Below are positions 1-64,000 of a stretch of DNA of 64,000 bases, piece after piece. The stretch comes from a virus, in the IMG/VR virus record IMGVR_UViG_3300028909_000017, positions 32,001 through 96,000 of that record, one strand, 5' to 3'. Numbering within the stretch: the stretch's first letter is position 1; the number at the start of each line of letters is the position of its first letter. Both the position numbers and the translations under genes were made by a program. The notes under the pieces were generated by a model. The model was not told where the DNA came from and made no database searches. It saw only the letters and a list, made by a program, of their open reading frames with translations.

Positions 1-320
1 TGGATCTGCCGCTGCATTTATAGATTTTAATATAATTTGGCCACCCGTTTTTGAAGGCAAAGTGAAGTTTCAAAGTCAAAAAAATTACGGTTCTGGAAAA
101 CCTGGTGGAAAAATATGCTTTAAAATAGGATAAGACTAAGATGCCAGCATCTACACCTTTCGGCTCCGCTGGCATCATTCACTACTGATCGCTATTTTTA
201 AGGTTTACATTTTTAATTTTGAAATAGTCAGGTCATGTCCTTTTTGCGCCGCCCAACGCTCGTTGGCCTCCGTATTGAAACTGCATCATCCGCCGCTCTA
301 TATAGATTTAAATTTCTAAA

Positions 321-643
321 TTACCTTAGATATGTTGCTCCGTATAAAGTAACGCTTATTCCCCATCCATAATCTTTATCAAAAATATTACCTCTCTTGT
401 GTTTAGCCGGTGCATTCCACCCTGCCGCTTTTAAATATCTCCATTTTCTTTGTTCACAAAACAATGAACCGACCGAGAGCCGGCTGAAATTCGGATGATC
501 TTATAAAATTTTCCTCCTTCGGTAAATTCAAATGTGGGAACCGATGAATTGTCAAAATGCTTTTCAAAATACAATGAGGTTTCGAGTTGAATCTTATCAA
601 TGAATCCACGAAGTTGTGTTGCTACCGTTTCATTGGCTTTCAT
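321..643 (-). CDS. Conserved phage hypothetical protein (GDILKAAGW.APAK.RGNIF type), split by a 1-nt homopolymer deletion near 432
   Basis: ATG at 643 follows the cassette RBS GAGGAG; adding one T after GAT ATT continues the frame as LKAAGWNAPAKHKRGNIFDKDYGWG...YLR* to 321. Confidence 0.6.
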
Positions 644-742
644 ATCTGATCTCCTCACTGAAATAATTATAGCAAATTGCAACCGATAATGCAACCGAAA
701 TAGTCAAAATAATCGATGTTGAAAACAAAGGACTTAATTTTC
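641..742 (-). promoter_or_regulatory. Early promoter + RBS cassette (copy A)
   Basis: Minus strand: TTGCA-type -35, extended -10 TGCTATAAT, then TATTTCAGTGAGGAGATCAGATATG; recurs near-identically at 6963, 9717, 9967, 13460, 27556, 28116. Confidence 0.75.
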
Positions 743-854
743 GATATAAGGGGTTGGGGTTAATTTGACATATTCAACCATGATCAGGGTATAATTGGGG
801 TGACATAGGGAATATTTGACTATTTTGGCTCTTTAATTTCAGTTATCTACAAAT

Positions 855-1156
855 GTGAACTACCACGACCTAAAGGACATGGTTTCCGAAGCCATATGGC
901 TTCATCTTTTATTCCTGCTTACTCGGAAGAAATATTTCTTCCTTCAATACATATCTGGAAATTAATTTCTTAATTTCCCCATTAGAGATATCTCCACAGG
1001 CGTGTGAGGAATTACAAGTAATCCCGTTAATTTCCGAAGTTCCTTCGGTATTTTGAAATTATAATTGAGTTTCTTGGTTATCAAAACTCAATAATATTTA
1101 CACAACTCGCTTATATTCACTAACTAAAGTTGGTGGTTTTACGCTCGTAAGTTGGA
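855..1156 (-). mobile_element. Non-autonomous IS200/IS605-family element with tnpB-type right end / omegaRNA scaffold (copy 1)
   Basis: Minus strand contains ACGCCTGTGGAGA...AGCAGGAA...CTTTAGGTCGTGGTAGTTCAC, typical of IS605 tnpB right ends; TTTAT precedes the left end; homologous to 53898-54139; no transposase or TnpB ORF. Confidence 0.7.
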
Positions 1157-1159
1157 ATA

Positions 1160-1186
1160 AAAGCCAGTCATATATGACTGGCTTTA
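1160..1186. terminator. Intrinsic terminator hairpin downstream of queD
   Basis: Perfect inverted repeat aaagccagtcat-at-atgactggcttt. Confidence 0.6.
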
Positions 1187-1226
1187 AATTTTAATACAAA
1201 AAGAAAATATATAGTTAATTATCTTC

Positions 1227-1751
1227 CTAGGAAAGTCGATATTCCGCGGCAGATGAGGGAGTTTCTTTTAAAACAACCGAATATAATTTCGCTTGATTGC
1301 CAGTTGCTTCTGAAATTTTAGGGTTCAGAATGTTAAAAAAATGTTTGGCTAATGATTCGGCCGTCGGATATTCATTAATAATGTATGTTTTTCCAAATGC
1401 GGTTTGCCCATTCCAAAAACTATTTTCATTAATGGTGCTAGAAATTTCTTCAATCCAATCGTAAAAAATATGATCCATTAATTTTTCGTCATATGCCATA
1501 TTAATAAATTTGTCGTCTTTTAACGATAAAATTAATGCATGATCACAAAATGCATCGATATTTTGCATCATTATTTCTTTTAAAAATCCATAGTCAAATA
1601 CCATTTGAGACTGTGGACCCGATTCAAATAGATCCCCAGATAAATAAACTGTCATTGAATATCGATGTCCATGCAGATTTCGACATTTACTTTCATGCAA
1701 TGGAACACGATGTGCAGAATCAAATTCAATAGTTTTACTAATTATATTCAT
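1227..1751 (-). CDS. queD: 6-carboxytetrahydropterin synthase QueD (7-deazaguanine pathway)
   Basis: FDSAHR..H.SKC.NLHGHRY, DH and PTAE motifs, C-terminal ETPSS. Confidence 0.9.
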   Translation of the reverse strand: MNIISKTIEFDSAHRVPLHESKCRNLHGHRYSMTVYLSGDLFESGPQSQMVFDYGFLKEIMMQNIDAFCDHALILSLKDDKFINMAYDEKLMDHIFYDWIEEISSTINENSFWNGQTAFGKTYIINEYPTAESLAKHFFNILNPKISEATGNQAKLYSVVLKETPSSAAEYRLS

Positions 1752-2180
1752 TAAAACTCCTTGTATTAATTATAGCATATTAAAGGAATAAACTGTCAAT
1801 TCTCATTCCGCATAAATTATTATTTCGATCATCAAGAAATATAACCTCAGATTCATTTTCAAAAATAAGTCTTTTATTTCGTTGATGTATAATTTTAAGA
1901 TTTGCATTGTTGATAATATCCTCATATATCTGGAAATTATTTACAATGATTATTGTTTGTTTATATTTTTCAATTTCATTAATAATATCAGAAATTTTCC
2001 ATTCACCGGGATACCATATATTATTATAATCAGACATTAATCGAGCGTATTGGTTACTTATTTGCTGTTTAATTCGAGATTCAATTATATTTAGATTTTC
2101 ATCATCCCATTCTTCCGGATGTGAAAATGGATTTAACATTTTAAGCAAAATACCTATTTCGATAGAATCTAAATTTATTA

Positions 2181-2753
2181 TCATCCGCGAATTCTCCGAA
2201 GCATCTCAATGTGAAGTTTTGCGAGTGACCACGCATCATATAATGCATTATGCGGTGTTCCTTCAAATGGAACATTAAGGTATTTTAATGCTTTTGACAA
2301 AGTTAATTTTGGTTTAATTGCATAGGTACTTCTGAAAATAACACCCAAATCCCAAATTCCAGTTGAACCCCATGGATTATCACATTTATATAAATTACAA
2401 TGTTCTACGATTGGATCATTATCTGATCCCCAAGCAAATGTAACTTTATTTCGGGGGCTAAACTCATTTCGGATGGTATTCATTACGTCCGGAAATCGCC
2501 GCCCATCTTTAATAAGTAATTCTTTAGTAATTTTTGTTAAATTAGTACAATATTCACTGACTTCAAAATTTTTATTTTCTGGCCGTATATAATAATTAGC
2601 GGTTCTAGAAACGGTAAGTGAAATCGTGTCGATTTCAACCAAACCGATTTGGGTAATATGTTTGGTTTGATTTGCTGGACATTCGCCATTCGGCCAACAT
2701 AACATTTCTAAATCAATATATGCAATTTTTTGTGATGTTAAATTTTGAGACAT
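2181..2753 (-). CDS. DEDDh 3'-5' exonuclease (ERI1/KapD-like)
   Basis: IDLEM ExoI motif, WG..D, H.ALYDA ExoIII motif. Confidence 0.85.
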   Translation of the reverse strand: MSQNLTSQKIAYIDLEMLCWPNGECPANQTKHITQIGLVEIDTISLTVSRTANYYIRPENKNFEVSEYCTNLTKITKELLIKDGRRFPDVMNTIRNEFSPRNKVTFAWGSDNDPIVEHCNLYKCDNPWGSTGIWDLGVIFRSTYAIKPKLTLSKALKYLNVPFEGTPHNALYDAWSLAKLHIEMLRRIRG

Positions 2754-2766
2754 TTCTTTTTCTTTC

Positions 2767-4156
2767 TTAAAGACTTAATTTTTTAATTAGTAAGGCATCA
2801 TTTGCTTCTTGTTCGGTATCATATCGACCTTTAATATTAAACCATAGTCCAGAAATATTAACCTGAATTATGAATAAATTTTTTGAGGTACGATGCACTC
2901 GAGAATTGTTTTCAATAAGCAATTTATCGGATATATATAATGTAATAATTTTTTCATAATGATAATTTTTTGATTAGTAAGGCATCATTTGCTTCTTGTT
3001 CGGTATCATATCTATCTCTTAGCCACCACCATTCTTCACCAAATTGTACCTGAATTCCAAACAAATTACCTTTCGATGGATAAATTCTGGTCGTATGATT
3101 GAGAATTGCTCCATCCACCATATACCACTCCAACCTAGTTTTAATGGTTTTCATAATTATTCCGATAATTTTAAAATCAATAAATAATCTTCTGCTTCTT
3201 TTCGGAAATTAAACGGTTTATCTACATATGTAAACCATCCGACTCTGAGAATATTTTTTATGCTGAAATAATGACGCCGCTCTTCAATTAAATATTCTTT
3301 ATAGAATTAATTCGAAGTCCAGATTTATCAATCATGTTCTTCACTCTTCTAATTTCAAAATTAATAGGTCATCTTCGGCTGATCGGAGGGTTTTTATATC
3401 GTTTATTCTTGTAAATCCATGCATATGCAACTTGATTTGTTCCAGCCGGGTGGTATAAAATCCTGAATTTAATAGACCATCAATTATTACCATACTGTTC
3501 TATTTTATATTCTTTATTAGTCCTAACATTCATTCTGATAATCTCGAAATCAATAAATAATCTTCTGCTTCCCTTTTTGTTGAAAAGGTTGGAACTAATA
3601 TTGATCCAATCGGCCATAACCAATACCATGTCGGTATATAATGTAACTCATCGATTGAATCTTTGAATTGAACCCCCCAACATTTTCCTAATGGGTGGAT
3701 TCTATATTTAATCATTTTTGAACAGTTTTACTTTTCTTGGGAATATAGGTAACAAGAAAAGTAAAACTGCCGTCCTTATTTCTGGTATAATTCAACACAC
3801 CTTTAATTTTTTGGGTATGCAATTCATCGATAAAATCGAGCGCAGCAATAGTAGAAGTAAACTCAGAAATTTTTTCTTTCATTGTGATACCTTTCTTATT
3901 TGGATGATTATGAAATTAATTTTTCGATTAAAATAGCAGCCTCGGCTTCTTCGCGAGACGAGAATATTTCAAATGAAGTAGAATGTAATGTTCTTGCAAA
4001 TAGTGTATCCCAATGTTTTACTTCGACTAATACACCGTTCGGAATAATAGACATATCATCTATAATTTCAAATGTTCGAACATATTTTGGGTTGACAATG
4101 TACGATAGCTTACCCATTATTGATATGCTTTCTTTTCCGGTAAGCCAACCAACCAT
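2767..4156 (-). repeat. Tandem array of ~6 short paralogous ORFs ending (E/S)A(E/N)..LLI.(K/R)L..
   Basis: C-termini EANDALLIKKLSL (x2, ~38 nt identical at 2788-2825 and 2975-3012), EAEDYLLILKLSE, SAEDDLLILKLEE, EAEDYLLISRLSE, EAEAAILIEKLIS. Confidence 0.75.
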
Positions 4157-4467
4157 TCAATATTGATTTTGCGAATCTTTTCGGTTGGTTCACCTTCATC
4201 GAGTAATCCATTCCAAATAACAGCAAATTCACGGGTGGGTTTTTCGGGTGCATCTGTAACTAAAAATTGATCGGTTGAATAATCAAAAACATCAAACGAG
4301 TCAATTGGCGCAGAATCATTATGTGCCGGCATTACAATAACGTGGTGACCAGCAATTCGAATCTTTTCGTCAACTTCATTTTTTAATTCATTCATCCAAT
4401 TTGACATATTATCCTGCTTTCTGAACTATATAGTTCATTATCAGTTTAACATTATTTATACAATTTG

Positions 4468-4662
4468 TCAACGTGTAATTGAAGGTGACCAACCTAATCT
4501 TAAATTAAATCGTTGTACGGCTTTTTGCTTATGAAGATCGATTAATTCGACAGTATAAAAATCATCAACAATATCGCGTATTCGACCACGATAAAGAGAA
4601 TTACCTTCCTCAATTGAATGAACAGTGACAGCCGAACCGATTGAAAAGAATTCTTGTTTCAT
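4468..4662 (-). CDS. Small hypothetical protein, paralog of 4741-5097
   Basis: GSAVTVHS...YRGRIR vs GTKVTVHS...FRGIIR. Confidence 0.5.
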   Translation of the reverse strand: MKQEFFSIGSAVTVHSIEEGNSLYRGRIRDIVDDFYTVELIDLHKQKAVQRFNLRLGWSPSITR

Positions 4663-4740
4663 GGTGATCCTTTGTATGCTCGTTAATTATCGTTTGGATG
4701 CAAGTATCGACAGTATTTCTTCTGCATTTTTTACAAGATT

Positions 4741-5097
4741 TTAATTTTTGCATACACGATCACCAATTTTATAAATGCCGCCACTGCTTTTGCTTCCCGT
4801 AGCAAGATTATTTAATTCACAATTTGATTGATTTAGGGCAGCGCTCATTTCTTGAATTAGCCTAATAGTCTTTTCATTATCATCCAACTTTAACGGCCAA
4901 CCAACTTCGATGCAAGCAGCGGGAATTGTATAGGTATTATATGTAGAATTTTTGACAAATGTATCAACCATTTCTACAATGTAAATTGTAACGACATCTT
5001 TAACAGAAATTCCACGAATAATTCCACGAAATTCTCCGGGTGTTTCCAGCCCAAGTGAATGCACGGTTACCTTTGTACCAAATTCAAGATATTTCAT
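4741..5097 (-). CDS. Hypothetical protein, paralog of 4468-4662
   Basis: Shared N-terminal beta-rich motif; RBS GAGGAG upstream. Confidence 0.55.
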   Translation of the reverse strand: MKYLEFGTKVTVHSLGLETPGEFRGIIRGISVKDVVTIYIVEMVDTFVKNSTYNTYTIPAACIEVGWPLKLDDNEKTIRLIQEMSAALNQSNCELNNLATGSKSSGGIYKIGDRVCKN

Positions 5098-5356
5098 TTA
5101 TCTCCTCTTTCGATTTCATACATTTGAGAATTCCGAGGTCCATTATTGTTCTTTGATCAAAATTGCATTTTTACGTATCACAATTCCGAACAGTGTTTGC
5201 TATAATTGCCCCCAAACCGATAAACCAACCACGATCAGTATAAATAATAGCAGGATCGTTTGGATGTGCAATGGCCCCATAGATAACCGTAATTCCCATT
5301 AAGATAAGAGCCATTGCCAATGATTTTAATGCCAAGTCAAATTGCTTCTTCATGGA

Positions 5357-6682
5357 TTACCTTTCAAACCAAATTTTAATTTGCACAAGAGCAACGGCCT
5401 GTTCTTTTGTTGTTATTACTCCATCGAGCTGAGCCGTTTCTACAGCTTCCAACAAAATTTTAAAATTGGGACCTGGCTTCATTCCCATTTCAATTAGATC
5501 ATTACCAGTGAGCAATCTTTCGGGTCTCAATTCTTCCGGGGCCATACTTTCCAGAAAATTTTTGCAAAAATCATGATCGGTCAAATTGCCATTGCTGCCG
5601 AGACTGTCAAATTTATTAAGTTCAAGCAATTCACTAAAGTTGTCTGAACGAACAAATCTTTTCAATTTCGAAACATTCATGTGCGACGTATTAAAAAATC
5701 GCATATGGTTTGCAACCAGATCCGTCACGGTATCGACAACTTCGTTTGAAAATCGAAGATCGCGTAATGTATTTTTGGTCATCTTTGCTCCAACATGTTC
5801 ATGACCAAAAAATTGATTATGTCCAGTTGACGGATTACGCTTTGCTGTTACAGGCTTTCCCACGTCGTGAAAAAGTACGCCAAGCGCGAGGGTCAGAGAA
5901 CAATTGGGCTTCAAAAAGGAAAGCATTTTCAATGTATGATTCCACACATTTCCTTCCGGGTGCCATTTTTCATTCTGATCTACACCACGCATCCTGCAAA
6001 AATCAGGCAAAACATACTGAAGAATACCGGTTTCATCGAACAATTTAAATGCAACATCAACATTACCTCCAGTAAGAATCTTGCTTAATTCACCAGCGAT
6101 ACGATCGGCGGGCAATGTTTTAACGGACGATGCAAATTCTGTAATTGCGGCTTTTGTTTCTGATTCGATTGTAAATCCCAATCGAGCAGCGAATCGTACT
6201 GCCCGAAGCAAACGCAATGCATCTTCTTTGAAACGATTCTTTGGATTCCCTACCGTTCTTACTACCTTGTTATTGAGATCATCCAATCCGCCAACAAAAT
6301 CAAATACCTTGCCATTTTTATCCATAAGCAAAGCATTGATTGAAAAATCGCGTCTCAAAACATCTTCTTTGGGATCGTTGGTAAATTTTACGGAATCTGG
6401 ACGGCGTGAGTCAGAATAACTGCCATCTAACCGAAATGTCGCAGTTTCGAATTCATCACCATTCATTTTTACGAGTGATACACCAAAATTCTCCCCAACA
6501 AATTTTGATCCAGGGAAAATTTTAGCAACCTGATCGGGAGTAGCGGAGGTCGTGATGTCGTAATCATGCACCGGCAGATCGAGCAATGTATCTCGTACAC
6601 CCCCGCCAGCCAAGAAAGAGGTAAATCCTTCATTTTCAAGAATTTGCATTACTTTCATCGCATTGTTTTTGGTTGTCATCAT
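5357..6682 (-). CDS. cca: CCA-adding tRNA nucleotidyltransferase with HD domain
   Basis: GG.VRD.LL....DYDI, RRDFSINA, F.EDALRLLRAVRF, HPEG.VW.HT and HDVGKP motifs; several phage tRNAs here lack an encoded CCA. Confidence 0.92.
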   Translation of the reverse strand: MMTTKNNAMKVMQILENEGFTSFLAGGGVRDTLLDLPVHDYDITTSATPDQVAKIFPGSKFVGENFGVSLVKMNGDEFETATFRLDGSYSDSRRPDSVKFTNDPKEDVLRRDFSINALLMDKNGKVFDFVGGLDDLNNKVVRTVGNPKNRFKEDALRLLRAVRFAARLGFTIESETKAAITEFASSVKTLPADRIAGELSKILTGGNVDVAFKLFDETGILQYVLPDFCRMRGVDQNEKWHPEGNVWNHTLKMLSFLKPNCSLTLALGVLFHDVGKPVTAKRNPSTGHNQFFGHEHVGAKMTKNTLRDLRFSNEVVDTVTDLVANHMRFFNTSHMNVSKLKRFVRSDNFSELLELNKFDSLGSNGNLTDHDFCKNFLESMAPEELRPERLLTGNDLIEMGMKPGPNFKILLEAVETAQLDGVITTKEQAVALVQIKIWFER

Positions 6683-6962
6683 TCCCTCACTCACAAATAT
6701 AGTATAGCAATTTTTGGTTTAATTGTCAACCGATTTAATTATTTTTCTCTACGGTACTGAGATAGAACACACTTCCGAACCCGCGTTCAGAATCGTGCTC
6801 AGTCGTTTGCCGGGTGATTTTAACAAGTCCTTTGTCTAACAAATTATTACGTGCATTAACGAGCCGCCCTCCAAAAGGACGTCTTTTAATGATCCCGTGC
6901 TCAATGTTTGCGTAGCCTTTCTTTTCAATTTCATCCATAATCATCTGTTCTGTCTTATTAAT

Positions 6963-7062
6963 CATTACCTTTACCTCATTGAAATAATTATAGCAAAGTT
7001 CGGTACATATTGCAACCGAAAAAGTCAAAATAATTATTGTTGAAAACAAAGGACTTAATTTT
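6963..7062 (-). promoter_or_regulatory. Early promoter + RBS cassette (copy B)
   Basis: GGTTGCAA...TTTGCTATAATTATTTCAATGAGG, with the GTTGAAAACAAAGGACTTA site upstream. Confidence 0.7.
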
Positions 7063-7178
7063 CCATTTACGGGGATTATTTTAGCTTGGCATGGTTATAT
7101 ATGGTTGAATGGTTGCTAGGGCAATGTCGGGCAAATTCATTGTTAATGCGGTAATTAAGTCCTTTGTTTTCAATAAAT

Positions 7179-7701
7179 CACTGTGATAATTTATAGATCA
7201 TCATTTGTTCACGAGGCAATAATACTGAAGCGCTTGAATAAATTGTAGATTTTATTCGGCCGAATTTATTTTTACAGTCATTGTCTTTTCGGTAAATTTA
7301 ATCACTTCACCGATTTGCATTTCATTACAACTTGTAAATGCGATCCAATCTCCTAAATAAATTGGACTGCCGATAATATCCAGCATGAATGTTATTACGG
7401 GTTTCGGTGGGGTTGCAACTCGCTTCTTTTTTGCATCGATTCGATCAAGTTTGATGGCCGATTTAATTTCTGATAAAATCGGATCAGATGCATCAACTAC
7501 CATATATAAATCGGATGTTGACCGTGCCCGGCGACTGTAAACAATACCTAAATTATCTTGACTATTTTTAAAATCGCCGGCACCCGCTTTGGAATATCCG
7601 TATTTAGATAAAATCTTGGAAATTCTATCGGTGCCATTTATATTACTACTAATGACAAATTTATAAGCAAGTTTTCTTTCTTCGGTTTCACATATACTCA
7701 A
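7179..7701 (-). CDS. Hypothetical protein, paralogous C-terminus with 8065-8838; frameshifted near 7270
   Basis: D..G..(I/L)..G....F motif shared with 8065; one added A extends the frame to ...EQMMIYKLSQ*. Confidence 0.5.
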
Positions 7702-8064
7702 AATATATCCGGCATATTCTTGATTACATATCGGACATGATTTTGCCTGATTATAATTTGAATAAGAATAATCTTGGTATAATTTTGATGTATAAAAATG
7801 TTTATTTTTTGCAATATGCTAGAACATATATGCTCATTCATCCTCCCAAAATCCTTGTCTTTCATCAGTAAATCTTCGATTAATATATTTGATAATTTGT
7901 GCATGGGTTCTTGCCAGTGAACGAATCTTTCTTCGTTCGTGTTGATTTGACAATTTAGAAAATTCCAATAACGCCAAATATGCACGTGAATTTTTGGGAA
8001 AACTCCATTTTTGTGCGAGTTGATTTGCCAGAGTGTTTTTCATAATTTACCTCTTAGAGGAAAG

Positions 8065-8838
8065 TTATCCTAATGAAAGTTTATGTATCATCAATTGATT
8101 TTCATCCAGCACGACAATTTGGGATGAAGTAATGTTATATTTAATACATTGATTATTGGGGTTGCAATGCTCAATTTGAACAGTTTTGTTGGAAAATTTT
8201 AAAATTTTTCCATACCGTAAATAACCATATGCAACAAATCCGACATATTGACCCACGTGTAATTCCTTACCAATAAAATCACTGAACGTATTGATAATTT
8301 TGGGTTTTTTGGTAATGTTTGATTGCTGCTTTCGTATATTTGATAGCAAGCCAGCCATATCTTTTAATAATTTTGTATTATCCGATACGATAATCATTTT
8401 GATGGTTTTGTTTTTGGAATTAGGTATGAAGAAACAGAATTCATTGTCGTTTTGAAATGCAATTTCATAACCTTTACGGCTTTCATTAAGAACAAACCCA
8501 TATGAATTAATCAATTGGATGATTGAATTATTTGAAAATGATTTAATATATTTCATCGAGTCATGCGGTATATGGTCTGTAAATAAATTTACAGAAAATG
8601 TTTTGCAATTTATGGACGCCGAAGTATTTTTACGCAGGTCAACATAGTCAATTATCCAATCAGAAGTCGAATAGCCGAGTCTAATACAATCTGGGCAATT
8701 TCGGTCATACTTTAATTGAGCCAATCCCAGCCGTTCGATCCGTTCCTGATTGCAGACAAAATAATGATTATGACCGCACTTAGCCAATATCGGTTTAATA
8801 GTCAATATCGGTTTAAATGTACTATCAACATTTCCCAT
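8065..8838 (-). CDS. Hypothetical protein with N-terminal Cys/His motif
   Basis: 257-aa ORF, CGH...C and CPDC, ends LMIHKLSLG. Confidence 0.6.
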   Translation of the reverse strand: MGNVDSTFKPILTIKPILAKCGHNHYFVCNQERIERLGLAQLKYDRNCPDCIRLGYSTSDWIIDYVDLRKNTSASINCKTFSVNLFTDHIPHDSMKYIKSFSNNSIIQLINSYGFVLNESRKGYEIAFQNDNEFCFFIPNSKNKTIKMIIVSDNTKLLKDMAGLLSNIRKQQSNITKKPKIINTFSDFIGKELHVGQYVGFVAYGYLRYGKILKFSNKTVQIEHCNPNNQCIKYNITSSQIVVLDENQLMIHKLSLG

Positions 8839-9716
8839 AAATTATCCTCCAGAAATTAAAAATCAGTGAATAGCCGAATATATCCAAAAGTTATCGTGGG
8901 ACGCAATAAAGTCGAATTTTTCCGTACGAATTTTTGATTTTAATTCCGAGAGTTTCCGCATATTGATCCAATTGATTAATATTTTGCACATTCGGCATAT
9001 AATTGATCGGACGATTTACGGCAACTGTGATGTGCGTTTTTCGATAATTAACAAACACTTCGGAATGAGGAAAGGCATCCATTGCTCGAGTGGAAATATT
9101 TTCGGCCAGACGAATCCTATCACGGCCATAAAGAGGACGATATTTTTCGTCGTCTGATTTCAACTGAATCATTGCATATACGGCTGAAGTTCGATTTACG
9201 CGCTCATCTGTTGAAACTTTCTGCATACTAACCCTTTCCATCTGAGATCATTATTAGATTGTTGCTTCCCGTACTAATTCAGTTTACGATGTAATTAAAT
9301 TTGAACATCGTACTGTGCAAGCTCCTCTTTAACCTTCTCGTAAGGATACGCACCCGCAATCGATAGAAATACATTGTCAATTACCCTGTTTGGTACACCA
9401 TGTTTCTTTAGGTCACGGCCAAACCTCCAGCTAAAAAATCGAAATCGTAGCGATTTAAAATTTCTCTTAAGCCAATTCCAATTCATTTAATCACCTTTTC
9501 TCAACAACATAATCAGTATAGCAAATATCGGTTTGAGAGTCAACTTATTTCGGGAAAAAGATCAACCTGATTAACGACAATGTCAATGAAGTTAGGCTTA
9601 AATCCAAAAGAATCTTCTAGTTGAGAAAGTTCATCATTTGACGGGTCATGATCAAAAGCTCTTAAAAATGTTGACCCGTCATAACCTTCGTCTTCAAATG
9701 CCAGCCAAATTTTTTG

Positions 9717-9790
9717 CATATCTGATTTCCTCACTGAAATAATTATAGCAAAGTTCGGTTAATATTGCAACCTAAAATTGAATTTTTTTG
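9717..9790 (-). promoter_or_regulatory. Early promoter + RBS cassette (copy C)
   Basis: Near-identical ~70-bp direct repeat of 9967-10039. Confidence 0.75.
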
Positions 9791-9966
9791 ATGCGAATTT
9801 GAGGTTCATTGAGGGAATTGATGAATGCAGTGATCTGATAGGTATTATCATCCGCAAAAATATTAACGTGTTCGCAATCACCCGCCCGAACGATCGCTAA
9901 ATTTTGGACTGATTCGACTGTAATTGCTTCAATTGAATTAATACTTTCTCCGATTAGCAACTTTTT

Positions 9967-10100
9967 CATATCTGAGTTCCTCACTGAAATAATTATAGCA
10001 ACGTTCGGTTAATATTGCAACCTAAAATTGAATTTTTTGCAATAAATAAGTCCTTTGTTTTCAACAAAATTAATAATTGTTGAAAACAAAGGACTTAATT
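9967..10100 (-). promoter_or_regulatory. Early promoter + RBS cassette (copy D) with palindromic AAGTCCTTTGTTTTCAAC site pair
   Basis: Cassette followed by taagtcctttgttttcaaca-N-tgttgaaaacaaaggactta inverted repeat (10047-10097). Confidence 0.75.
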
Positions 10101-10673
10101 TTCTATTTTAGAGTATATTTTTAGATATGTATATAATAGTATAGCCGAGTGTTTATTGGGGTTATACCGAGCATTTTGTTAAAAATTACCCTTTTGCTTT
10201 CAACAGTTTAATTATTCGTTTTCCTCGGTCTCTTCCTCATAATCTGCATGAATAAGATCCCGATATGATGGTTTATAACGAAGAGCCCGATCTTTCTTTG
10301 GGGTAATTGCAAATGACGCCTTGGGAGTTCCGATTCGATCTCGGGCGTTCGATTTGACAGCGCTTACTTTACTGAAAACATCCTTCTTTTTTCGTGTCAT
10401 TATCGACCCCTTCCCATTTGTCTCTTAATTTTTGCAGCCATACACATTGCCCAAAGTCCGCCAAAATATTCCAATGAGTGATTAAATCGTTCCTCTGGAG
10501 TGGCCGTTAGCATAAAGTGAATACGCCAGAGAACAATAAACAGCATGAATAAACAGAGGCCGGTGCATCCCAATAATGTTCCACCAATCAAAACCCACAT
10601 TACAAAATCAATCATGCAAACTCCATTTCCTAATCACAAATATAGTATAGCAAAGGTCGAACCGAATGTCAAC

Positions 10674-11285
10674 CTAAATTTCTGTTGTCTCTAACTCGTT
10701 GAGACATTGGAACTTGGTTCCATTAATTTCTTCAGTCAGAGATAAATGATAGTGGCCACAGAACCAATATTTGGGTTGGAATTGATCGAACATTGCTGAT
10801 AATGCTTGACCGGTTCGGGTGGGATGTAGATTGGCTGATCCGTCAATTGAATAAATGGATAATAGTTTTTTGGCAAATACCGAACACACATCATGTGTTA
10901 TCATGATTTCTGGTTTAAAATCTAAATATTGCTCCATGACTGTATCAAGTTCGGGTAGAGATAATTCTTCATCTCTCCACCATGACAGTCCTTCCCGTCG
11001 ATATTTATAATCTATCGACCAAGCACCGCCCATCCAAAATACTTTCCTATCTTCGATGATTTTACTTCCGTAATCACCCATATAATTGGGATGAATTTTA
11101 CAGACAGCAGGATTATCGTGATTCCCACGGAAAAATAATGCATTGGGTGGAAAAGTAGGAACGGTCGATTCACCGTGAAATCCAAGTCCAAAATCTCCGA
11201 TTTGAACTATTAATTTATCCGAATTTGTTACGGCTATTTTTTTAAATTCTTTAAATTTTCCATGAGTGTCGCCGCAAATTAGCAT
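10674..11285 (-). CDS. Calcineurin-like metallophosphoesterase
   Basis: GDTHG, GDFG, RGNHD, ITHD and GHYH motifs. Confidence 0.88.
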   Translation of the reverse strand: MLICGDTHGKFKEFKKIAVTNSDKLIVQIGDFGLGFHGESTVPTFPPNALFFRGNHDNPAVCKIHPNYMGDYGSKIIEDRKVFWMGGAWSIDYKYRREGLSWWRDEELSLPELDTVMEQYLDFKPEIMITHDVCSVFAKKLLSIYSIDGSANLHPTRTGQALSAMFDQFQPKYWFCGHYHLSLTEEINGTKFQCLNELETTEI

Positions 11286-11294
11286 AGGACTCCT

Positions 11295-11582
11295 TTACCC
11301 GTTGAAAAGAATGTCATTCGGGTCAATTAAATCTTTGCTGGTCGGTTTGGATGGGTGATTCCATTTTAATTTGTCGGTACGAAATTCTTCTAGTGCAATT
11401 TTTGCGAATCGACTTTGAACAATTTCTTCGTGCCCGGGATCGAATTCCGGACTTAATCCTTTTTTAACTGGGTAACCTTTAATTAGTTGATTGACACGTT
11501 TCATAATAATGCCAGCCAATACAAATCGTGAACCGGCTTTTGATTCATGTTCTTGAATGGTAAGAATTTTTTCGTTAAGCAT
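11295..11582 (-). CDS. RNA polymerase omega subunit-like protein
   Basis: SRFVLAGIIMKRVNQLIKG...KIALEEF matches the RpoZ pattern (N/S)RF.L......RA.QL..G...IAL.EI. Confidence 0.65.
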   Translation of the reverse strand: MLNEKILTIQEHESKAGSRFVLAGIIMKRVNQLIKGYPVKKGLSPEFDPGHEEIVQSRFAKIALEEFRTDKLKWNHPSKPTSKDLIDPNDILFNG

Positions 11583-11606
11583 CGTTTTCCTTGTAATTAT
11601 TTATTT

Positions 11607-12362
11607 TTAATCGGAGTATACTTCTGGAAATAGAACTTGATCGTAGTATGGATTTACAATTAATTCGGCTTCTTCATAAATCGATCCTTTATGAAGGAAT
11701 TTGTGTGGTTTAACTTGCTCTGGCAATGGAATTGCATTAAAAAATTGTGGTAAATATGTACGAAAATATCGAAGTAGTGGAATGGCAATTTGCCTCATTT
11801 GGGGATGTGCTGCGACGGGTGTTCGTTTCGAAAGAAAATTATTCCAACTTCCCAAATTTAATGTTGCAGCATATTCTGTTTTAACTCCGGTTGGAAGAAA
11901 ATATCTAGTTTTTTCGGGAGTCCAAGATCTATTTCTCCACCGAGCATATCGTTCATCGTCTTCATGCAGGTCAGATAAAAATTCATCCCAATATTCTCCG
12001 CCAACAGACATCCAAGGTGGAAGAATATATGCTACTCCTTTACCACTATAATCACAGTACCTCGTAGATTCTTGCAGGTAGGCGGCCATTCTGTGACGAA
12101 CTCCCTCGTGGGAAATTCCGCGGTCTGTAATGAATGTTACTGAAATAAAACGGTGTTCAGCAATACCTGTATGCCTATTTGTATTGAAAATTCTTTCGGG
12201 AAATGTTTTATATGAATCCTCAGTCATCTTACCTTCGGATTTGTAACATTTTCTTGTGAATAGTTCGATTTTTTTGGCCATGTGATCCGCAAGTGTAACC
12301 CCATTGGGAAGGATCATTTCTAACGAATCTTCAACGATTACCATTGGTTTAATTAATTTCAT
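11607..12362 (-). CDS. thyX: FAD-dependent thymidylate synthase
   Basis: RGISHEGVRHR.....QESTRY signature; AHPQMR. Confidence 0.9.
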   Translation of the reverse strand: MKLIKPMVIVEDSLEMILPNGVTLADHMAKKIELFTRKCYKSEGKMTEDSYKTFPERIFNTNRHTGIAEHRFISVTFITDRGISHEGVRHRMAAYLQESTRYCDYSGKGVAYILPPWMSVGGEYWDEFLSDLHEDDERYARWRNRSWTPEKTRYFLPTGVKTEYAATLNLGSWNNFLSKRTPVAAHPQMRQIAIPLLRYFRTYLPQFFNAIPLPEQVKPHKFLHKGSIYEEAELIVNPYYDQVLFPEVYSD

Positions 12363-12656
12363 TAAATAATGTATCCTTTTAATCTTAATTATTAATTCTA
12401 TGGTTAAATGATTTTTCGATTAAATCACCGCATGTTAGACATGTATTGTGAAAGTATTCCACCGAACCATCAGAATGTGCAGTTCCATAAAAATTGGCTG
12501 AAATATTTACGATGTTGGTAAGTTTCCATTTTGTTCCGTCATATGTATGAATATGAGGGGTAGTTGTTTCGATTAGACCCCAGAGTATTTTCATTATTTT
12601 ATCTCCATTATTAAAAAAGGCAGGCATATGCCTGCCTTTTTTAAGAGTAATTTAAA

Positions 12657-13151
12657 TTACTTTGCAGCTTCAACTGCAATGCGATTTGAAATCTTTGAAG
12701 AATGGGCAATGGCCTTTGCACGAATACTACCAGCCTTTGCGGCGCGGGCAGAGTTTACAATCGTATTGACCAGCGTCGATGACTCGGATGGGGTTTCTGA
12801 TTCAACCTTTGGTGTCTTTACAGCCTTCACCTTGGGTGTGGCAACCTTCTTTTCCTTCGGAACCTTAATTGCCTTCACCTTAGGTACCTTGGGAGTATTT
12901 GCCGCCACAATTGCGGTTTCCTTCTCTTCTATAGCTTGAAGATTAACTCCCTCGGGAGTATTTGCCTTAAGATATGCAATGGCGTCAATCTTTGTCATTG
13001 GTTCGGGGAGGTCAACGAGAACAATTTCGGAATTTCCGGCACGTTCAAGCATCTTCAGGCGTGTTTTACGATCATTGGCGAAACGTGCCTTGTAAGAGCC
13101 TTCAAAAAGTGCTGAACCTGCAAGTGCATAAAGCTTATTATCAATAGCCAT
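12657..13151 (-). CDS. Basic Lys/Ala-rich putative DNA-binding protein
   Basis: Globular N-terminus (KARFAND...LPEPMTK) plus histone-H1-like PKVK/KA tail; own promoter, and terminator hairpin at 12614-12641. Confidence 0.55.
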   Translation of the reverse strand: MAIDNKLYALAGSALFEGSYKARFANDRKTRLKMLERAGNSEIVLVDLPEPMTKIDAIAYLKANTPEGVNLQAIEEKETAIVAANTPKVPKVKAIKVPKEKKVATPKVKAVKTPKVESETPSESSTLVNTIVNSARAAKAGSIRAKAIAHSSKISNRIAVEAAK

Positions 13152-13459
13152 TTAATTTTTTCCTTTTCAGTTGAGTGCCGCTTTGCGGTCACCGGTTAAT
13201 GTTTTATGATGAATCGATCCGTCGCCGTAATCATCACAATTTCAATTACTTATATAGTATAACAAAGTTCGATGTAAATGTCAAATTTTATTTTTAATTA
13301 AATCGGCAATTTCAAGCATCAGCGACGCTATTCCAATTAGCATAAAGAAAAATGACAGTAACATTAGAAAAATTACAGAAAAATGCGGGAAAATACATGC
13401 GGTGCAACAAGCAAGAATGTTATACCAATCGTAAACCATCTGTATGTCCATTTATTTGT

Positions 13460-13545
13460 CATTTGATCTCCTCACTGAAATAATTATAGCAAACCAACAA
13501 CCTTATGTCAAGAGAAATTTTAAATTATTGAAATAATAGGACTTA
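13460..13545 (-). promoter_or_regulatory. Early promoter + RBS cassette (copy E)
   Basis: TTGACA -35, TGCTATAAT -10, TCAGTGAGGAGATCAAATG. Confidence 0.7.
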
Positions 13546-13845
13546 TTCTACACTTCCTATACCCGGTACTTGATCGTAAACAGTACCAGTTGATTTAACT
13601 GCTCCTTCTCGAACGAGAAGCCGCCAACTACCATCTTTTATTCGAATTACATATCCCGATGGGATTTCTTCGGTTGGATTTGTTATTTTTCGCCATCCAC
13701 CACATGTACATTTGTAAGGCGGCATACGACCATTACAAGGATCAATGCATCCCCCAGCGATAACGGAACCATTTTTTACCATTCGATTGGCTTCAGAACC
13801 ACTTCGGGCCATTTTAAGGCTTACCAATGCTTTTACAATTTTCAT
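13543..13845 (-). CDS. Stand-alone S4-like RNA-binding domain (TyrRS C-terminus-like) with Cys-rich insertion
   Basis: LVSLKMARSGSEANRMVKNGSV resembles L...GLA.S.SEARR.I.QG.V; insertion carries C...C.......C.C. Confidence 0.55.
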   Translation of the reverse strand: MKIVKALVSLKMARSGSEANRMVKNGSVIAGGCIDPCNGRMPPYKCTCGGWRKITNPTEEIPSGYVIRIKDGSWRLLVREGAVKSTGTVYDQVPGIGSVE

Positions 13846-13995
13846 TTTCCCACCACTTAAATAAGTATAGCAAATTGATCAATAAATGTCAACCGAATAT
13901 ATATTCTTTATTTTTAGTAAAAAATCATAACCTTTTTAAATCAATAAAAAGAAAATTGCCGGTTGTTCGACATAAATACGAGTAGAGGATTATTC

Positions 13996-14661
13996 ATGTC
14001 ATTACATCAAAATTCCAAAGTCAAAGTTCGGGCAGGATTGCAACAAAATTTGCCGCAATTATCTAAGGGAGAACTTGGCTGGGCAATAGACACACAACGA
14101 CTTTTTATTGGAAATGGAGAAGTTGTTGACGGTGCCCCATACGCAGGTAATACGGAAATTTCAACTGTTCCAAATAGTCTTGCTGGTTCGGCTGGATATC
14201 CGAGAGCCGGAATCCCTACTGGAATTATTGATGGGGTAAATAAAATTTTCACAGTCCCATTTACGCCAATACCAGAAACATTAATTGTTTTTAATAATAT
14301 CGCATTAATTCCTGGTGTCGGGTTCACAGCTAAAGGCAATATAATAACCTATACAACTGCTCCTGTTGTTGATGATAAATTATATTATTATTGCTGGCAA
14401 TATTTGGTTTACGTATCATCCAATGTAAATAGTGGGTCTTCATTATACGGAAGTCCAGTGGTTAGTGGAATCACTAACGGGGTCAATACTCTGTTTAGTT
14501 TAGCATCATTTCCGTCACAACCGTCTGCACTTATTTTAACATTGGGAGGAATAGCATTAACTCAGGGAGTAGATTATGATTATACACTTTCTGGCATCGA
14601 TATTATTATGAATTATGCTCCACCAACAGATTCAATTTTACGGGCGTATTACACAATTTAA
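13996..14661 (+). CDS. Virion structural/fibre-associated protein
   Basis: LPQLSKGELGWAIDTQRLFIGNG fibre-type N-terminus, two GxNx.F repeats; late promoter CATAAATA at 13971. Confidence 0.65.
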   Translation: MSLHQNSKVKVRAGLQQNLPQLSKGELGWAIDTQRLFIGNGEVVDGAPYAGNTEISTVPNSLAGSAGYPRAGIPTGIIDGVNKIFTVPFTPIPETLIVFNNIALIPGVGFTAKGNIITYTTAPVVDDKLYYYCWQYLVYVSSNVNSGSSLYGSPVVSGITNGVNTLFSLASFPSQPSALILTLGGIALTQGVDYDYTLSGIDIIMNYAPPTDSILRAYYTI

Positions 14662-14672
14662 ATGGGGAATTC

Positions 14673-16085
14673 ATGTTGAAAAAAATTTTATTTCTAACTT
14701 TTTTGTTATTTCCATTACTTGCCAGTTCTCAAACGGTTGCTGGAATACATAATGGTGGAACCGGAGCATCAACTGCTAATGGAGCAATGACTAATTTGGG
14801 AATGTCTCAGAGTGGAACAATCGGAACAGGATCCCAACACGATTCACTTTCAGGAACTCTTAATGTAGCTGGTACTATTATGTCGGGGACTTTACCAATT
14901 TATTCTGTACATATTGGACCATTGGGAATAATGACTTCATCTTGGAATTTTGACACAACTACGGCAGCATCGGCTTGCGCAAGTCTGGGAGCATGTGCGG
15001 GGGGAACAGTTACCTCCTTTACTGCATCTTCAGGCACTTGGCCGACATGGCTAGTTCCCACGATAACTAATTCAACTTCTGCTCCGGCTCTTTCGGTAGT
15101 CGCATCATCCATTCCTAATAGTGCTTTATTGAATCCTTCCACAACTGTGAACGGACAAACTTGTACATTAGGTGGAAATTGTACTATAAGTACAGGATCA
15201 GGCACAGTAACAATTTTTGGGGCGACAACGGGAAATTGGCCTTCTTGGTTGGTTCCATCTGTAACAAACCCTAATACGACTCCTTATTTATCAGTATCTG
15301 CTAGCGCAATTCCTAATAGTGCATTGGCTAACTCTTCAACTACAGTTAATGGGCAGAACTGCGTACTTGGCAGCAATTGTACAATAAGTATCGGATCAGG
15401 AACAATTACGGGTGTAAGTGCCGGAACCGGCCTTTCTGGTGGAGGAACAAGCGGTAACGTAACATTAACAAACTCCTCTCCAATGGTTTTTCCGGGATTG
15501 GCTGGTATTCCAAACTTTAATGGATCGGGATGGGGAACAAGTTATAGCACTTCGGGTAGCGGAACTGTTGTGGCTTTAGCAAATAATACTGCATTAACTG
15601 GAACTCCAACTGCACCAACACAACCATGCTTGCCTAATACCAATATTGCAACAACTGCATATGTTTCGAATTGCCCGACAGGAGCTGGTCAATCGGCCTT
15701 GAGTGCTCAGAGTGTTCGGCCGCTTTGCGACACTGTTACAGTCTCCGCTGTGACGGAAGTCGATTACACCGTGACCGGCGCGATCACGCTCTACGCCAAT
15801 GCCAGCTACTCGACTATCGCCGCAGGCATCACCGCGGCCGCCCAGAATCTTGCGCTTACACTTGCGGCAAACATCGAGCAGGACATAGTCCTGAGTCAGT
15901 GGCAATCAGCTCTCAGCGTGTCTGGCGTCTACGATATGCAACTGCCGCTAGCTGCGAACATCGGCGGTACACCACTCACCCCAACTTCTGACGGCAGTTT
16001 CTTGCTCACGGCGGGACAATGGGCAAACTGCACAGGCATCAACCTCACAATCGTTATGGGCACAACGAACCAACCAGTAAACTAG
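14673..16085 (+). CDS. Chimeric fibre-like protein: signal-peptide-like N-terminus, S/T/G repeats, C-terminal P2 gpJ (baseplate J)-like fragment
   Basis: MLKKILFLTFLLFPLLASS|Q; duplicated WP.WLVP...IPNSAL.N...TVNGQ.C.LG.NC module; after ~15690 GC rises and VRPLCDTVTV...DIVLSQ...GV resembles the gpJ C-terminus. Confidence 0.65.
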   Translation: MLKKILFLTFLLFPLLASSQTVAGIHNGGTGASTANGAMTNLGMSQSGTIGTGSQHDSLSGTLNVAGTIMSGTLPIYSVHIGPLGIMTSSWNFDTTTAASACASLGACAGGTVTSFTASSGTWPTWLVPTITNSTSAPALSVVASSIPNSALLNPSTTVNGQTCTLGGNCTISTGSGTVTIFGATTGNWPSWLVPSVTNPNTTPYLSVSASAIPNSALANSSTTVNGQNCVLGSNCTISIGSGTITGVSAGTGLSGGGTSGNVTLTNSSPMVFPGLAGIPNFNGSGWGTSYSTSGSGTVVALANNTALTGTPTAPTQPCLPNTNIATTAYVSNCPTGAGQSALSAQSVRPLCDTVTVSAVTEVDYTVTGAITLYANASYSTIAAGITAAAQNLALTLAANIEQDIVLSQWQSALSVSGVYDMQLPLAANIGGTPLTPTSDGSFLLTAGQWANCTGINLTIVMGTTNQPVN

Positions 16086-16104
16086 TCCACAAGGAGACTT
16101 CAGA

Positions 16105-18345
16105 ATGAAACGACTCGCCGCACTGCTTTTCCTAATCAGTTCCACGCTTATGTTTGCGCAGACGCAGATTGACCCGACTTATCAGATTAAATGGAATTTT
16201 CTTTCTGGTTCTGGCGCGCCTTCGATCAGTTGCACGCAGAATGGCAACTACACCGTCTACCCCTATGGCGCAGAGTGGGGACAATCTTATCAGGACACGA
16301 CGAATAATGTCGAGTACAAGTGTACGACCTCTGGGTGGGTAAAAAATCTTCCCGCAACTGGTGGCACGATTAACGGTGACATCCAGGTTACAGGTGCCGT
16401 CGTGGCTGGCGCTTCGGGCACTACCGTCTTAGCCGATGGAACACTGTGGAGCACAGGCAAAGCATATCTTCATACATGGCAGGGCAAGACAGGTTTGGTC
16501 GGGTCTGGTGCCGGTGTTGGCGGGGTTATCAGCTTTGGGATGTTAGGGGATTCATGGGTCCAGAATGGTTCTACTCGCTGGCCTCTTGCGGGGATTCTTC
16601 AGGGCACGTTTAACACAGCGGGCATCGGGTATGTGGCGTTCGACACGGCCTCGCGCGATACCGGCATCGCTATGACCACGCTCGGAACGTGGACAGAATG
16701 CGGTACTGGGTCTGCCTGTTATGGTCCGAGTGCGTCTCATGTTACTAGCTCCGATGTGGCGACCCCGGCAAGCAAATCATTTTCAGCTACCGCGCAGACT
16801 ATCGTTATCCACTATTTGCAGCAACCGGGCGGCGGCTCTTTCGGGTATCAAACCGATGGCGGTAGTTTTACGACGGTCAACACGGCCAATGCAACTTTAG
16901 CCTACGGGACGGTGACGATTTCAGGCTTATCTTTGGCGTCTCATACGCTCAATATTGTGATTACCAGCGCGGGCACGGCGGGAGTTATTCTCATGGGGGC
17001 CGATTGCCAGATCAACGCCTACCGGGGTATTCGCGTCCATAACCTTGGACACTCAGGGGCGCAGGTTGCCGATTTCCTTCGCGTTCCGCCGGCGATGTTC
17101 GAGGCTGGATTGACTGCGCTTGGGCTGGACATAATGACGATGACACTCGCCACCAATGACCAAGCTGCAAGCGTCCTTCCGGCCACGTATGGTGCTGGCC
17201 TGGGTACATTGATTACAGAGGCTCGCGCCGCCATTCCAACGCTTGACGTAATGCTGACTCCTTCAGTGGATAACGGGCGTACCACAAATACCTATCCAAT
17301 GAGTCAATACGTATTGGCTGCGCAGACTACGGCGCTAGCAAACAACACGGCATTTGTAAACGCGCTGAAGATCTTCCCGTCTTACGCTCAATCAGCGGCT
17401 TTAGGTCTCCAGAATGGTCTCATTCATTTGAATGCTGGTGGGGGTACTTCATTTGCCCGCGCTGTTGCCGGCGTTTTAATGGACTCCGTAGGAATGGGTG
17501 GACCGGCGCTGTACTACCCAGCAGGAAGCAATTATATGCACTCCCTGTCTAGTCCGTTCACCGGGTATTACATCAATGAGCCAACATCGGGCGCAAGTGG
17601 AAGCGGTGGGACATTTTCATCGCTACTTAACGATGGGGGCGGCAACGGGGGCACCACCACCCTGAAAACTACCTATGCCAATATCCTGATAAACGCAGGA
17701 CAATCCGGCTCATTGCGAAAGATTGATATTACGAGCGCTGGAATCGGTGAGCATATAAACACATCGGGGTTTGCGAAGTTTGATGTGGGGATTGGAGTGG
17801 TTGAACCGACAAGCTCAGGGGGAGGGGGATATACGGGTTTTACAAATGATGGGGGCAGCAACGGGGGCACCACCACTTTGAGCACAGCCTATGCCAATTT
17901 GGTTTTGAATGCCGGTGGTAGCACTAGGACAGTCGCTCTCACTACGAATGGCGTAGGGCTACACCTCGCGTCGGGTGGCAATGCTTCAAGCGACAACCAG
18001 TTTACTGCGCCTGCGTTTTGTTGGACTGGCACAGGTGGTCCATGCGCTACCTATACGCCAACCGGCACCGTATGGGCGCTAAATGCTCCGTCCGCGAATA
18101 TCACAATACAGGCGGGAACAAGTGGGCAGCCGCGCACCTTGAGCCTCTTTGGATCAAACGGCACAGGTATCACGATTTCAAGCACGGGTCTGACCACGAT
18201 GTCTGTACCCGCTGTAACTCCGCTTTCGAGCCCCGCATCTTCGTCGGCGACATGCACGGCGGGTCAGATGTGGGCGGATGCAACCTATTTTTACGTTTGC
18301 ACAGCTACCAGCACGATCAAGCGTGCTGCACTGACAACGTTCTAG
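16105..18345 (+). CDS. Tail spike/fibre-like protein with SGNH (GDSL) esterase domain and signal-peptide-like N-terminus
   Basis: LGDSW, NLGHSG, LATND, GLIH blocks; C-terminal GQMWADATYFYVCTAT..KRAAL fibre-tip motif; GC-rich. Confidence 0.7.
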   Translation: MKRLAALLFLISSTLMFAQTQIDPTYQIKWNFLSGSGAPSISCTQNGNYTVYPYGAEWGQSYQDTTNNVEYKCTTSGWVKNLPATGGTINGDIQVTGAVVAGASGTTVLADGTLWSTGKAYLHTWQGKTGLVGSGAGVGGVISFGMLGDSWVQNGSTRWPLAGILQGTFNTAGIGYVAFDTASRDTGIAMTTLGTWTECGTGSACYGPSASHVTSSDVATPASKSFSATAQTIVIHYLQQPGGGSFGYQTDGGSFTTVNTANATLAYGTVTISGLSLASHTLNIVITSAGTAGVILMGADCQINAYRGIRVHNLGHSGAQVADFLRVPPAMFEAGLTALGLDIMTMTLATNDQAASVLPATYGAGLGTLITEARAAIPTLDVMLTPSVDNGRTTNTYPMSQYVLAAQTTALANNTAFVNALKIFPSYAQSAALGLQNGLIHLNAGGGTSFARAVAGVLMDSVGMGGPALYYPAGSNYMHSLSSPFTGYYINEPTSGASGSGGTFSSLLNDGGGNGGTTTLKTTYANILINAGQSGSLRKIDITSAGIGEHINTSGFAKFDVGIGVVEPTSSGGGGYTGFTNDGGSNGGTTTLSTAYANLVLNAGGSTRTVALTTNGVGLHLASGGNASSDNQFTAPAFCWTGTGGPCATYTPTGTVWALNAPSANITIQAGTSGQPRTLSLFGSNGTGITISSTGLTTMSVPAVTPLSSPASSSATCTAGQMWADATYFYVCTATSTIKRAALTTF

Positions 18346-18381
18346 GCACCGCTAAACCGGCTACAGTTTCAAAGGAGAAGT

Positions 18382-18985
18382 ATGAAGAAAATCGCCTTGC
18401 TTTTGTTTATTCTCGCAGCGTGCATAGTCGCTCGGGGGCAAGCTATCACGCTGCCCGGTTTCACAACTCGATCTCTCTCGCCGGCTACGTATTGGGTGGC
18501 AACAAACATCAGTGTCGATCCAGCGCATCAATCTATCAGTTACACGACGCAAGGATACGCAAACCAGGCCACCTCTTCTAGGGCGTGTAAAGCAACTGGA
18601 AATGGCAACCACGGCAACCACGGTGGCGGACATCGCAGTAAGTGACATTTACACCTATCTGCCGAAGGTGCCCGCGCCTGCTGCAATAACTAATTTGGGC
18701 GGCCAGCTTCTCGGTCCACCTGTTGCGGGAGTAAATGCACTCGGAGATTCTATATGTAATAATACCGGATCGACAGTCAATTCACTTTCGTTTGTATCCC
18801 TTTTCATGAATCAGGTGGGTGGTACACTTAATAATTTATGTGTAAGTGGTCAGTACATTCAAGATGAGCCGATTGACCTTTTCAATTCGGGGATATTTCC
18901 GACAGTCGCAAATAATCCCATTGAATTGGAAGAAGGTGGAAAGAATGATGTCGTTCATATTAAGCAAGTAAAAGAATATTGTTGA
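18382..18985 (+). pseudogene. Frameshifted, truncated second SGNH-domain fibre-like gene
   Basis: Signal-like start MKKIALLLFILAACIVARG|Q; continues in another frame to ALGDSIC...NLCVSG...GKNDV, then stops where AT-rich DNA resumes. Confidence 0.55.
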
Positions 18986-19013
18986 TAAATAATATCAATA
19001 AGAGGAGAAAATA

Positions 19014-19649
19014 ATGGTTTTAAAAATGAAATATTTTACCAACGAGTGTTTAGCAGGATTACTTATGTGCATTTTAATGTTGTCGGCTTCATTTATGACA
19101 ATTGGATGTACAACTGCTCAAATTACCAATGTCGAAACAATAATTACAACAGATTTACCAACAATTATTTCTGGTGTAACTTCAATTCTATCACTTATTT
19201 CTGCACTATCAGCAACGTCAGGAACTAGTAATTCAACTACTTCACTGTCGGCCATAATTGCAGAAATTCAAGCTAAAGGTTCAAATGTGGAAACAATTCT
19301 CGCTAATTATAAAGCTGGAACCTCAACATGGGCTGACGTGATTGCTGCCGTTGATGCATTATATGTATCATCTTCCGCCACAATTGATTTAAGCGGAATT
19401 AAAAATTCTTCTTCACAAGCTCAGGCTAAAATTTGGCTGGCTGCAATTGACCTTGCAGTTAATACAATATATACCGCAGTTTTAACAACCCAAAACACTT
19501 CAACAGTTAAAACAAAATTAGCAGCACACAAAGATACTCTTCGTATGCAGGTATCTCAATGGACGCCGGAGCAAAAGCAGGAATTTGTTTCACAACTTAA
19601 ACCAGTAACCGGACTTACTACATTTGCACAGTACCAAGCGGCAATGTAA
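19014..19649 (+). CDS. Putative lipoprotein / membrane protein
   Basis: Hydrophobic stretch ending FMTIG-C; GATAAATA and AGAGGAG upstream. Confidence 0.5.
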   Translation: MVLKMKYFTNECLAGLLMCILMLSASFMTIGCTTAQITNVETIITTDLPTIISGVTSILSLISALSATSGTSNSTTSLSAIIAEIQAKGSNVETILANYKAGTSTWADVIAAVDALYVSSSATIDLSGIKNSSSQAQAKIWLAAIDLAVNTIYTAVLTTQNTSTVKTKLAAHKDTLRMQVSQWTPEQKQEFVSQLKPVTGLTTFAQYQAAM

Positions 19650-19680
19650 TTTTTAATAGTTTAAATCCATTAAGCTATTA

Positions 19681-19716
19681 AAATGGGCTGATATGTTTAA
19701 TCATATCAGCCCATTT
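19681..19716. terminator. Bidirectional terminator between convergent genes
   Basis: aaatgggctgatatg...catatcagcccattt inverted repeat. Confidence 0.7.
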
Positions 19717-21016
19717 ATCGTTTCTATTTAATTTTTAAATACATAATTATATATTTTATGTTCGCGGTCAAAATATTTTCTTTTGACATGGAAATTATGG
19801 CCGCTCTTCATCATTATCAATTATCACCGTTACATTATTTTTGCAATGCCATGTTTGCCATCCATACGAGATAATTTCTTTTCCTTCACTATCAACCATT
19901 ATTTCATTTTGACTAAATGAACCAGCCATTTTAACACAGTTATGCTCTGGATTACGAACATATTTTGCTTTCGATGAAATACATCCAGATATAAATAATA
20001 TCATAAGCATGATAAGTTGTATTTTTTTATCATTTTCTACCTTTTATTAATTCCTTTTTCTTTTTTGACTAAAATAGATGTAAGAATATTTAGAATATGT
20101 TTTACCGTGGGCTCATCTGATTTGTTCGATAGATTGTCGACATCGTCAGTAGATGAAATTATATATGTAATATCCATTTCCAATTGTTGAATTTCGGCTA
20201 ACCGTTCTTTTGTGAATCCGGCGTCCGCTTCCTACGCATCTTCCAGAGTTTTATGTCCATAATGACCTTCCATAAACCCCTGAATAGTAATATGATACCC
20301 ATGATCTCGTTCTCCCCCAAAACGGAGAATTATAAGTCCAAGTTTCTCTTACAAATTTTTCAGCCGAAGACATTGTATTGAATTTTTCCATTAATTATTC
20401 TTTCGAAATCTCTGAAATTACATAATTCTTGTAAACATCAACAACTTTACTTGGAATATTATATGCCGAAAGTGGATGATTTCGATTGCTGTCAACAACT
20501 ACACACCAATTACCATCGTGGCACCACGATTTAACTCTTTCCTCGGGAGATAAATTCTTGGAATTTCTTGCGGATATTATATTATTAAATAACATCCGAG
20601 CTACTTTTGGAATTGTTGGAGTTAATTCTATATATTTCCATTCTTCATCTGATAATTCATTAATTGGATATTGCAAATATTAAGCGGCCTTTTTGATCCC
20701 ATCTTTCCATGCTATTCGAATTTCATCTGGAGTATCTTCCCACCGTGAGTTACTGATGCAGTACGCCACTTCCGCCCCCAGTTTTAGTTGATTTTCTGTT
20801 AATGTTTTGTTTTGCATTATATCGTTTTCCTTAAAATTATTTAAGATTGGAATAGCCCTTTTCCAGCAAGATAATTATTCAAAAATTTTATTGATTCATT
20901 GATTCCCGCATTAAAACCTTGATTATATTCGTCTTTGGGACGTAGTGTCCGAATGGCTCCGATTTCTGTTTTAATTCCTTCTAAAACAGTTTTGGTTTCT
21001 TCATTGATTTCCATTA

Positions 21017-22108
21017 TTAATCCTCTCGAAATGTTTCAGTTGATTTGGGTTCAATTAATTTCCAGATGGTATTAGATACATCTTTCCCATCTAACAAACC
21101 AAATAAAATTGCTGAATAATATTTGTGATCTGATTGCAAGAAATATCTAGCAATGTCCTTACGTGTAGAGAATACTGGCATACGATCAAAAATTCGTTGT
21201 GCATCCGTTAGAATTGTGTAGTAATCACCATCTAATTGAGAATTCCATTTTCGTAGCCAGGTTATAAATCCTGACGGCATTTTAGGATCGGTTAGCCAAG
21301 ATGAAATTTCATCATCCTTGCTCTCTTTTTTCAATTCCCAAATGCTACGGGGATTTAATCCAGTTAAAATTCTATGGAGCTCGCAATAATTTTCGAATTT
21401 TAACTTTACTTTAAGACCATTGTCGAAAGTTGCGACATACCCTTCTTGGTTGGGAATATTTTCACTCATGCAGGTATTCAATAATTTTTTATGATCTTGC
21501 ACAAGTTTAAGATTCATTGCTTGACAATAGGATTTTAAATCTGAACGAGATAATTCTTTACCGGTTGAATTATTAATTGCCCCGATAACAATTAGTCCCT
21601 CAAAATCATATTCAACAACAATACGATTTTCGGGATAAATTATTTCGGTTAAAAGAGTATATTCTTTTAATAAATCAAGTCGGGGATAATTTTTTTGTAA
21701 CCAATTAGTTGCCCACAATGATTGATCGCTCGCAAATGATCCACGTGTTGCAACATAATTTTGATCTTCCCATTTATATAAAATTCCCAGAGAACCATCC
21801 ATTTTTGTCGTAATCGAAGAAATATTAGTGGGTAGATTTTTTTCTAAAGTTTCAGGATGCCGATCATCATTAATGTTCCAAAATTTTGGAAACGGCCTAG
21901 CGATAATTTCCATTGTTTCAGTATTAAAAATTAACCCTCGGCAGATGTTCATTTCCTGACCCCAAACCAAATCTTTATCATATTGAGCGGTTGGGGTATA
22001 ATTTAAAATTGCGAGAGGGAATGAAGAATGAAATTTCCTCGAAATTTGGCGAGAATTTATCAATGATTCAAGTATATCGATATCTAAGATTTCATTTAAT
22101 TTCGTCAT
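21017..22108 (-). CDS. T4-type RNA ligase 1 (Rnl1/RnlA family)
   Basis: CRGLI, PF.KFWN, motif I KMDGS, EGYV, KLKFE.Y. Confidence 0.88.
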   Translation of the reverse strand: MTKLNEILDIDILESLINSRQISRKFHSSFPLAILNYTPTAQYDKDLVWGQEMNICRGLIFNTETMEIIARPFPKFWNINDDRHPETLEKNLPTNISSITTKMDGSLGILYKWEDQNYVATRGSFASDQSLWATNWLQKNYPRLDLLKEYTLLTEIIYPENRIVVEYDFEGLIVIGAINNSTGKELSRSDLKSYCQAMNLKLVQDHKKLLNTCMSENIPNQEGYVATFDNGLKVKLKFENYCELHRILTGLNPRSIWELKKESKDDEISSWLTDPKMPSGFITWLRKWNSQLDGDYYTILTDAQRIFDRMPVFSTRKDIARYFLQSDHKYYSAILFGLLDGKDVSNTIWKLIEPKSTETFRED

Positions 22109-22234
22109 ACATATCTTCCTTTTTACATCCGTCTATCATGATTATACAAATTAATCCCATCATTATATTTGCTAATGTTGTCATTATATTCCTCCCAACG
22201 ATTATTATATGATACGAAACAGTTAATGTCAAAT

Positions 22235-23199
22235 TCATTCTTCTAATTTTTTTATTAATTCTTTGCTTTGTTCGATTTTGAAAAGTTCTACTGCCTTTAA
22301 CCCCCAATTCGGATCTTCCAACCATTCAATCGGCAATTTAAATTCATATCCACGCAAATAATTAATAATTATATAACTACTGTAAAATTTAATATCTATA
22401 ACGCCTATAACATCCGAGCCTTTTAAACGACTCCATATGTAACCTAAAGTTTTAAATCGAAGTTCTTGCCACTCCATATAAATTTGTGAAGCCCGATCTT
22501 CTATTGATTTCTTTCTTAGAAGAAAAGATCGATATGAACCTATAGTTGTTAGCTTATTCTGATAATTTTTCGATGAGAGCATCATTTTGAATTTCCACTA
22601 GATAATTTTTTAGATTTAATTCCCAATTATTATCATTCAACCATTCAATAGGAATTGGAATTTCGTATGGAGTATTTCTATTAATCCAAACGTAACTTCC
22701 TATAATTATTGATGTTTTTACAGGCGTTATTTCATATGTAATTTCCTGCGCCCAACAAATTTTTCGAATTATTTCAAGATATATTTGCTGCCAACGAATA
22801 TATAATTGCTCGGCTTTACGCAAATCACGTTTATTTTTACGCCAAATACGTACATTAGAAATTAAGGTATCTAATATCATTCTGCTAGTTTTTAACAAAT
22901 AATCGTTTTCTTTCACGCTCAAATCGTTTACGAAGCCAATCTTTCCAATTTGGATCACTTAAACAATGTTGCGGTATTTTAAGGGCTCCTTCTTTTCGGG
23001 CGTTAATGTAAACTTCTTTTTCATTATAGGTTATTGTGCGAATTGGAAAAATTGTTTTTTGGCTGTAATATCCTTTTCCTAAACCATGACCAACTTCTTC
23101 AAAACTGATTTTTTGCCAATCATTATAAATGATTTTTGAAATTTCTTTAATAATTTTATCATTTACAACTGTTTCTTGATAAGTTTTATCAGATATCAT
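22235..23199 (-). repeat. Three tandem paralogous ORFs (IY..WQ ... IP...L.D.NW)
   Basis: 22235-22585, 22554-22880 and 22885-23199 share motifs; they end ELIKKLEE, ALIEKLSE and (with one added A) LFVKKLAE. Confidence 0.7.
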
Positions 23200-24311
23200 T
23201 AAGATAAATCCTCTTCGGATGATTTATATTTCTGATTAAGCCATTTTAAATATAGCGGAAATCCACGTTTAGCAACTCTGGGAATTTCTGGAGCAATAAC
23301 AATTCCTTCTTTAATATGTAACTGCTTTCCAGATACTGTTTCCATACCGCCACTTAATTTTTCAAATACAGCGGGATCGAACGGTCCTCGATATAAAATA
23401 GGTACCCAATGTTGATTAATAAAATCATGCCCAAAATATTTTTCAACTTCATCAACCGAAAGTTCTCGACCATCAATTCTTAGTCGAAATAATTTAATAG
23501 TTGGAGATGTTTTCCCATAAGAAAAATTCTTTTGACACGGAATAACTTCCCCAATTAATTGTACATCGTGTTTGAATAAATAAAAATTCTCGGATTCAAC
23601 CCATTGGCATTGTATAAAATCAATTAATTTAGAATTTTCAAGTGCCTGCCAATATAAATTCTTTTCAGACCTTTCGATAATTTGATCTCTTGAATTAAAT
23701 CCTTTGCTTGAAACACCAATTTCCCCAGTTTTAGAAAAATAGGCATTTATTTGACTTCCATTAATTTTTTCCGAAACTATAACTTGCTCTTGTTTTCCAG
23801 TTGTGAATTCATCGGAAAACAGGCGGAATTGCTCGACATCGTGATGTGCTGCGGATGGTTCGAACTTAATTGAATCAAGGGAATTAATACTTCCTGCCAT
23901 ATTATAAGGAATTTGCGGTTCATATTTGTAAATATTAAGTTTTTCTGATAAGTCAATATTTAGAGGAATGTCATTAACCGAATCCCATTCAGGAACATTT
24001 TTCAGTACCCAATCAATAGGAATAGTAATTCCCTCGGAAAGTTCACCACGTAATCGAACCGATTTAACTCGATTTTTATCCGAACCAGAAAGATAACTAA
24101 TGCCTGTTTGGGAATTTACATATTCACTCTTAAGCGAATCCGGAAGAATAGCTCGTTCGGGAGCAAAGACAACTACATCCCCATTTTCATACTGTCCTTT
24201 TCCGACAACAAGTTGATGCATTCCAATTCGTCCAATTTGCATACGATCTGCATTCGGATGATCTAATAATTCAATTTTTGATCCAATAATTTCCCAAATA
24301 GCCATTTTCAT
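23199..24311 (-). CDS. RNA ligase, DRB0094 (Rnl5) family
   Basis: N-terminal HPNADR...VRLRGELSEG module, motif I EKINGS, GE, EGIV. Confidence 0.85.
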   Translation of the reverse strand: MKMAIWEIIGSKIELLDHPNADRMQIGRIGMHQLVVGKGQYENGDVVVFAPERAILPDSLKSEYVNSQTGISYLSGSDKNRVKSVRLRGELSEGITIPIDWVLKNVPEWDSVNDIPLNIDLSEKLNIYKYEPQIPYNMAGSINSLDSIKFEPSAAHHDVEQFRLFSDEFTTGKQEQVIVSEKINGSQINAYFSKTGEIGVSSKGFNSRDQIIERSEKNLYWQALENSKLIDFIQCQWVESENFYLFKHDVQLIGEVIPCQKNFSYGKTSPTIKLFRLRIDGRELSVDEVEKYFGHDFINQHWVPILYRGPFDPAVFEKLSGGMETVSGKQLHIKEGIVIAPEIPRVAKRGFPLYLKWLNQKYKSSEEDLS

Positions 24312-24622
24312 TTACTCCATACTTAAATTTTAACATGCTTTATTTTTGATGAGGCAAAGTTGTATTGACTTTATTTAAGAACTCCAATGCGTCATTTTTA
24401 TCATTTGTGCAGTATGCATCTCCATCGAAATGCCAGGTCCAATGTGATTCAACACAAATTCGAGTTTTTCCGAAATCACCATATGTTTTAAGATAGTAGT
24501 AATCGATATTTTTTGGCTCAAAAAATATTGTTACTATAAAAATTAATGCAATGGCAATTAACAAAAAATAGAATAATTTTTCAGTATCACTCCATTTCCA
24601 ATTTTTAAACATTTATATCTCC

Positions 24623-25558
24623 TTAAAAATTTCCAATAGCTCCGCAAAATTCACAGGTTTTCTTTTGATCAATTCCTACATTTGGACAATTTAATGAATG
24701 ATGTGGAGTTCCTCTTACTGGAATACACATCAATCCATTTTTCCTCCAGCAATCAGCAATAACGCGATTTCGGTCGTCAATTGTAAATTTAATTTGATCT
24801 TTTGGAACCATACCCAGTAATTCATTAAGAATCTCTTCTTTGATAATAAAATCGGATCGATTGTCCCAACCGTGCCTCATGAAAATATGATGAAAAGGAA
24901 TATTGTTCCGATTCATCCAATTTATTGTGGAATCACCACAGGTCGAATGTCTGCCAGAAACAAAGAAAATTGTATGATCTTCATAAAGACTTTGCACCCA
25001 TTTAACAATTACTGGATAAATTTTATCTTTTCCAACATGCAATTCATCATAAGGACTACGAATTCCATCTGAATTAGAAACTGTTCCATCAATATCGACC
25101 AAAATAATTGGTCTATTAATATCAAATGGTAATCTTTTACTCAGTAAAAATTGACGGGAGATTACTGCTCGCCCGACGTGTGATTTTCCAACCCGAATAT
25201 TATCGTTACGAACACAATCATCGAAACTTGTAGTCATGCGATGAATTCGAAAATTTACATTGTTACCAGCAAAATTTTCCCACGTTTTAACCGTATTTGG
25301 ATTTAGATGTGTATTATCTAATAGAATTGACTTGCCCTCTTTAAGGGCATCCGCCGCTCTAGATCTTTCAACTTGCGCAACGAATCTTTCGAATTTAAAA
25401 CCTGATGGGGCAGTTGGATCATTAACTAATTCGGTTCTTAAATCATCTCGATTTAATCGAATATAATTTGAATTTTTATTGACAAAATCTTTGGCGAATG
25501 TAGATTTTCCACTGCCTGATTCACCAATTAAAAGTAAAATTTCTTGACTGTTTAACAT
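24623..25558 (-). CDS. pseT: Polynucleotide 5'-kinase/3'-phosphatase (T4 PseT-like)
   Basis: GESGSGKST, NRDDLR, then HAD DIDGT, SGR and IDDR. Confidence 0.88.
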   Translation of the reverse strand: MLNSQEILLLIGESGSGKSTFAKDFVNKNSNYIRLNRDDLRTELVNDPTAPSGFKFERFVAQVERSRAADALKEGKSILLDNTHLNPNTVKTWENFAGNNVNFRIHRMTTSFDDCVRNDNIRVGKSHVGRAVISRQFLLSKRLPFDINRPIILVDIDGTVSNSDGIRSPYDELHVGKDKIYPVIVKWVQSLYEDHTIFFVSGRHSTCGDSTINWMNRNNIPFHHIFMRHGWDNRSDFIIKEEILNELLGMVPKDQIKFTIDDRNRVIADCWRKNGLMCIPVRGTPHHSLNCPNVGIDQKKTCEFCGAIGNF

Positions 25559-25570
25559 ACCGATTCCTTG

Positions 25571-26251
25571 TTAGAAAAAAATATTCAATTTTTGAAAAAA
25601 TGAAGTTATTCCAAAAAATTTTGGTGATAATAATTGCTGTTGTACCGCAGTAATGTCCGACAGAATTTTAATACTTTCCGTCTGAGGTAATTTTGAAAAC
25701 ATAATTTTCCCTAATTTGCGAGAATTATGCAATCTAACTCCTGAAGACAATGTAAGCCAAAGTAATGTTTTCATTACTGCATTGCTATCATACAGATTTT
25801 TACGGATTTGAATTCTTTCCTCTTCATTCATTAAATGAAGTCTAGAAAAATCAATAACGTCGCCCTTGTCTCTGTTGCATGTTGCACACATCGTTTGTAA
25901 ATTGCCAAGATTTGTCGGCCCACCCAAAGATTTTGGAAAAATATGATCTTGCGTTAGAAGAACCAATGATCCGTTATCATTTCTTCCATAAATATTGAAA
26001 TGATAACTTTTTGGATTATTTTTAAGGTCATTTTGAAAGGCTTCTAGTCTCGCAATTGTACCGACAATTCCACATGAAACACAAACCGGGCTGCGAGTAA
26101 TGCAGCGTAATCGAGTAGAATTAATATTTGGAAGATAAACCTTATCTCCTACCTGTATTTCAATTGGCGGCATTGATCCAATAAGATGTGGTCTAATGTG
26201 TTCAAAAATTTTATCAGCCGACATTTCAACTGCAACAGAAACATATTGCAT
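25571..26251 (-). CDS. HNH endonuclease-domain protein
   Basis: CVSC...TQDHIFPKSLGG...NLQTMCATCN. Confidence 0.8.
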   Translation of the reverse strand: MQYVSVAVEMSADKIFEHIRPHLIGSMPPIEIQVGDKVYLPNINSTRLRCITRSPVCVSCGIVGTIARLEAFQNDLKNNPKSYHFNIYGRNDNGSLVLLTQDHIFPKSLGGPTNLGNLQTMCATCNRDKGDVIDFSRLHLMNEEERIQIRKNLYDSNAVMKTLLWLTLSSGVRLHNSRKLGKIMFSKLPQTESIKILSDITAVQQQLLSPKFFGITSFFQKLNIFF

Positions 26252-26268
26252 TAATTAAGACCTTTCTA

Positions 26269-26968
26269 CTATGAAATAACATCATTATAACGATAATGAT
26301 ATACTCTTTTTAATTGAGTTATTTTACCAATACTTTTTTCAGCAATTCCGGTTATATTATATATTTTTCCAACCTCATATTTCTGATCACTAAAAAAGAA
26401 AATAATGGAATAGGTTAAGTCAGGATAGGTAATAATTGCATTGGTTGCCCATGTTCCGAACCGGGCCTTGTAAATGCAATCAACAACATGAATTTGAAAT
26501 TCTTTTCCCCTTGCAAGATAATGGAACGCTATTTGAAATAAGGTCATCGAGATGCCGTCGTTGTTCCATTCGTTCATTATGTGTTTTATGTGATTCCGGA
26601 AGAGAAGCAATTAGTGGCAAGTCACCACCATTAATATCAATATTTTCAAGAGATGCAACTTTAACCGCAGCTTTGACAAAATTATTTGCATCGTCGGAAA
26701 AAACAAATCGAATCATTGCCCCGTAATCTTCTCGAATAGCTTTTCCTTGAGCGTAATCGTCTGATGTAATATCTGTTTGATCGCCATTGAGCAAAATTCT
26801 CATAATAGCAACATTAGTTAATTTACTTGACTGGGTTTTAATAGGGCTACGCAAGAAAGTGGAAACTATACTTCGTTTTACATATTCACCATTAATTCTT
26901 TGGGCAGCCGCTGCCGCTGCCCAAACCTGACTCGCCGGGAAAAATTTTTCAGTCATCATAATCTCCAT
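26269..26968 (-). CDS. Hypothetical protein split by a frameshift near 26500
   Basis: Overlapping ORFs 26480-26968 and 26269-26610 join at an A-run (CKGK/EFQIHV). Confidence 0.5.
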
Positions 26969-27555
26969 TCTGTTGTGGTTTGCACAGTTCTTTCCCGGTG
27001 GTTTAATTGAAAAATCTGTTTAGGTGATAATCAAAACAACATCGTTATCGGGATCCTTGACATTCAACACGCCATCAGGACGATAATGAAAATGCATGCC
27101 TTGCCCATGTAGAGCATGAGCCTTAGCAACAGTAATCTTTGTTTCGGTGCGTTTCGAATCACCGTTATCTACTACTTCGATGTAATCAGACTTCCTTGCC
27201 ATTTTTGATTCCTTTCAATTAATGGGTAATTGTTGTGATGCGGTAATTAACCCTACTTTTCCATCTTGTCCAAAATAAATTCATATATTCGACAGATTAA
27301 TAATATTGCTATCAAAAATCCAATGGATTTGGCGAACGTAAAAATTTCAAACATATTATTCCTCTACTTTCAAATACAATTTTAACAGGGTTACAATTGA
27401 ATGTCAACTACAACTTCGGAACCGTGCGCAAATAGTCAATAACCTGTGTAAATGCAGTTGCTTGCCCTTGTCCGTAATCATCACTCAGATCCTTATTTTT
27501 CTCAATGACCTCAGTAGTAAGCCATACGATAAATTCATCTAGTTGTTCCTTCGAC

Positions 27556-27614
27556 ATATCTGATCTCCTCACTGAAATAATTATAGCAAAGTTCGGTTTT
27601 AATGTCAACCGAAA
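27556..27614 (-). promoter_or_regulatory. Early promoter + RBS cassette (copy F)
   Basis: Essentially identical to 28117-28173. Confidence 0.75.
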
Positions 27615-28118
27615 TTAATCAACTAATTTAACATACAGTTGCACATTAATTGTTGGATTCCTGATAAAGTCAATTGACGAGCCATCTTGTTGAACTGCGG
27701 CCAATTGGACTTGTTCAGATGGATTTTCGATATTTTGAATTACCCACCCATCTTGTTGAACTGCGGCCAATTGTACTTGCTCAGATGGATTTTCGATATT
27801 TTGAATTACCCACCCATCTTGTTGAACTGCGGTCAATTGGACTTGCTCAGATGGGTTTATAATATGTTGAATTGCATAGCCATTTTCGTGAACTGCGGTC
27901 AATTGGACTTGCTCAGATGGGTTTATAATATGTTGAATTGCATAGCCATTTTCGTGAACTGCGACCAATTGCAGTTGTTCAGATGGGTTTTTAATATATC
28001 GAATTGCATAGCCATTTTGCTGAACTGCGACCAATTGTAGTTGTTCAGATGGGTTTTTAATATATCGAATTGCATAGCCATTTTCCTGAACTGCCGCCAA
28101 TTGTTCCAATTCATTCAT
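27615..28118 (-). CDS. 22-aa tandem repeat protein (DUF4116-like)
   Basis: Seven 66-bp repeats encoding Q.QL.AV..(N/D)G..I..I.NPSE. Confidence 0.8.
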   Translation of the reverse strand: MNELEQLAAVQENGYAIRYIKNPSEQLQLVAVQQNGYAIRYIKNPSEQLQLVAVHENGYAIQHIINPSEQVQLTAVHENGYAIQHIINPSEQVQLTAVQQDGWVIQNIENPSEQVQLAAVQQDGWVIQNIENPSEQVQLAAVQQDGSSIDFIRNPTINVQLYVKLVD

Positions 28119-28210
28119 CTGATCTCCTCACTGAAATAATTATAGCAAAGTTCGGTTTTAATGTCAACCGAAATAGTTAAAATAATTAATGTTGAAAACA
28201 AAGGACTTGA
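28116..28210 (-). promoter_or_regulatory. Early promoter + RBS cassette (copy G)
   Basis: TTGACA/TGCTATAAT/GAGGAG plus upstream GTTGAAAACAAAGGACTT site. Confidence 0.75.
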
Positions 28211-28331
28211 TTTTCTCTTTAAGATGGTGGTGAATTTTCATGTACATTTGCTCGTATTTTGCCCTTAAGAGTCAAAAAGGGCCATTTTAACAAAAATGGC
28301 CCTTTTAAATCAACAACTTAAAATGTATGTT

Positions 28332-28580
28332 TTAGCGTACAAGAGATGCTCGTGACCCATACACGTCACGAGAACTTACCGCGTACTTTGTTCGACCATC
28401 AACAGTCTTTTGATCGGTACGAACAACAAGACCATAATTACGCAACTCTGAAATTCGAGCACGTAGATTATGAATATTATATAGTGTCTTTGCCTGTTCA
28501 GAAGTCAATGTACGTCCTGTTCCGCGCAGAAAATTATGCAGGAAAGAATTTTGTGAAACTGTAAGATTAGTAAAAGCCAT
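28332..28580 (-). CDS. Small winged helix-turn-helix protein
   Basis: LT..QA..LYNI.NLRARISELR..G pattern. Confidence 0.65.
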   Translation of the reverse strand: MAFTNLTVSQNSFLHNFLRGTGRTLTSEQAKTLYNIHNLRARISELRNYGLVVRTDQKTVDGRTKYAVSSRDVYGSRASLVR

Positions 28581-28779
28581 GTGTATTCTCCTTATATCTC
28601 AGAAATAAATAGCGTCAGAGGTGAGATATGAATGTAATTGTTATTGTTATTGTGGTTACGTTGATGATTATCTATGTATTAAGTGCGCAATCACCAGCAA
28701 AGAAAAAAGATATGATCGAACTCAAGAAATCTGCAAATAAAGCAGCCGATAAATTAGCGAAAGATGAAGATTCTAAAAA

Positions 28780-29091
28780 TTAGGATTCTTTGACTTCTAC
28801 TTTTAATGGATACCCATTACATTGAGCTTCTATTAATACAAGTGAAGATAAATGGGTTGCCAATTCTTTGGTTAAGCCACTTGCCGCGACTCCTGATCCA
28901 GTTAAATCAATTTTTTCCGTTAATTCCACGGCATCATCAATTGTATAATTGAAAATTTGTATTAACGTTTCCGCAACAAAATTTGACGGTGTTTTTTCAT
29001 CATTCAAATATATAATAGAATAGAGTAACGGAGGATTAATAGAATTATTTACTTTAATTTTTGTTTCAACATCTGCAATTGCTTCAGCCAT
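28780..29091 (-). CDS. clpS: ClpS adaptor-like protein
   Basis: P.LY.II.LNDE.TP..FV..., G.GVA, YPLKV. Confidence 0.85.
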   Translation of the reverse strand: MAEAIADVETKIKVNNSINPPLLYSIIYLNDEKTPSNFVAETLIQIFNYTIDDAVELTEKIDLTGSGVAASGLTKELATHLSSLVLIEAQCNGYPLKVEVKES

Positions 29092-29147
29092 AAATATCCC
29101 TTCTGTTGGGGTGGTAGATCAATTTACCACCCCTATTTAAAATTACT

Positions 29148-29588
29148 TTACTTGGTTGTAATGCTAATTTTTTGATTTTTCAAATGATCAGGCAATTTGT
29201 ATTCCAACTTAATACTCAAAATTCCATTTTGAAATTCTGCATTGGTTACAAATACATATTGATTTAATTTGAATTGTAAAAAGAATTCTCGGCGACCGAT
29301 TCCTCGATGAATAAATTCACGGGTATCGGTTGGTTTTTCCGAATTCTTAATACTTTCAATAGTTAGCAATCCATTTTCAGTTGAAATTGAAATATCTTTT
29401 GAATCAAAACCAGCAACCGCCAGTTCAACCAAATAATGTTCTTTATCAACGAGGATTAGATTAAACGGAGGGTAATTGCTTTCCGGCAAATGAAGGTCGG
29501 AAAATTCATCAGCGAATTTATCAAGTCCAATGAATAGTTTACGGAAGGTTGAATCAGAAAACGCAGGTGGAAGTAATAGTGTAGTCAT
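29148..29588 (-). CDS. Small heat shock protein (Hsp20/IbpA family)
   Basis: NYPPFNL, VELAVAGF, HRGIG.R.F, A.F.NGIL.I. Confidence 0.9.
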   Translation of the reverse strand: MTTLLLPPAFSDSTFRKLFIGLDKFADEFSDLHLPESNYPPFNLILVDKEHYLVELAVAGFDSKDISISTENGLLTIESIKNSEKPTDTREFIHRGIGRREFFLQFKLNQYVFVTNAEFQNGILSIKLEYKLPDHLKNQKISITTK

Positions 29589-29596
29589 TTGTTTTT

Positions 29597-29613
29597 CTCC
29601 TATGTACAGCGAG
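29597..29613 (-). promoter_or_regulatory. ROSE-like RNA thermometer hairpin over the hsp20 RBS
   Basis: CTCGCT-gtacat-AGGAG: U(U/C)GCU anti-SD paired to the SD upstream of a small HSP. Confidence 0.55.
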
Positions 29614-29686
29614 TTTTAATTTTTGCTAGCCCTATCGGCACTAACAAACTTATTTATACTAATTATAATTTGTTTTTAAGTGTAAG

Positions 29687-30907
29687 TCAAGATTTTTTTG
29701 CAGCAGAATATAATTCTATCGATGGAATTTCACCGGATAATGTATTGGAATCAAAAATCATTTTGGAAATATTACGTGATTTATATTCAGATAGCAAATA
29801 TAAATGTTCCATCATAACAGATTCACATAATGTTCTTAAACCACGCACACCGGTTTTTTCTTTTTTGGATTTTTCAGCAACGGATTGTATAAATTCCGAG
29901 GTGAATTCTAAATCGATATTATCTATTTTAAAATAGAACTTGGTTTCATTCAATATACTATTATCTAATGTTGTTAGAATTTTTATTAATTCATCTACCG
30001 TTAACTCATTGGTATGCGTTTTAATAGGAAATCGACCAATAAATTCGGGAATTATCCCATATTCAATAAAATCATCGGACGAATATTCATTCACAACTTT
30101 TAATTTGGGTTGATTATTAAATCCAATACTCTTTTTTTGTTTTTCTTTAAGAGTAATAACATCTTTCATTCCAGAAAATGCTCCACCGGCAATGAAAAGT
30201 ATATTTGTTGTGTCGATTTCAACTGTCTGGGGAATTAATGATCTTTTAGATTCAGAACTTACAGGAATTCTTATTTTTGATCCTTCTACCATTTTTAATA
30301 ATGCAGATTGAATGCCGGCCACTTTGTTTTCGCCTGAACTGACTCTTCCGTGACCAATAGAAATTTTATCAATTTCATCTAAAAATACAATTCCATGTTC
30401 GACCGCATCAATATCACCATTCGCTTCTAAAACTAATCTGGAAATAATACTATCGACATTTTCACCAATGTATCCAGCTTCAGTTAATGTGGTTGCATCA
30501 ACGGTGATAAAAGGAACATTTAAAAATTTTGCAACCGTTCCGACTAATAAACTTTTTCCACTTCCACTCGGTCCAGTAATAATTAGATTACTTTTTTCGA
30601 TTTTTGCATCTGAATCATACAACATTCTTTTATAATGATTTGCAATAACAACACTAAGAGTTATTTTTGCTTCATTTTGTCCGACAATATATTTGTCCAA
30701 AAATTCACGAATTAGGATGGGATTTAAATGATCATTATTTATTTTTTCGGGTTTGTTTGTATCAGATTGATGTGTTGCTTTTGTTAATAGTTCGCTAAAT
30801 TTTGAAATACATTTGTCACAAATTAAATTTTCACCAATGCCGATTAATTTCGCACTTTCTGATCTAGTTTTATGGCAAAAATTACACTTGACATTATTAG
30901 TAGCCAA
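29687..30907 (-). CDS. clpX: ATP-dependent Clp protease ATP-binding subunit ClpX
   Basis: C4 zinc finger, KSN...GPSGSGKS, DATTLTEAGY.G, LDEIDK, PEFIGRFP, TG.RGLR. Confidence 0.93.
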   Translation of the reverse strand: MATNNVKCNFCHKTRSESAKLIGIGENLICDKCISKFSELLTKATHQSDTNKPEKINNDHLNPILIREFLDKYIVGQNEAKITLSVVIANHYKRMLYDSDAKIEKSNLIITGPSGSGKSLLVGTVAKFLNVPFITVDATTLTEAGYIGENVDSIISRLVLEANGDIDAVEHGIVFLDEIDKISIGHGRVSSGENKVAGIQSALLKMVEGSKIRIPVSSESKRSLIPQTVEIDTTNILFIAGGAFSGMKDVITLKEKQKKSIGFNNQPKLKVVNEYSSDDFIEYGIIPEFIGRFPIKTHTNELTVDELIKILTTLDNSILNETKFYFKIDNIDLEFTSEFIQSVAEKSKKEKTGVRGLRTLCESVMMEHLYLLSEYKSRNISKMIFDSNTLSGEIPSIELYSAAKKS

Positions 30908-31194
30908 TTAATTCTCCGGTTATAATTATATTTTAGAATACAAAAAAATATTTTTTAAATGGGAATCCGTTCCGTTTGTGGGCAATATACAACCATATCG
31001 ATGCAACTACAATCAATAAGCACAATAATAAAATATAATGGTCTGTTATTTCACACAGGAAGGTTAATGATAAAAATAGTATTAACGGTAGTTGTTTAAG
31101 TAATGAAAAAATCATGGTTGAAGATCTCGATAAGGGTATTATTTAACTCATATGTTTCATATACATATTTATCCCTTATGTTAAAAATTCAGAA

Positions 31195-31662
31195 TTAAGA
31201 AATTGGCCGAAAATATTCTTCCCAGGTATAGTTACATAATTTTTTGAATTGATCGATTTTCATAAATTCACTATATAAACCAGAATCACAACATATTAAA
31301 ATACCAATACATTTTGCTTTGGGAGAGAATTTTTTAATAGAGGTAATTATTTCACATACAGTTTTACCTGAATCAATAAAATCATCCACAATAATATATT
31401 TTTTAGATTTTGAAAATCCTTCAACATCTTTGAGGCTATGAGAACCTGCGTTCTTTTTTCGTACCATAATCATGTTTTTATTTAATCGTAGGGCCATACT
31501 TGGTCCCAAAATAGTCCCACTCATTCCGCGGAAAGCAACACTATCATACGATAAATTAACAACACATTTTTTTGCTCGAATTAAAACCTTTCGAAGTGAA
31601 CCAGGATCTAATAATGCATCTAAATAAGAAGATTCAATATTGTCATTATCTAATCTTTTCAT
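31195..31662 (-). CDS. Type I phosphoribosyltransferase-fold protein
   Basis: VRK and IIVDDFIDSGKT PRPP-binding motif. Confidence 0.8.
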   Translation of the reverse strand: MKRLDNDNIESSYLDALLDPGSLRKVLIRAKKCVVNLSYDSVAFRGMSGTILGPSMALRLNKNMIMVRKKNAGSHSLKDVEGFSKSKKYIIVDDFIDSGKTVCEIITSIKKFSPKAKCIGILICCDSGLYSEFMKIDQFKKLCNYTWEEYFRPIS

Positions 31663-31663
31663 T

Positions 31664-32401
31664 CTACATCCTAACTAGAATGGCAGTTGCGTTATCATCT
31701 TTGGGAGTATTTTGAATAATTATATCGGCGGTTGTATCAGGATTATCAATTAGTTCAATCATATTATGAATTAATAAATCAGAATCGATATGTCCTGCAT
31801 CAAAAATTCCATCTGAGCCACACAAAATCCAACTATTTTCATTAATTGGGATTTGAAAAACTTCAGGATTACGATTTAAAATTGAATTAAAATCGGCATC
31901 ACCCAATGCTCGACTCATTTGCAATCCGCCATACCACGGTTTACGAGAATCACCAAGATATCCTTGCATAATAAATCCAGGATATTTTGTTACTGCTTTT
32001 TTTGCTTCAGCGGGATTTGACCGAACATTATGCTCGGGCGCAATCCAAATATTATTATTTGCATCTCGAATAATAACCGGGCTATCACCTAAAATTGCTA
32101 CATGTGCAATAGTATGAGACGAATTAATAAAGACTAATGAAGCAGTCGATCCACTAACCCTGGCCGGAAAACTTGTCAGCGTATTGAGTTTGCGAATGAT
32201 TCTTTTTAGTATTGTTGATTCGGGCTCTTTTTTGAGTTTATCAAAAATTTGCGGCGAATAGAGGGCGCAAAATTCAGAAACATCCTCCCCGCCGTGCCCA
32301 TCAAAAACACCCAGTAAAATGGTTGAGTTTACTTCATGAACGAAAAAATTATCTTCTTGATATGGGCGATTATTTTTTTCTGTTGCGGTTGTAATATTCA
32401 T
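31664..32401 (-). CDS. PP2C-family Ser/Thr phosphatase
   Basis: R.YQED, VFDGHGG, GST, LGDS, MSRALGD, GSDG, DNAT. Confidence 0.88.
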   Translation of the reverse strand: MNITTATEKNNRPYQEDNFFVHEVNSTILLGVFDGHGGEDVSEFCALYSPQIFDKLKKEPESTILKRIIRKLNTLTSFPARVSGSTASLVFINSSHTIAHVAILGDSPVIIRDANNNIWIAPEHNVRSNPAEAKKAVTKYPGFIMQGYLGDSRKPWYGGLQMSRALGDADFNSILNRNPEVFQIPINENSWILCGSDGIFDAGHIDSDLLIHNMIELIDNPDTTADIIIQNTPKDDNATAILVRM

Positions 32402-32408
32402 TTTTGTC

Positions 32409-32687
32409 CTAAGTAGAAAGCCCAATGATCATTAGTAAGTCTGGTGGATTGGGAATTTCAAAATATCCTTTTTTCTTCTTTTGATTTAATAAATCGTCGA
32501 AAATATTTTCGGCATTATAAATTGAAGTCGGGGTGCCGGTTTTTGTTCCAAACTTTAAAGTTTTACCACGACGACCATATTGAAATTGGACCACATATTT
32601 ATTATTTTCAACGCCAATAATCTGCAGGTGGTAAACCTTATCAGAAGTCCCTTTCGTGTTATGCAGGGAAATTGCTTTGTGAATCAT
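32409..32687 (-). CDS. WGR-domain protein
   Basis: SDKVY...QYGRRG...K.KKGY. Confidence 0.8.
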   Translation of the reverse strand: MIHKAISLHNTKGTSDKVYHLQIIGVENNKYVVQFQYGRRGKTLKFGTKTGTPTSIYNAENIFDDLLNQKKKKGYFEIPNPPDLLMIIGLST

Positions 32688-34034
32688 TGTTATCCTTTGC
32701 TTTCTTCAAGATGATGTTAATCCATAGCTGAATTATGCCCCATATTACAAAAATTACCAAGAAAAACCAATAAGATATATGCGCATTCAAAAATAGATTG
32801 GCAAAAAGAATTAACGAGCAATTGACAATTATTAGATATGCGGTAATAAGAATACTTTTCATTTACGCTCGAAAAAATAACTCTTTCCATTGGTCAACGT
32901 CGAAAAATCCGGAAATATAATCATTGATATACGCTACGGCGGGTGAAATGTACCATTCATATAAAAATGCGATATTTACCCACGAAGGACCATCAAGATC
33001 AAAATATATCGGCTGGGGAATAATGCGAAAAAATTGTAAAATAAAAAGAGAAGCCGAAACTAAAATTGCAGCAGAAATAATATCCTTTGACTTAAATGAA
33101 AACATATTTACCCTTTCTTAAGGTTGCTAGAGTTAAAATCATTGATAAGCCATCGATATGCACCAACATATGATGAAAATTTTGGAGAAATTTGAATATC
33201 TTCCGAGTTAATAAATTTTGAAATACACCATTTATTCAACAAAATTCCGCATCTAACAATATTGAATTCTCGTTTGCCATCATAATATGGATTACAAAGT
33301 TTCTTCTTATTAATTGTAATTCTTATGCTCATGTTGACAGCTTCATAATCATTAATTCATTTTTATATGCATTAAACAATTCTTCTAAATTCCATAACAT
33401 TTGAATTGTACAATCATTGTGAAGATTAATTATATCACAAATATTGTAAATGGTAACCCATTCTTTTGTTGTGTAATTTGTGCCTTTTGGCAAAGTTTCT
33501 GGACGTCTAAATGATCTTCTATGAGTTAAAGGTTGACTACCGGTTAATAGAAGAATTAGTTTGCTTGCCTTTAAGACTCGTTCCTGCGCTGTACTTGTCG
33601 CCATTTTTATCGTCCGAAAAACCAATAAGGCAGTGTATTATCTCGTGAGCAAAAGAATGCAGTTGTTCGTTCAATGAATGTTGGTTCGGTATGATAGAAT
33701 TGCTGATAGCGTTCTAGATAATATCGATATGTATCATTTGCTTGAATAATCATTTAATTTTCCAATCTGAAAAGAAATGCATCTTCTGGTTTTAGAATTG
33801 CAATTGTATACCATGAATTTTGCAACTGCTCTTGAATAATTGAAATTTTCTTTAGCCAAGCAATTCCATATTTTTCAAAAATCCATTTATCATTTACGAA
33901 AATTAATTTTTTGAGTTCAGTCGGAAAAATGGCAAATGAATTTTTAAATCGTAATTTATTCAGGGTTGACTTTTTCAAAAAGTTCAATTCAACCAAATTA
34001 AAAACAGATGTCATGTCTGGCATTATTTTTCCGA

Positions 34035-34655
34035 TCAGTTATTGTTTGGAAAACCGGATATAACCCGTATTAGATCAATTTGCGTGAGCAATACTTGTCG
34101 AATATTTTGATACGCGGATTCTTGCTCAGGAAAATTTTTACGTGCTTCTTTAAGCATGGGCAAAATATATTCCTCGGTTTCAGAAATATATGCCGATTGT
34201 TTTTCACGAGTAAATACGCCTTGCATACGCTGATGATTATGAATTCGATCGATACCTTTGTTTAAACTTGCAATTGGATCAAACTGCATTTCGTGATAAT
34301 AGCTTGCAGTCGGCTTTTTAATTCCGGATATCTGATTGGTCATCAATTCAACCGAATGACCAACTCGTCTTCCAAACAAATTAACGATTTCCTGGTTACT
34401 AACACCGTAATCTTCGCATACATCATGCAACCAGATCGTTGTCATCGTTTCTTCCGGATATTTAAAATCCTTTATTAAAGTTCGAGCATAATTTGCTTGG
34501 GATACCTGATGTTGAAATTCGGGTGTTACATTATCCTTACGAAAACCAATGTGCTTTTTACTGGCAAAATTCATTGCTCTCAATGCGTTATGAAAGCCAC
34601 GGCCGACTTGCCAATATTGAATAGCAATACGCAGTTTTTCGTAATTTTGAATCAT
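34035..34655 (-). CDS. HD-domain hydrolase, RelA/SpoT (ppGpp hydrolase)-like
   Basis: H...RK....P...H, LHDVCED, K..DR.HN. Confidence 0.75.
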   Translation of the reverse strand: MIQNYEKLRIAIQYWQVGRGFHNALRAMNFASKKHIGFRKDNVTPEFQHQVSQANYARTLIKDFKYPEETMTTIWLHDVCEDYGVSNQEIVNLFGRRVGHSVELMTNQISGIKKPTASYYHEMQFDPIASLNKGIDRIHNHQRMQGVFTREKQSAYISETEEYILPMLKEARKNFPEQESAYQNIRQVLLTQIDLIRVISGFPNNN

Positions 34656-35016
34656 TATGCTCTCTTTCCAGCAACAAATTAAGTATATCAAACGTGAATC
34701 GGGAAGTCAACCGTTATTTAAGATTCAGTGCTTCAAGAGAAATTATTGCGGCAAATATTTCTTCATCGCCAATACCTTTCGACCGTAAATCATTAAGAAT
34801 ATCGAGCGCTTCTTTTGCCGAATTATTGAGGCAAATATAATGAAGTGCAAGGTCTCTGGTGTCAAATTTGGCGATAAATTGATTCTTGTCGTCAAATACT
34901 GTGTGTCCGATGTTGTACAATTTTTGCCCTTCTTTCAAGTTCAAATATAGTATAGCAAACCTAGAACCGTTTGTCAAGAGAAATTTTAAGTTGTTGAAAT
35001 GATGGAATTTATCATT

Positions 35017-35799
35017 TTAAATTGTTCGTAGTGAATCTGCTAACTTGGAATTGTCCTTAACCAAGTAGCTTTTACCATCTGTCCAACATTCACGGTTGGT
35101 TGGTATTTTAACTATATTTTTGATGGTTGTCAAATGAAAATTATTTCGAGTCGGTGACAACATTAAATTGAAAAATTTTAAAAAATCATCTGATGTTTTA
35201 CACAATTGCAAACGATCTATCATTTCTAGAGATAATTTCCAGGCACCCAAAGTAGCTATCAATTGGGCTTTATGCTGAACGCACGATGATATTAATGCGT
35301 TAAAACTATTAGATGAAAGTCCACTTTGTTGTAGGGCCTCATTAAAGTCGGATGGACCGTCATCATTTAAATCAATTAGAGATTGCGACCACATATCATT
35401 ATGAGAGCAGATACCAATTTTTGAACCATTAACGGGAAATATAATATATAAACCACCAAACATACCGGAATAATTTCCAGCAACCATACTATTTGTTGTG
35501 CAAATTAAACTTGAATCCCTTCGAGGAAATCTACGCCAACTCGGCAAATTACTGAATAATAATGTATAGTAATTTGATGTATTTGCGCTTTTTCTTTTGG
35601 ACAATTTTGGATCAGTAATCCATATATCAGGAAATTTACCATTAAATCCTTTGTATAATGCTCTTTTATCCTGAACAAACGATTGAAATGCATCCGAACA
35701 TTCTGTCTTAATTATATTAAGTAATTCTTTCGGGTTACGTTTAGAAGTATCGATAATTCGTTTATCTGGTTCTTTAATTAATATTTCGTTAATTTTCAT
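35017..35799 (-). CDS. Hypothetical protein with MKINEI N-terminus (possible virion-internal protein)
   Basis: 260-aa ORF; N-terminal motif shared with seven other ORFs. Confidence 0.55.
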   Translation of the reverse strand: MKINEILIKEPDKRIIDTSKRNPKELLNIIKTECSDAFQSFVQDKRALYKGFNGKFPDIWITDPKLSKRKSANTSNYYTLLFSNLPSWRRFPRRDSSLICTTNSMVAGNYSGMFGGLYIIFPVNGSKIGICSHNDMWSQSLIDLNDDGPSDFNEALQQSGLSSNSFNALISSCVQHKAQLIATLGAWKLSLEMIDRLQLCKTSDDFLKFFNLMLSPTRNNFHLTTIKNIVKIPTNRECWTDGKSYLVKDNSKLADSLRTI

Positions 35800-35820
35800 T
35801 GAGTAATCGCCACCAATAAG

Positions 35821-36483
35821 TTAAGTTCTTATTGTATTTATTTCCTTAAGCAAATTTTTCTTAGCTTGATTTTCCCATAGTAATTGTGAAATAGGTGATC
35901 TAAACAATGGTGTTTTCTGAAAAAATTTATTCAAAAATTCTTTGCGATTTTTATTAAATTCGACGTCTGAAACAAAAGAAAATTCTTTTCGAATATTTGT
36001 GGTATTTGTTGAAAATTGTTCCCATTCGGCGCCCAAACCACATAAATCTAAATCAATAAATAAGTTAAAATCTGTCAAAAATCCATCATAGTAATCTAAT
36101 TTTGGTTTAGCGTTAAGATGATCAGCCGTGCCTATAATCATATTTTCAACGACGGATACTTCCCAATTTGTTTCAAATTTATTATTTTGTAAAAATAATT
36201 GACAACTTTCGAAGACATTAATAGAATCTTTTTGACAGTTTCCATCGGGCAATTGAGTTTTATAGATAGAATCATGCCAGAAAATAGCAGTTGCAATTAA
36301 ATCGAATTGAACAGTCTGATTTTTTAATACATCTAATTTTCTTAACATATTTTCAATATGTTCCCAGGTATGATATGCTCGATGAGATTCAGAATAATTA
36401 CGATTAAGAATATCCCATGATTCGGATTTATTTGAGACAGATAATTCATCCCATTTATTTTCGATATATTTAAGGTCAAACAT
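35821..36483 (-). CDS. Predicted HD-superfamily phosphohydrolase
   Basis: YSE.HRAYHT..HI, A..WHD.IY, D.DL..LG, IR.EF. Confidence 0.78.
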   Translation of the reverse strand: MFDLKYIENKWDELSVSNKSESWDILNRNYSESHRAYHTWEHIENMLRKLDVLKNQTVQFDLIATAIFWHDSIYKTQLPDGNCQKDSINVFESCQLFLQNNKFETNWEVSVVENMIIGTADHLNAKPKLDYYDGFLTDFNLFIDLDLCGLGAEWEQFSTNTTNIRKEFSFVSDVEFNKNRKEFLNKFFQKTPLFRSPISQLLWENQAKKNLLKEINTIRT

Positions 36484-36951
36484 TTCTATTCCTTTTTCTT
36501 TCATCTTTGCAAGATTCGCACATATTTTCGTAAATAAAATTTTGGGCTTTTAATTCGGAAGAAAATCCTTTAATTGATTGGGTATTGATCATATAAGCAA
36601 CAGGCCACGAACATTTTAACAATACCTCCACCAGGTTTTACATTTTGAACATGTATATCCATTACCTTTAAAAATAGGGTGTACGGTAGTTCCGACATTA
36701 TTCTTAATACAACCCCAATGAAAAATTAGGCAAATTAATCGTTTCATTTTTACCGTTCCACATGCTCTCTTGTATTTAAAATATTCTTTACGTTTTCATA
36801 GTATTCGTTAAAGATGCGGTCCTCATTATCTAGCGGGGTATCACTTCTACCATAAAATGAAATTCTTCCAATAATCGGATTCAATGCTCGTTTGAGATTT
36901 AAAAGTCGGGCAGTTGTTAATTTTTGAAGTTGTTCAACTGTTAGTAAATTT

Positions 36952-37425
36952 TCACTTCTCATATTTTCCTTTCCTTTCATGCCATTCACGTTCATCAGCA
37001 CATATATAAACATCATCGTCTGTAATAGGAATATACGGTGGCCAATGAATATCTAATAAAACGTCTGCACACCGTGGACAAATTCGATGTTGGGGCAATG
37101 GCCAATATGGATGGCTAGCAACATCTACCGTGAATCGTTTACAACGATTGCATTTTTCTCCTTGAGCCGGTTGAATTTCAACATTTAATTCTTCGGATGA
37201 TTCTTTAAGTTCAACCTGTGAAACTTGATACATTTCTGGTAATCCGGGTAGAAGATCAAATAACTTTTCAATATCATTTACCGATCCCGAAATGATAATT
37301 CTTGCATCACTTGATTTACCGATTAATTTTGCTTCTCGAGCAAGTTCAAGATTCTTAAGAACAATTGGTCGAACCGTGTTAATGGCCCAATCTAAATTTG
37401 GAAACATATCAGATAATGATTTCAT
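36952..37425 (-). CDS. Stand-alone isoleucyl-tRNA synthetase C-terminal domain with zinc finger
   Basis: LELAR..KLIGKS.DA, VSQV, A.GEKC.RC...CPRC; no catalytic domain upstream. Confidence 0.75.
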   Translation of the reverse strand: MKSLSDMFPNLDWAINTVRPIVLKNLELAREAKLIGKSSDARIIISGSVNDIEKLFDLLPGLPEMYQVSQVELKESSEELNVEIQPAQGEKCNRCKRFTVDVASHPYWPLPQHRICPRCADVLLDIHWPPYIPITDDDVYICADEREWHERKGKYEK

Positions 37426-38506
37426 ATTTTTAACTTTCTTTTTCCATTGGATTTTTTGGTAAAGAATTTTTTCGACGCATGGAATGCATAGTCGTGATAT
37501 CGGTTAAAATAAACCAAATTAACCACCAATAAGATCCATGAATATATCCGAGAATATTTGCAAAGAAAAATAATGGAGAAAAAATCGGAAAAGCAAATAA
37601 AAATTTATCTTTGATGTGCTTTTGAATAATTCCAAAAGAAAAATGATCACAGATAAAAAATAGCAGGAGCCACCAGAATGATATATGAATAATTCCGGTA
37701 AATGTTGCAAGCAAAAATACTTCACTGAAATATGGAAATGCAAAAGTAATATTTTTCATTGTGAACCCTTTCTAGTAATGTTGAATAACTATTTCGTCAT
37801 TTAAAGTCAAAATTTTCATTCTATAATTTTCCTTAACAAATTCAGAAAATTCCGGGCACCAATCAGATTGATTATATTCAGCCCATTCACTATTGGTGAT
37901 TGTTAATTCTACAATTTCACCAATGGGATGGTTGCCATATCGATCTTTATACTCTTTATTTCTGCGCCTTACATATAAAGAAACAGTTTCTTGGGGCTCA
38001 TATGCAGGAGCGGTACCTTTAAAATTATCTCGAGTTGATAATTGAATAACGGCCTTATCACCATTTTTTACAATGTTGCAAAAGTTTTTAGCTAGAATAG
38101 ACATTTTATCCTCTGAGAACCATTTTTGTTCCATCTTCTTTAACGAAAACGGAGATATGTGTATTGTATACAGTTCGAAGCCCTCTTAATTCGGCCAAAT
38201 AATTTCTCAGTTCTAAATTTTCGTGGGAATATTTAGCGATTAATTCATCAAGGTGTTCATCAATTTTCATATGGATTCACCGTTCGTCATCATATGCGCC
38301 CCTCTCATAATGTTCTTCATTATATCCATCTCGGTCAAAACCATGTTCATCATACCCGTAAGAATCGAAGCCATCACGGTCATAAAGATCATCTTCATGC
38401 TCACAATTGCTGTGAAACCAATTTTGATCTTGTTCATATAAATCAAACACAGTTGGAGAATATTTTGCAATCGACATATGAATACCTCACTATTTAAAGT
38501 ATAGCA

Positions 38507-38540
38507 AAATGAGCAAGGTTTTGTCAACCTTGCTCATTTT
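38507..38540. terminator. Hairpin ending the tRNA operon, overlapping the next early promoter
   Basis: aaaatgagcaaggtt...aaccttgctcatttt. Confidence 0.6.
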
Positions 38541-38548
38541 AAAGTAGT

Positions 38549-38640
38549 TGGAGTCACTGGAGAGATTCGAACTCGCAAAATTACTTTCGTAATTCTAACG
38601 GTTTTGCAGACCGCGGGCTTGCCATTTTGCCTTCAGTGAC
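38549..38640 (-). tRNA. tRNA-Cys(GCA) with long variable arm
   Basis: GTCACTG/CAGTGAC, U73-CCA, GCGGT-CTGCAAA-ACCGT, V-arm AATTAC-GAAA-GTAATT. Confidence 0.85.
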
Positions 38641-38651
38641 CCAAAAATCAG

Positions 38652-38743
38652 CGGAAGTGGTAGGATTTGAACCTACGAAACCTGCTCTTCACAAGTTTAT
38701 TGATTTTCAAGATTAACGCCTTCAACCACTCGGCCACACTTCC
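38652..38743 (-). tRNA. tRNA-Ser(TGA)
   Basis: GGAAGTG/CACTTCC, loop CTTGAAA, long V-arm, G73, no CCA. Confidence 0.85.
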
Positions 38744-38749
38744 AAATTT

Positions 38750-38839
38750 CGGATGGGGTGGGATTCGAACCCACGAAACCCATTAAATAGGTTTGATAGT
38801 TTTCGAGACTATTGTCGTAAACCACTTGACTACCCATCC
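38750..38839 (-). tRNA. tRNA-Ser(CGA)
   Basis: ATAGT-CTCGAAA-ACTAT, long V-arm, G73. Confidence 0.9.
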
Positions 38840-38869
38840 ATGAAACATATTTCCTAATACTAATCTTTT

Positions 38870-38961
38870 CGGAGAGTACTCGACTTGAACGAGTACATGT
38901 CGATGTTATCAACATGAGCCGGTTTTCCAAACCGGGGCGATACCATTCCGCTCAACTCTCC
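38870..38961 (-). tRNA. tRNA-Ser(GGA)
   Basis: CCGGT-TTGGAAA-ACCGG, long V-arm, G73. Confidence 0.9.
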
Positions 38962-39073
38962 ATTTTGATTCCCTTTGCAACATTCTTGATTATGCTGAAA
39001 TAGCCGGGGGAAGTAATGGCATTCGCATTCGCAAATTTTTTGATCTGTCATTCTTTTTCTCCTTTTTTAAGAT

Positions 39074-39160
39074 CGGATAGTGCAAGATTCGAACTTGCGA
39101 AACCTTTCGGTTTAACACCTTAGCAGGGTGTCGATATAAGCCAGACTCATCCAACTATCC
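39074..39160 (-). tRNA. tRNA-Ser(GCT)
   Basis: ACACC-CTGCTAA-GGTGT, long V-arm, G73. Confidence 0.9.
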
Positions 39161-39475
39161 ATAAGTTTACTTTCTGATTTTATTTCTTTCTCGGTCAAAA
39201 ATTTCTGTACTATCAGGTGAGATTTCACCACTTTGAATTAATGTACGGGCCCCACCCAAATCGTGACACTTTCTCCTTGCCAATTCATTATCAATATTTT
39301 TCTTTTGGGACTGTAATGAATTTCTTTCAGTGATTAATTCTTTTAATTGATTTTCCAAAGAATTAATTGATTCATTGAGTCTATTAATTTCATTTGAAAA
39401 CCGAACACCTTCTTGACATAACGTGCCGAGTGTGATATTTTCGTGCATTATTGTTACCTTTCTTTAATTGTTGGG

Positions 39476-39547
39476 CAGGAGAGCCGATGGTCGAAATCGG
39501 AAGTTCGGTTTTGGAGACCGACAGTTTGCCACTTAGCTTACTCTCCT
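39476..39547 (-). tRNA. tRNA-Trp(CCA)
   Basis: AGGAGAG/CTCTCCT, TCGGT-CTCCAAA-ACCGA. Confidence 0.85.
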
Positions 39548-39556
39548 ACGAATTGT

Positions 39557-39641
39557 TGGTAGCCCCACTCAGATTTGAACTGAGACGCCTTAAAGACATT
39601 AGTTCCTAAGACTAACGTGTCTTCCGTTCCACCATGGGGCC
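39557..39641 (-). tRNA. tRNA-Leu(TAG)
   Basis: TTAGT-CTTAGGA-ACTAA, V-arm, A73-CCA. Confidence 0.9.
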
Positions 39642-39669
39642 ACGTTTAAAAATATACTTCGAATAATTT

Positions 39670-39765
39670 TGGTGCAAGCAACTGGTGTCGAACCAGCAAT
39701 ATTAACTCACTATGGAGGACAGATTTACAGTCTGCTGCGACTAACCAACTATTCGCCTTACTTGC
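39670..39765 (-). tRNA. tRNA-Tyr(GTA)
   Basis: GCAGA-CTGTAAA-TCTGT, long V region, A73-CCA. Confidence 0.85.
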
Positions 39766-39783
39766 ATTTACAACTAAACTTTT

Positions 39784-39861
39784 TGGTGCCCGGAGTGGAA
39801 CTCGAATCCACACTGGAAGGATTTTGAGTCCTTTGCCTCCTGCCAATTGGGCTACCCGGGC
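39784..39861 (-). tRNA. tRNA-Leu(CAA) with short variable loop
   Basis: AAGGA-CTCAAAA-TCCTT, V-loop only CCAGT, A73-CCA. Confidence 0.88.
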
Positions 39862-39863
39862 AC

Positions 39864-39903
39864 AATATAAAAACCCTGAATGATTATGTCATCCAGGGTT
39901 TTT
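39864..39903 (-). terminator. Attenuator terminator upstream of the tRNA operon
   Basis: ACCCTGGATGA-CATAA-TCATTCAGGGT followed by TTTTATATT; the 5' arm can alternatively pair with CGTCCAGG in the leader ORF. Confidence 0.8.
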
Positions 39904-39925
39904 GTTTTCCGATTTAACATCGATT

Positions 39926-40015
39926 TTAACAATTACCTGGACGCATCAAACTCCAATAGAGCAGAGAATAATCTAATGAACATAAACTTGCCGAATTGGA
40001 TTTTGAAAAAGTCAT
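39926..40015 (-). CDS. Putative attenuator leader peptide MTFSKSNSASLCSLDYSLLYWSLMRPGNC
   Basis: RBS AGGA, 29 codons: 7 Ser, 5 Leu, 2 Tyr, 2 Cys, 1 Trp, matching the downstream tRNA set. Confidence 0.75.
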   Translation of the reverse strand: MTFSKSNSASLCSLDYSLLYWSLMRPGNC

Positions 40016-40108
40016 TTTATTTCCTAAATTAAACGTGTGTTACTGTTCGCTTTTGATTATCATTAATTTACATTACTGATCGCTGTTTCACTTATTAATC
40101 AACTACAT

Positions 40109-40142
40109 TATTTATATTACATTGTTATTTAGTCTTTGTCAA
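40109..40142 (-). promoter_or_regulatory. Dual promoter of the tRNA operon (sigma70-like plus T4-type late)
   Basis: TTGACA-17 bp-TAATAT with overlapping TATAAATA. Confidence 0.7.
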
Positions 40143-40160
40143 GAGAAAAATGAAGAATTT

Positions 40161-40667
40161 TCATAAAATATCGACATTTTTATAATATCGATAAGCCGGC
40201 TTTACAAATCCTTTATTTTTCCATTGTTTACGGTTATTATTAACCCATTCAAAATTAATCGAATTATTTTCAATAATGATTTGTGTTATTTCACCCGAAT
40301 TAATTTTAGATTCTACGGTATTTTTAATAATGTCAATTCCATTTTGATCGGTTATTTTAAAACCGTATCCACCTGATTGTAATAATCTTTCGATCCAAAT
40401 TACTGATCTATGGGAAATTATAGAATTATTTATAATTAATTTTCTATTGGCTTCCAATAAACATATTGCCAATATAGTTAGTAGACCTGCAATTGTGCTC
40501 TGGGTATTAATTTGAAAAATTTGTCTTGATTCATTACCGATATTGCAATCAATCGTAATATTTGCCAAACTATTTTCATTTTTATCTTCAATGAAATAAT
40601 TTTCATACGAATCTTCTTTTTCAATCCAAATTATGTTACCTTCAAAAGTTGTAAATTGATTTTTCAT
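40161..40667 (-). CDS. Hypothetical protein, paralog of 40670-41200
   Basis: Shared GL..., W...L..SGG.G.KI..Q and I.I motifs. Confidence 0.55.
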   Translation of the reverse strand: MKNQFTTFEGNIIWIEKEDSYENYFIEDKNENSLANITIDCNIGNESRQIFQINTQSTIAGLLTILAICLLEANRKLIINNSIISHRSVIWIERLLQSGGYGFKITDQNGIDIIKNTVESKINSGEITQIIIENNSINFEWVNNNRKQWKNKGFVKPAYRYYKNVDIL

Positions 40668-40669
40668 AA

Positions 40670-41200
40670 TTATTTAAGAAATATAGTTGTTGGGCCGGCT
40701 TCTGATTCGTTTGTGCGCAATTTATTTCGAGCTTTGAGCCATTCTGCATATAAATCATTTGAATCGGGAAATTCATCATATTGATTAGATATTTTAATTC
40801 CGCGGCCTCCGGATTTAACTAATTTGATTAGCCAGACAATTCCGCTTTCGGTTAATCCCTCTTTATTATCAATTTTAAAATATTTTCCTTTTTCTAATAA
40901 CGATTTGATAATAATTGTTATTAATCCTTTAATTCTATTTTTTGGATCCTTGTTTTTCAATGTTAAATTTTCGACGCGTATCAATGTATAGCATTTATTC
41001 ACCATCGGTAGTAAAACTCCGATATACGCCATCAAATGTTTGTTATGATCTACAATTACAAACATATCTTTAATTTGAAAAATTTTATGACCATTTGCAA
41101 TTGCAACTGGCTTTTTACCATCTATATATGTTGGGTTCCATAAGATTTCTGGTATTTCATCTGCGACATCTAGCTCTTTTAAAATTTCTTTTATTTTCAT
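40670..41200 (-). CDS. Hypothetical protein with MKIKEI N-terminus
   Basis: Paralog of 40161; LTESG..W motif recalls the 58-61 kb family. Confidence 0.55.
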   Translation of the reverse strand: MKIKEILKELDVADEIPEILWNPTYIDGKKPVAIANGHKIFQIKDMFVIVDHNKHLMAYIGVLLPMVNKCYTLIRVENLTLKNKDPKNRIKGLITIIIKSLLEKGKYFKIDNKEGLTESGIVWLIKLVKSGGRGIKISNQYDEFPDSNDLYAEWLKARNKLRTNESEAGPTTIFLK

Positions 41201-41617
41201 ATTAATTTTTATAGGCCAAGTTCTTTTTTAAGGGTTTCAAGTTGATTTAATTTTTCTTGACGCTGGTTTAATTTTTTAACTTGGGTTGTCTCTTCCAAAT
41301 ATTGTTGCGCAGCTCTCACCGAATCTTTTGCGGTAAAAATATTAATCGGTAAGGTAATATGATTTGTCCAATCACTACCACGACAATATCCGCCATATTC
41401 AATCAAAACAAATTTACCTTCGGATTCAACCGAAAGTATCGAGCAATGATCGATGCCGAAAATTTTTAAAATCGGCATGATTTGTTTATCCCGAGCTTCT
41501 TTTGCATCGGATAATTTTGTGTTGGCAATCCAAATTTTTTCGTTCAATTTATTGATATTGATCATATTTGTCTTTCAATATTTAAATTATAGCATATGCG
41601 TAGGCAAAAAGTCAAGA

Positions 41618-41651
41618 AAAATGGGGTCGGATATTAAATCCGACCCCATTT
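41618..41651. terminator. Intrinsic terminator after the long fibre gene
   Basis: aaatggggtcggat...atccgaccccattt. Confidence 0.7.
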
Positions 41652-41805
41652 GTTAAAATTTCGGTTTATTTAACTCGAAGTGCTGAAATTTGTTACCACC
41701 CATCACCGGCTAATGAAGCGCATGACTCATGGCCTAATAGTGCCTCATCCCTTCCGTCTCAGCAACAGCAGACTGCCTAAGTAGCGAACTCTCCGCTCTG
41801 TCAGT

Positions 41806-44800
41806 CTAGTTAATCGGAATAGCGGCTGTGAACGAAATCCTTTCGTTATTGCCTATTGTGAATCCAAAAATGGTGTCACTCCACAAACTCGCATTATGCG
41901 TTATGTACGCAGAGGATGTATTTGAATACCCCCCTACAAAGATACCGACTTGTGTGCTTGTGAGTGGCTCTACGCTAGCTGAGATGGCGTCAAATGTTCC
42001 GGCTGAAAGTTGCGCACTTCCGACGTTTGTACCATCGATTCCCGCATACTGAGCACCACTAACAGTGGTAGGCAGTGGTGCGAGTGTGGTGTTTACCGTG
42101 TAACTTCCTGGGAGAGAAATCAGATATGCGCCGCTTCCAGATGCTGCACCCGCCGTCGATGCGGCATAGTAGGTAAAGTTCAAATAAAGAGTTTTTCCTA
42201 GAACAGCGTATAAGGCTGTCGTCGTTCGCGTGGCAGCGCGCGACGGCGTTGTCCCGGTCGCTACGATGCTTGGGGAGTATGCCTGCCACACCATAGCGTT
42301 GCACACCGTAACAGCCGGATTCTGTAACTCCCAATAAGTGCCGTCATAGGTGAACGTCTGTATCTTGAGTAACCCCAGATCACCAACCGCTGCTGCCTGC
42401 TGCCCACACACTGTTACCGTCTTCGCAGCCAGTCCGCTCACAGCAATAGTAGGCGTGATCGTTGTGCTGGCTGTCAGCGGAACAAACTTGATAATGGTGC
42501 CAGTGGAAAGAGCAGTGATGGTCGAAGCGCCATTCATCGCTACGGTGTATGCCAAGCCCGATCCGGTCCCTGCATCCGTTCCGGTTATCGACGTGCCGAG
42601 AGCATTTCCGCTGATTGTGGTCTGAGCGACATACACATTGTTCGCGGGAAGTTCTTCGACATAAATGTATTGTGTAGAACCGTTGGTTGGAATGAGCGTG
42701 CCGGGATTTACTCCAGCTACATATCTAAAAGCCACATTGGTTGCTATGGCAGCCTGGACGATCCCTGAGCACGGGCCATTTGAAGGGGTAAGGTTAATTG
42801 CCCCAGCACTGTTTAGATAAAGGCATCCCGACGACGGGACCGATGCCGCCGACGTGATGTTATAGATGTCAAAATACGAAGAAGACCCGCTAGTCGATCC
42901 AAAGTTCACATAACCTGGACTTGCCTGTATGGAATACGTATGACCCGCCGCTAGTGTTACAACACCCGTCGATGTGTTGATGCTTATGTCAGATCCTGCG
43001 CTTGTCTGGAGCGTGTTGAGAACAATATATCCGCCAGCAGACGGTTCCCCTTGGCTAACTGAACTATATGCCCGCAAGTAATTGGCAACCTGCGAAACGC
43101 TGCTCACTGCGAGGCTGCTCGATACAGTTTCGGCCCAAACATTCACGTATGGATTACTGCCGATGCTCGTCAGCAGTCCAACCGACCCAGTTTCCAGATG
43201 GACGTAAGTATCTGCGGTTGGCGTATAATACGCCTCGGCGTAAGGGGTATTTGGAGCGGAGTTCGATGTGGCCATGTCAGAATCAGTCTGTCCAACATTT
43301 CCGAGCGTCGTACCGCTACCACCAGTCGCACCAGTACGCCACAGGAATGTTACAAAACCATTATTTCCTGAGAAGTTAGCATAGCCGATAGACGCACGCA
43401 AATGATAAGTGTATCCAGCCTTGAGAAAAAGTGTATTTCCACTTTGTGTTACAAGGGTTCCGCTCGACATGTCAGTGGTACCGAGCGCGATAACGACACC
43501 AGTTGCAGACACTGATTGACCACTACTGGCGGCTGCATGTAAATAGCTCGCCGTAGCTGATGATCCTCCCCCACTTTGAGTCTGCCACGTAAGATACTTA
43601 TTGGTAATATCCGTGACCACCGGAACTTGATTCGCTAGAGTTGGCGAGTTAGTAAAACCGTATCCTTGAAGACCATCGACAATTGGTACCGTGGCCGTTC
43701 CACCAAGGTCACCAGTCAGTGATACCGCGCCAAGAGTGCTGGTAGTTGCGGCGGGCAAGTCGCTAGCTGTAAGGATTCCGTATTGTTGTGCTGATGTGCT
43801 AGAACTCATAAGAATCTGTCTAGCAGCAGTCGGAGCACTAACAGGTGCCGTTACACCATTAAGATTAACGACCGTAGCTACTCCACCGCTAGTCATCGAT
43901 ACGTCCCCACTAATTGTTCTAGGTGTGTAGACACCCGCACTCGATGCGACTGGCATCTGTCCGACCGTTGCGGCAGTGCTACTTCCCGTCCCGCCTTCAG
44001 TTTGAGGAAGTGATGTCGTGAGTCCGGTTAACGAAGTAATATTTGAGTTAGTTCCACTGGAGGCGGCACCAACTAATGACGAATATGGAATAGTTGTTGA
44101 GGCCGTATCTGCACCACCTCCATTTGCGTATCGATATCCAGTTAATACACCAGCACCAGTTCCGCCTTGCGATGTACTTAATGGGGTTGTAAGACCAGTG
44201 AGCGAAGTAATGTCGCTATTAACACCACTTTTTGCTGCTACTAGATTTGTTCTAGAGGTGGTTGCATTGGAAACGTCGGAAAGATTGTTGGTTGCAAGTA
44301 ATGAACCAGATGCACTGGATGCTTGAACCCAAGTACCTGAGGTAGAATTATAAACGAATATTTTGCCACCATTTGCCGTTCCTTCAGTTACATACGCCGC
44401 GTCACCATTAGCCGGAACGCCTGTTCCGGCTTGGCCATCGGTTGTCAATGTCAAGGTTATTGACGTGCCCACTCCAGCGACGGAATAAACTTTGTTTAAA
44501 TATGTTCCTGCACTAGCATTTGTGAATAATATTCGGTCATTATTAATCAATGCAAATCCGTCAGATGTGTATGCACTTGATCCGACGATTGTGGTTCCCG
44601 GTGCGGTAACAGTTGAATCTAAATGTTGTACTGCAGGACGCCAAGCAAGACCATTTACTTTGTTCCCAACATAAGTTACAACGGCTTTTTGACTAGGAAT
44701 AATTGTGTTACTATTTGCCGTTAATGCCCCATCCACACTAATTGCAGTTCCACTAACTCCAGAGGTTCCTGCATTTAAAATTAATGAACTTGCTCCTGTA

Positions 44801-46162
44801 CTGTTACCTATGGTTACCGTCTTTGCATTTGCTCCCGTACCCACGCCGACTGGTCCACCAGTACCACTATCGAAAGTTGCTGCCCCAGTCGTTCCTGACG
44901 TAACTGATAATGCGGTTCCTGCCGCCGTATTCATACCGCCGGCTGGTATTGTAAGTGGTTCGGTTAATGTTACGGCTGTGGGTGAAAAAGTAGCAATTGT
45001 TTGGGTAGTAGTTGTTCCGCCAGCATTAATCGTAACTGATTTACCTGCACCTGCCGCTGCGAGATTTAGATTACCCGTTGTGTAACAATAACCATCATCT
45101 GCTCCACCGGTATTGAATCCAGAAACACTATATGCTGAAGAATTAATACCACAATCAATAAAGTTTGTTGTATTTGTACCATTGTCGGCAGTTGCTACAA
45201 AATCACTGGATGCTGAGGCATCACTCGATGTGTTTTGTACATTTATTTGAGTTGTTGTACCAACATTGCTCTGAGTAGCATTTATTACGGCTCCTGAAAG
45301 CGGAGTTCCACTACCGACAGCCACAGATGTCGTAAAATTGCCAATTGGTCCAGTAAATGTTCCGGTAAATGTTGGACTTGCACTTGATAGCCCACCAATA
45401 CTTGCTAACGCTGTTGCTGGGCTGTAAACATCCAATGTCCAACTCGCTGCCGGTATTGCATGTGGTCCGATAGTTACTGCATTGCCAGTTAATGTTCCAC
45501 CGATATTTACCGATGGGCCACTTAATGTTCCGGTATATGTTGGACTTGCACTAGTTAATCCGCCCAAATTTGTTAATGCGGTTGAAGCGGTATTTGAACC
45601 TGTGCCGCCTTCCGTAATAGGTAATGGAGTTGTTAGACTAGTCAACGAAGTAATATCAGAATTAATACCACTTTTGGCTGCCGAAAGATTTGCTCTGGCG
45701 GTAGTTGCATTTGTTAAATCGGATAAATTATTTGAGGAAAGCAGATAATTTAAACCAGATCCACCATAGGTAAATTCTGTTCGTGTATCAGTAATTGTTG
45801 AAATACTAGAACCACCAGTAATTACAATTGCAATTGGCACGTCTGAGGAAGTAAAAATTGTCGTTTTAACAGCGGGAACACAATTTGATGCAGTGTTTAA
45901 ATAAACATAATTTGTAGTGGATGCAGACATCGTTAATGTTCCACCACTATAATTAGCTATAGAACCATTGCAAAATGCGGTGCCAGAAGCAAGATTTAAT
46001 ATTAACCCAGCATTAATAGTCGGCCAATAACCAGGACCAGCACCTTGTACATATTTTGCGTTTACAGCATATATGGGTGCGGTTGATGTCTGCGCTTGCT
46101 GTGAATTGCCAACACCGGCCATTATAATTAAAAATAAAAATAAAAATAATAATTTTTTTCAT
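41806..46162 (-). CDS. Long tail fibre-like protein (~1450 aa) with signal-peptide-like N-terminus
   Basis: Three NS(D/N)ITSLT.LTT.L....GGTG fibre repeats and NNLSD...AT..R.NL motifs; removing one A from the run at 46153-46159 gives MKKLLFLFLFLIIMAGVGNS|QQ after RBS AGGA; distal ~1.9 kb is GC-richer. Confidence 0.8.
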
Positions 46163-46172
46163 TGTCGTTCCT

Positions 46173-46397
46173 CTATGACGCGGGGCTAAAGATTAAAACG
46201 TTAGCAGTTAAAGAAGTATCGGATGCTGTTAAATAAATGTTTGTTGAATCATACGGGTTGGCAAATTGCAGCCACATTTGACCGGACGTTTCCATCTGTA
46301 CAGATACCGCTGTGGGAATTGTACTTAATCCGTGAGCAACTGTCAGGTTTCCCGGAGCCGAACTTGTAACTAAAATATTTGTTAATTGCTGTAGCAT
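46173..46397 (-). CDS. Small structural protein (VAHGL..IP.AV beta module)
   Basis: Paralogous to the C-terminus of 46408-47130. Confidence 0.55.
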   Translation of the reverse strand: MLQQLTNILVTSSAPGNLTVAHGLSTIPTAVSVQMETSGQMWLQFANPYDSTNIYLTASDTSLTANVLIFSPAS

Positions 46398-46407
46398 TTA
46401 TATTCCC

Positions 46408-47130
46408 CTATCTTGTTATAATATCTGTTATCAGATAGATAATAGCTGTTAAATTTGTATCAGATGCTGTTAGATATAAATTAGTTGAATCATTTCCTGT
46501 CATCCATATTTCCCCCGCGCTTGTCATTTGAATAATAACGGCTGAAGGAGTTTTTCCCAATCCATGTGCAACCGTTGTATTTCCCGAAGTTGAAAGGGAA
46601 ATATTTAACGGCGTAATTGTTGAATTTAAAATTGGTTCAATATCGCCTGACATTGCCCAAGGATGCCCTTGTGTTGGTGACACCGTGCCAATATAAACAT
46701 TTAAAATTCGGTATGATGGTGTTCCAATTTTTTGTCGCTCTGGCTGTGCAATATGAATTAATTTAAATAATCTTCGTTGTGATTTGGGCAACGAATTAAG
46801 AATTGCATTCCAATTAGTTCCAATACTAAAAACACTGCTCGATGAAAATGTTGGATTTGGAATAGTTCCGGATATTATTGTAATATTTGAATTAACACCA
46901 TATTTACCCGTTTTAATTCCGGCAGTTGCTAACGGTTTATTAATATTATCTGTTTCTGTTAAATAAAATGGACCAGGAGCATTATATATAATATTGATAT
47001 TTCCCGACGTTATATTAGCTGTTACACCATATATATTTGCAGAATTAATCGAATTTACAAATGCTGTTTTAGTTGTGCCATTAATAGTAATAGCAGATCC
47101 TGAAACAGCATTTTTAAAGGTATTATTCAT
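46408..47130 (-). CDS. Putative structural protein
   Basis: TATAAATA late promoter just upstream; VAHGLG.TP.AV module. Confidence 0.55.
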   Translation of the reverse strand: MNNTFKNAVSGSAITINGTTKTAFVNSINSANIYGVTANITSGNINIIYNAPGPFYLTETDNINKPLATAGIKTGKYGVNSNITIISGTIPNPTFSSSSVFSIGTNWNAILNSLPKSQRRLFKLIHIAQPERQKIGTPSYRILNVYIGTVSPTQGHPWAMSGDIEPILNSTITPLNISLSTSGNTTVAHGLGKTPSAVIIQMTSAGEIWMTGNDSTNLYLTASDTNLTAIIYLITDIITR

Positions 47131-47154
47131 GTTAGTATTTATACCAGGTATGAA

Positions 47155-48720
47155 TTATGGGAGACATGGGTAATTGGCACATAATTTAATGTTTCGAAAC
47201 CAAATATCATCCCCAGAAGCCTGTGTTCCATAGTTATTATAACTACCCATGAAGAGGCTCTGATACGTTGTACTGGGAACTTGGTCTGGTATTGTTCCAT
47301 TTCCAACCAAGGTACATGCTCCAGGACACCCTGAATAAAATGACATTGAGTCTGTCCCGCCCGGATTATAACTACCCGTAACCCAATAGGTGGTATTTGT
47401 GCCCATATTACCCAGTGTTACATTACTATTGCTAGTGGAAATTATTTGTGCAGAAATAGCAGTTCCGCTAGGAATCAATTCCAATGAAAATAATGAAGTA
47501 TTTGTAGTGGAATATATTCCAAATGGAATATATGAATGAGTGTTGGAATCATTCTGTGGAATATTAAATTGAATATATCCACCAAAATTTATCGAACTCT
47601 GATTAGGCTGTACTCCATAGCAAAGCATATCTCCCGCAGTTCCCGTCGTGAATTGCAAATTATATGCACCATTTCCTGTGTAAAGTATTTGTTGTGTCGG
47701 AAGATATAAAGGAGTTCCAAACAAGGAAGTTGGACCTGATATACTTCCTGAGATGTCTAAATTTGTATTTTGTAGTGCCCATCGAATTGCATCTGCACTA
47801 CATTGTCCTCCTAAATATGCATATGTGTCTACCTCACCACCCACCCATCCATTTACACCTCCACTTGCAGACAAGCTGAGTGTTGTAAGAGTTGGTGCGG
47901 TAGTTCCTATTCCATTAAAGTTTATAACCAACCATTGATATGGGGCTACTCCTGGGGTGGATGTTGATGGTTTTAGAATTATGCATGATAGGCCGTAAGC
48001 ATCCGGAGGAGTAATTGATGTCCAAGGGCAGGTTGTCGTTGTTGCTGTTGATTGGGTCCAATACTCCATTCCCAGATATGCATTTGTTGAACTAATTGCT
48101 GTAAAATTTGCTCCCGGAACTAAAACATCATTTGGTGTGTTGCCATCATTTAATAAACTAACGACCATTTCCCCATTACCAGATGGGGTAATAGGAGATG
48201 AAAGGGCAGCGGATGATTGCGCGGTAGTATCACCTGAATCACCGGCTACATCAAGAAAATTTGTCGTGCGTGTATTTTTAACAGCCATGCAAACCATTTC
48301 CAATGGATTTCCAATTGCAGTTGATTCACCCGTAATAATAATTGTTCCCGCAGCCGAATTGGACACGGCCCATTGTCCAACCCATGCATGATGTGCTGCC
48401 CACGCATGAGCATAATTCATAGCACTCCAGGTTCCATTTAATGGGTCAGAAAATCTGTAATTTCCCGCCTCGTCCCCGCCATTAACACCACAAATTAGTG
48501 TATCTCCAACGGTTACATTATTAAGAGTACATGTGGTAGATGCACCACTTGTAATTGTTGCAGAGCAAGGCGTAACGGCTGGATCGTATATAACTGTGGT
48601 GGGAGCCGTTACCGTTCCAAATACAGAACCACTCAAAATAATTGTTGGGCCAATTATTTGTATCTGACCAACACAAATACAAGAGGTTAAGAACACAGAT
48701 AATAATATAAATAATTTCAT
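47155..48720 (-). CDS. Beta-rich adhesin/lectin-like protein with signal-peptide-like N-terminus
   Basis: MKLFILLSVFLTSCICVG|Q; S/T/G-rich with paired Cys; CATAAATA upstream. Confidence 0.6.
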   Translation of the reverse strand: MKLFILLSVFLTSCICVGQIQIIGPTIILSGSVFGTVTAPTTVIYDPAVTPCSATITSGASTTCTLNNVTVGDTLICGVNGGDEAGNYRFSDPLNGTWSAMNYAHAWAAHHAWVGQWAVSNSAAGTIIITGESTAIGNPLEMVCMAVKNTRTTNFLDVAGDSGDTTAQSSAALSSPITPSGNGEMVVSLLNDGNTPNDVLVPGANFTAISSTNAYLGMEYWTQSTATTTTCPWTSITPPDAYGLSCIILKPSTSTPGVAPYQWLVINFNGIGTTAPTLTTLSLSASGGVNGWVGGEVDTYAYLGGQCSADAIRWALQNTNLDISGSISGPTSLFGTPLYLPTQQILYTGNGAYNLQFTTGTAGDMLCYGVQPNQSSINFGGYIQFNIPQNDSNTHSYIPFGIYSTTNTSLFSLELIPSGTAISAQIISTSNSNVTLGNMGTNTTYWVTGSYNPGGTDSMSFYSGCPGACTLVGNGTIPDQVPSTTYQSLFMGSYNNYGTQASGDDIWFRNIKLCANYPCLP

Positions 48721-48993
48721 TAATTTACCTCAAAAATAAATATCAAACATATTTATGAACAAACAGAAACGGACGGCAATTTAACTTGCCGTCCGTTTCA
48801 AAATTATTACATATTTAAATTATCGAATTTCTTCGTTTAAATCTAAATTTTGCTGCTTTTTTCTTTCGAATTTTGTTCCATAATCTACGAGATTCCTTTT
48901 TAATCGTAAATCCATTATCTTTTTTGAAAAACCCTGGTGAGTCAACATCATATAGTTCACCTTTTTGTTTAAGCATTCTAAGCCGTTTGTTTG

Positions 48994-49605
48994 CTATTTT
49001 ATTGGTTCTGTCTCTTCGAGTTCCCCTGTCCATTGATTTTCTCCTGAATGATCAAAAAACAAAAATTTTCTCCAATTTGGATCGTCTGCGCCCATATTAC
49101 GAAGCAAATATCTACTGGTGTGAATATTAATTACGGATGGATGACTGTGCAATGTCATATCATCAATTTCACTTAATAATCTATCACCTTTTTTCCTGTT
49201 GCATTCTCCGCAGGCCGTAACCAGATTCGACCAAGATGATTTGCCGCCTTTAGATTTAGGATAAATGTGATCCAGAGTTAATTTTTTCGGTGAAAATACT
49301 TTCATACAATATTGACAAGTATTACGATCACGATTAAGAATATTTTTGCGAGATAAAATTTGCATACGAATGGGAATATATTTATATGTTAATAATCGAA
49401 TAACCGATGGCAAGTATAAATCAATGTTAATAAAATCGCCGGTTACTTCATCCCATAATTTACTGGTATGGACTTTAATATCATATGTTTTTTCTGATTT
49501 GGCCACATTTTTGCAAATTAAACCAAGCGCTCGTTTTGCAGAGCAAATAGATAATGGTTCATATGATTGATTTAACACTAGCACGGATTTTTTTGTTAGG
49601 TCCAT
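48994..49605 (-). CDS. HNH endonuclease (McrA-like)
   Basis: VLVLN.SYEPL, PSVIRL, RD..TCQYC, TLDHI.PKSKGG..W.NLVTAC..CN. Confidence 0.88.
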   Translation of the reverse strand: MDLTKKSVLVLNQSYEPLSICSAKRALGLICKNVAKSEKTYDIKVHTSKLWDEVTGDFINIDLYLPSVIRLLTYKYIPIRMQILSRKNILNRDRNTCQYCMKVFSPKKLTLDHIYPKSKGGKSSWSNLVTACGECNRKKGDRLLSEIDDMTLHSHPSVINIHTSRYLLRNMGADDPNWRKFLFFDHSGENQWTGELEETEPIK

Positions 49606-49635
49606 GATAATTTCCTCTTTCAGTATTTACTCGGA

Positions 49636-52539
49636 TTATTCTTCCAGTCTTTCTATTAATTTTTGATCACACCATAATTTAGCATGATTCCACGCTATTT
49701 CTTCAGAAATGGTGGAGACACCTTTTACATTAGACCAAGCTATGTTGTTATCAAAATAAATTTCAAATTGAATTCCGAAAGGATCTATTCTACAAATAGA
49801 TTTGGGATAAATTGATTTTACATATTCTTTATCTGTCATTTTGTAAATTTATCTGCTGACGATTCTTTAATAACTTCCCAGGCATGGTGCCATGCTAAGT
49901 TTTCCGATGTTGAATTCCATTTGGACATAAAAGTAAATGTACGGCTTAATTCATCAAAATTCGTAATAGTTTTACATTTCAATGAATTATCCCGTGGAAT
50001 TCCAATTACATAACTTACTTTAAAATTATATGCTATTTCTTCTAGCACTCTGGCAGTTGGATGCACGGAAAGAACTCTATTTTTATAGACATAATTTTTT
50101 CTCAGCAGCAATTCTAATGTCATTAGCGACTTCCCACCAGGCTTCTTTAATTGAAGGTAACCATGTTGATAGCATATATTTTTCATCTCTTTTATACCGC
50201 CAATTATTGGAATTACTAAATAATTCTAATGTAAAATCTTTTTGTATTTTTGAGGAATTTCGCCCACCTCTCATAATACAAAAATAATTAGATAAAATAG
50301 TATCCGTAATGTCAAAATCGTATCGATATTTGTCGCTAATTGCAATTGCGTCAGGATATACTGAACGAACCAATTTAATTATTTCTTCCTCATTCATTTT
50401 GATAACGCCAAATTAAATTTATTTTGCATTTGGGCCCACGCATTCAACCATGCTGCATCAATAGTTCGACACCAAACGCTCAATGGATTTATTTTAATTT
50501 TTGATCTTAAATGGGTAAAATCTAATGTAATTTCATCATTTTTAACCTGGTTGCGAAATTCATTTGGTAAATTATGAATAATTAAAAATGGTAATACTCC
50601 GCCTGGTTCGGTACCATAATTGTGAGTATCACCTAATACAACTGCATCCGGATAGATCGAAAGAACATTTTCCTTATTTGTCATAAACCTTTTTTACTTC
50701 TAAAATAATTTTTGAAATATCGGCATGATAAAATCCTGAACTATTTATCGAATTGAATTCAACAATTTTAAATGATCCATCGCGTAACTCTGCTATATCC
50801 ATTACAATTGTTGAATTAGGAATCCAATCATCGGCGAGATTTTTGGCTTCCCTGTAAATTTTATCTTCAATTGGAGAATTAATAGCAAGACATCCATATT
50901 TTTTGTATTGCGATCCAGTAATTATTTTATCATTAATTATCCAAAAACGCCATTCTCTTTCTATATTTTGTAATGGTGAACAACAAATTTTTAGATCATC
51001 TGGTAAATGAGAATATTCTTTTTCCCACCATTCCAAATCTTCTTTTTCAATTACATGACCGGTAAATGTTTTAATATCCATTGGTTTTATGAATGTCGGA
51101 ATATTAACCCAATTATTTTTTAATTCAAAAATTGTTTTAATTTCAATATTTTGATTGAGCATATTATTACAATTTTGAATCCAATAATTGGGATTAAACC
51201 AGTTGTCTTCCCAAAATACTCCGGGATAACAATTTAATGGCTTTGCAAACACCGGTAATAATGTTGAACCATAAAAAAATGTTGGTAAAGATAAATCAAT
51301 ATTTTCAATTCCGGTAATTAACTTTTCATCCGGAATTATTCCACACAAGGAATAATTGCAATTAAGTTTTTTTAATTCAGCAATTAACGGTTCGCAATTA
51401 TTTTTTAATGCCGTCCAGGTCATTGCGTCTTGTATAATCCAATTCATTTGTTTTCCTACTTATATTGTTAATTTTATAAGTAATTCGGTTTCTTCATCTG
51501 GGGTAAATCCAATATTGTATGTTTGTGTGGAGTAAATAAGATTATCTAGAAATGTTCGAATTATATAATTTCCGTAGCAAGAAACCTTCCACTTTTTCTT
51601 TACAACAAATCTTAATTCTGGTACTGTGAAATTACAAATCCAGTGCGTATCTGGTTCGGAATCTCTATCCCACTGTTCTACCTTTGGTAAAATATTTTCA
51701 ATGAAAAATTTGTCAATCATAATGCCAATCTCATTTGTAATTCAATTTCACGGGGAGGGTTAAAAATAATTTCAATTTGACTAACTTCATCGTTTTCCCT
51801 TGTATATTTGGCCCAGCTTAAAATATTTCTTGTGCTGTTTGATAATGTCCAATCGGGTTGTTTCGCAATCCATAACAATTCATGCAACGTAACATCGGCA
51901 TACCATTTTAGATCATGTTCATAAACTAATTCACATGGCTTACTTTTTTCGAGTATTGAATCTAAAATTGTCATATAATTAAATTATCTTTCGTTTTATT
52001 TTTAATCCATTCCCAAGCACTTTTCCATGCTGACAATTCTGTCTTAGAAAGGCAAGATAAAATTTTTACTTTGTTTTTAAAAATCATTTCACTTTCTTTT
52101 GTCCATTTAAACCAATCAATGCAAGATAATTTATTTGTTTCTAATGGAAATATGCCTTCACCGCGTACAATAATAAATGGATAATCTTGATAATATGGGC
52201 TCGTATCTTTAATTGCTTTTGCATCAGGATAAACTGCCAATACTTTTTGTTTATTTGTCATTGTGCTAGCCGAGAAATAATTTCTTCGTTATATCGTTTC
52301 CAGGCATTTTTCCATGCATCTTTCTCTGTATCTGACCATTTACCTAAGCGGAGCCAATTTCCAGTGGCATATTTATATCCAACACTATTTTTCTGCAATA
52401 GTTTCGGTTTATCGATGAAATGCTTATAATCTTTTTCTCCAGATACAATTACAAATTGGGGTTTTTTAAAATCGGATACAAATGCTGAAATTGCGTCAGG
52501 ATAAATTTTCCGTATTTTATTTTTAAATGAAGCGGCCAT
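49636..52539 (-). repeat. Family of six short paralogs ((V/I)...YPDA ... AW..AW)
   Basis: ORFs ending at 49636, 49836, 50083, 50394, 51971 and 52258 share N- and C-terminal motifs around variable middles. Confidence 0.75.
50674..51447 (-). CDS. ATP-grasp domain protein (R2K/DUF4343-like)
   Basis: FIKP...KTFTG, EWRFW, SQY, VMDIA, IVEFNS.N.SGFY. Confidence 0.8.
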   Translation of the reverse strand: MNWIIQDAMTWTALKNNCEPLIAELKKLNCNYSLCGIIPDEKLITGIENIDLSLPTFFYGSTLLPVFAKPLNCYPGVFWEDNWFNPNYWIQNCNNMLNQNIEIKTIFELKNNWVNIPTFIKPMDIKTFTGHVIEKEDLEWWEKEYSHLPDDLKICCSPLQNIEREWRFWIINDKIITGSQYKKYGCLAINSPIEDKIYREAKNLADDWIPNSTIVMDIAELRDGSFKIVEFNSINSSGFYHADISKIILEVKKVYDK

Positions 52540-52597
52540 GCTTTAATGATAGCATGGCCGTGTAAAAATGTCAAATATATTTCGATTATTTTAAAAA

Positions 52598-52683
52598 TGG
52601 GTGTCGGACGGAAATCGAATCCGCGTTGCCTTAAGGCCCAGAGTCACAGTCTGGCGTAACAAACCAACAGTTACCTCCGACAC
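52598..52683 (-). tRNA. tRNA-His(GTG) with extra variable-arm hairpin
   Basis: CCAGA-CTGTGAC-TCTGG; V-arm GCC-TTAA-GGC; ends CCGACACCCA. Confidence 0.8.
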
Positions 52684-52717
52684 ACTTGCCGAACCGGTAT
52701 AAACACGGTTCATAATT

Positions 52718-53114
52718 TCACTTAATCCAATTCCATCGCCCTTGTTTTGGTGTAGTAGAATGTCCGGTTAATGATTCGGTCTCACTAATACTCGTAACCC
52801 AGAATGTATCATTGCCGTCTAAAAATACTTGCCCATTTACGCCTGATTTTCCCTCACCAAATTCATTTGGCCATACTCGTACAACAAGTAACGGCAATGT
52901 ATCTCCAGCGGATGAGGTATTTCCAATATGAGCCTGAGCACCAATCGGCCAATGCTGAGGAACAACCGCACTACCAGTTAAAAATTCCCCCATTATGTTT
53001 AATACGATGAGCAATGCTTTCCTTGGTTGTTCTACGTCGATTAATTTGGCTAGCATCTTCTTCCGTTAAAGTGTATTGAACGATGTCACCTACGGTTGGT
53101 TGAAAATTTTCCAT
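52718..53114 (-). CDS. Conserved hypothetical phage protein, frameshifted near 52990
   Basis: MENFQPTVGDIVQY...INRRR joins WPIGAQAHIGN...VNGQVFLDGND across a G-run. Confidence 0.55.
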
Positions 53115-53435
53115 TAATTTATCCTTTTATATATTGTCCCGGCCCTACGCCCAATTGGGGTTTGAAATTTTTATCATTAATAGAATTACCGATACTTGCA
53201 ATCAATTCATCGATCGTATAATCAAAATCAGCTTCGTCCAAAAAGACGCAAACAAATTTCCCATCAATATTCAATTGTAATGCTAATTCATCGGTCCATC
53301 CATCGAGATCTGAACCATATTTTGCATAGGTTATCGAGTGATGACATTTATTTGGGGGAGGAATTACGTGTTCTAACCTTTTTAAAAATTTAATTAGAAA
53401 TGTTCTTTGATTCATTATTGTCCTTTTTGAAAATG

Positions 53436-53517
53436 CTCCGGGAGAGGGATTCGAACCCCCACGCGATTTCTCTGCCTGATTCAGAGTCAGGTGCCCTGCC
53501 AATTAGGCTATCCCGGA
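53436..53517 (-). tRNA. tRNA-Gln(CTG) with 14-nt variable region
   Basis: TCCGGGA/TCCCGGA, CCTGA-CTCTGAA-TCAGG, G73. Confidence 0.85.
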
Positions 53518-53523
53518 ATAAAC

Positions 53524-53709
53524 TTATTTACCTTTCTTATAGTCCGTTTCGTACCAGCCTGTTCCTTTGAAATTAAAAGTTGGTGCATTTAAAATTCTTA
53601 TAGAAATATGTTCACAATTTGGACATTTTTGAATTTCTAGAGAATTCATTTTTTGTATCTTTTCAAATATTTTCCCACATTTTAAACATTTGTATTCATA
53701 TAATGGCAT
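53524..53709 (-). CDS. FmdB-family zinc-ribbon protein
   Basis: MPLYEYKC..CG..FE...CP.C...FKG.GWY.TDY. Confidence 0.85.
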   Translation of the reverse strand: MPLYEYKCLKCGKIFEKIQKMNSLEIQKCPNCEHISIRILNAPTFNFKGTGWYETDYKKGK

Positions 53710-53897
53710 TACAAAATACCTGCTTTTAATCCTAATTTATAAATTTCTAAATCATAATCAATATCTTGTTGAGTCGGGTAATATTTTTCTGAACATTCTT
53801 TACATAAAAGGTTTTCTGAACCCGGAAAATAAGTTAACGGCTTTTCATAGCTTTTGCAAGAAAAACATGGATATGTATTGTTCATCGATTCTCCTTT

Positions 53898-54139
53898 GTG
53901 AACTACCACGACCAAAAAAGTGATTTCCGAAGCCAATTGGCCTCATCTTTTATTCCTGCTTCCAATAATACATATCTAGAAATTAATTTCCTCGATAGAG
54001 GTATCTCCACAGACGTGTGAGGAATTGCAAGCAATCCCGTCAATTTCCGAAGGAACTTCGGAATTTTAAATTACAATTGAATTTCTTGGTTATCGAAATC
54101 CATTTATAAAGTTGGCGATTTTACGCTCGTAAGTTGGAA
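53898..54139 (-). mobile_element. Non-autonomous IS200/IS605-family element (copy 2)
   Basis: Homologous to 855-1156, same ends and TTTAT before the left end; supplies the stop codon of ORF 54121-54441. Confidence 0.7.
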
Positions 54140-54410
54140 ATAAATTCGACATAAAATTTTTCAGTTTTTGGTGATCCATTTAATTCGAAAGTTGCATCAA
54201 TAGATTTGTAATGTGTATCATCAATTTTGACCTTTATACTCTCACAATAGACGACCGCGGTATTCCATATAATTTTACCGTGCATTTCTTGGCAGATGTA
54301 ATAGTAATCTTCATCATCACTTGCAATACCCAATAATCGATATAATCTGTCAGAACAAATAACTATATCATTGTGAAATGGATACATTTCTTTTATAAAT
54401 CGATTATTTG

Positions 54411-54761
54411 TTAAAAATGTTTGTTCCAATGGCTCTGACATCTTACTTTAGCCCATCCCTCATTATTTAATGTGCCTGCTTCCCCACATATTTCACAGGT
54501 GTGATATGCTTTCTTTTCTGCTTCCCGAATCAAATTATAAATGTCGTTATTAGTCATATTGGTTGTATAACATCTTAATCCACCGAATTTTTCTTTTACC
54601 TGCAAGATTTGGAATGACAAATCTACAACTAATGGTTCTATTTTTTCAAATAATTCGTAAAGAATATTGAACCAACCATCCCCAATTTCAAGGCCCCATT
54701 TTCTCTGGAACCAAGATTTCGGAAACCGATCATAAATTTTATTTTCTAATTCTTTTGTCAT
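54411..54761 (-). CDS. Conserved phage hypothetical protein (QVKEKFGGLR type)
   Basis: GDGW, QVKEKFGGLR.Y, TCE.CG motifs. Confidence 0.65.
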   Translation of the reverse strand: MTKELENKIYDRFPKSWFQRKWGLEIGDGWFNILYELFEKIEPLVVDLSFQILQVKEKFGGLRCYTTNMTNNDIYNLIREAEKKAYHTCEICGEAGTLNNEGWAKVRCQSHWNKHF

Positions 54762-55807
54762 TATTGATTTCCTAATTTTTCGTATATCGTATTGTGAGTA
54801 TGATTAACTCGAACAAATGTTGTTTTTTCATTCATTTCTGAAATTTCATGGGCCCCAATATAGGTCATTGTACTTCGTAAACCACCAAGAATATCTAAAA
54901 TAGTGCGTTCAACCGGTCCTTTTGCTGGCAACATTACATGTCGTCCTTCACTAGTTCGATATTTCGACATACCATTATTAAATTCTTGCATAGCTTTTTC
55001 ACTGCTCATTCCATAAAATTCTACAAATGTTTTTCCAGATGAATCGGTAACTTTTTTTGAATCAACTTCATCGTGTCCAGCTAACATTGATCCGAGCATT
55101 ACAAAATCTGATCCCGCGCCAAATGCTTTTCCAATATCTCCCGGAGTTTTGCATCCACCATCTGAACAAATATATGCATTCATATCGTATGCAACTTCCG
55201 TGCATTCAATTAACGCGCTAATCATTGGATAACCAACGCCTGTTTTTAATCGAGTCAGACATCCAGCCCCGCCCCCAATCCCACATTTAATTATCGAAGC
55301 GCCTGCATTAATTAATGCAATAGTTTGATCTGGTGTTACAACATTACCCGCCATAATTATTGCGTCGGGATTTTCATTACGTAATTGTGAAACTGTATCA
55401 AGAAAAGTATTTCGATATCCATTTGCAACATCGATACATATTTTGTCTATATTTTTATTATAATTAACTTTTTTAAATTTGTCAAGATCTTCTTTCTTTG
55501 ATCCCACCGTGTACCAACATAAATCTTTTGCTGGACTATTTTCAAAAAATTTCTGTAAATCATATTCAGAATAATATTTGTGTAACGCCGACATCATATT
55601 GTGTTTGGCCAATTCTTCCGCCATTTTAAAACTTGACACGGTTGTCATATTAGCAGAAATAATTGGGACACAAGACAATGTTTTTGTTGTATTAAGAAAG
55701 GTAAATTCTCTGATTAAATTTACATCTGACCGTGAATTTAAATTATTAGGTTGGGGCACGATTAATACATCATCAAAATCTAATTTAATGTCGTTTAATA
55801 TTTTCAT
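54761..55807 (-). CDS. guaC: GMP reductase
   Basis: LDFDDVL..P, CIDVANGY, AGNVVT, GIG.G..C.TR.KTGVGYP, SDGGC..PGD, FYGMSS, SEG. Confidence 0.93.
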   Translation of the reverse strand: MKILNDIKLDFDDVLIVPQPNNLNSRSDVNLIREFTFLNTTKTLSCVPIISANMTTVSSFKMAEELAKHNMMSALHKYYSEYDLQKFFENSPAKDLCWYTVGSKKEDLDKFKKVNYNKNIDKICIDVANGYRNTFLDTVSQLRNENPDAIIMAGNVVTPDQTIALINAGASIIKCGIGGGAGCLTRLKTGVGYPMISALIECTEVAYDMNAYICSDGGCKTPGDIGKAFGAGSDFVMLGSMLAGHDEVDSKKVTDSSGKTFVEFYGMSSEKAMQEFNNGMSKYRTSEGRHVMLPAKGPVERTILDILGGLRSTMTYIGAHEISEMNEKTTFVRVNHTHNTIYEKLGNQ

Positions 55808-55809
55808 TT

Positions 55810-57263
55810 TTATCCTGGGTATGATTTTACCGAATTAAGGTAAAGGTATTTTTTCTTATTGCTATCTTTCTTTCGTATTGCTTGAATTTCACGAAAATAT
55901 TGGATCATTGCCGCCTGGCTTAATTGTCCGGAAATATATGCAGAAACATATTGGGCATATTCTTTTTCTTCCGGAGAAATTGTATATTGAGATAGTAAAA
56001 TATATAATTTTTTAAGATATTGATGTTTCATTTTTTCTGGATTACATGCTGCATCTAAAGCAACAATAAATCGAGCAATTGTTGATTCTAGTTTTGCAGT
56101 ATCGGTATTAAGCCAATCCCACCGGGACTTCGAAATTCAATATAGCCATCTTTTATATTTACGCTTGTATATTTTTCGGTCTTATTGAAAATGCCACTTA
56201 TAATTCTTATTGCCCACCCATTTAATTTATGTTTCATATTATTAAGATATTGGTTTAATATTTCCGAATCAGTTCCTAATTTAGCTCCTATTGTTCCTAA
56301 AGCAGGCTTACAAAATGAATTTGCACCTCTTCCAAATTCATCCAATATATAATTATCTCCCAACATTAACACAAGTTTTACATAATCGAGTTTTGAAACA
56401 TTATAATTTGGAAGGCTAACATTAATATGTAAACCGGTCGAGTCATTTGTGTAACATCCCTGCGTATTTGCCCATGTTTTTACGCGGTGAAGGTCAGAAA
56501 TCATGTCTTGAAAAGATAAAGGCGGTGAAATAAATTCAAGCCCGGCATCACTTTCGCTGTCGACAGTTATACTTGCATCTGTTTCTACACTATAGCCTGA
56601 TGTACTTCGTTTTGCACCATGATATTCGGATGACGAAAAACTAACGGGGCGAACTGCTTCCGAAAATGAATCGGTAATATATTCTAAATCTAATTCATCT
56701 TCTCCGCTAATTTCATTATAATACGGCCAATCAATGTCGTATTGTTGTTCAACATCACTCATCCATAGTAACCCTTCATAGTTTAGCCAATCGGCTTCAT
56801 TACTATATTGATCATCCGCTCTATCATCTAGCCATTCTTGCTTTATCTCATCATAACTAGAACCTTTCTCATTATATAAATCTTCTTCTATTTGATCTTT
56901 ATCATCTGAATCGATTATTGATAAGAATTCATTAATTGCATTTCTTTTACCATAATTATTCCAATCATCATCACAAGTTTCCGACCACCATATATCAAAA
57001 CTGTTTGTTAATTTTGTTTTAAATCTATCTAATATGTATGTTGAATTATAATTAACATAATCAAAAAATTCTACTATTTGGTCGATACTTTCACATCGAA
57101 TATCTGCATCGTCATCTCTTTCCTCAGTAGTATCTGACTTACTTATAATATCTTGGACACACATTTCAAATTCAATACCCACTTTCGCGGGAATTTTTGA
57201 GGCAATTGAAATTAAGACGTTTGGGCTTGCTTTATATTCGGTAATTATTTCTTTGATTCTCAT
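55810..57263 (-). CDS. Putative amidoligase-family protein, frameshifted near 56118
   Basis: G.EFE, DASI, LEFISPPL, TGLHIN, IEFR; one added G gives SPGGDWL...ALDAACNPEK into 55810-56031; MRIKEII start after TATAAATA. Confidence 0.7.
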
Positions 57264-57281
57264 ATATGTATTTATAGTTTT

Positions 57282-57355
57282 TGGAGCGTCCAATCGGATT
57301 TGAACCGATACCCACTGGGTGGAAACCAGTGATACTACCATTATACTATGGACGC
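57282..57355 (-). tRNA. tRNA-Gly(TCC)
   Basis: ACTGG-TTTCCAC-CCAGT, U73-CCA. Confidence 0.9.
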
Positions 57356-57363
57356 GTGAAAGT

Positions 57364-57438
57364 TGGAGCCCCGAGCCGGAATTGAACCGGCGACATTTCG
57401 CTTACAAGGCGAATGCTCTACAACTGAGCTACCGGGGC
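57364..57438 (-). tRNA. tRNA-Thr(TGT)
   Basis: TTCGC-CTTGTAA-GCGAA, CCA encoded. Confidence 0.92.
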
Positions 57439-57462
57439 ATACTAATATTTATCTTTAATCTT

Positions 57463-57537
57463 TGGTGCTCCTAGGCAAAATCGAATTGCCATTTTCAACT
57501 TAGGGGGTTGTTTTCTTATCCGTTAGAAGATAGGAGC
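57463..57537 (-). tRNA. tRNA-Arg(CCT), C at position 33
   Basis: CAAC-CCCCTAA-GTTG, A20 in the D-loop, CCA encoded. Confidence 0.75.
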
Positions 57538-57542
57538 AAATT

Positions 57543-58121
57543 TCACTTTAGAACATCGACTACGAAATCGTGAAAATTATTAACCTCAATAACATCAATA
57601 TCTGGTTGAACTCGATACGAAAAAATTCGATAATATAATTGTGTTTCTGGTGAATATTTATCAATCGAAACTAAATTAGTATAATTATCGTCAATGAATG
57701 CATCTAAGTCTAATGCGGCAACAACCGGACCTTTTTCATTAGTTACAATCACTGTCGGACATTGAATTTGAAAAATATTTTTGATCCATCTATTTGTTTG
57801 TTTTTCAACCGGATCACCTAAAGTCGATGTTCTTGTGGTAATGAAATATAATTTTGCCATGTCATCTAAAAGTTCAAGATGAATATTTTTAACATCGTTT
57901 TGTTTTTCTAGTGTTTCCCAAAAATTATGGTACTGAGATAATTTACTCCAAGATTGCTTTAACTGATCCGGGGATAAATTCCAATTCTTAAAATCCCAAT
58001 CTGTTGGATCATCGACAATCGATGTACCATGCAATTCATTATTCAAATTACGAAAAGTTTTGACAAAATTTGATAAAACCCCGTCAATGTCTATTCCAAT
58101 CTTTTTTCGATTATCTTTCAT
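57543..58121 (-). CDS. 5'(3')-deoxyribonucleotidase (HAD family)
   Basis: DIDGVL, IT.R, K, FIDD. Confidence 0.82.
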   Translation of the reverse strand: MKDNRKKIGIDIDGVLSNFVKTFRNLNNELHGTSIVDDPTDWDFKNWNLSPDQLKQSWSKLSQYHNFWETLEKQNDVKNIHLELLDDMAKLYFITTRTSTLGDPVEKQTNRWIKNIFQIQCPTVIVTNEKGPVVAALDLDAFIDDNYTNLVSIDKYSPETQLYYRIFSYRVQPDIDVIEVNNFHDFVVDVLK

Positions 58122-58123
58122 TA

Positions 58124-58798
58124 TTACTCCAAAGGTAGATTATTTTCTTCACGCGCCTTACGAATTTTAAATGAAGGCCAAATATCAATTTGGGCATTTT
58201 TGGATTCTGATAAAACATATCGATAATTTTGATAATTACGATCAAGCCCAAAAAAAGATTTCAATTCATCTTCATTCTCACATCGTATAAAAGTTTCACC
58301 TGGTTTTGTTCTATCATATACCGAAACAACATGCCCATCCGCAAATAATTTTTTCCAAATTTTGAAACCAGATGTACTCAATGTTTTATCACTGATTAAT
58401 AAATTTTTAGGTGAACCATCTAAATTTTTTAAATCGTTAAGAATTGCAAGATAAAGATCACTTGCATATGGACTTCCTGTTGCCTCAGGATTTTTGCCTG
58501 TTATTAACACAGCGACATTTCTTGGTTTCTTTTCCAAAGAAGTTCCGACCCAAAATATACCATTTTTTTCAAACCAATAGTAAACATCATCCGTTAGTTC
58601 AATACGAAATAAATTATTATTTAATTTTTCAATTGAATTTGGCTTTGCTTTTCTAATATCATCAATATCATTTTTAATTGTCGGCCATGCAGCAAATTCC
58701 ATTACTTCAGGTTCTTCATATAACCACGATTCGTTAAAAGCGGTTCTTCCAAATTTGTTTTTCCAATTATTTGTTGATATAATTTCTTTAATTTTCAT
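58124..58798 (-). CDS. Paralog family member 1 (intact), possible GNAT-like fold
   Basis: MKIKEI; GKNP...PYASDLYL; SDKTLS..GFKIWKKL. Confidence 0.7.
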   Translation of the reverse strand: MKIKEIISTNNWKNKFGRTAFNESWLYEEPEVMEFAAWPTIKNDIDDIRKAKPNSIEKLNNNLFRIELTDDVYYWFEKNGIFWVGTSLEKKPRNVAVLITGKNPEATGSPYASDLYLAILNDLKNLDGSPKNLLISDKTLSTSGFKIWKKLFADGHVVSVYDRTKPGETFIRCENEDELKSFFGLDRNYQNYRYVLSESKNAQIDIWPSFKIRKAREENNLPLE

Positions 58799-58800
58799 TT

Positions 58801-59450
58801 TTAATCTTCTAATGGTAAATTATTTTCTTCCCTTAATTTTCTTAAACCAAAATATGAATATATTTCAGCAAATTTTTTCGATGATTCAGATAAAATATAT
58901 TGATAATTTTGATAACTTTTTCCAACCCCAAAATATTTTTGCATTTCTTCAAAGGACTTAAAATGTTCAAATGATTCTCCGGGTTTACTTCTGTTGTATA
59001 AAGAAATTTTATGACCATCGTTAAATAATTTTTTCCGAATTTTAAATCCATCGTCACTAAGAGTTTTATCGCTGCTAAGACAAACATTATTTCCGCAATC
59101 CTTTAAAATCGATAAATATAAATCGATCGCATATGGTTGTTTTCCAGTATATTTTGGATCTTTTCCGACCATTCTAACAATGTAGGCATATTTTTGCTTT
59201 TCTAAAGTTACGCCCAAAACAATTTTAGAATTAATTTCAACCCAATAATAAATATTTTCTGTTAACTCCATTTTTTAATACCATTATTCAAGGTAATAAT
59301 GTTATCCGGATAAATCTGTATTATTTCTAAAATAACATTTTTAATACCCGGCCAAGAATTAAACGTCATTTTTTCGGGTGATTCCGACAAAAATGATCTA
59401 TTAAAATATGTTCTATCCGAGCAACTATTAATTATTTCTTTAATTTTCAT
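58801..59450 (-). CDS. Paralog family member 2 (frameshift at A-run ~59273)
   Basis: Two ORFs join as NGIKK-MELTENIYYW. Confidence 0.65.
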
Positions 59451-59468
59451 TTATATTCCTTTATTTTA

Positions 59469-59546
59469 TGGTGCCCGTGGAGAGATTCGAACTCCCGACC
59501 CTTTGCTTAGAAGGCAAATGCTCTAATCCAACTGAGCTACACGGGC
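59469..59546 (-). tRNA. tRNA-Arg(TCT)
   Basis: TTTGC-CTTCTAA-GCAAA, canonical arms, CCA. Confidence 0.93.
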
Positions 59547-59553
59547 AAAACTT

Positions 59554-59628
59554 TGGAGCCGTTCCCGAGATTTGCGCTCGGCTCTTATCGTTACGAAGGA
59601 TAAAAATCGCTATCTATTATTGAACGGC
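59554..59628 (-). tRNA. tRNA-Thr(CGT), atypical D-arm and T-loop
   Basis: GCCGTTC/GAACGGC, loop TTCGTAA, T-loop CGCAAAT, CCA. Confidence 0.65.
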
Positions 59629-59876
59629 ATAAAATACATTACTTATCTTTTCTATAATGTGTATTATTGTATGACCATTTTTTAAGTTTATTTACCACTT
59701 TTACAATTTCCGGAGTTGTAAAATCCGGATTCATACCGCATAAAAGTTGTCCAATTGGTCGAAAGCTTTTTCTAAGTTGATTTATATATTCCCTTTTAAT
59801 CTTTAAAGGAAGTCGGTGATATTGTGCGAGAATAAATATTGCCGTTGCTTCAATTTCATTAAATCTAATTGGCATA

Positions 59877-60547
59877 TTAATCATCTGTTCCCAATGGTGT
59901 ATTCTCTCGAATTTTTCGTATTCCGAAATTACTCATCACCGATCCTAACATATAATTTGATTCGCATAATACATATTGGTAATTCTGATATTTTTTATCA
60001 GTGTTAAAATAATTTTGCATATCATCTAATGTTAAAAATTTAACAAACGTTGCCCCTGGCTTATTTTTATCATATAAACCAACTCGATGTCCATTATTAT
60101 ACAACTTTTCCCAAATTTTAAAACCATCTTCACTTAATTTATCATCACTCATCAATCGAATATTTTTTCCAATATCTTTTAAAATGTTTAAATACAAATC
60201 ACTCGCGTAAGGTGCTTTTCCTGTAAAAATAGGATTTTTTCCCAGTAATTCACCAACAGCCGCCTGTGGTCGTAATGATAAAGAAACTCCGATGGCAAAA
60301 ACATTATCAATTTCAATCCAATAAAATACATGCTCCAGGAAAACAATTTTTTAAGTCCATTAGTTAAGTCAATTATACCATTAGCGTATGGTATAAATTC
60401 ATCTATTATATTTTTAATTCCTGGCCATGTTGGAAATTTCCCAATATTTATTGGTGATTCATACAACCAGGTTTCATTAAAATCAGTTCTACTTGTTTGC
60501 CCGTTGCCCCATTTTTTATTTTTTAATATAATTTCATTAATTTTCAT
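59877..60547 (-). CDS. Paralog family member 3 (frameshift at A-run ~60350)
   Basis: Joins as GLKK-IVFLEHVFYW...GKNP...PYASDLYL. Confidence 0.65.
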
Positions 60548-60569
60548 CTATATTCCTATAATTATTTTT

Positions 60570-60721
60570 CATTGGTGGGTTACTTATTAACCGCTAGATT
60601 AATATATTACCACTATTCAGCTAGCCCATCGGACCTCCCATATATTGCCGTGATCGCATATATATTTCGACTGATTTAGGACTGCATCACCTGCGCCTTC
60701 CCTTATGTCCACTCCACAATG
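60570..60721 (-). ncRNA. Putative structured RNA of unknown family
   Basis: GC-richer non-coding island after tRNA-Val; ends pair (CATTG-TGG / CCA-C-CAATG), internal GGAC/GTCC, TCAG/CTGA and ATATAT-TGC hairpin. Confidence 0.35.
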
Positions 60722-60744
60722 CAATGAAAATTTAATCTTTTATA

Positions 60745-60819
60745 TAGCCGCTCTCGGATTTGAACCGAGGACCTCTTCTTTGTAAGAGAAGCGTTCTAAA
60801 CCATCTGGACTAAGCGGCT
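60745..60819 (-). tRNA. tRNA-Val(TAC)
   Basis: CTTCT-CTTACAA-AGAAG, A73, no CCA. Confidence 0.9.
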
Positions 60820-60841
60820 TCGTTATAACTTTTTAATATCT

Positions 60842-60981
60842 TGGACTTACGGCGGAGAATGATAGAAGCATCATCTATCAAGAAGGAGAGCAGCATCCTA
60901 GTTCTTATGCGCATTATCATCTAGGCCCTCGCTCTTAGTGCGACCTCTTCCGACTGAGCTGTCGTTCTCTCCCGTAAATCC
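60842..60981 (-). ncRNA. tRNA-like structured RNA (140 nt)
   Basis: 10-bp terminal stem GGATTTACGG/CCGTAAGTCC, D-arm-like AGCTCAGTCGGAAGAG, TCGC/GCGA hairpin with 7-nt loop, T-arm-like ATAGA/TCTAT. Confidence 0.5.
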
Positions 60982-60989
60982 ACGATATT

Positions 60990-61660
60990 TTAATCATCTG
61001 TTCCCAATGGCGTTTCTTCTCGAATTTTTCTAATACCAAAAATTCCAGTTAGATTACCCAATTCATTTTTTGATTCACACAAAACAAAATTATAATTTCG
61101 ATAATTTTTATCTTTTTTGAAATATGATTCTATGTCTGCCAATGTAAGAAATTTTACAAATGTTTTGCCGGGTTTATTTTTATCATATATGGCAACCGTA
61201 TGACCCAATGCATATAATTTTTTCCAAATGTTAAATCCGTCTTTACTTAATTTATCATCACTTTGCAATCGAATATTTTTGCCGCAATCTGCGAGAATAT
61301 TTAAGTAAAAATCACTTCCATACGGCGGTTTTCCTTTCAATTCAGGATTTTTTTCCAGTATTTCTAATTACATTACTATATGGACGTTTTTCTAAAACAG
61401 ATCCAATTGTTACTTTTCCATCTTTTTCCACCCCAATAAAATAATTGTTCTGACGTTTCGATTTTATATATTTCTACTGGCAATAAAATTGGTTTGAAAA
61501 AATTTTTCATATCCGAAATTATATCTACCAAACCATCATATGTAGGAAATTCCCCGGTATCTTCGGGTGATTCAATTAAAAAAGATTCGTTAAACGAGGT
61601 TCTATCTGTACTGCCAATTCCCCATTTTTTACTGCTCGAAAATAATTCTTTTATTTTCAT
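60990..61660 (-). CDS. Paralog family member 4 (two homopolymer insertions)
   Basis: Extra G near 61432 and extra A near 61350; otherwise collinear with members 1-3. Confidence 0.65.
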
Positions 61661-61673
61661 GTATTCTCTAAAG

Positions 61674-61749
61674 TGGTGATCCCGGGAGAAGTTGCATCTC
61701 CATATCAGGTTTCGTAGACCTGTACCTTATCTAGTTAGATGACGGGACC
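61674..61749 (-). tRNA. tRNA-Arg(ACG)
   Basis: CAGGT-CTACGAA-ACCTG, atypical T-loop TGCAACT, CCA. Confidence 0.8.
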
Positions 61750-61758
61750 AAAAATATT

Positions 61759-61831
61759 TGATCCCCGTAGAATTCGAATCTACATTTACGGTTTCGAAGA
61801 CCGTTACTCTATCCAATTGAGTTAGAGGACC
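61759..61831 (-). tRNA. tRNA-Arg(TCG)
   Basis: ACGGT-CTTCGAA-ACCGT, no CCA. Confidence 0.9.
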
Positions 61832-61879
61832 GTATAATTTTATTAATTTCGAGCTAACCTTCCTATTTTGAAAAATAAA

Positions 61880-62824
61880 TTACAAATCTTTAACCCAAAA
61901 GGTGCCTTCAAAAGTAGGTTCCATTACCATTTCTTTGGAAAACCCAAAACTTTTTGCCAAATTATCATAAAACATTTTAATTTTATTAATTTCTGTACCT
62001 ACCAAGGGGTCCCGCTTACTTATGCTTTCTGCGGTATGTAAAGCAATATGTTTTATATTGCTTTTTCTTGCTATTGAAATTAAACTCGATAGGCCTTCTT
62101 CCATCCAATCACGAAATAAAAATACTAATCTATTTTTAATTTCTTCGAGTTTTTCAACTGTATAACCATAACGAGGAATCATTTCTTTTGCCTGATAAAA
62201 TTGTTCATGACTTATCTTGGCACGAAGCATTTCTTTCCCTTTTTCACCTAATGTCGATTCAAAATCTTCGTATGTATCCGATAATAAAATAGCGGTTGCT
62301 TGCTTAATTGAGTTTATGAGATCAGATTGCACTTCATCAATTAAAATCCAATCTTTATTAATATCATCAATTCTCATCCATCCCACTGTTGTTTTCGAAA
62401 CAGGGTGACCGGATTGTTGACTGCTCTGATTAACCATATCTAAATATTGAAATAATAAACGATCTTTTTTAATTTCGTTAGATATATTTGCATTACGATT
62501 AATTTGCATTACCGTTTGCTTAACTGGTCGAAAAGAAGTTTCTGGATCATTATATGATGCATAAGAAATATTATATTTTTTGGGCGAAATATAATTATCT
62601 AAATATGATTTAACATCTTCTATTTTAATATTTGGCTGATTATGTCGAATCTTTTCAATTACATAATTAAATTTTTGCCCAATTTGTTGAAATTTTTTTT
62701 GAAAATCGCGCCAAGAAATTGAAGAAATATTATTATTTTTCATCCATTGATATACTGTCGATATAGCTTCATATTCTGGCGATAACGTATGTTTAAGGTC
62801 GGTTGTTATTTCATAAAGTCTCAT
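61880..62824 (-). CDS. Hypothetical late protein with W.R...IDEVQSD motif
   Basis: CATAAATA late promoter, MRLYEI start; the EVQSD motif recalls a segment of large phage polyvalent/DarB-like proteins. Confidence 0.55.
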   Translation of the reverse strand: MRLYEITTDLKHTLSPEYEAISTVYQWMKNNNISSISWRDFQKKFQQIGQKFNYVIEKIRHNQPNIKIEDVKSYLDNYISPKKYNISYASYNDPETSFRPVKQTVMQINRNANISNEIKKDRLLFQYLDMVNQSSQQSGHPVSKTTVGWMRIDDINKDWILIDEVQSDLINSIKQATAILLSDTYEDFESTLGEKGKEMLRAKISHEQFYQAKEMIPRYGYTVEKLEEIKNRLVFLFRDWMEEGLSSLISIARKSNIKHIALHTAESISKRDPLVGTEINKIKMFYDNLAKSFGFSKEMVMEPTFEGTFWVKDL

Positions 62825-62873
62825 ATTGTTATTTATGACAATGAACTACCGTGAGCCCAACAATAAATTTTTA

Positions 62874-62917
62874 ATTAATTTTCGCTTCCGATAATTCTTT
62901 AATTAATGAATCCACAT
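62874..62917. repeat. 44-bp direct repeat, copy 1 (copy 2 at 63925-63968), flanking the AlaRS-like gene
   Basis: 42/44 identical. Confidence 0.8.
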
Positions 62918-62923
62918 AATTAT

Positions 62924-63844
62924 TTACTCTAACAATTTAATTTCTTCCGGAAGGATTCCAAATGTTTCCCACCAAAATTCCGGACCACGATCTTTAAATT
63001 TTTTCCAAACTTTATGACCGTCACTTAATTTTTTATTCATAAGAATTACTTCTGCTTCCATCAATTCTTTAAATGAAAACATTTTAAAATCTTTTTCGTC
63101 TTTAATAAACCTTCGAATTAATTTCCTACAAATATATTGTTTACCTTTTCCACCAGGAAAAATATTTTGAGATATTAAAAGTCTGATTGTTCTTAAATGA
63201 TCTCGGCTTATGGGAGATAAATTTTGGTCAAATAAAGAGCTTTCATCTACCCTACTACAACCTCCAATTAATTGAATCAATCTTTCAAAACCAAATCCAA
63301 CATCAATAGAATGCTTATTAGGATTTACCAAATTACCTATTTCTAATTTATTGCTGAACATTTCACAACAATAATCACCATTGTCGGTTTCACATGATTT
63401 CCATATACATTCCGAATCGAATTTTGTTTTAAATCCCAATTTAACCCAAATATTTTGATGATTGGACATCGGATTACACGTTACATAATCAATATTAATT
63501 CCCAAATTATTAATAATATTTGACCACATTTCGCAATGTTGTTCGTAATTATTGGTACCGAATCCAAAACTACCAACCATAGTAAAACTAGTTAGATGAG
63601 ATCCATCTCCGACTAAATCGATATCATTTGTTCGAATACATTTTTGAAAAGTGCCCAACTGTGTTTTATTGGGATTATTGAATAAATGCTTTAATGGCTG
63701 CATTCCAGAACATATAAATAATGTACTTTTGTCAATATCATTTGGAATAATGTTATTATTGGTTGACCAGATAATATTATTTTTTCTAAATTCATCGGTA
63801 ATCACATTGATTACTGATTTCGAATTGTGTCCTGCTGTGTACAC
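62924..63844 (-). CDS. Truncated alanyl-tRNA synthetase-like protein (aminoacylation domain only)
   Basis: D.STLF..SGMQPLK, QKCIRT.D.D.VGD..HLT.F.M.G.F.FG, LEIGNLV, IDVGFG.ERL, DH.RT, Y..RKLIRR; 306 aa, no editing or C-Ala domain. Confidence 0.85.
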   Translation of the reverse strand: MYTAGHNSKSVINVITDEFRKNNIIWSTNNNIIPNDIDKSTLFICSGMQPLKHLFNNPNKTQLGTFQKCIRTNDIDLVGDGSHLTSFTMVGSFGFGTNNYEQHCEMWSNIINNLGINIDYVTCNPMSNHQNIWVKLGFKTKFDSECIWKSCETDNGDYCCEMFSNKLEIGNLVNPNKHSIDVGFGFERLIQLIGGCSRVDESSLFDQNLSPISRDHLRTIRLLISQNIFPGGKGKQYICRKLIRRFIKDEKDFKMFSFKELMEAEVILMNKKLSDGHKVWKKFKDRGPEFWWETFGILPEEIKLLE

Positions 63845-64000
63845 AGCATCCTCCCAGAATGTTAATTTTGTTTTTGCAATTTTTCTGCTACAGCATTTCT
63901 TTCTTCTTCGTTTAATTGATCGACATTAATTTTTGCTTCCAATAATTCTTTAATTAATGAATCCACATTTTTATTTAGTTTACGAGTTCTTTTATGTTTT

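What the first reader, a model, noticed from the sequence alone, without database searches (positions are those of the whole stretch)
39864..40142. Leader-peptide attenuator that appears to sense the very tRNAs the phage encodes downstream
Seen: a promoter (TTGACA-17-TAATAT plus TATAAATA), an RBS and a 29-codon ORF (40015-39926, MTFSKSNSASLCSLDYSLLYWSLMRPGNC) too short for the ORF track. It is followed by a U-tailed terminator that ends a few nt before tRNA-Leu(CAA). In codons 10-23 (SLCSLDYSLLYWSL), 13 of 14 specify Ser/Leu/Cys/Tyr/Trp, exactly the amino acids of the nine downstream tRNAs. The Ser codons (TCA, TCC, TCG, AGT, TCT) cover all four encoded Ser isoacceptors, and TTG/CTG match the two Leu tRNAs. 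CGTCCAGG at codons 25-27 is complementary to CCTGGATG in the terminator 5' arm, giving a mutually exclusive antiterminator. Established: this is the logic of trp/his/pheST-type ribosome-mediated attenuation. Inference: ribosome stalling after tRNA depletion (for example by host anticodon nucleases) frees the antiterminator and induces the replacement tRNA operon, i.e. an on-demand multi-tRNA sensor. I do not know of this being described for phage tRNA arrays.
Basis: partly seen in the sequence, partly recalled or inferred. Interest (0 to 1): 0.92.

Follow-up and report, generated by a model that had tools for sequence, protein, structure and literature searches.

The report
Codon-matched leader attenuator gating phage tRNAs
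A tiny translated reading frame and a switchable transcription stop sit in front of nine phage tRNA genes, and the frame is written mostly in the codons those tRNAs read, so the phage probably makes these tRNAs only when ribosomes are slow at those codons.

Summary
On the minus strand there is a promoter, an RBS, a 29-codon ORF (40015-39926), a strong intrinsic terminator (39898-39869), and tRNA-Leu(CAA) 7 nt later.

Statistics:
- 17 of 29 residues are Ser/Leu/Cys/Tyr/Trp, the five amino acids of the nine tRNAs behind it. Only this ORF among 782 short ORFs of the genome reaches that.
- 0 of 17,926 windows of real proteins reach it, and 3-6 of 5000 open shuffles.
- The antiterminator pairing is equalled in 7 of 2000 shuffles.
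- Among 13 good terminators of the genome, the two next to tRNA genes have the two lowest shuffle counts.

I found no orthologues, so conservation of this element is untested. The same architecture does recur in other phages:
- an IMG/VR contig (L007) and its relative (L046);
- Cellulophaga phage phi10:1;
- Cellulophaga phage phi17:2, three times, each leader matching its own tRNA block.

The true leader-to-array assignment is matched by 2 of 362,880 permutations.

Best reading: a ribosome-mediated, multivalent attenuator that senses how well the array's own codons are decoded. The anticodon-nuclease trigger remains speculation. My literature searches found no published account. This scan noted the same kind of element before on other phage DNA.

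The parts
40114..40142 (-). Sigma-70-type promoter: TTGACA, 17 nt, TAATAT, with TG two bases before the -10 hexamer
   Evidence: It belongs to a class of 23 TTGACA-N16-18-TANNNT sites on the minus strand. 20 of the 23 lie outside ORFs of 80 aa or more, against 8 sites on the plus strand. No other site of this class lies between it and the end of the array.
40016..40106 (-). 5' untranslated leader of about 90 nt, if transcription starts about 7 nt after the -10 hexamer (inferred). It contains AGGA at 40025-40022.
   Evidence: SD-like motifs precede 34 of 72 large ORFs of this genome, against 8% of random positions. An RNA-library contig covers 39940-40068 at depth 21.9 and runs into a sequencing adapter at 40068.
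39926..40015 (-). Leader ORF, 29 codons plus TAA
   Evidence: No Pfam or PHROG family.
39947..40006 (-). Regulatory codons 4-23. 16 of these 20 are Ser, Leu, Cys, Tyr or Trp. The stretch also folds as an imperfect hairpin (codons 4-8 with 19-24).
39936..39946 (-). Antiterminator 5' strand. The core CGTCCAGG is at 39943-39936 (codons 25-27), preceded by 3 more pairing bases.
   Evidence: It pairs with 39897-39890 at -14.2 kcal/mol. It is present in the minimum-energy fold of the nascent RNA and is worth -12.8 kcal/mol there.
39899..39935 (-). ORF end (codons 28-29 and stop) and spacer with two small nested hairpins enclosed by the antiterminator helix; ends in an A-tract
39869..39898 (-). Intrinsic terminator: 10-bp stem, 5-nt loop, five U
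   Evidence: Hairpin -13.6 kcal/mol. It is present in the full-length minimum-energy fold.
38549..39861 (-). Controlled array: tRNA-Leu(caa), Tyr, Leu(tag), Trp, a 93-aa ORF (39448-39167), Ser(gct), Ser(gga), Ser(cga), Ser(tga), Cys
38505..38541 (-). Hairpin that closes the unit right after tRNA-Cys. The next TTGACA-class promoter is embedded in it.

Best explanation
This is a ribosome-mediated, multivalent transcription attenuator that gates the nine-tRNA array.

Proposed mechanism:
1. RNA polymerase starts at the promoter (40142-40114) and transcribes the leader.
2. A ribosome translates the 29-codon ORF.
3. If Ser, Leu, Cys, Tyr and Trp codons are decoded quickly, the ribosome reaches codons 23-30. 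There it covers the segment at 39946-39936. The terminator hairpin then forms and transcription stops 7 nt before tRNA-Leu.
4. If any of these codons is decoded slowly, the ribosome stalls at codons 4-19. The segment stays free and pairs with the terminator's 5' arm, and polymerase runs into the array.

The result is feedback on the supply of exactly the tRNAs encoded downstream.

What is shown: the parts, their statistics, the alternative folds, and the covariation of leader and array in other phages.

What is inferred: that the ORF is translated, that transcription and translation are coupled, that the hairpin terminates, and the direction of the response.
For: 1. Codon match. 17 of 29 residues are cognate to the array. 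This is reached by 1 of 782 short ORFs, 0 of 17,926 windows of real proteins, and 3-6 of 5000 open shuffles.

2. Antiterminator. -14.2 kcal/mol, reached by 7 of 2000 shuffles and 14 of 3000 natural windows. Among 13 compact terminators on the minus strand, the two next to tRNA genes have the two lowest shuffle counts, 3 and 8 of 1000. The other eleven give 14 to 983 of 1000.

3. Geometry. In the nascent RNA the antiterminator holds 8 of 10 arm bases with no ribosome or with the A site at codons 8-19. It holds 5 at codon 21, and 0 at codon 23 or at the stop.

4. The promoter belongs to a recurrent intergenic class and is the only one of that class upstream of the array. SD use is real in this genome.

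5. The same architecture occurs elsewhere, with leaders that track their own arrays:
- L007: Phe, Tyr, Ser, Trp, Cys, Ser. 12 of 21 codons cognate, 0 of 5000 shuffles.
- L046: adds tRNA-Leu, and has 4 Leu codons where L007 has 1.
- L046, second unit: Pro, Ala.
- Cellulophaga phage phi17:2, three units. In the first, codons 4-14 are all cognate to Pro, Glu, Gln, His, Leu, Leu, Arg.
- Cellulophaga phage phi10:1.

By shuffle test, 7 of 9 leaders have at most 222 of 5000 shuffles reaching the observed count. 6 of 9 antiterminator partners have at most 16 of 1000. 2 of 362,880 re-assignments of leaders to arrays reach the true one.

6. In an RNA library the leader and the array are covered, while the genes upstream (40176-41700) are not (run X19). 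This is a weak hint only.
Against: - No orthologue of this element was found, so its own conservation is untested.
- Only 2 of 5 Leu codons are read by the array's Leu tRNAs by standard wobble. The two TTA codons need a tRNA encoded elsewhere.
- The Trp codon (21) and codons 22-23 lie so close to the antiterminator that a ribosome stalled there would cover part or all of it.
- Without any ribosome the fold is antiterminated. That differs from trp, where an untranslated leader terminates.
- At equilibrium the terminator state wins: -43.4 against -36.5 kcal/mol. The switch must therefore be kinetic.
- The paralogous element B upstream of tRNA-Ala(cgc) has no Ala enrichment: 2 of 51, with 2793 of 5000 shuffles reaching that.
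- Two of the nine elements lack a significant antiterminator partner (476 and 150 of 1000).
- The phi10:1 leader carries Ser and Cys codons with no Ser or Cys tRNA behind it.
- The RNA contigs show no 3' end at the terminator. The one discrete end, at 40068, does not fit the predicted start near 40107.
- I chose the ORFs and starts of elements E4-E9 by eye. No experiment exists.
Confidence: 0.7

Rival explanations
1. An ordinary, constitutive, leaky terminator separates two transcription units. The tRNAs are made by fixed read-through. The small ORF is untranslated or irrelevant, and its composition is a coincidence.
For: - Terminator-like hairpins also close the array (38541-38505) and end other genes.
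- Element B has a normal-looking 52-codon ORF with no Ala bias.
- The RNA contigs give no sign of regulated ends.
Against: - The composition is reached by 1 of 782 short ORFs and 3-6 of 5000 shuffles.
- The pairing is reached by 7 of 2000 shuffles.
- The same combination, with matched codon sets, recurs in four other genomes.
- A promoter placed directly before a plain terminator would be pointless (inference).
Confidence: 0.1
2. The promoter-to-terminator unit is a gene in its own right. It makes a roughly 240-nt small RNA or a 29-residue peptide with a function of its own, and the tRNAs lie behind it only by position.
For: - The leader is the best-covered piece of the stretch in one RNA library: depth 21.9 at 39940-40068.
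- Attenuator RNAs and leader peptides with a second role are in print for Sinorhizobium trpL (abstracts of PMC6614838 and 10.1101/606483, seen in the listings).
Against: - No Rfam family reaches its threshold. No Pfam or PHROG family for the peptide.
- Leader sequences in the other phages are not alike in sequence, only in composition and layout. That speaks for codons, not a peptide or RNA product, as the selected feature.
- This reading does not exclude attenuation.
Confidence: 0.1
3. It is a translation-independent RNA switch, for example direct binding of uncharged tRNA (T-box-like) or of a protein to the leader.
For: - A terminator/antiterminator pair is also the output stage of T-boxes and protein-dependent attenuators (established knowledge).
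- A 13-nt motif is shared exactly by elements A and B and occurs nowhere else in the genome. It could be a protein site.
Against: - No T-box or other cis-regulatory family was found at E up to 10, apart from a sub-threshold His_leader match.
- The codon match is in one reading frame, bounded by a start and a stop, with the stop placed 2-5 codons after the antiterminator strand in five of the nine elements. That only makes sense for a ribosome.
Confidence: 0.05
4. Chance: a random short ORF and a random complementarity next to a terminator.
For: - Only one genome carries this exact element.
- The amino-acid set and the 14-codon window were noticed after the fact.
Against: - The set is fixed beforehand by the downstream tRNAs.
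- Two independent signals lie at about 1e-3 each.
- The layout recurs in other phages.
Confidence: 0.03

Closest known systems
Multivalent leader-peptide attenuators of enterobacterial amino-acid operons (ilvGMEDA leader sensing Ile/Leu/Val; thr leader sensing Thr/Ile). Recalled textbook knowledge, not read here.
   Same: A short translated leader with a cluster of codons for several amino acids, an intrinsic terminator, and an alternative pairing that a stalled ribosome allows.
   Different: - The controlled genes here are tRNA genes, not enzymes.
- Five amino acids are sensed here, and up to about nine in phi17:2.
- The element is in a phage.
- The untranslated state is predicted to be antiterminated.
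- What is sensed is probably the supply of the tRNA itself, which closes a direct feedback loop.
trp, his and pheST attenuators; Rfam His_leader RF00514
   Same: The logic of ribosome position deciding between terminator and antiterminator. pheST also links tRNA charging to a translation-apparatus gene (recalled).
   Different: - There is no run of a single codon.
- The Rfam His_leader score is 26.3 bits against a gathering score of 49, and the match rests largely on the terminator, so this is not a member.
- No 1:2 hairpin competes with the antiterminator in this element. L007 does have one.
T-box riboswitches (recalled)
   Same: They sense tRNA status and act through a terminator/antiterminator choice.
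   Different: T-boxes bind uncharged tRNA directly and need no translation. No T-box match was found here, and the signal here is a reading frame.
The silent 26-gene tRNA operon of Anabaena PCC 7120, induced under translational stress (PMC8421152, passages searched; PMC10272220, abstract read)
   Same: An accessory tRNA array that is off by default and is switched on when translation is impaired.
   Different: It is controlled by a protein repressor, TrcR (abstract). The 2021 paper's main text has 0 occurrences of 'attenuat', 'leader peptide' or 'terminator'. It is a bacterial megaplasmid, not a phage.

Membership tests
Leader-peptide (ribosome-mediated) transcription attenuators | Promoter followed by a short ORF with a translation start signal | tested here: met
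   Promoter at 40142-40114, of a class of 23 sites. AGGA lies 6 nt before the ATG. The ORF has 29 codons. SD use is real in this genome: 34 of 72 large ORFs against 8% of random positions.
Leader-peptide (ribosome-mediated) transcription attenuators | Cluster of codons for the regulating amino acid(s) in the leader | tested here: met
   17 of 29 residues cognate. Reached by 1 of 782 short ORFs, 0 of 17,926 protein windows, and 3-6 of 5000 shuffles.
Leader-peptide (ribosome-mediated) transcription attenuators | Intrinsic terminator between the leader and the controlled genes | tested here: met
   10-bp stem, -13.6 kcal/mol, five U, ending 7 nt before the first tRNA.
Leader-peptide (ribosome-mediated) transcription attenuators | Antiterminator that excludes the terminator and that a ribosome at the end of the ORF would mask | tested here: met
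   (computed folds only).
Leader-peptide (ribosome-mediated) transcription attenuators | Anti-antiterminator (1:2) or pause hairpin that makes the untranslated leader terminate | tested here: not met
   The hairpin within the ORF (40005-39947) does not overlap the antiterminator. With no ribosome the antiterminator forms.
Leader-peptide (ribosome-mediated) transcription attenuators | Read-through rises when the cognate aminoacyl-tRNA is limiting and depends on translation of the leader | not testable with these tools
   Needs reporter, Term-seq or coupled in-vitro assays.
Rfam His_leader (RF00514) | Score at or above the family's gathering threshold (49 bits) | tested here: not met
   26.3 bits; E 0.19 over 3 kb and 0.02 over 321 nt.
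   Cross matrix of nine leaders by nine arrays. The true assignment is the maximum, and 2 of 362,880 permutations reach it. After column centring the own array ranks first for 5 of 9 leaders; the other ranks are 2, 2, 4 and 5.

The most novel reading that the evidence does not exclude
Phages of unrelated lineages put their tRNA blocks under 'spell-checked' attenuators. The lineages seen here are this peat phage, whose promoters are sigma-70-type and whose genes use SD motifs, and phages of marine Bacteroidota. Each block sits behind a tiny test ORF written in the codons that the block decodes. tRNA genes are then transcribed only when those codons are read slowly. That would make phage tRNA supply a self-correcting, demand-driven loop. 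It would also give the phage a built-in alarm for loss of host tRNAs, whether by host shut-off or by tRNA-cutting defences. The alarm would act beside this phage's own tRNA repair kit (PNKP, two RNA ligases, CCA-adding enzyme).
Probability: 0.55. Interest if true: 0.9.

Novelty: new variant of a known kind. Interest (0 to 1): 0.85.

Why it matters
Why phages carry tRNA genes, and when they use them, is an open question. An attenuator whose sensor is written in the array's own codons would show two things. Expression of the array would be tied to decoding demand, and tRNA genes, not only amino-acid and synthetase genes, could be controlled by leader-peptide attenuation.

The idea is directly testable. 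Cellulophaga phages phi17:2 and phi10:1 are cultured and carry the same layout. The element of this window uses a sigma-70-type promoter and an SD, so it may be testable in an E. coli reporter.

It would also re-annotate many 'hypothetical' mini-ORFs in phage tRNA regions. For example, gp077 of phi17:2 lies in the frame of one such leader.

Tried and rejected
Relatives of this phage
- blastn of 39400-40700 against 50,697 phage records gave 8 records, all short tRNA-only matches.
- The upstream tRNA-Leu context in Vibrio phage phiKT1024 is unrelated.
- Viral-contig scans with the upstream 168-aa protein, a tRNA-Leu 22-mer and the Rnl1-like ligase found nothing.
- The protein search for the 168-aa protein found only itself: 1 of 40 candidates, on 18 contigs.
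- tblastn with the baseplate-J-like protein gave only 24-27% coverage hits in small Mu-like phages.
- The search of earlier findings found no look-alike stretches.

Pattern scans
None of the 120 elements I screened has a forward-strand tRNA starting within about 110 nt after the element. So no relative was found that way, and the scan was not exhaustive.
- The same pattern without its last two letters in viral contigs gave 31 loci, of which only L007 has a tRNA array directly behind the terminator. Three loci have tRNAs before it, and four have a tRNA-Tyr 270-350 nt after it, which I did not follow.
- A tRNA-Tyr 23-mer found only the two Cellulophaga phages again.
- The relatives of L007's neighbour protein gave one useful locus out of four.

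Reads
- The four runs laid were contigs only.
- The two DNA runs held pieces identical to the window plus foreign tRNA look-alikes, so they gave no diverged copies.
- The stretch 39827-39939 has no cover in the RNA run X19. That proves nothing.

Rfam
- Only a sub-threshold His_leader match.
- A promoter-like site overlapping the terminator (39892-39864) would start inside the tRNA. I rejected it.

Element B
- No Ala enrichment.
- Against the wider set of tRNAs that follow it (Ala, Phe, Asn, Leu, Pro, Asp, Lys, Ile) it scores 33 of 51, reached by 11 of 1500 mononucleotide shuffles. It is depleted in the Ser/Leu/Cys/Tyr/Trp set: 5 of 51, with 9 of 1500 shuffles as low.
- That wider set was chosen after reading note e1-6169735. 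It includes an Asn tRNA that I did not verify.
- A similar set without Asn gave 169 of 782 short ORFs.
- I therefore do not count B as codon-matched.

Literature
- Searches, read as listings and abstract starts only.
- Passages read in PMC3082878, PMC8421152 and PMC2965389. Abstract and outline read of PMC10272220.
- None describes leader-peptide attenuation of tRNA genes in a phage.
- Subscription journals, older scans and supplements were not searched, so 'not in print' holds only for these searches.
Full report
WHAT IS THERE

The window is bases 32001-96000 of a single 125,414-bp contig. The contig has 34% G+C and carries 29 tRNA genes, all on the minus strand. Public runs that hold the stretch are peat metagenomes.

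On the minus strand, upstream of the nine-tRNA block at 39861-38549, I read the following:
- TTGACA (40142-40137), 17 nt, TAATAT (40119-40114).
- AGGA (40025-40022), 6 nt before an ATG.
- A 29-codon ORF (40015-39926).
- A hairpin with a 10-bp stem and a 5-nt loop (39898-39874), then five T (39873-39869).
- After 7 more bases, tRNA-Leu(CAA).

The consensus scan missed the hairpin. I infer that this is because its A-tract pairs with its T-tract. My own scan scores it -13.6 kcal/mol.

The array is closed right after tRNA-Cys by another hairpin (38541-38505), which carries the next promoter.

IS IT MORE THAN CHANCE?

Composition. The ORF has 17 of 29 residues from Ser, Leu, Cys, Tyr and Trp. That set is fixed beforehand by the tRNAs behind it.
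- Of 782 ATG ORFs of 20-60 codons in all six frames of the contig (mean fraction 0.26, sd 0.09), only this one reaches 0.59, or 13 of 14 in a window.
- None of 17,926 windows of 29 residues in the 72 large minus-strand ORFs does. The binomial tail at the proteome frequency of 0.233 is 4.7e-5.
- The ORF is T-rich (37 of 90 bases), which explains part of the signal. Even so, only 6 of 5000 and 3 of 5000 open dinucleotide shuffles of the ORF itself reach the count, and 32 of 5000 mononucleotide shuffles.

Pairing. The segment at 39943-39936 pairs with the terminator's 5' arm at -14.2 kcal/mol.
- 7 of 2000 shuffles of the upstream 120 nt and 14 of 3000 natural windows of the genome do as well.
- I repeated this for all 13 compact terminators on the minus strand. 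The two next to tRNA genes gave 3 and 8 of 1000, the lowest two counts. The other eleven gave 14, 103, 273, 281, 286, 404, 462, 503, 858, 964 and 983 of 1000.

Promoter and RBS.
- TTGACA-N16-18-TANNNT occurs 23 times on the minus strand, 20 of them outside ORFs of 80 aa or more, against 8 times on the plus strand. The leader's promoter is one of these. No other site of the class lies between it and the end of the array.
- SD-like motifs precede 34 of 72 large ORFs, against 8% of random positions.

HOW THE FOLDS BEHAVE

The full leader folds with the terminator: -43.4 kcal/mol over 40035-39864. The 244-nt version has z = -2.2.

The nascent RNA lacks the 3' arm. It folds with an 8-bp antiterminator plus 3 further pairs that enclose two small hairpins. 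This is worth -12.8 kcal/mol.

I masked about 30 nt to model a ribosome:
- A site at codons 8, 12, 16 or 19: the antiterminator keeps 8 of the 10 arm bases.
- A site at codon 21: 5 bases.
- A site at codon 23 or at the stop: 0 bases.

So a ribosome that finishes the ORF favours termination, and one stalled in codons 4-19 favours read-through.

Two departures from the trp model:
- With no ribosome at all the antiterminator forms.
- The hairpin inside the ORF (codons 4-8 with 19-24) does not compete with it.

The switch must be kinetic, because the terminator state is about 7 kcal/mol better at equilibrium.

RELATIVES AND A PARALOGUE

Within the genome, outside the window, a second unit (B, L003 about 12631-12842, minus strand) precedes tRNA-Ala(cgc). 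It consists of:
- a 52-codon ORF;
- a 6-bp partner of the terminator's 5' arm placed directly after the stop (8-9 of 1000 shuffles);
- a terminator with the same core;
- the tRNA about 25 nt later.

A and B share an exact 13-nt motif found nowhere else in the genome. Both lie behind members of a four-member protein family without any Pfam match.

B has no Ala bias. A wider set of the following tRNAs scores 33 of 51 (11 of 1500 shuffles), but I chose that set after the fact.

THE SAME LAYOUT IN OTHER PHAGES

A pattern made from the cores shared by A and B found 31 viral loci. One of them, L007, has a tRNA array directly behind the terminator.

L007 (IMG/VR contig):
- A 22-codon ORF (684-752), a terminator, and 3 nt after its U-tract Phe, Tyr, Ser, Trp, Cys, Ser.
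- Codons 5-14 are all cognate. 12 of 21 overall, with 0 of 5000 shuffles reaching that.

L046 (its relative, 50% identity in a neighbouring protein):
- A 23-codon leader with four Leu codons, before Phe, Tyr, Trp, Cys and Leu(tag). Two Ser-like tRNAs there are read by eye only.
- L007 has one Leu codon and no Leu tRNA.
- The partner pairing is -16.3 kcal/mol, with 0 of 1000 shuffles.
- A second unit precedes Pro and Ala, with 7 of 35 codons Ala or Pro (204 of 5000 shuffles).

Cellulophaga phage phi17:2 (NC_021798.1) was reached by tRNA similarity. It has three units:
- L047 3019-3087, before Pro, Glu, Gln, His, Leu, Leu, Arg. Codons 4-14 are all cognate, and each of the seven tRNAs is represented.
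- L037 164-247, in the frame of the annotated gp077, before Ala, Lys, Ile, Gly, Met, Asp, Thr, Val, Arg, Met. 19 of 26 codons were cognate as scored without Lys (4 of 5000 shuffles).
- L037 1723-1821, before Tyr, Ser, Asn, Trp, Phe. 16 of 31 cognate as scored with Cys in the set, taken from the record's tRNA-Pseudo, whose anticodon I read by eye (19 of 5000 shuffles).

Cellulophaga phage phi10:1 has a 21-codon leader (L038 1388-1453) before Tyr, a Trp-like gene read by eye, and Phe. Its Ser and Cys codons have no tRNA behind them.

Across all nine elements:
- Shuffle counts for the codon match are 3, 2793, 0, 222, 204, 82, 4, 19 and 691 of 5000.
- Shuffle counts for the partner pairing are 4, 9, 77, 0, 11, 11, 476, 150 and 16 of 1000. 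The eighth drops to 14 with a longer arm.
- In four of the short leaders the partner sits at nucleotides 50-59 of the ORF, 3-4 codons before the stop, and the hairpin starts 25-36 nt after the stop.
- Re-assigning the nine leaders to the nine arrays, the true assignment gives the highest sum. Only 2 of 362,880 permutations reach it (from the matrix).
- Several arrays are alike and some of these modules may share ancestry, so the nine are not fully independent. The three units of phi17:2 have quite different sets, and there the true assignment scores 1.77 against 0.53-1.10 for the other five.
- I picked ORFs and starts in the other phages by eye, which is a source of bias.

The Bacteroidota-type promoter box that I see just before those ATGs is named from recall, not from a call.

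RNA DATA

Only contigs were available.
- In RNA run X19, pieces identical to the window cover 38849-39175, 39434-39826 and 39940-40068 (depths 3-22). Nothing covers the genes upstream (40176-41700).
- The last piece runs into a sequencing adapter at 40068. That suggests a discrete end there, not at the predicted start near 40107.
- DNA carry-over cannot be excluded, and contigs cannot show termination.
- I treat this as a weak hint that the leader is transcribed.

CONTEXT

The phage encodes:
- a CCA-adding enzyme (5357-6694);
- an Rnl1-like ligase (21017-22108) and a second RNA ligase (23199-24311);
- a polynucleotide kinase-phosphatase (24623-25558).

This is the kind of kit T4 uses to mend cut tRNA (recalled). 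It fits a phage that meets tRNA damage. It does not show that the attenuator responds to it.

WHAT IT IS LIKE, AND WHAT IT IS NOT

It works like the multivalent leader-peptide attenuators of the ilv and thr operons (recalled).

It is not a member of Rfam His_leader: 26.3 bits against a threshold of 49.

It differs from all attenuators I know of in three ways:
- the controlled genes are tRNA genes;
- the sensed codons are those the controlled genes decode;
- the owner is a phage.

The nearest case in print that I could find is the Anabaena tRNA operon induced by translational stress. That operon is run by a protein repressor.

Eight literature searches and three papers searched for passages turned up no account of leader-peptide control of phage tRNA genes. 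Supplements and subscription journals were not seen.

EARLIER NOTES OF THIS SCAN

After I had found L007 and the Cellulophaga units, I looked up earlier notes. They report the same kind of element in other phages, and both A and B in this genome. They are AI notes, not independent evidence. They agree with what I found. They gave me the Anabaena lead and the idea of the wider set for B.

VERDICT

- The attenuator reading is supported by statistics, by fold geometry and by covariation in other phages.
- The nuclease trigger remains speculation.
- Translation, termination and the direction of the response remain to be shown at the bench.

Noticed in passing
L003 12631-12842 (genome 108630-108841, outside the window), minus strand: A second promoter-less unit (B) before tRNA-Ala(cgc). 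It has a 52-codon ORF, a partner of the terminator arm right after the stop, and a terminator with the same core as the window's. It shares an exact 13-nt motif with the window's promoter spacer. There is no Ala bias.
   Followed up: partly
window 38549-38640 and 39784-39861: tRNA-Cys(gca) has a long, hairpinned variable arm and U73, whereas tRNA-Leu(caa) has a short variable region. This is the reverse of the usual bacterial classes (recalled).
   Followed up: no
window 5357-6694, 21017-22108, 23199-24311, 24623-25558: A tRNA repair and maturation kit: CCA-adding enzyme, an Rnl1-like RNA ligase and a second RNA ligase, and a polynucleotide kinase-phosphatase.
   Followed up: partly
whole contig; in the window e.g. 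38527-38498, 40142-40114, 41615-41586: A uniform class of strong sigma-70-type promoters, often with an extended -10. There are 23 on the minus strand, 20 of them outside ORFs. Several share near-identical spacers.
   Followed up: partly
window 40161-40667, 40670-41200; L003 5054-5716 and 12882-13436: Four distant paralogues of a protein family. The three I scanned have no Pfam or PHROG match (the L003 5054-5716 member was not scanned). Two of them lie directly upstream of the two attenuator-like units.
   Followed up: partly
window 39940-40068: An RNA-library contig of depth 21.9 ends in a sequencing adapter exactly at 40068. This hints at a discrete RNA end 39 nt downstream of the predicted start.
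   Followed up: no
L009, L017, L021, L023 (viral contigs; coordinates): Four loci share a conserved stretch in which an upstream copy of the terminator's 3' arm precedes a terminator with the same core as here, with no tRNA nearby. This may be another attenuator family.
   Followed up: no
window 38860-39051: A 63-codon Cys-rich ORF inside the array overlaps tRNA-Ser(gga) (38869-38962), so it may not be a real gene.
   Followed up: no
L002 728-1813; L003 17127-18548; L004 3814-4902: The phage also carries a TnpB-like gene (OrfB_IS605 plus Cas12f1-like TNB domain), a nicotinamide phosphoribosyltransferase, and a cytidylyltransferase-Nudix protein.
   Followed up: no
L037 464-536 and L038 1614-1686: tRNA genes missing from the public records. 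ARAGORN calls a tRNA-Lys(ttt) in phi17:2. I read a Trp-like tRNA by eye in phi10:1; ARAGORN does not call it.
   Followed up: partly
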